From Candidatus Thorarchaeota archaeon (GTDB lineage: Archaea > Asgardarchaeota > Thorarchaeia > Thorarchaeales > Thorarchaeaceae), in assembly GCA_029858305.1 (NCBI GenBank), contig JAOUFI010000038.1, positions 1 to 19,600 of the forward strand: a stretch of 19,600 nucleotides of DNA, read 5' to 3'. Shown here one piece after another: positions 1 through 19,600 of the stretch. The notes below the pieces were generated by a model. The model saw only the letters and a program-made list of their open reading frames with translations, did no database searches and was not told where the DNA came from. Numbering within the stretch: the stretch's first letter is position 1; the number at the start of each line of letters is the position of its first letter. A program made the position numbers and the translations under genes.

Positions 1-115
1 CGTCTTATTGAGACAAAACTAGAAATGATTGTAGGATTCATCCACACGAATGATACACTCCCAAATACCTCTCCTCATCTGATGCAGATAAGTACTATGA
101 AACAAGGCATTTGTA

Positions 116-505
116 CTACTTGAAGTCTTTTGGGCTTATGCTGCCATAGCGTGTAGCAAAACCATAGGTTGGATTTGTAGTTGCATAGATAACGACCGCG
201 AAGGCTGTTATGAGGAGGACTAGGCATATAATACGACATATCATCCTATCTAGAAGGGACGATCCAGCTGCAGGCGTATAAAGTGTATCATCAAGGGGTC
301 GATCTATAGAGGCTCGTATCTCGTTTTTATCCAGACCGATAGCTAATCCAAGGTTCTCGATTTTTACCAGATGTTCTGTTTTAGGTTTGGTAATTCCAAT
401 TAGCTGTTCGATGCCAGATCGAATCCTTAACGGGAGATTTGATTTTACCCTCCAGTACCCAAAAGTAATATTTTCCAAGCTCTTCAATACCATGTCATCA
501 AACAT
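116..505 (-). CDS. Tail-anchored membrane protein, 129 aa, with C-terminal TYG/RYG motifs; putative radical SAM (splicease) substrate, paralog A
   Basis: The ORF track gives 116..529, but the ATG at 505 (MFDDMVL) aligns with the paralog start (MFDIVVL) and lies at the same 26-nt distance from the duplicated promoter. Soluble N-domain, one hydrophobic helix (IICLVLLITAFAVVIYA), tail NPTYGFATRYGSISPKDFK. About 40% identical to 623..1018 by manual alignment. Confidence 0.85.
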   Translation of the reverse strand: MFDDMVLKSLENITFGYWRVKSNLPLRIRSGIEQLIGITKPKTEHLVKIENLGLAIGLDKNEIRASIDRPLDDTLYTPAAGSSLLDRMICRIICLVLLITAFAVVIYATTNPTYGFATRYGSISPKDFK

Positions 506-529
506 GTGAAACCATATTGTATCAATCAC

Positions 530-558
530 GAATAACCTTTGCGAACTGCGAATTTCTA
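530..558 (-). promoter_or_regulatory. Duplicated BRE/TATA-like promoter, copy 1 (TTCGCAAAGGTTATTC on the minus strand)
   Basis: 530-545 is identical over 16 nt to 1043-1058. The TTATT box ends 26 nt upstream of the ATG in both copies, typical spacing for a leaderless archaeal transcript. Confidence 0.65.
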
Positions 559-603
559 AGACTTCATTTTTCGTTCAATATAGTATAAGCAGTATGAATC
601 CTG
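556..603 (-). pseudogene. Remnant of the 3' end of a radical SAM/SPASM gene
   Basis: Translates to QDSYCLYYIERKMKS*, versus QDPYCLRHIEHMMKE* at the end of 1069..2118. 9/15 aa and 32/48 nt identical, ungapped, at the same 513-nt offset as the promoter and paralog starts. Confidence 0.8.
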
Positions 604-622
604 TAACATCACCGATTTTGTT

Positions 623-1018
623 CTAACTGAAGTCGTTCGGGCTAATACTTCCATATTTTGCTCCTGGAGTATATACACTAACCTGATTCGCAACGATAAA
701 GTAAGTAGCAATAACAGCCGCAACTAAGATGATTATGCATAGAAGACGGCATATTACCGTGTTAAAAAGAGTAGACCGAGTCATGGGCATATGGCCAGTA
801 CCCACAATAGGTGGGCTCGTTGCGGACCTAATCTCGTTCCTTTCAAGACCTATCGATAGACCTAGGTTCTCAATCTTTTTGAAATCCGTCTTTGTGAGAT
901 AAGAAATTCCCAGAAGGTTCTCTAATTCGGATCGAATCTCAGGTGGAAGGGCGAGTTTTATCTTCCAGTATCCAAAAGAAATACTTGCCATAATCCTCAA
1001 TACCACGATATCGAACAT
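623..1018 (-). CDS. Tail-anchored membrane protein, 131 aa, with C-terminal KYG motif; putative radical SAM (splicease) substrate, paralog B
   Basis: ATG-started ORF. Shares FGYW, KIENLGLxIGLxxNEIR, ICRxxC and YGSISPxDF with 116..505. Single C-proximal hydrophobic helix. Confidence 0.88.
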   Translation of the reverse strand: MFDIVVLRIMASISFGYWKIKLALPPEIRSELENLLGISYLTKTDFKKIENLGLSIGLERNEIRSATSPPIVGTGHMPMTRSTLFNTVICRLLCIIILVAAVIATYFIVANQVSVYTPGAKYGSISPNDFS

Positions 1019-1042
1019 CAGTGATTATGTTGCTTTTTCCAT

Positions 1043-1071
1043 GAATAACCTTTGCGAATTACGAAATCCTA
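1043..1071 (-). promoter_or_regulatory. Duplicated BRE/TATA-like promoter, copy 2
   Basis: GAATAACCTTTGCGAA at 1043-1058 matches 530-545 exactly, with the same spacing to the ATG at 1018. Confidence 0.65.
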
Positions 1072-2118
1072 TTCTTTCATCATATGTTCAATATGGCGCA
1101 AGCAATACGGATCTTGATGTAGTGCTCCTGCCATAGTATATGAAACTGAAGAGCATCCTCCCTTGCAGAGGTTTCTGAAGGTACAGCTTCGACAATGACT
1201 ACTAGTATCATTATGATTGGTATGACGTGCGAACGAGAAAGAAGCATCATCATTCCATATTTCTTTTAATGGTCTGGTCCTGATACTTCCTTCAATGAAG
1301 TCATCTCCCAGAGCAAGGCAGCCCAGGATATTTCCATTGCTTTGAATTCCCAATGTCGTTATTCCTGCTTGACAGCCATACCATCCTTTTACTTGTAATT
1401 CGGGAAGAACGGTGGAGTAATACCCCATGTCATGAGCCCCAGCAACAAGAATCTCTTTTTGATACTTTTTTTTGGTGGCTGCAATGAATAGGGCTAGTGA
1501 GTAGAATTCATCTGTTGACAATACATGCTCTCGCTTCAGCCTGCCAAATGGCGTAGCCATCTGAATCTGCCATGCAATGCCTTTTCCCAAAAGAAATTCT
1601 CGTATCTTAACCAGTTGGTGGAGATTTAACTTGTGAACAGTCGTTATAGCAGTGGTCGGAAATCCCAGTTCTGCATAGTTATCAAGAGCTGCTGTTGCTC
1701 TCTCAAAGGAACCTTTCACTCCTCTAATCATATCATGGACTGCTGCCTCTCCTCCATCTAGGCTGACTGTGACACAATCTGGTGAGAGATAGGTCAGCTG
1801 TTTTGTAATCTCTTTATCCTTCCCTAGCCACCCGTTAGTAATGATTGAGAGAGCCATGCCCAGATCATTAACACGTTGGGCAATTGTATACCAATGAGGA
1901 TGAAGGAAAGGCTCTCCGCCCATGAGTGCAACTCCCAAACATCCTATGTCCTTCAGACCCTCGCAAAGTTTCAGTGACTCCTCTAAGGTAAGCTCGTTTT
2001 CCCGTTTTCTACCTGCATTTGAGCCGCAGTGAATACAGTTGAGATTGCAGGCAAGAGTTAGCTCCCAGACTGCACAGTGTGGTCCCGGATACTTCCGCTG
2101 TTTCCTTACCTTCTTCAA
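1069..2118 (-). CDS. Radical SAM/SPASM-domain enzyme, PlpX/splicease-like peptide or protein maturase
   Basis: CxxxCxxC in VWELTLACNLNCIHCGSNAG; GGEP motif; VSLDG; SPASM cysteines GCQAG...GNILGC...CRSC...CKGGC...DPYC. TTG start directly preceded by GAAGGGAGGG. Confidence 0.92.
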   Translation of the reverse strand: MKKVRKQRKYPGPHCAVWELTLACNLNCIHCGSNAGRKRENELTLEESLKLCEGLKDIGCLGVALMGGEPFLHPHWYTIAQRVNDLGMALSIITNGWLGKDKEITKQLTYLSPDCVTVSLDGGEAAVHDMIRGVKGSFERATAALDNYAELGFPTTAITTVHKLNLHQLVKIREFLLGKGIAWQIQMATPFGRLKREHVLSTDEFYSLALFIAATKKKYQKEILVAGAHDMGYYSTVLPELQVKGWYGCQAGITTLGIQSNGNILGCLALGDDFIEGSIRTRPLKEIWNDDASFSFARHTNHNDTSSHCRSCTFRNLCKGGCSSVSYTMAGALHQDPYCLRHIEHMMKE

Positions 2119-2157
2119 TGCCCTCCCTTCAAATTACAGAGATTCGTCCTTTATGGG

Positions 2158-2574
2158 CTACTCGTCCAAGTACTTGGTTGGAATCTCTCTTGTGGTTGCC
2201 ACTAGTTCTAGTGCAGCCTTTGTGTAACGCATGACCTTACCCATGTCGCCGGTTAATCTGAACTTCCTCGCCATGATTCCCTTGATGGGATCAATCTTCC
2301 CATCAAAGAGCAATTTCCAGTTAGTGAGAGGTCCTGCATACATAAACTCAGCAGTATCTTTCGGGTTTGCCATTCTTGCTGCCCTGCACTTGCCATGCCA
2401 TAGGTCAAGGTAGAATCTTACATCCTCTTTGATTGTATTTCCATCAGCATCAATCTGGAAGACAAAGTCTCCTTCCCATGTCTTCGCCGCATCCTCATAC
2501 CTTGCATTCTTGTTCAGGGCTTCAACGTACTTCTCTATCCACTCATCAGAGGGAAACACAAGTTTCTCGGTCAT
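2158..2574 (-). CDS. SCP2 sterol/lipid-binding domain protein
   Basis: FPSDEW..., WEGDFVF, YLDLWHGKC and W..L.DGKIDPIKGIM..KF.L.GDM.KVMRY are typical of archaeal SCP2 proteins. ATG at 2574 (TTG at 2577 is an alternative start). Confidence 0.9.
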   Translation of the reverse strand: MTEKLVFPSDEWIEKYVEALNKNARYEDAAKTWEGDFVFQIDADGNTIKEDVRFYLDLWHGKCRAARMANPKDTAEFMYAGPLTNWKLLFDGKIDPIKGIMARKFRLTGDMGKVMRYTKAALELVATTREIPTKYLDE

Positions 2575-2723
2575 CAAGAGTCCGCTCCAATGATCTAAGA
2601 TGATATTGGTGAGAGAAAAGGATTCCGACTAGTATCTCAGATGATTCTGAGAGCACGAATGAATCTTTATCACGATTGACAGATGATATCAATCTATGGA
2701 CAATGCCCCCTCAAGTCACCTTT

Positions 2724-3395
2724 CTAACAGCGATTCAGAAAATAACTCGGTTCAACAACATTTAGATCAAAGTCTGAGGCTATCTTTTTACCGTAGTCCA
2801 ACTGTCCGATGGTTTCCACAGAATGAGAGTCACTGCCAAGGGTGAAGATGCAATCATACTCCTTAGCTCGTTCTATGAAATGTGTATGTTCAAGGATATA
2901 TCTTTCATTAAGCTCTATTGCAATTCCTGTTTCTGCTAATACTTGAGCGGCCAAATCACCATCTTCCTCTCGATAAGAAGAAAGGAAGCCATCCCAATGA
3001 CCTAGGACATGGAATTGCTTTTTCTTCACAACCTTTGAGAGTATAGAGACCCATTGATAGGAATCTAAGACCCAATGAAAGGATCCTATGACGATATCGA
3101 ACTGCTCAAGCCCTCCTGCAACTGGAGCAAGACTACCATCCGATTGAATGTCAACCTCAACGCCCTCGAGAATCGCCAAGGATGGAAACTCTAATCGCGC
3201 AGTCTCAATATCCCTTCGTCTGTTTTCTATTATGTTCTTTCCACCTTGACATGAACCTAATGAAGGCCAGAAATGATCCGCTACTACTGCTGTTTCAAGA
3301 TTAATTGTATTTGCTCGACTAGCAATCTCATGGACACTTGATTTGCCATCAGAGTAGTCTGAATGTATATGTAGGTCATAGCGCGTGTTCTGCAT
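2724..3395 (-). CDS. PHP-domain metallophosphoesterase (HisJ/YcdX/PolX-PHP-like)
   Basis: YDLHIHSDYSDG, ADH, GVEVD, IGSFH, LGH, IELN and LGSDSH metal-ligand motifs. Confidence 0.92.
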   Translation of the reverse strand: MQNTRYDLHIHSDYSDGKSSVHEIASRANTINLETAVVADHFWPSLGSCQGGKNIIENRRRDIETARLEFPSLAILEGVEVDIQSDGSLAPVAGGLEQFDIVIGSFHWVLDSYQWVSILSKVVKKKQFHVLGHWDGFLSSYREEDGDLAAQVLAETGIAIELNERYILEHTHFIERAKEYDCIFTLGSDSHSVETIGQLDYGKKIASDFDLNVVEPSYFLNRC

Positions 3396-3568
3396 CGTAC
3401 ATCATTTCCAGGCAGAGCGCAATTTAACTCAACCTCTACCCATTAATTCAACCAAAACAGGTGGAAATTATTGAACAGCAACAATGACGCACAAGGTAAT
3501 GCATAAATCGTGCCCTTTCGACTGACAAAAGCAATTTACAACAGATGCGTGATTGGGTTGCGGATATC

Positions 3569-4468
3569 ATGGACGAGCTGGATAAGAAGCTAATGGCAGT
3601 TCTTGAAAAAAATTGCAGGATCACCTATCAGGAACTCTCTCGTAGGTATGGTGTTTCGGCAAATGCCATTCGAAGACGGGTCATGAACCTTGAGGAAACT
3701 GGAGAAATTTCCAAGTATATTGTGGCCCTCTCTATCGCCATGACAGGTTCCAGCCAGCTCTTTGGATTCCTTACTGGAGATGGTTCTCGTGATGAAGTGG
3801 AGATGATTGACGAGATGGGGTCCCATCAAAATATTATAGCATCAGCAGCCTATTCCAATGGTACCTATGCATTTGTTGGCAATTATGACACCACCCAAGA
3901 AATGCATGATATCAGTTCTTATCTTAGGAGAATCAAAGGTGTCCTAAGTGCAGAGATTCATCCGACCATTATTCCATCAGGACAAGGGATGAATCTGACT
4001 CCATTGCATTTACGAATACTCAAAGTCCTAATCGAGGAGCCACGGCTCCCTATCGTTGAAATTGCAGAAAAGAGTGGTCTTACTTCGCGACGTGTGCGCC
4101 GGCTACTCGGACAACTCGAAGAGAGTGGTGCTGTTCAGTTCAGAGCACTTCTCGAACTAGGCGCAGATACAAGCATTCCCTACATTGCCAGAATTCGCTG
4201 GGATGAGCGTTCGACCAACTATGAATCCATGATTGAATGGCTCAAACAAAAGTACCCTCTTTCTTCGTGGGAGAATTTCGTTTCTGCTATAGAACCAGTT
4301 TTGTTTGCCCTCTTAGCAGGAGAGAATCTAACTGAAGTGAATGAGACAACTCGGGAGATTCGTAGGCATCCTCATGTGGAGAGTGTCATTACGACCACCT
4401 GTACGTATCACAAGTTCTTCCGTAACATACGACACGAAAAACTACTTGAATTGATCAGAAATGTTTGA
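3569..4468 (+). CDS. Lrp/AsnC-family transcriptional regulator with two tandem HTH+RAM units
   Basis: MDELDKKLMAVLEKNCRITYQELSRRYGVSANAIRRRV, and a second HTH LHLRILKVLIEEPRLPIVEIAEKSGLTSRRVRRLL. Start probably 3569 (ORF track: 3545). Confidence 0.9.
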   Translation: MDELDKKLMAVLEKNCRITYQELSRRYGVSANAIRRRVMNLEETGEISKYIVALSIAMTGSSQLFGFLTGDGSRDEVEMIDEMGSHQNIIASAAYSNGTYAFVGNYDTTQEMHDISSYLRRIKGVLSAEIHPTIIPSGQGMNLTPLHLRILKVLIEEPRLPIVEIAEKSGLTSRRVRRLLGQLEESGAVQFRALLELGADTSIPYIARIRWDERSTNYESMIEWLKQKYPLSSWENFVSAIEPVLFALLAGENLTEVNETTREIRRHPHVESVITTTCTYHKFFRNIRHEKLLELIRNV

Positions 4469-4473
4469 TATTT

Positions 4474-4574
4474 CCAAACGTTTGATGTTTGGCGTTCATC
4501 AAAGGCTTTATAAGCAATTATGTTCTATTTTGACATGTGTCAAACGTTTGGTAAGTTACAAGCCGAGACGTTTG
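4474..4574 (+). promoter_or_regulatory. Promoter with TATA box (TTTATAA, 4507-4513) flanked by palindromic CAAACGTTTG operator-like sites
   Basis: Perfect palindromes at 4475-4484 and 4541-4550, a degenerate copy GAGACGTTTG at 4565-4574, and purine-rich AAAGG upstream of the TATA box. Confidence 0.75.
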
Positions 4575-4598
4575 ATGAACCATTAAACGGTGAATACA

Positions 4599-5507
4599 AT
4601 GTCTACAACTTTCAAAACAATCATGAGCGACATGAAATCAAGCCTCCATCTCGCATGGGGAAGTGCCTTGAGCTACTTCCTTGCGAATCTAGGTATGGTC
4701 ATCGTCGTTGCAATCCTAGCGGCTCTGATTGCTCTTCCGATACTATCAGTAGTCCTTCTAGCATTATGGCCTTTTAACGAGGCTACTATGACTGCCCTGA
4801 CTCAATGGGCAACTGCTAATCCTCTTGGCGTGGCTGCTCTGATCGGAGTTATAGCAATTCCTATCATTTCCCTCTTCATGGTTGTGAGCGGATCTATCTA
4901 TGGCATGAGCTATGACCTTGTGGCTAAGGGTGACACCAAGGCTGAGGCAGCATTCTCCTATCTCCGTCACAAGTTCCTTACCTTCTTTGCTACAGGTGCT
5001 ATGTTGACCATCATTGTCCTCCTCCCGCCTGCTTTTGCCTGGGAACTGGCCGCTTACGCCATGAACATCAATATCGGACCGTATGTGGGTGCTCTACTGA
5101 CAGCTTTCACATTCGTGTGGATCTTCTTCACTGCTGGACTGACCTCTATGGTATTTCCAGCTGTTGTGAGAGGCAAGGGTGTTCAGACTGCCTTCAAGGA
5201 GTCATTTACTCTGGCAAGAAGCCACTTTGATCGCATATTCGGAGTTCTAAGCGCGATTGTGCTATTGCTTGCAGTTACTTTCGGTCCCATAGTAGTCCTT
5301 GGACTCGCTATGCCTTTCGTGAGCGTACCTATATCGATAGCTCTGGTTCCAGCTATTGCTGCTGCTGCACTGTGGACAGTTGTTTCAGCTTTCCTCTGGC
5401 TGTTACTCTTCCTACCAATGGTGAGGATAGTCTGGGTAAAGGTCTATCAGGAACTGACTGGTGGTAACATCGCAACACAGAGTGTTGTCGACATGCCTAT
5501 CGTATAG
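4599..5507 (+). CDS. Multi-pass membrane protein of unknown function, paralog 1
   Basis: About 6-7 hydrophobic segments. ATG at 4599 is preceded by a GGTGA SD (ORF track uses GTG at 4590). Shares SYxLA, GMxxxxV, GLxSMxFPA and FDRxFGV with the next gene. Confidence 0.85.
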   Translation: MSTTFKTIMSDMKSSLHLAWGSALSYFLANLGMVIVVAILAALIALPILSVVLLALWPFNEATMTALTQWATANPLGVAALIGVIAIPIISLFMVVSGSIYGMSYDLVAKGDTKAEAAFSYLRHKFLTFFATGAMLTIIVLLPPAFAWELAAYAMNINIGPYVGALLTAFTFVWIFFTAGLTSMVFPAVVRGKGVQTAFKESFTLARSHFDRIFGVLSAIVLLLAVTFGPIVVLGLAMPFVSVPISIALVPAIAAAALWTVVSAFLWLLLFLPMVRIVWVKVYQELTGGNIATQSVVDMPIV

Positions 5508-5520
5508 GTGTGTTTAACTT

Positions 5521-5554
5521 GAGAGTGTCTTTGGGATTAACTGAAGGCACTCTC
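5521..5554 (+). other. Intergenic stem-loop (attenuator, processing or stability element, or internal terminator)
   Basis: GAGAGTGTCTT (5521-5531) pairs with AAGGCACTCTC (5544-5554), including one G-U. The stem can extend to 14 bp with further G-U pairs and is followed by a pyrimidine-rich tract. Confidence 0.6.
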
Positions 5555-5581
5555 TCCCCCACTTTCTAGGTGTGATAAAAA

Positions 5582-6523
5582 ATGAAAAACGCGAGCGTTC
5601 GAATAATTCTTGATGATTTGAAGGTCAGCTTCAAATTTGCATTAAAGAATGTGATCTCCTACATCCTCGCACTATTTGGTGTTCTCATCATCTCAGGAAT
5701 TCTTCTCGTCTTCGTGGCAATTCTAATCTTTGTTCCTCTATTCTTTGGTGTTGGCATTGAGGGACTAATATTCTTCTTTGAATCCGTTGTTGCCGATCCT
5801 AGTACTGGCTTCGCAAACATCCTTGTTGGAGGTCTTGCAATTGCACTTCCTCTTGCTGCTCCCTTCTTTGTAGCAATTGGTGCTCTCTTTGGTATGGGCC
5901 GTGAAATTGTTGAGAGCGAGGGAACAAGTGCAGAAGGTGTCTTTACCTGGTATAAGAAGAAGTTCTTCTCACTTGCAGGAGGCGGACTCGTACTCTTCCT
6001 TGTTGTGCTTGGTCCTCTGATTCTAGTAATATTAGGTGGAGTTGCAGTTTTCGGGATTGATTTCTTTAACTTCGCACTCATATCGAGTGGTACAGCAAGC
6101 ACCATGAATCCTATTATTGGTGCGGTGCTAATGATCTGGTTTGCGGTGAGCCTAGGACTTCTCTCGATGCTCTTTCCAGCCATAATCGATGGATATTCAG
6201 TCTTTGGAGCTACTAAGAAATCTATACGGTTGAGTATCACGTACTTCGACCGAGTGTTCGGTGTGTGGATGGCATACCTGCTCATCTTAGGTGCATTGAT
6301 TCTCCCATTTATTGTAACTGCGTTTACAATGAGCTCATTTGAACCAGCACTTATCTTGCTAGGCAGTATGGCAGTTCCTGCAATATTGTTCCTAATATTC
6401 ATCTTCATGCCAGCCTTGACAATCGGGCTTACACGAGTCTACATGATCTTGACAGCTGATGATGAGTATGAGGAACATCCACAGGAAGACACGTCTGGGC
6501 CTAACTTCATAGGAGGTCTATAG
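5582..6523 (+). CDS. Multi-pass membrane protein of unknown function, paralog 2
   Basis: ATG preceded by AGGTGTGA; hydrophobic helices; motifs shared with 4599..5507; acidic C-terminal tail. Confidence 0.85.
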   Translation: MKNASVRIILDDLKVSFKFALKNVISYILALFGVLIISGILLVFVAILIFVPLFFGVGIEGLIFFFESVVADPSTGFANILVGGLAIALPLAAPFFVAIGALFGMGREIVESEGTSAEGVFTWYKKKFFSLAGGGLVLFLVVLGPLILVILGGVAVFGIDFFNFALISSGTASTMNPIIGAVLMIWFAVSLGLLSMLFPAIIDGYSVFGATKKSIRLSITYFDRVFGVWMAYLLILGALILPFIVTAFTMSSFEPALILLGSMAVPAILFLIFIFMPALTIGLTRVYMILTADDEYEEHPQEDTSGPNFIGGL

Positions 6524-6526
6524 AAA

Positions 6527-7162
6527 ATGCCTGGCTCCAAGACAAAACCAAGAGTCAAGGACATGGAGATCATCGAAGACAAGAAGCTGATTCAGCTTCT
6601 AATGGAGCCAACTAGGGCGAAGATTGTCTTTGACTATCTCGTCAAGGATGCAATGACTGTGAAACAGCTTTCAGAGGTGACAGGAAAGAATCCTGGCACG
6701 ATACTGCATCATATTCAGAAGCTGAAAGAAGTAGGTCTACTCTTCGAAGAGCGGACTGAAATAACCACGACTGGTATTGTCCAAAGATACTATCGTGCCT
6801 CTGCAAGAGAGTATCGAATGGGCATCAGTGAGATGGTACAAGCGACTGGGGATGATGCAACAAAACGCCTGAGGTCCATAATTACTAGCCTCTCAGTCTA
6901 TGGTATAGACATTCCAGAGCGTCAGATTGGCGAGGCGGTGGACCGATTGACGGCACTAATCGATAGAGAGAACGAGATCAGTTCTCGCAATCTCATCGTG
7001 AATGAGGTTGAGCTAGACAGACTCTCATCCTCAGAAAGAGGCGATGTATCGCGAATCATACGTCGCTTTGCTCTGGAAGAAGATTCGCAATATAGAGAGC
7101 TACGAGACAGCTGGCACGCTTTTCTCAGAGCTCATAGAACAGGTGCAAGTAATAATGTCTAA
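6527..7162 (+). CDS. ArsR-like winged helix-turn-helix transcriptional regulator
   Basis: LMEPTRAKIV...AMTVKQLSEVTGKNPGTILHHIQKLKEVGLL...GIVQRYYRA; starts 3 nt after the preceding stop codon. Confidence 0.88.
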   Translation: MPGSKTKPRVKDMEIIEDKKLIQLLMEPTRAKIVFDYLVKDAMTVKQLSEVTGKNPGTILHHIQKLKEVGLLFEERTEITTTGIVQRYYRASAREYRMGISEMVQATGDDATKRLRSIITSLSVYGIDIPERQIGEAVDRLTALIDRENEISSRNLIVNEVELDRLSSSERGDVSRIIRRFALEEDSQYRELRDSWHAFLRAHRTGASNNV

Positions 7163-7913
7163 CTATCAAAGAAATACGGGTATGATTGTGTGTATATTTG
7201 CAGTTATTGTAGTTGGTGCAATTACTGTAGGTCTAATATCCTATTATGGCAACACCAACTGGAACTGGAATCCCAATCCCCCAACCACTGACTTTGCCTT
7301 TGAGGCAGAGGTGGGTACTATAAATGGGACTATCACCTTGGATGTGGCACTCGAAACTGGCGCCATCAATGTGATCTTTGTTGATAACGCATCTTTGCTG
7401 TACGATATCAATATGAGAGTTCAGAATACAACTCTTGAAGATGATGGAGCCCCAGTAGTGACTTTTCTGAGCAATACTATAGGATTGGATTATACAGCAG
7501 CTGCTGTTAACATCACTCTTGGCAGCGGAGTCAACTATACTCTGGACATTCACACCACGACTGGTGGCGTAGCTCTAGAACTGACTGAGGGAGCTCACAT
7601 TGGTGATGTGACGATTTTAGTCACCACTGGTGCGATTGATCTAGGAATGACGGACGATGTCATCCTAATTGGAAGCCCAACCTTTGATCTCCAGACTACG
7701 ACTGGTTCGATTACAATTGATGTTGATCTTCCTTCAGGTATTGGTGGTAGTGTAGAGTGTGCTGTAACAACCGGTAGCATTGATATCAGCGCAACCGGTT
7801 GGACCCAGATTACTTCAAACCACTACGAAACCACCGACTATGATACTGCTTTGCAGACAATTACTTTGGTCGCAGAAACAACAATTGGCAGCATAGATGC
7901 AATCTTCACATAG
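7155..7913 (+). CDS. Membrane-anchored beta-repeat protein (DUF4097/putative adhesin-like)
   Basis: ATG at 7155 with an AGGTG SD, overlapping the upstream stop (ORF track: 7044). N-terminal TM helix, repeated xTTG[AGS]I beta motifs, and N-glycosylation sequons (NGT, NAS, NTT, NIT, NYT). Confidence 0.78.
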   Translation: MSNYQRNTGMIVCIFAVIVVGAITVGLISYYGNTNWNWNPNPPTTDFAFEAEVGTINGTITLDVALETGAINVIFVDNASLLYDINMRVQNTTLEDDGAPVVTFLSNTIGLDYTAAAVNITLGSGVNYTLDIHTTTGGVALELTEGAHIGDVTILVTTGAIDLGMTDDVILIGSPTFDLQTTTGSITIDVDLPSGIGGSVECAVTTGSIDISATGWTQITSNHYETTDYDTALQTITLVAETTIGSIDAIFT

Positions 7914-7923
7914 GCTATAGCAT

Positions 7924-7954
7924 GAGGGGGTTTCCCCCTCTCTCTTCTTTTTTT
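7924..7954 (+). terminator. Intrinsic terminator: hairpin plus U-rich tract
   Basis: GAGGGGG-TTT-CCCCCTC followed by TCTCTTCTTTTTTT, 10 nt after the stop at 7913. Confidence 0.75.
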
Positions 7955-7982
7955 CTGTGAACCGGAACGGTTAAGGTTAAGC

Positions 7983-9377
7983 ATGGTATTCCCTCTTCCA
8001 AGAGTGGTGTTTTACGTGCTCGAGGTACATTCACAATCGACTGAGAATGGATTCAATGTCCAATTCAAGAATAATGTGTATCCAGTGACCTATCCAAAAG
8101 GCTACTGGAAGAAGACTCCTGAGCAGACTCGAATAGCCTTGACAGAGAATCTTGCACTTGCTGCAACAATGCATCTGCCATTGGTCTTCAAGGACTACAC
8201 CATCAGATATCATTCTGCGAAACCTCTCTTAGAACCCTATTTTGTAGAGAATTTCCTTAGGGACATTCCTTCCTGCGCTGAGGTAGACGGAACGGACACC
8301 GCTGAAATGGTTCGAGAATTTTTTGATGTCCGGTTTTTATATGATGATTCCGAGCTCACGCTTCCCGCATCTGAATCTGTTGAAGATGGTTATCGCGCAA
8401 TTGTGGGACTTAGTTTTGGTAAAGACAGCTTGCTCACCTATGCCGTGGCTGATGAACTAGGTCTCGAACCAGAGATTGCGTATCTTGTAGAAGAAAGCAT
8501 GACATATGAAGAGAAGCACAAGACTGCCTTAGCTGCGAAGTTCAAAGAGGAGTTTGGCAAATCCCTCCACATCCTCAAACATGACACAGGAAAACTGAGG
8601 GATTACAAGCATCTAGGTCTTCCCTTCACAGAGCTTGGATGGGGTCTTCAATCAACGGAGTATGCGATTGAGTTCATCCCTCTTGCATATGCCCTACAGG
8701 GCAAGTACATTCTCTTCGGAAATGAACAGACCACAGGTGAGACCTATGTGAATGAAAAGGATGGATGGCTTATCTATCCCTGCTACGATCAGTCACACAT
8801 ATGGACAGTTCACATCAGCCGAATAACAGAGATGTTCTCGAGCGAATCGGTAAAGACTGGGAGCCTTATCGAACCACTGATGGATATGATGGTTCAGAGG
8901 ACCCTTGCACACAGATATCCTGAAATTGCTAAATATCAGATGAGTTGTTTCACCGAGACGGAAGCTGGACGCGACTATCACTGGTGCCATGACTGCACAA
9001 TCTGTGGTAAGATGTACCTGTTGTGTGCCGGAAGTGGGATTGATCCAAAGAATGTCGGATTTCGTCTGAACATGCTTGAGCGTGATAAACGTCGACACTT
9101 CACCCTGTTCGGGGGCAAGTCTGCGCTTACCTATGCCAATACCGCAACGGCACGAGATGAACAGCTATTCGCCTTCTATTGTGCAGTAAAGAAAGATGCA
9201 AAAGGTGGACTTGTTGAGGATTTCAAGAAGTCCGAACTATACAGAGAGGCCCAGACCAGAGAGGACGAGCTATTCAAACGATTCATCTCCCTCTATGACC
9301 CAATTACTGTACCCTCTGAACTCAAGAATCAGGTGATGTCCATCTATCGTGAAGAGATTGCTTCCTTTGAGTTCTAA
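7983..9377 (+). CDS. PP-loop (adenine nucleotide alpha-hydrolase) ATPase, MurL-like peptide epimerase homolog
   Basis: PP-loop GLSFGKDSLL, then FGNE, SLIEPL, MSC and WCHDCTICGK in the order I recall for MurL. The true start may be GTG at 8016 (SD GAGTGGTG). Confidence 0.7.
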   Translation: MVFPLPRVVFYVLEVHSQSTENGFNVQFKNNVYPVTYPKGYWKKTPEQTRIALTENLALAATMHLPLVFKDYTIRYHSAKPLLEPYFVENFLRDIPSCAEVDGTDTAEMVREFFDVRFLYDDSELTLPASESVEDGYRAIVGLSFGKDSLLTYAVADELGLEPEIAYLVEESMTYEEKHKTALAAKFKEEFGKSLHILKHDTGKLRDYKHLGLPFTELGWGLQSTEYAIEFIPLAYALQGKYILFGNEQTTGETYVNEKDGWLIYPCYDQSHIWTVHISRITEMFSSESVKTGSLIEPLMDMMVQRTLAHRYPEIAKYQMSCFTETEAGRDYHWCHDCTICGKMYLLCAGSGIDPKNVGFRLNMLERDKRRHFTLFGGKSALTYANTATARDEQLFAFYCAVKKDAKGGLVEDFKKSELYREAQTREDELFKRFISLYDPITVPSELKNQVMSIYREEIASFEF

Positions 9378-9438
9378 AAGTCTTCACCATAGTATCAAGC
9401 ATATAAGTAAAACATGAAACTACTAGGCTGTGTGAGAT

Positions 9439-10434
9439 ATGCGAGTCGCAGTGATTCTAAATACAAGAAGGGACGAGTCTGAGTTCGAGGTCGAGTATGA
9501 TCCTCCTCATACGATTGAGATGATCAAACACGGTATCGAGGCCGCAGGACACGAGTACCTCTTTATTGAGGGCAATGAAGGTGTTCTAGAAAGTCTCCAA
9601 CGAGAAAGACCCGATTTGGTCTTCAACAGATCTGAGGGAGTGCGTGGAGAGAGTAGAGAGTCTCATGTCCCAGCAATCATGGAAATGCTTGGAATCCCCT
9701 ATGTGGGGGCGAATGTCCTCACTACAGCAGTATGCCTTAACAAAGGTTGGACAAAGAAAGTGCTGTCCTACCACGGTATCCTGACGCCTAAATTCAACAT
9801 TGTTTCAAGCCTTGAAGAAGTCGATTCTATCAAGTTCGAATATCCTGTTATACTCAAACCAAATGAGGAGGGATCTTCAGTAGGCATTAATGAAGACAAC
9901 GTGGTACACAACATAACCCAGCTCAAGGCTAAATTGAAGGATATGCTGAGTGAATATGTGCAATCAATCCTCATTGAGCAGTTCATTGAGGGAAGAGAGT
10001 TTAGTGTGGGCATTCTTGGTACTCCTGAAGGACCTCCAGAAGTTCTCCCCATTGTTGAGATCGATTTCACAAATATGCCTCCAGAGGTTGGTGGAGTGCT
10101 TGGGCAGAGGGCTAAAACAATACTAGATGACCTAAGTCATTATGTCTGCCCCGCAAAGATAGATGCAAAGACTAAGGGGCGCATTGAAGAAATCACACTT
10201 GATGTCTGCAAATACCTTGAGGTGCCAGACTTCGGCCGAATTGATTTCAGGATGGACAAGAAGGGGCGGATTTTTTTCCTTGAAATCAATCCCCTCCCGG
10301 GCATGGACTTTGATCTTGAAGAGCAAGATATCTCATTCTTCCCGTTCATGGCAAAGCAGGGAGGATACACCTATGATGAGCTCATCCGTAGATTACTCGA
10401 GTCTGCAATACACAGATATGGTCTGAAAAAATAG
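9439..10434 (+). CDS. D-Ala-D-Ala ligase-like ATP-grasp enzyme
   Basis: DLVFN.SEG..GESRE, GIPYVG, LNK, YPVILKPNEEGSSVGI, IEQFIEGREFSVGILG, GRIDFR, FLEINPLPG. The N-terminus (EYDPPHTI) lacks the GGxSxE motif of true Ddl. Confidence 0.9.
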   Translation: MRVAVILNTRRDESEFEVEYDPPHTIEMIKHGIEAAGHEYLFIEGNEGVLESLQRERPDLVFNRSEGVRGESRESHVPAIMEMLGIPYVGANVLTTAVCLNKGWTKKVLSYHGILTPKFNIVSSLEEVDSIKFEYPVILKPNEEGSSVGINEDNVVHNITQLKAKLKDMLSEYVQSILIEQFIEGREFSVGILGTPEGPPEVLPIVEIDFTNMPPEVGGVLGQRAKTILDDLSHYVCPAKIDAKTKGRIEEITLDVCKYLEVPDFGRIDFRMDKKGRIFFLEINPLPGMDFDLEEQDISFFPFMAKQGGYTYDELIRRLLESAIHRYGLKK

Positions 10435-10484
10435 ATGGCCCTTTTCCGTCATCCGGTTTGATATTCACTGAGTGGGTGATAAAG

Positions 10485-11003
10485 GTGAATCGCGCAAGAA
10501 AAGACCCAATCTGGGAAGATATTAGAAATGATCTCAAACCTATCCTTGGTGATGGAGTTGAGCTCGTCTTTCCGGAAACTTGGTCAAAGACGCATTTGTC
10601 ATGGTATCGGGAGATTGAACAGAGTTCATTTCGTCCCTCTCTTACATATAGTGAAGAAGAGATTATGGAGCGCTTATCAGAGGAAGATGTGCTCATGATG
10701 TTCATAACCGTCGATGGTAATCCGGAGGGGCTGCTTTTGGGCTACACCCTTGGAGGAGTTTCTGTTGAGACCTACTATCTAGATACAATTGCAGTAAAGC
10801 AGAAGGGACGAGGTATTGGTCGCATTATTTTGACTGTGCTCATCAAATGGGCAAAGAAAATGGGATACCGGCGAATGCAACTTGATACAGAGTATGAGAA
10901 CGAGAAAGGAATTCCTCTCAGCTCATTCTATGAACATCTGGGATTCAAGATTGTAGACATAGATGATGAAATTGGGAATATCACTATGCAACTTACCCTC
11001 TGA
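10485..11003 (+). CDS. GNAT-family N-acetyltransferase
   Basis: YLDTIAV..KGRGIGR acetyl-CoA motif A and FYEHLGF. GTG at 10485 has a GGGTGA SD (ORF track: TTG at 10458). Confidence 0.88.
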   Translation: MNRARKDPIWEDIRNDLKPILGDGVELVFPETWSKTHLSWYREIEQSSFRPSLTYSEEEIMERLSEEDVLMMFITVDGNPEGLLLGYTLGGVSVETYYLDTIAVKQKGRGIGRIILTVLIKWAKKMGYRRMQLDTEYENEKGIPLSSFYEHLGFKIVDIDDEIGNITMQLTL

Positions 11004-11041
11004 TTTAATGCTTGATTAAAGCCACAAAAGGAGGATAGTCA

Positions 11042-12040
11042 CTACTCGAAGTCTCTTCCTGTAAGTACGGCCACGAAAGTCCCCTTAACAGTTACTTTGT
11101 TGTCTGCAAGGTCATTCATGACAGCTAGGGTGCTAGCAGATGCTGGCAATACATGAAGACCTTCCTCCTGTCTAAGATGTCTATTGAACTCCATCATCTT
11201 AGCCTCTGAAGCATAGTCTGCAAACCCATTAGACTCGTATATTGCATCTAAGGCCTCCTGACCATCATATGCATGCCAATTGGTGAGAGGTTCATTGAAT
11301 TTAGTTTCCTTGATTTCCTCACGAGCAAGGTCCTTAATGATTCGACTATTCATCTTGAATGATTTTACAATGGGATTACCACGACGTGTACTCGTTGCAA
11401 CCATCCTTGGTACTGTAACTATCTTTCCTGTATCATAGAGTTTCTTGAATCCTAGATATATTCCAGCAAGTGTTGTACCATTCCCAACCGGACAAAACAC
11501 AAAGTTTGGTGCTCTTCGGATATCACGATAGATTTCAAATGCAATCTCCCCGTATGCTTCAAGAGAGATTTCCTTGACTCCAGGAGTTCCCGGATTAGCA
11601 TTATACCAGCCATTCTCTACAGCAATTTTAGATGACAATTCGACAAGGTCCTCATATTGACCTGGTTCAAAGTGCAGCTCAGCTCTGGCATCTGCAATTC
11701 GTTTCATTCGATCTTTTGGAACATGATATCCATGAGGAATGTAAATGTGAGCTGGGATGTCAACAATCCTTGCAGCCCAAGCTAATGCCGCTCCAAAATT
11801 GCCACATGATGCAGCACATACCGCCTTCGCTCCCTGAGAGCGTGCGTTTTCAACAATTGCGAGTGCGATCCTATCTTTTTGCGTCCCAGTAGGATTTCCT
11901 CCCTCGAATTTGAGAAAGAGTCGTTCGCAACCCACTAAATGAGTGAGGTTCCGCGCTTCAATAAAAGTTGTTGAGCCCAGAAACTCTCTCCAGTTAATCT
12001 TACCCCCTCGCTTTAGGGGGCTCCCGTTTTCAATAGTCAT
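11042..12040 (-). CDS. PLP-dependent fold-type II enzyme (threonine synthase-like)
   Basis: LKFEGGNPTGTQKDR (Schiff-base Lys), ASCGNFG, PVGNGTTLAG phosphate loop, VAVLTG. Start is ATG 12040 or GTG 12055. Confidence 0.9.
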   Translation of the reverse strand: MTIENGSPLKRGGKINWREFLGSTTFIEARNLTHLVGCERLFLKFEGGNPTGTQKDRIALAIVENARSQGAKAVCAASCGNFGAALAWAARIVDIPAHIYIPHGYHVPKDRMKRIADARAELHFEPGQYEDLVELSSKIAVENGWYNANPGTPGVKEISLEAYGEIAFEIYRDIRRAPNFVFCPVGNGTTLAGIYLGFKKLYDTGKIVTVPRMVATSTRRGNPIVKSFKMNSRIIKDLAREEIKETKFNEPLTNWHAYDGQEALDAIYESNGFADYASEAKMMEFNRHLRQEEGLHVLPASASTLAVMNDLADNKVTVKGTFVAVLTGRDFE

Positions 12041-12159
12041 ATTGTTTCTTACCACATATTGTTACTATTTGGGCACTGTACGTCACATATCGAACTACTT
12101 AAAGTAAGTTGTTGGTGCTTGCACTTATTATTGTTACTCAAATAGACAAACTACGCGCG

Positions 12160-13416
12160 TTACGAAATTCGTTTGATGCGTGCCTTGCATTCTGCTGCTT
12201 TTGATGCATCTCCAATCTCTTCGAATAACCTTTGAGCGACGACCCATGTTCGTTTTGCTTCTAGATTTCTATCTAAGAGCTCTAGCATGAGAGCTCGATA
12301 GTATAGATGCGTAGGATTTCCTGGATCCACCGAGAATGCAAGATCGAAATCAGAAAGGGCTTCATCATACCGCTCAAGTGAGTAGTATATGAGTCCTCGC
12401 TGATGTGCCACATCTGCATTGTTCGGAGCAAGAGCAAGAGCTGTGTTGAGATATTCTAGGGCGGTATTCTCATCGTTCATCAAGAGCATGACCGAACCAT
12501 TTCTCACCCATGATTCAACATGTTCAGGATCTGCATTGATTGCTTTCTGGTACGCATGTGATGCCTGCTGGTAGGCCTTTCGATTTCTATGCACATCGCC
12601 TTTCTTAATCCACAATTCTGGATCATCGAATTTGATACTCACAGCCTTGTCATAATAATAAATTGCAGTCTCCAAGTCATTCTTCTCGAAGTAGATGTCA
12701 CCCATTGTGGCAAGCGCATATGGTTGTTCATTATCAATTGAGAGCGCCTTTGTGAGGACACCAATAGCATTGTCATATTGCTTGAGAATGAGATAGATAC
12801 TTCCAAGCTCCATCAAGGCTGGTAGAAAAGCCTGATCTGCCTGTACTGACCGTTTTAACCATGTAACCGCAAGTTCTAGTTCTCCTCTTGCTCTGAAGTA
12901 TTTTCCCTTCCCAAAGAGAGCTCGAGGCATGTTGACATTGATATGTAGTGCTGTATCCAGATTTCTGTTGCACTCATCAAATTCCCCTTTTTTCAACTGA
13001 GCCATGGCCAAGTATACAAGCGCTGTTACGTTTTCTGAATCTATTGCTAGGGCACTCCCGAAACAACTAATGGCATCCTTCGGATCACCTACCATATAGT
13101 ATGCAAGACCCATGCTGATCCAGGCCTTAATTTGATCACTGTCAAGTCCGAGGGTCATCTCATACAGGATAATAGCTCTGCTGTAGTTTGCCTCGCGAAG
13201 ATGGATATCTGCAAGTCGTGTGAGAAGAGGCGGTATTCGCTCATCGTACTTTACTGTATCAAGCACCTCTTGAAGATCTTTCTCTAAATCTCCAAGCTGT
13301 CTTCTCTCGCGGGTCATGATTGTGACGGGGCGGATTCGTTCTGGCTCAATCTCTCTGGATGAGCTCATGTGTTCGAGCTTTGAATCCAATGCTTCCAGCA
13401 ACTCATCAGTTTCCAA
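12160..13416 (-). CDS. Tetratricopeptide repeat (TPR) protein
   Basis: About 10 consecutive 34-aa repeats (AW..MG.AY...G....AI..F..AL.ID). TTG start with a GAGGGGT SD. No catalytic domain evident. Confidence 0.92.
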   Translation of the reverse strand: METDELLEALDSKLEHMSSSREIEPERIRPVTIMTRERRQLGDLEKDLQEVLDTVKYDERIPPLLTRLADIHLREANYSRAIILYEMTLGLDSDQIKAWISMGLAYYMVGDPKDAISCFGSALAIDSENVTALVYLAMAQLKKGEFDECNRNLDTALHINVNMPRALFGKGKYFRARGELELAVTWLKRSVQADQAFLPALMELGSIYLILKQYDNAIGVLTKALSIDNEQPYALATMGDIYFEKNDLETAIYYYDKAVSIKFDDPELWIKKGDVHRNRKAYQQASHAYQKAINADPEHVESWVRNGSVMLLMNDENTALEYLNTALALAPNNADVAHQRGLIYYSLERYDEALSDFDLAFSVDPGNPTHLYYRALMLELLDRNLEAKRTWVVAQRLFEEIGDASKAAECKARIKRIS

Positions 13417-13485
13417 TGACTACCCCTCATTGAATGATGATTCTCTCTCTTATCAAACTTTGTAACTTCTAAATTGTGTTTGGAA

Positions 13486-13779
13486 TCATGAGAGATGAGT
13501 GAATATCCAAATGCTAAACGCTATTGTAAGGATAATCGCAAAAGCAAGGAATACGGGGTACGCAGACCTGTCAAAGGACTTGAGGCTGCCCCAAAGACCA
13601 AGCACTCCACTAAAAATCATGATAGAACATATTACTACGACTGCAAAAGGTTGGAAGCTTTCGGGGATGATTCCAGAAATCTGTGCAAAAGCAATGAAAA
13701 GAAGACAGAAAAGAAACATCCACCTACCAATTGCACGAAATGGATGATAGCTATCCCCATACTTCATGATTCGAATCAT
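13486..13779 (-). CDS. Small membrane protein with about 3 TM helices, unknown function
   Basis: Three hydrophobic segments; co-oriented with its neighbours. Start uncertain (13833, 13779 or 13767). Confidence 0.7.
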   Translation of the reverse strand: MIRIMKYGDSYHPFRAIGRWMFLFCLLFIAFAQISGIIPESFQPFAVVVICSIMIFSGVLGLWGSLKSFDRSAYPVFLAFAIILTIAFSIWIFTHLS

Positions 13780-13889
13780 CTTCTCTTCCTTCTTGAGTAC
13801 TCTATTTTTCGCTCTTGGAAGGAAATCAATCATTTTCTAATGGTTCTGATTGCTCTTGAATATTGTGAAGCATTTTCCTCTACGAGGTC

Positions 13890-14579
13890 CTAGAAACTAT
13901 AGACAAGCACGCAGAGTGAAAGCAGGAAAATGGCAAGATAGTATGTTGTGAGGATGATGATTTCTCCATTCTTGATATCATGATGGAACTCTCTGATACC
14001 AATGACGGAATCCGAGAATACAAAGAATATCGCACCTACAAAAGGAATGAATCCGAGTAATGTTCCTGATGTTAGCCACAGGAGAAGAGAGGTGCTCAGT
14101 GTCAGAGAGATCATGAGTGCATAGACATTCACTGCCTTAAGCAAGGCAGGTTCAACTTCCTTCGTGGTCGTCGTAAGGTATCTCTGGTAGAGGACAATGT
14201 AGACAAGCATGACAGCAAGACATATGGCAAAGACAACAAGTGGAATCATCTGCAGTCCAAGAAGGGTACTCTGCCAGACGAAATTAACTGTATAGAAGAT
14301 GTGCGAGAAGAGGAAAAGACCGAGTCCTGGAAGGATGTTTATCTCCATACCGATGTCGCCAAATGCACAGAGAACAAGAGCCACCGCCAGGAGTGGGTAG
14401 AAGAGATTTGCAGAGGGCAGTGTGAGGATGATGAAGACAGCTCCAGAAAGAGCTGGAATGGGCTTGATGATCTTGATGAGCCCGGTCCTTGTCTTGAGTG
14501 ACTCGCTTGACTTTAGCGCAATAGTGATAATCGCGCAGATCCAGAATACCACACTATAGATTTCGAGCGACATAGTCAT
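13890..14579 (-). CDS. YhhN/TMEM86-family lysoplasmalogenase-like membrane hydrolase
   Basis: IKPIP, GD, GLGLFLFSHIFY, GAIFFVFSDSVIG and TYYLA motifs, with about 7-8 TM helices. Start is 14579 or 14573. Confidence 0.88.
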   Translation of the reverse strand: MTMSLEIYSVVFWICAIITIALKSSESLKTRTGLIKIIKPIPALSGAVFIILTLPSANLFYPLLAVALVLCAFGDIGMEINILPGLGLFLFSHIFYTVNFVWQSTLLGLQMIPLVVFAICLAVMLVYIVLYQRYLTTTTKEVEPALLKAVNVYALMISLTLSTSLLLWLTSGTLLGFIPFVGAIFFVFSDSVIGIREFHHDIKNGEIIILTTYYLAIFLLSLCVLVYSF

Positions 14580-14761
14580 TCCTTGAAGCACATCCGGCTT
14601 AAGAATCTTTGATTTTTCTATCGTGTGGTAACGATACCGCCATCCTGACTGACTTTAGGTTCGATATCTGCTCACATCATGACCAATGGCATTGTACACA
14701 AACTTTAGCCTGCTTTAAAAGAGGAACTGAATCGCAATTCCTTGAATTAGAGGAATTGGCT

Positions 14762-15427
14762 TTGACAAGACAGACATCAATGGGTATTCGTCAACTAGCG
14801 GTCTGGGCTGGTGTCATTGGACCGATTCTCTTCATTGCGATCTTTACTGTAGAAGGATTTCTTCGTTCTGACTATAATCCAATCAGTACTTACATCAGCG
14901 ACCTATCAATTGGTCCTCGCGGAATTATTCAGATCGTGAACTTCTTTATCTTTGCGGCCTTGTTTTTCTTCTTCTCATATGGGCTCTCTCTAGAGTATCG
15001 TACTAGAAACAGGTCATTGAATGGACCGAGAATTCTGATGCTGATGGCAATTCTTTTCTTCCTCACCGGCCTTTTTGTCACCGACCCCATTCACACACCA
15101 CTATTTGAGATGACCTGGCAGGGTATTGTCCATAACATCATTGGATTCATCATCTTCTCGCTCTTTCCTATCAGTTGCTATGTCTTCTGGCGTGCGTTTT
15201 GCGAACATGATGAGTCGAGATCATTTCAGAAGCTAACGCTTGCTGTAGGTGTGATAATCACGGTTGGACTCCTGGCCTTTGCTGTCGCGTTAATAGGTGC
15301 GGTATTGACACCAAATGCTCTGACCGATTATGCTGGACTCATACAGCGAATAGATATCATCACATTCCTGCTATGGGTTGTTGCCCTTGCATGGAATTAT
15401 CGAAAGCACTTGCATCCGCAGCTATGA
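14762..15427 (+). CDS. DUF998-family membrane protein
   Basis: YNPISTYISDLSIG, QIVNF, GLFVTDP, G.VH and GLIQR motifs. Likely start is TTG 14762 (GAGGA upstream) or ATG 14780; the extension to 14609 does not look protein-like. Confidence 0.85.
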   Translation: MTRQTSMGIRQLAVWAGVIGPILFIAIFTVEGFLRSDYNPISTYISDLSIGPRGIIQIVNFFIFAALFFFFSYGLSLEYRTRNRSLNGPRILMLMAILFFLTGLFVTDPIHTPLFEMTWQGIVHNIIGFIIFSLFPISCYVFWRAFCEHDESRSFQKLTLAVGVIITVGLLAFAVALIGAVLTPNALTDYAGLIQRIDIITFLLWVVALAWNYRKHLHPQL

Positions 15428-15471
15428 GTTCCATTGGGATTTGGTCCCTGAATCCTGCAACTGTATGAGTC

Positions 15472-18400
15472 TTATGCCACAATCTTGACAGGCTTCAGGT
15501 TCACAATCCTGTGCTCGCCCTCGACACTGTCATACTCGACCATGCCCACCAGTTCGCCTTCAGCGCCTGGCTGGAGCTCGAAGTCTATCTCGGTAACAGA
15601 GACCGTGTCCGGCTCCACTGTACCAACTGCTTGACTCTTGATGGTGTCAGTCAGGTCGGGAACACCCAGCACTACCTGCACGTTCTGCATGGGGACCTTC
15701 GAGCCGTTCCGAATTACCACACCGAAGATGACCTTTCCACCGCGTATCTTGTACTCCACAGCCACATCCATACCTGGTTCGAGACCGAGGCTTGCAGGTT
15801 CTGAGGTGGTCACGTACTCCTCTACAAAGTAACGCTCTCTCACACGTTTGATGCCCACAGCGGCTCCGAACACACCCACGATGGCGAAGAGTAACAACCA
15901 GATCCAATGCACGGTGGGCATGAAGTCTGCTCCATCCATAATTCCGTCGCCATCTGTGTCTGCGACCAAAGGATCCGTACCATAGACCATGACCTCCTGG
16001 AAGTCTGAAAGTCCATCTAAATCTGTATCAGGCATGAGCGGGTCAGTTCCATAGACGTTTAACTCTGCGCCATCTCCAAGACCTTCACCGTCCGTGTCAT
16101 TGTTCATTGGGTGAGTGAAGCTCGTGAAGACTTCGAAATAATCACTCAAGCCATCTTCGTCTCCATCCCTCGAGTTTGGATCGGAATCATAGGTGAAGAC
16201 TTCATCGTAGTCTGAGAGATTGTCGAGGTCTGAGTCTACCGAGTTCGGATCGGTATCGTACACAATAATCTCCTCATAGTCGGATAGCTGGTCTCCATCA
16301 GTATCTGTGCTATTTCCATTCGTGTGGTATACCATGATCTCTTCATAGTCTGATATGAGGTCTCCATCGGTATCGTCGCTCAAGGGTGATGTCCCATACA
16401 GTAAGTATTCAGCACCATCAAGAAGGAGATCTGAATCCGTGTCCGGATTATCAATTCCCGTTCCCAAGGATATCTCAAGGCCATCTATCAAATCATCATT
16501 ATCGAAATCTGGATCAAGTGGTAGGGTATGGTATATCCTCAGCTCTTCTAGATTAGTCAGTCCATCTGAATCTGAATCCCATTCACCATCCATTACACCT
16601 GTATGTGTCATGTTCGTCAGAGGATTGGTGTTCGTAAGAACAACTTCCTCATAGTCTGTGAGGAAGTCTGAGTCTGTGTCATTGAGCAGGGCTGAGGTCT
16701 TATAGTCCAGAATCTCCTGTCCGTCATCAAGTAAATCTCCGTCTGTATCTTTCAGAATTGGTGACGTGCCATACTGATCCACTTCATCAAAGTCGGTGAG
16801 CCGATCCTGATCTGTGTCTTGTTTGAGTGGGTCAGTGAAGTAGTCATTAATCTCTTCACCGTTCGAGAGACCGTCTTGGTCCTCATCATCATTATAGTCC
16901 GAGACACCATCATCATTGCTGTCAGGGTTTCTCGGATCGGTTTCAGTCAGGACACATTCCTCCCAATTGGTAAGGAGGTCTCTGTCTTCGTCATCTAGAC
17001 CGTCAATCTTGCCATCTCCATCACTGTCAGCGAGTCGTGGATTGGTCTTGGTCAGCACTATCTCATGGTAGTTAGTTAGCATATCCCCATCTATGTCCCA
17101 ATCCGCATCAGAAACAGTGTTCCTCTGAGTACTGAATAGTGTGGGATCTGTTCCGGTCTTATTGCTCTCTTGGAAGTCTGTGAGACCATCCATGTCAGTG
17201 TCAGTCTTACGTGGATTGGGATACACCCACCGACTCTCCACTACTCCACTAATGTTGAAGGTCATATAGATCCCATTGACCTCTTGATTATCGAAGAGAC
17301 CATCTCCATCAGTATCTGCACGTAGGGGTGATGTGTTGTGGATGTTCAGTTCTGCACCATCTCCAAGAGTATCTCCGTCTGTATCAAACTGGAGTGGATC
17401 AGTTTCAAACACCTTGATCTCATCATAGTCTGAGAGTAGATCATTATCAGTATCTGTGTCGTTCAAGAGAGTGTGCCATGTCAGGGCTTCCTCTGAGTCT
17501 TCAAGCCCATCACCATCGGAGTCTCGCGAGAGAGGATCACTTGACCAATAATAGAGTTCGTCCCGATCACTGAGCCCGTCTCCATCTGTATCCATTTTTG
17601 TTGGTGAGGTTTCGCTAACGAAAATCTCATAGTAGTCTGATAAGAGGTCTCCATCAGTGTCTATCAGAGTACAGTTGGTTTCATAGAGGTAAATCTCGTC
17701 GAAGTTGCTGATACCATCGCCATCCTGGTCATCAAGGTCATCTGGAATTCCATCACCGTCTGTGTCATTTGTATCGGGCAGCGTGTGACTATTGAATAGC
17801 TCATCAGCATCTGCAAGATTGTCATGATCTGTGTCTGGGTCTAAGGGATTTGTTTCGTAGATGTTGACCTCGTCTCCATCACTGATGGTATCAAAATCTG
17901 TGTCCCAATTCTCCCAGTCTGTGCCGTTCTCGATCTCTTCCTTGTCATTTAATCCGTCTTGATCTACATCTGCTTGGGTTGGGTCGGTGTCATAGACCTG
18001 CCACTCATCCCAATCTGATAATCCATCTCCGTCTGTGTCGTTTAGTCTGGGATCTGTGCCCAAGTCTATCTCTTTCTTGTCATTGATCAAGTCATTGTCC
18101 GTGTCTGCACTGTTGGGATCTGTGTTGTAGGTATTCCATTCATCCCCATCGCTCAACTGATCTCCATCTGAGTCCCAAGCAGTAGGTGATGTCATCGACA
18201 CATAGACCTCTGTGTAATCATCCAGCCCATCCGAATCCGAATCTGTTCCACTGAGGTCGGTGTGCCATATTGTCCATTCATCAAAGTCACTGAGACCGTC
18301 ATTATCTGAATCGATGTCTGTGGGCGACGAACCACTCGTAAACACCTCAAAACCATCCCAAAGACCATCTCCGTCAGAGTCCACATTCGTCGCATTAGAG

Positions 18401-19600
18401 TGGTAGCCATAAATCTCGATGACATTATTGAGACCGTCACCATCGTTGTCGAGTTGTCCATCCAGCGTTCCATTACCATTAGTAGAGGCAAGGAGTGGAT
18501 TTGTGCCTAGATACTCGATTTCAACGTAGTCATCCAATTGATCTCCATCAGTGTCCCGTAATGTGATGTTTGTCCCGTATAGAATCTCATCAAAGTCTCC
18601 GAGAAGATCCCCGTCAGTATCATTCGATAATGGATTTGACCCATAGGTTAGGACTTCCAGCCCATCATAAATTCCGTCATTATCGGTATCAGCGTCGCCA
18701 GCATCAGTATCATAGATGTCTACTTCGTCACCATTACTAAGAGAGTCCCCATCACTATCATAGTCATAGTCCGATATTCCATACGTCATGTTGTTTAGAG
18801 GATTTGTGAGTGTGACATTGACCTCTATGAAATCACTAAGGAGATCAAAGTCTGAGTCAGGATTCCACGGGTCCGTGAAGTAGTCTTCGACCTCTTCAGA
18901 ATCGAGCAACCCGTCCTCATCACAATCTGCTATGAGTGGTGATGTTCCGTAGAAGTACTCCTCGGCGTCATTAAGCCCATCCTGATCTGTATCCGCCTCA
19001 AAGGGTGAGGTCTCGTTGGGATCGACGATACCATTCACATTGACATCCTCACCAATCTCCCCTAAGAGTGGTTCATAGATACCGTTTCCATTCTCATCAA
19101 ACCAGCCATCATAGAGTGTATCTCCATCTGAGTCCGCATTAGTGGCATTCAATCCGAGGTCGATCTCGAGTCCATCTCGGATGCAGTCTCCATCTGTGTC
19201 CCAGTTGGTGCAGTTTGTATCGTAAGTGCGAATTTCTTCGATATTCGTGAGACCATCATTATCCTGATCATCCTGCCCATCTAGGATTCCATCATCATCT
19301 ACATCTGGGTCTGTGGGATCTGTGAAGGTGTCAAAGACCTCCTCTGCATCTGTTAATCCATCAGAGTCTGTATCAGCAATAAGTGGATCACAGTCATTCA
19401 GGAGTTCATCTAGATTGATGAGGTCGTCATTATCAGGGTCTTCTTCCCAGTCAAATACGCCGTTATCGTTTGTGTCATTATATTGCGGATCGGTGCCGGT
19501 CATCTCGACTTCGAACCAGTTGGGGAGCAAGTCGCTGTCCTCGTCATCGTAATAATCAGAGATTGTATCGCTGTCCGAGTCTGTCATGTTAAACCAGGTG
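15472..19600 (-). CDS. Very large acidic cell-surface protein with thrombospondin type 3-like Ca-binding repeats, a C-terminal TM helix and a cytoplasmic beta-sandwich; 5' end lies outside the window
   Basis: The frame is open to the window edge (ACC TGG TTT AAC ATG). About 57 DxDxDGLxD-type repeats by manual count, many N-glycosylation sequons, TM helix WIWLLLFAIVGVFGAAVGI followed by KRVRER, then about 115 aa of beta-rich sequence. Confidence 0.92.
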   Translation of the reverse strand, partial: TWFNMTDSDSDTISDYYDDEDSDLLPNWFEVEMTGTDPQYNDTNDNGVFDWEEDPDNDDLINLDELLNDCDPLIADTDSDGLTDAEEVFDTFTDPTDPDVDDDGILDGQDDQDNDGLTNIEEIRTYDTNCTNWDTDGDCIRDGLEIDLGLNATNADSDGDTLYDGWFDENGNGIYEPLLGEIGEDVNVNGIVDPNETSPFEADTDQDGLNDAEEYFYGTSPLIADCDEDGLLDSEEVEDYFTDPWNPDSDFDLLSDFIEVNVTLTNPLNNMTYGISDYDYDSDGDSLSNGDEVDIYDTDAGDADTDNDGIYDGLEVLTYGSNPLSNDTDGDLLGDFDEILYGTNITLRDTDGDQLDDYVEIEYLGTNPLLASTNGNGTLDGQLDNDGDGLNNVIEIYGYHSNATNVDSDGDGLWDGFEVFTSGSSPTDIDSDNDGLSDFDEWTIWHTDLSGTDSDSDGLDDYTEVYVSMTSPTAWDSDGDQLSDGDEWNTYNTDPNSADTDNDLINDKKEIDLGTDPRLNDTDGDGLSDWDEWQVYDTDPTQADVDQDGLNDKEEIENGTDWENWDTDFDTISDGDEVNIYETNPLDPDTDHDNLADADELFNSHTLPDTNDTDGDGIPDDLDDQDGDGISNFDEIYLYETNCTLIDTDGDLLSDYYEIFVSETSPTKMDTDGDGLSDRDELYYWSSDPLSRDSDGDGLEDSEEALTWHTLLNDTDTDNDLLSDYDEIKVFETDPLQFDTDGDTLGDGAELNIHNTSPLRADTDGDGLFDNQEVNGIYMTFNISGVVESRWVYPNPRKTDTDMDGLTDFQESNKTGTDPTLFSTQRNTVSDADWDIDGDMLTNYHEIVLTKTNPRLADSDGDGKIDGLDDEDRDLLTNWEECVLTETDPRNPDSNDDGVSDYNDDEDQDGLSNGEEINDYFTDPLKQDTDQDRLTDFDEVDQYGTSPILKDTDGDLLDDGQEILDYKTSALLNDTDSDFLTDYEEVVLTNTNPLTNMTHTGVMDGEWDSDSDGLTNLEELRIYHTLPLDPDFDNDDLIDGLEISLGTGIDNPDTDSDLLLDGAEYLLYGTSPLSDDTDGDLISDYEEIMVYHTNGNSTDTDGDQLSDYEEIIVYDTDPNSVDSDLDNLSDYDEVFTYDSDPNSRDGDEDGLSDYFEVFTSFTHPMNNDTDGEGLGDGAELNVYGTDPLMPDTDLDGLSDFQEVMVYGTDPLVADTDGDGIMDGADFMPTVHWIWLLLFAIVGVFGAAVGIKRVRERYFVEEYVTTSEPASLGLEPGMDVAVEYKIRGGKVIFGVVIRNGSKVPMQNVQVVLGVPDLTDTIKSQAVGTVEPDTVSVTEIDFELQPGAEGELVGMVEYDSVEGEHRIVNLKPVKIVA
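15925..19587 (-). repeat. Coding tandem repeat array: long units of about 22-23 aa (DTDxDGLxDxxExxxxxTDPxxx) and short units of about 12-13 aa
   Basis: Directly visible in the translation; degenerate at the DNA level. Confidence 0.9.

Follow-up and report, generated by a model that had tools for sequence, protein, structure and literature searches.

The radical SAM/SPASM gene and the adjacent small-protein genes at positions 116-2118 of the window, the 19,600-nt stretch of Thorarchaeota DNA analyzed here, form a conserved cassette. We propose that the cassette serves post-translational modification, in which tyramine would be spliced out of surface-displayed, protease-directed tails. This explanation as a whole is given a probability of about 0.42. 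That the enzyme and the small proteins are an enzyme–substrate pair acting on an invariant tyrosine is highly probable. Tyramine splicing as the reaction is put forward at somewhat less than even odds, and protease inhibition as the function is equally tentative. The three genes are co-oriented on the minus strand, and each of the two paralogous small proteins has a single transmembrane segment. The features referred to below are as follows, with X denoting the residue before the candidate Tyr.

1069..2118, minus strand: radical SAM/SPASM enzyme, 349 aa (Pfam Radical_SAM and SPASM, NCBIfam ranking, tree)
623..1018, minus strand: putative precursor/substrate paralog 1 (small1), 131 aa, with an N-terminal recognition domain, one transmembrane helix and a C-terminal core
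830..874, minus strand: leader motif of small1, residues 49-63, IENLGLSIGLERNEI, the family-wide [IL]GxxxGLxxxE[IV] helix
689..745, minus strand: transmembrane segment of small1, residues 92-110 (best 19-aa Kyte-Doolittle window 3.0)
629..673, minus strand: core of small1, Y116-F130, YTPGAKYGSISPNDF; candidate modified Tyr Y122, X = K121
116..505, minus strand: putative precursor/substrate paralog 2 (small2), 129 aa from the ATG; alternative GTG start at 529 (116-529)
188..244, minus strand: transmembrane segment of small2, residues 88-106 (Kyte-Doolittle window 2.87)
122..166, minus strand: core of small2, Y114-F128, YGFATRYGSISPKDF; candidate modified Tyr Y120, X = R119
1043..1058, minus strand: 16-nt box TTCGCAAAGGTTATTC, 24 nt upstream of the small1 ATG
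530..545, minus strand: second copy of the 16-nt box TTCGCAAAGGTTATTC, 24 nt upstream of the small2 ATG
2158..2577, minus strand: gene with an SCP2 domain, immediately upstream of the enzyme gene (Pfam SCP2, E 4e-12)

The sequence-only reading had described a radical SAM/SPASM gene adjoining two similar small-protein paralogs, and the open reading frames bear this out, the paralogs being 42% identical (BLASTP E 2e-38) and having [K/R]YGSISPxDF in common in their tails. The tail motifs that it had located (RYG at 143-151, TYG at 161-169 and KYG at 650-658) were recovered by codon counting. The "extra TYG" of small2 is the conserved upstream Tyr of the core, at position -6. The 16-nt box has exactly two matches in the window compared with 0.01 expected, and two matches were reached in 0 of 200 shuffles; it may be promoter-like. 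As it lies 24 nt upstream of both small-gene ATGs, small2 more likely starts at the ATG (505) than at the GTG.

In all 10 Thorarchaeota relatives with small-protein homologs, the radical SAM gene is followed by two to four small genes, and the small proteins always lie beside the enzyme, as had been expected. A SAM methyltransferase/TPR gene follows the small genes, again in 10 of 10 relatives. In the present genome this gene is cut by the contig end; its last 170 aa open another contig (C107), on which the next gene is 81-83% identical to the gene found after the methyltransferase in the relatives. The third conserved gene was missing from the sequence-only reading because the contig ends. 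Pfam hits had pointed to a truncated methyltransferase without motif I, which was ruled out by an N-terminal MKLNIGCG motif in the alignment.

The wider survey comprised 79 enzyme-family loci from Thorarchaeota, Promethearchaeota, Thermoplasmatota, Elusimicrobia, Desulfobacterota and Nitrospiraceae. At least one core-bearing open reading frame was found in 63 loci, a methyltransferase in 56 and both in 50. The 15-residue core also occurs in precursors beside the enzyme gene in Promethearchaeota, Thermoplasmatota, Elusimicrobia and Desulfobacterota/Nitrospiraceae. Four of the five loci with Kunitz-domain precursors lack the methyltransferase, which is therefore not obligatory. The SCP2 gene, although a neighbor in 9 of the 10 Thorarchaeota relatives, is present in just 7 of the 79 loci and was rejected as a component of the system on this count; it is a lineage-specific neighbor. 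The enzyme family occurs in 71 of the 301 genomes sampled from the phylum of the window; counting the 90 high-quality genomes alone, it occurs in 20.

A single strongly hydrophobic stretch of 19 aa occurs in each small protein (92-110 and 88-106, respectively), followed by a tail of 21-23 residues, and the next-best hydrophobic window in either paralog is at most 1.3. As in tail-anchored proteins, the single transmembrane segment is near the C-terminus and no N-terminal signal peptide is present. The positive-inside signal around the helix is weak, so the proposed topology rests on analogy. Across 33 homologs, which were collected by HMM and not by motif, mean column identity is 25% and the only invariant columns are G57, Y116, Y122, P127 and F130. 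Judged by this conservation, the common tail of the paralogs is not a chance resemblance. The leader shows little or no variation at G53, G57, L58 and E62, and the [IL]GxxxGLxxxE[IV] motif was found in precursors of every lineage listed.

Neither Pfam nor NCBIfam has a family for the small proteins. None of the 33 matched the Nif11 or NHLP leaders in Pfam, even at E ≤ 1; at that threshold 16 Pfam families were matched, none of which recurs in more than two proteins. No PqqD-like small gene was seen among the cassette open reading frames listed. A word-based search with small1 returned its self-match only, and the homologs were obtained by searching whole genomes with a profile. No usable feature match came from the ESM Atlas, and its structural matches all had TM < 0.5.

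The enzyme contains Pfam Radical_SAM (E 2e-25) and SPASM (E 2e-8) domains. The radical SAM CX3CX2C core is present, and C24, C28, C31 and the SPASM cysteines are invariant. Among NCBIfam models, TIGR04103 scored 202.1 bits (cut-off 725), TIGR03913 175.9 (cut-off 591.75) and TIGR04133 131 (cut-off 425). No curated-family cut-off was reached, and the two best models are splicease families. The resemblance to these three models proposed from the DNA alone thus stands as an HMM ranking and falls as membership, the scores being far under the cut-offs. Models for heme and cofactor enzymes gave 146 bits for AhbD (cut-off 500), 141 for MftC (265), 127 for NirJ2 (500) and 107 for PqqE (381), and the WgkB, DynA and KxxxW cyclase models also scored lower than the splicease models. 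TIGR04103 and TIGR03913 were the top two models in all 12 enzyme-family members scored; the best TIGR04103 E-value was 2.3e-68, and no member approached its cut-off.

In the tree, the named spliceases (support 100/99) and the enzyme family (100/99) are separate clades that group together at 99/97, with the Ahb clade (97/96), PqqE and MftC outside; the references are few (one TIGR04103 and two TIGR03913, with no NirJ, TIGR04133 or sactisynthases), and the outgroups sit on long branches. The reference spliceases were drawn from annotated plasmids, and the control genomes have no true TIGR04103 member. Both the HMM ranking and this tree, which is without NirJ, agree with the earlier expectation that the enzyme would fall with spliceases rather than heme or cofactor radical SAM enzymes. 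The narrower assignment to the PlpX type was not upheld, as the enzyme family is a well-supported sister clade of the named spliceases. By sequence comparison, then, the enzyme is a member of an uncurated family sister to the tyramine spliceases. Eight residues are specific to the joint clade (L22, G32, A35, R39, Q184, Q186, W246 and G266; Q184 and Q186 are part of a WQIQ motif), being identical in 25 of 25 family rows and 5 of 5 splicease-clade rows and in no more than 2 of the 12 outgroup rows. I158, A188, Y206, F211, G227, A228, S235, S260, L268, E276 and E344 are invariant in the enzyme family and absent from spliceases.

The enzyme was modeled in complex with small1. The predicted complex had an ipSAE of 0.76 compared with 0.02 for the best of three controls; the ipSAE mark is attained by 58 of 80 solved complexes and by 2 of 110 mismatched pairs. 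Contact agreement between model runs was at least 71%, and partner pLDDT was at least 67. The interface on small1 comprises leader residues 7-69 and tail residues 122-130, the contacts of lowest predicted error being at residues 45-67. In the model the leader lies against the enzyme, and the YGSISPNDF tail enters the barrel, where it is predicted to contact residues 15, 17, 64, 66, 91, 93, 114-117, 154-158 and 180-184. This modeled orientation is consistent with the earlier suggestion that the small proteins are substrates.

Core sequences from across the family give the 15-residue consensus Y-x-P-G-[TS]-X-Y-[G/A/S/Y/F]-[ST]-[IV]-x-x-x-D-F. Before the census, a stricter expression removed 9 of 115 open reading frames with loose core matches as likely chance. 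The YG pair had been expected to be invariant. Only the Tyr proved to be so: the residue after it (+1) is G in 56 of 117 cores, S in 30, A in 11, Y in 11, F in 6 and another residue in 3. It is Ser in 30 of 31 Promethearchaeota cores and Tyr or Phe in 16 of 18 Elusimicrobia cores, and the cores in the window carry KYG and RYG, i.e., X-Tyr-Gly. Besides the Tyr, conservation extends to [ST] at +2, [IV] at +3, D-F at +7/+8 and a second Tyr at -5/-6; the census used a regular expression fixing positions 0, +2, +3, +7 and +8, so constancy there is partly by construction. X differs between paralogs in all 33 loci with two or more cores, and +1 differs in 3 of them. X is occupied by one of R, K, L, F and Y in 110 of the 117 cores, and the paralogs typically pair one basic with one hydrophobic residue. 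In this pattern of variation X behaves like a specificity residue.

A Kunitz_BPTI domain is found in all five Desulfobacterota/Nitrospiraceae precursors, with E-values from 5.6e-15 to 8e-4; one match, at 19.9 bits, is just below the gathering score of 21 bits. The domains carry C-K-[AG] at the P1 site, and the core follows directly, its X being K or R. In bacterial homologs, leader and core are separated by a lipobox or a signal peptide; the Thermoplasmatota homologs have no transmembrane segment. Soluble precursors with two to five tandem cores also exist; such multi-core precursors are a typical RiPP architecture. By analogy, an outward-facing tail fits the bacterial homologs with a lipobox or signal peptide, and the protease-inhibitor idea gains from the Kunitz fusions in these distant precursors.

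In the proposed mechanism, the enzyme, in the cytoplasm, would bind the N-terminal leader helix of each small protein. The C-terminal core would thread into the enzyme barrel, where the invariant Tyr (Y122 in small1, Y120 in small2) would be acted on. Owing to the kinship of the enzyme, the splicease reaction (tyramine splicing with loss of C8H9NO) appears the likeliest one on the core. Leader and core would end up on opposite sides of the membrane, so modification would have to precede insertion. The small protein would insert like a tail-anchored protein, with its N-terminus in and its modified 21-23-residue tail out. X would set the specificity of a surface-displayed ketoamide directed against proteases, and with Lys or Arg at X, trypsin-like proteases would be the target here. 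A tailoring step of unspecified kind would be contributed by the methyltransferase/TPR protein.

Two observations argue against splicing. The enzyme lies outside the named splicease clade (202 bits versus a cut-off of 725), and known splice sites are X-Y-G, yet Gly follows the Tyr in fewer than half of the cores counted here. For spliceotides, no description was found of [ST] at +2, [IV] at +3, D-F at +7/+8, a second Tyr at -5/-6 or a methyltransferase partner, and these features could point to a different Tyr-centered reaction. The same enzyme–substrate pair might, for example, crosslink the Tyr through a C–C or C–O bond with either the upstream Tyr or the conserved Ser/Thr at +2, or might modify a beta-carbon; the methyltransferase would then complete a modification not yet described. 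We regard this as a serious possibility, although the odds are against it. The variable +1 residue and the conserved core positions speak in its favor, together with the separate enzyme clade, the residues peculiar to it (I158 to E344) and the methyltransferase in 56 of 79 loci; aromatic crosslinks are known from other radical SAM/SPASM enzymes, as in the available part of PMC11851443. The nearest characterized relatives by HMM and tree are nevertheless spliceases and not crosslinking enzymes, as the lower scores of WgkB, DynA and the KxxxW cyclase illustrate. A hypervariable X would also have a ready role in a warhead made by splicing, and less so in a crosslink, and the Kunitz fusion suits a protease inhibitor. 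At slightly longer odds, enzyme and methyltransferase may install an undescribed Tyr-centered modification, without splicing, on a portable 15-residue module with a programmable X. The carriers of such a module would be membrane anchors, lipoproteins, Kunitz domains and multi-core peptides of archaea and bacteria.

The small proteins could instead be precursors of a diffusible cofactor or signal cut from the core, as in the case of PQQ (PqqE) and mycofactocin (MftC). The combination of a radical SAM/SPASM enzyme, a conserved near-C-terminal Tyr and a methyltransferase would suit such a pathway; MftC and PqqE are detectable relatives at 141 and 107 bits, and some precursors are soluble and multi-core. 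However, the enzyme family is apart from both in the tree, and no peptidase, oxidase or PqqD/MftB-like chaperone gene is conserved in the cassettes inspected. A variable X would not be tolerable in a cofactor, and the membrane anchors, lipoboxes and Kunitz fusions indicate a protein-borne product, which leaves this explanation very improbable. Marginally less probable still is that the small proteins are membrane partners or regulators and the enzyme acts elsewhere, for instance on a lipid from the SCP2 protein. Their membrane anchoring would agree with this, as would a gene of lipid-carrier fold immediately preceding the enzyme gene, both in the window and in 9 of the 10 Thorarchaeota relatives. 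Against it, SCP2 is rare among the wider loci, the Thermoplasmatota homologs have no transmembrane segment, the conserved part is a 15-residue tail placed inside the barrel by the model, and the tree assigns the enzyme to a peptide-modifying clade.

If tyramine splicing is the reaction, these would to our knowledge be the first archaeal spliceotides, and the first natural ketoamide warhead in membrane-anchored proteins as opposed to released peptides. The available part of a review names bacterial genera only for the published spliceotide survey (PMC10849128). As paralogs always differ at X and Kunitz fusions occur, the small proteins may, by analogy, be a family of inhibitors that guard the cell surface and whose P1 residues are programmable. 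A different reaction would amount to new radical chemistry on tyrosine. If it acts on a portable module as outlined above, the modified proteins displayed on the surface would form a new class, widespread among Asgard archaea. Splice tags are already used in protein engineering, and the compact core could act as a tag in the same way.

The literature found on spliceases, archaeal and Asgard RiPPs, TIGR03913/TIGR04103/DUF1843 and Kunitz domains with radical SAM enzymes does not describe the cassette; Scott et al. 2022 (Chem), reportedly a classification of splicease types, may list bacterial members. A preprint matching the Asgard/RiPP topic concerns bacteriocin homologs. Kunitz/BPTI inhibitors (PF00014) are represented in bacterial members of the precursor family by a bona fide domain with Lys at P1 directly before the core. 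The proteins in the window have no Kunitz domain, and the link is the fusion in distant homologs.

The type I spliceotides PlpX/PlpY/PlpA and PcpXYA correspond to NCBIfam TIGR04103 (IPR026482; PMC11002830). This is the best curated model for the enzyme, and the HCG...A..G..R, WQxQ and W..GCQAG signatures are common to both. A precursor beside a Nostoc TIGR04103 gene ends in ...LYGLPPELF, loosely resembling ...RYGSISPKDF here. Unlike type I, the present system scores far below 725 bits, has no Nif11/NHLP leader (0 of 33) and shows no Y protein gene. The second-best model, TIGR03913, covers "GDL motif" radical SAM enzymes with DUF1843 peptides on Azospirillum and Aureibacter plasmids, where tandem small precursors likewise lie beside the enzyme and the residue after the Tyr is G, A or M. 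In contrast, the 592-bit cut-off is missed here, the small proteins have no DUF1843, and the DUF1843 peptides have the Tyr N-terminal, before the helical domain, the opposite order to that seen here. The Aureibacter cassette, too, has a class I methyltransferase, which lies beside its enzyme; homology to the present methyltransferase was rejected (no HMM match, BLAST E 0.49).

The binary, Y-protein-independent spliceotides of Rheinheimera (RhaX/RhaA, RcsX and RasX) are compared here from the available parts of PMC11414181 and PMC11626197. The present system differs in its separate sister clade, in a fixed 15-residue core that is not always Y-G, in precursors that are membrane-anchored, lipidated or Kunitz-fused, in the usual presence of a methyltransferase/TPR gene and in its archaeal hosts. 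Both consist of an enzyme and a precursor with no PqqD-like Y protein, and X is variable in both. In these sources AlphaFold puts XYG into the splicease active site; docking of the leader helix on the enzyme, with the X-Tyr site in the active site, is predicted for both systems. Spliceotide ketoamides are described there as inhibitors of serine and cysteine proteases, and the Rheinheimera products are protease inhibitors, the role that by analogy is proposed for the tails described here.

The radical SAM/SPASM enzyme and the two small paralogous proteins encoded beside it are very probably (roughly 0.85) an enzyme and its substrates, with an invariant tyrosine of the small proteins as the candidate site of action. 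Four minus-strand genes occupy positions 116–2577 in one orientation.

2158–2577, minus strand: SCP2-domain gene (Pfam E = 4e-12)
1069–2118, minus strand: radical SAM/SPASM enzyme, 349 aa (Pfam Radical_SAM E = 2e-25, SPASM E = 2e-8)
623–1018, minus strand: first paralog, small1, 131 aa (ORF)
116–505, minus strand: second paralog, small2, 129 aa from ATG (ORF; alternative GTG start at 529)

The paralogs share 42% identity, close to the approximately 40% of the sequence-only reading, which had also placed RYG (143–151), TYG (161–169) and KYG (650–658) exactly. Each has a single strongly hydrophobic segment (residues 92–110 in small1, 88–106 in small2) followed by a tail of 21–23 residues, and both tails share [K/R]YGSISPxDF. 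The 19.6-kb window has exactly two copies of a 16-nt box, TTCGCAAAGGTTATTC (0.01 expected), with one lying 24 nt upstream of the ATG of each small gene, which favors ATG as the start of small2. The box suggests a separate putative promoter for each paralog.

Other genes of the window were recorded as well. A gene for a tandem pair of AsnC/Lrp-type winged-helix HTH domains (3545–4468, plus strand; HTH_24, E = 6e-24) is divergent from a PHP-domain gene (2724–3395). Adjacent plus-strand genes at 4590–5507 and 5582–6523 encode highly hydrophobic multi-TM proteins of ~305–313 aa without a Pfam family. A D-Ala-D-Ala ligase-type ATP-grasp gene (9439–10434, plus strand; Dala_Dala_lig_C, E = 7e-36) lies on this archaeal contig, with a GNAT acetyltransferase gene after it and a PLP-dependent enzyme gene facing it. 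The minus-strand frame 15472–19599, open at the contig end, encodes a protein of >1371 aa in which bacterial TSP3 (thrombospondin type 3) repeats are numerous (E = 1e-43).

A profile built from both paralogs and searched against 60 related genomes (E ≤ 1e-7) found homologs in 10, namely 9 of 27 of the same genus and 1 of the same family, always as 2–4 tandem copies. The adjacency expected from the sequence alone was borne out, as all 10 loci have the radical SAM gene followed by the small genes. An SCP2 gene precedes the radical SAM gene in nine, and in all 10 the small genes are directly followed by a ~430-aa gene for a class I SAM methyltransferase (N-terminal MKLNIGCG motif, Pfam Methyltransf_23/11) with a helical/TPR C-terminal half. 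The window is the whole of contig C8 in a genome of 205 contigs (88.9% complete), and the contig end at position 1 therefore truncates the unit. Contig C107 of this genome begins with the C-terminal 170 residues of a protein of this methyltransferase/TPR type, and its next gene has 81–83% identity to the gene after the methyltransferase in relatives; the unit therefore runs from C8 to C107 over an assembly gap. The enzyme family was present in 71 of 301 genomes sampled from the phylum.

Scanning one genome per species gave 558 enzyme relatives. Among the best 79 of these 558 loci, 63 have at least one ORF nearby whose product ends with the core Y-x-P-G-[TS]-X-Y-x-[ST]-[IV]-x-x-x-D-F, 56 have the methyltransferase and 50 have both; the 10 loci with neither include several short or cut ones. 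The N-terminal helix motif [IL]GxxxGLxxxE[IV], here called the leader, is common to all precursors. Leader and core are separated by a TM helix in Thorarchaeota, Hermod- and Promethearchaeota, by a lipobox-type signal (LAAC and similar) in Elusimicrobia, and by nothing in the 57–80-aa peptides of Thermoplasmatota. In all five Desulfobacterota/Nitrospiraceae loci, a signal peptide and a Kunitz/BPTI domain with the P1 site C-K-[AG] lie between leader and core (Pfam E = 5.6e-15 to 8e-4; one match, at 19.9 bits, is slightly below the 21-bit gathering score). When 1.84 billion representatives were searched with a profile, 105 clusters matched at E ≤ 1e-3, some of them soluble precursors with 2–5 tandem cores. 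In 11 Elusimicrobia-type loci a conserved ~315-aa protein, for which no Pfam or NCBIfam family was found, follows the lipoprotein precursor (L060:7801–8748 and 10 others).

Across 33 homologs collected by HMM, invariance is confined to columns G57, Y116, Y122, P127 and F130. Among 117 unique cores, counted with an expression that fixes positions 0, +2, +3, +7 and +8, the residue after the candidate Tyr (+1) is G in 56, S in 30, A in 11, Y in 11 and F in 6. This choice tracks lineage; the invariant element is therefore Tyr and not the YG that had been supposed. The preceding residue X is R in 40, L in 30, K in 14, Y in 14 and F in 12. Where a locus has at least two cores, X differs among paralogs in 33/33 loci and +1 in 3/33; one basic plus one hydrophobic residue is the commonest pattern, and the window has K and R.

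No curated NCBIfam family takes in the enzyme. Its top models are TIGR04103, which we take to correspond to IPR026482, at 202 bits (cut-off 725) and TIGR03913 at 176 bits (cut-off 592), followed by AhbD (146), MftC (141) and TIGR04133 (131); the same two models led for 12 of 12 diverse family members. The splicease PlpX has been assigned to IPR026482 (PMC11002830). An IQ-TREE phylogeny of 43 rows combined the family with annotated plasmid references and AhbD-/AhbC-like enzymes from five bacterial genomes. The plasmid references were a "nif11-class peptide radical SAM maturase 3" from Nostoc, two maturases from Azospirillum annotated as "GDL motif peptide-associated", an Aureibacter enzyme adjoining three DUF1843 peptides, and also PqqE, MftC and a heme-like protein from Rhizobium. 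With few references and long outgroup branches, the named spliceases formed one clade (100/99) and the enzyme family another (100/99), and these two plus one Agathobacter enzyme grouped at 99/97, with the Ahb clade (97/96), PqqE and MftC outside. The proposed placement with spliceases rather than AhbC/D or PqqE thus held, but in a separate clade and below the TIGR04103 cut-off. Residues L22, G32, A35, R39, Q184, Q186, W246 and G266 are identical in 25/25 family and 5/5 splicease-clade rows and in at most 2/12 outgroup rows; those invariant in the family alone include Y206, F211 and E276. A Thermoplasmatales locus (L058:3929–4978) and four others (L052, L047, L077 and L059) carry two adjacent radical SAM genes of this family with 3–5 precursors, and the second copy in such Thermoplasmatota cassettes falls inside the family (100/99).

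The enzyme and small1 were co-folded with custom alignments and three controls. The ipSAE was 0.76 (runs 0.75–0.80) vs 0.02 for the best control; of 80 solved complexes, 58 attain that mark, as do 2 of 110 pairs that were mismatched. Contact agreement among runs was at least 71% and partner pLDDT at least 67. The leader (residues 7–69) is predicted to lie on enzyme helices 203–218, 234–244 and 344–348, while tail residues 122–130 (YGSISPNDF) meet barrel residues 15, 17, 64, 66, 91, 93, 114–117, 154–158 and 180–184. The model supports binding of small1 to the enzyme, and a similar arrangement is reported for AlphaFold models of splicease–precursor pairs from the Piel group (PMC11414181).

That the reaction is tyramine splicing is a tentative reading, put at somewhat under even odds. 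It is favored by the kinship of the enzyme with spliceases, by the Kunitz domains fused to bacterial precursors and by the variability of X, whose side chain splicing would turn into that of the ketoamide, i.e. the P1 residue. Against it stand the frequent non-Gly +1 residue, the conservation elsewhere in the core, the presence of a methyltransferase partner and the fact that the enzyme family forms a clade of its own. Since leader and core flank the TM helix on opposite sides, the tail would be modified before membrane insertion. The small proteins would then be inserted as tail-anchored proteins, which fits a TM helix 21–23 residues from the C-terminus. By analogy, the signal peptides of the bacterial precursors argue that the core would end up outside the cell.

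No description of the cassette was found in the literature searched, outside which lay Scott et al. 2022, a study that according to a review covered 189 bacterial genera (PMC10849128). On a Tropicibacter oceani plasmid (L123:1680–5011), the genes directly after a splicease-clade radical SAM gene (540 aa) encode a peptidase of the trypsin-like type and an M23 metallopeptidase; the annotation of this locus lists no small precursor. On a Nostoc plasmid, a Nif11-type precursor (L116:3645–3914) lies beside a true TIGR04103 enzyme. Perhaps by coincidence, its end, ...ALYGLPPELF, loosely resembles the ...RYGSISPKDF tail encoded in the window.
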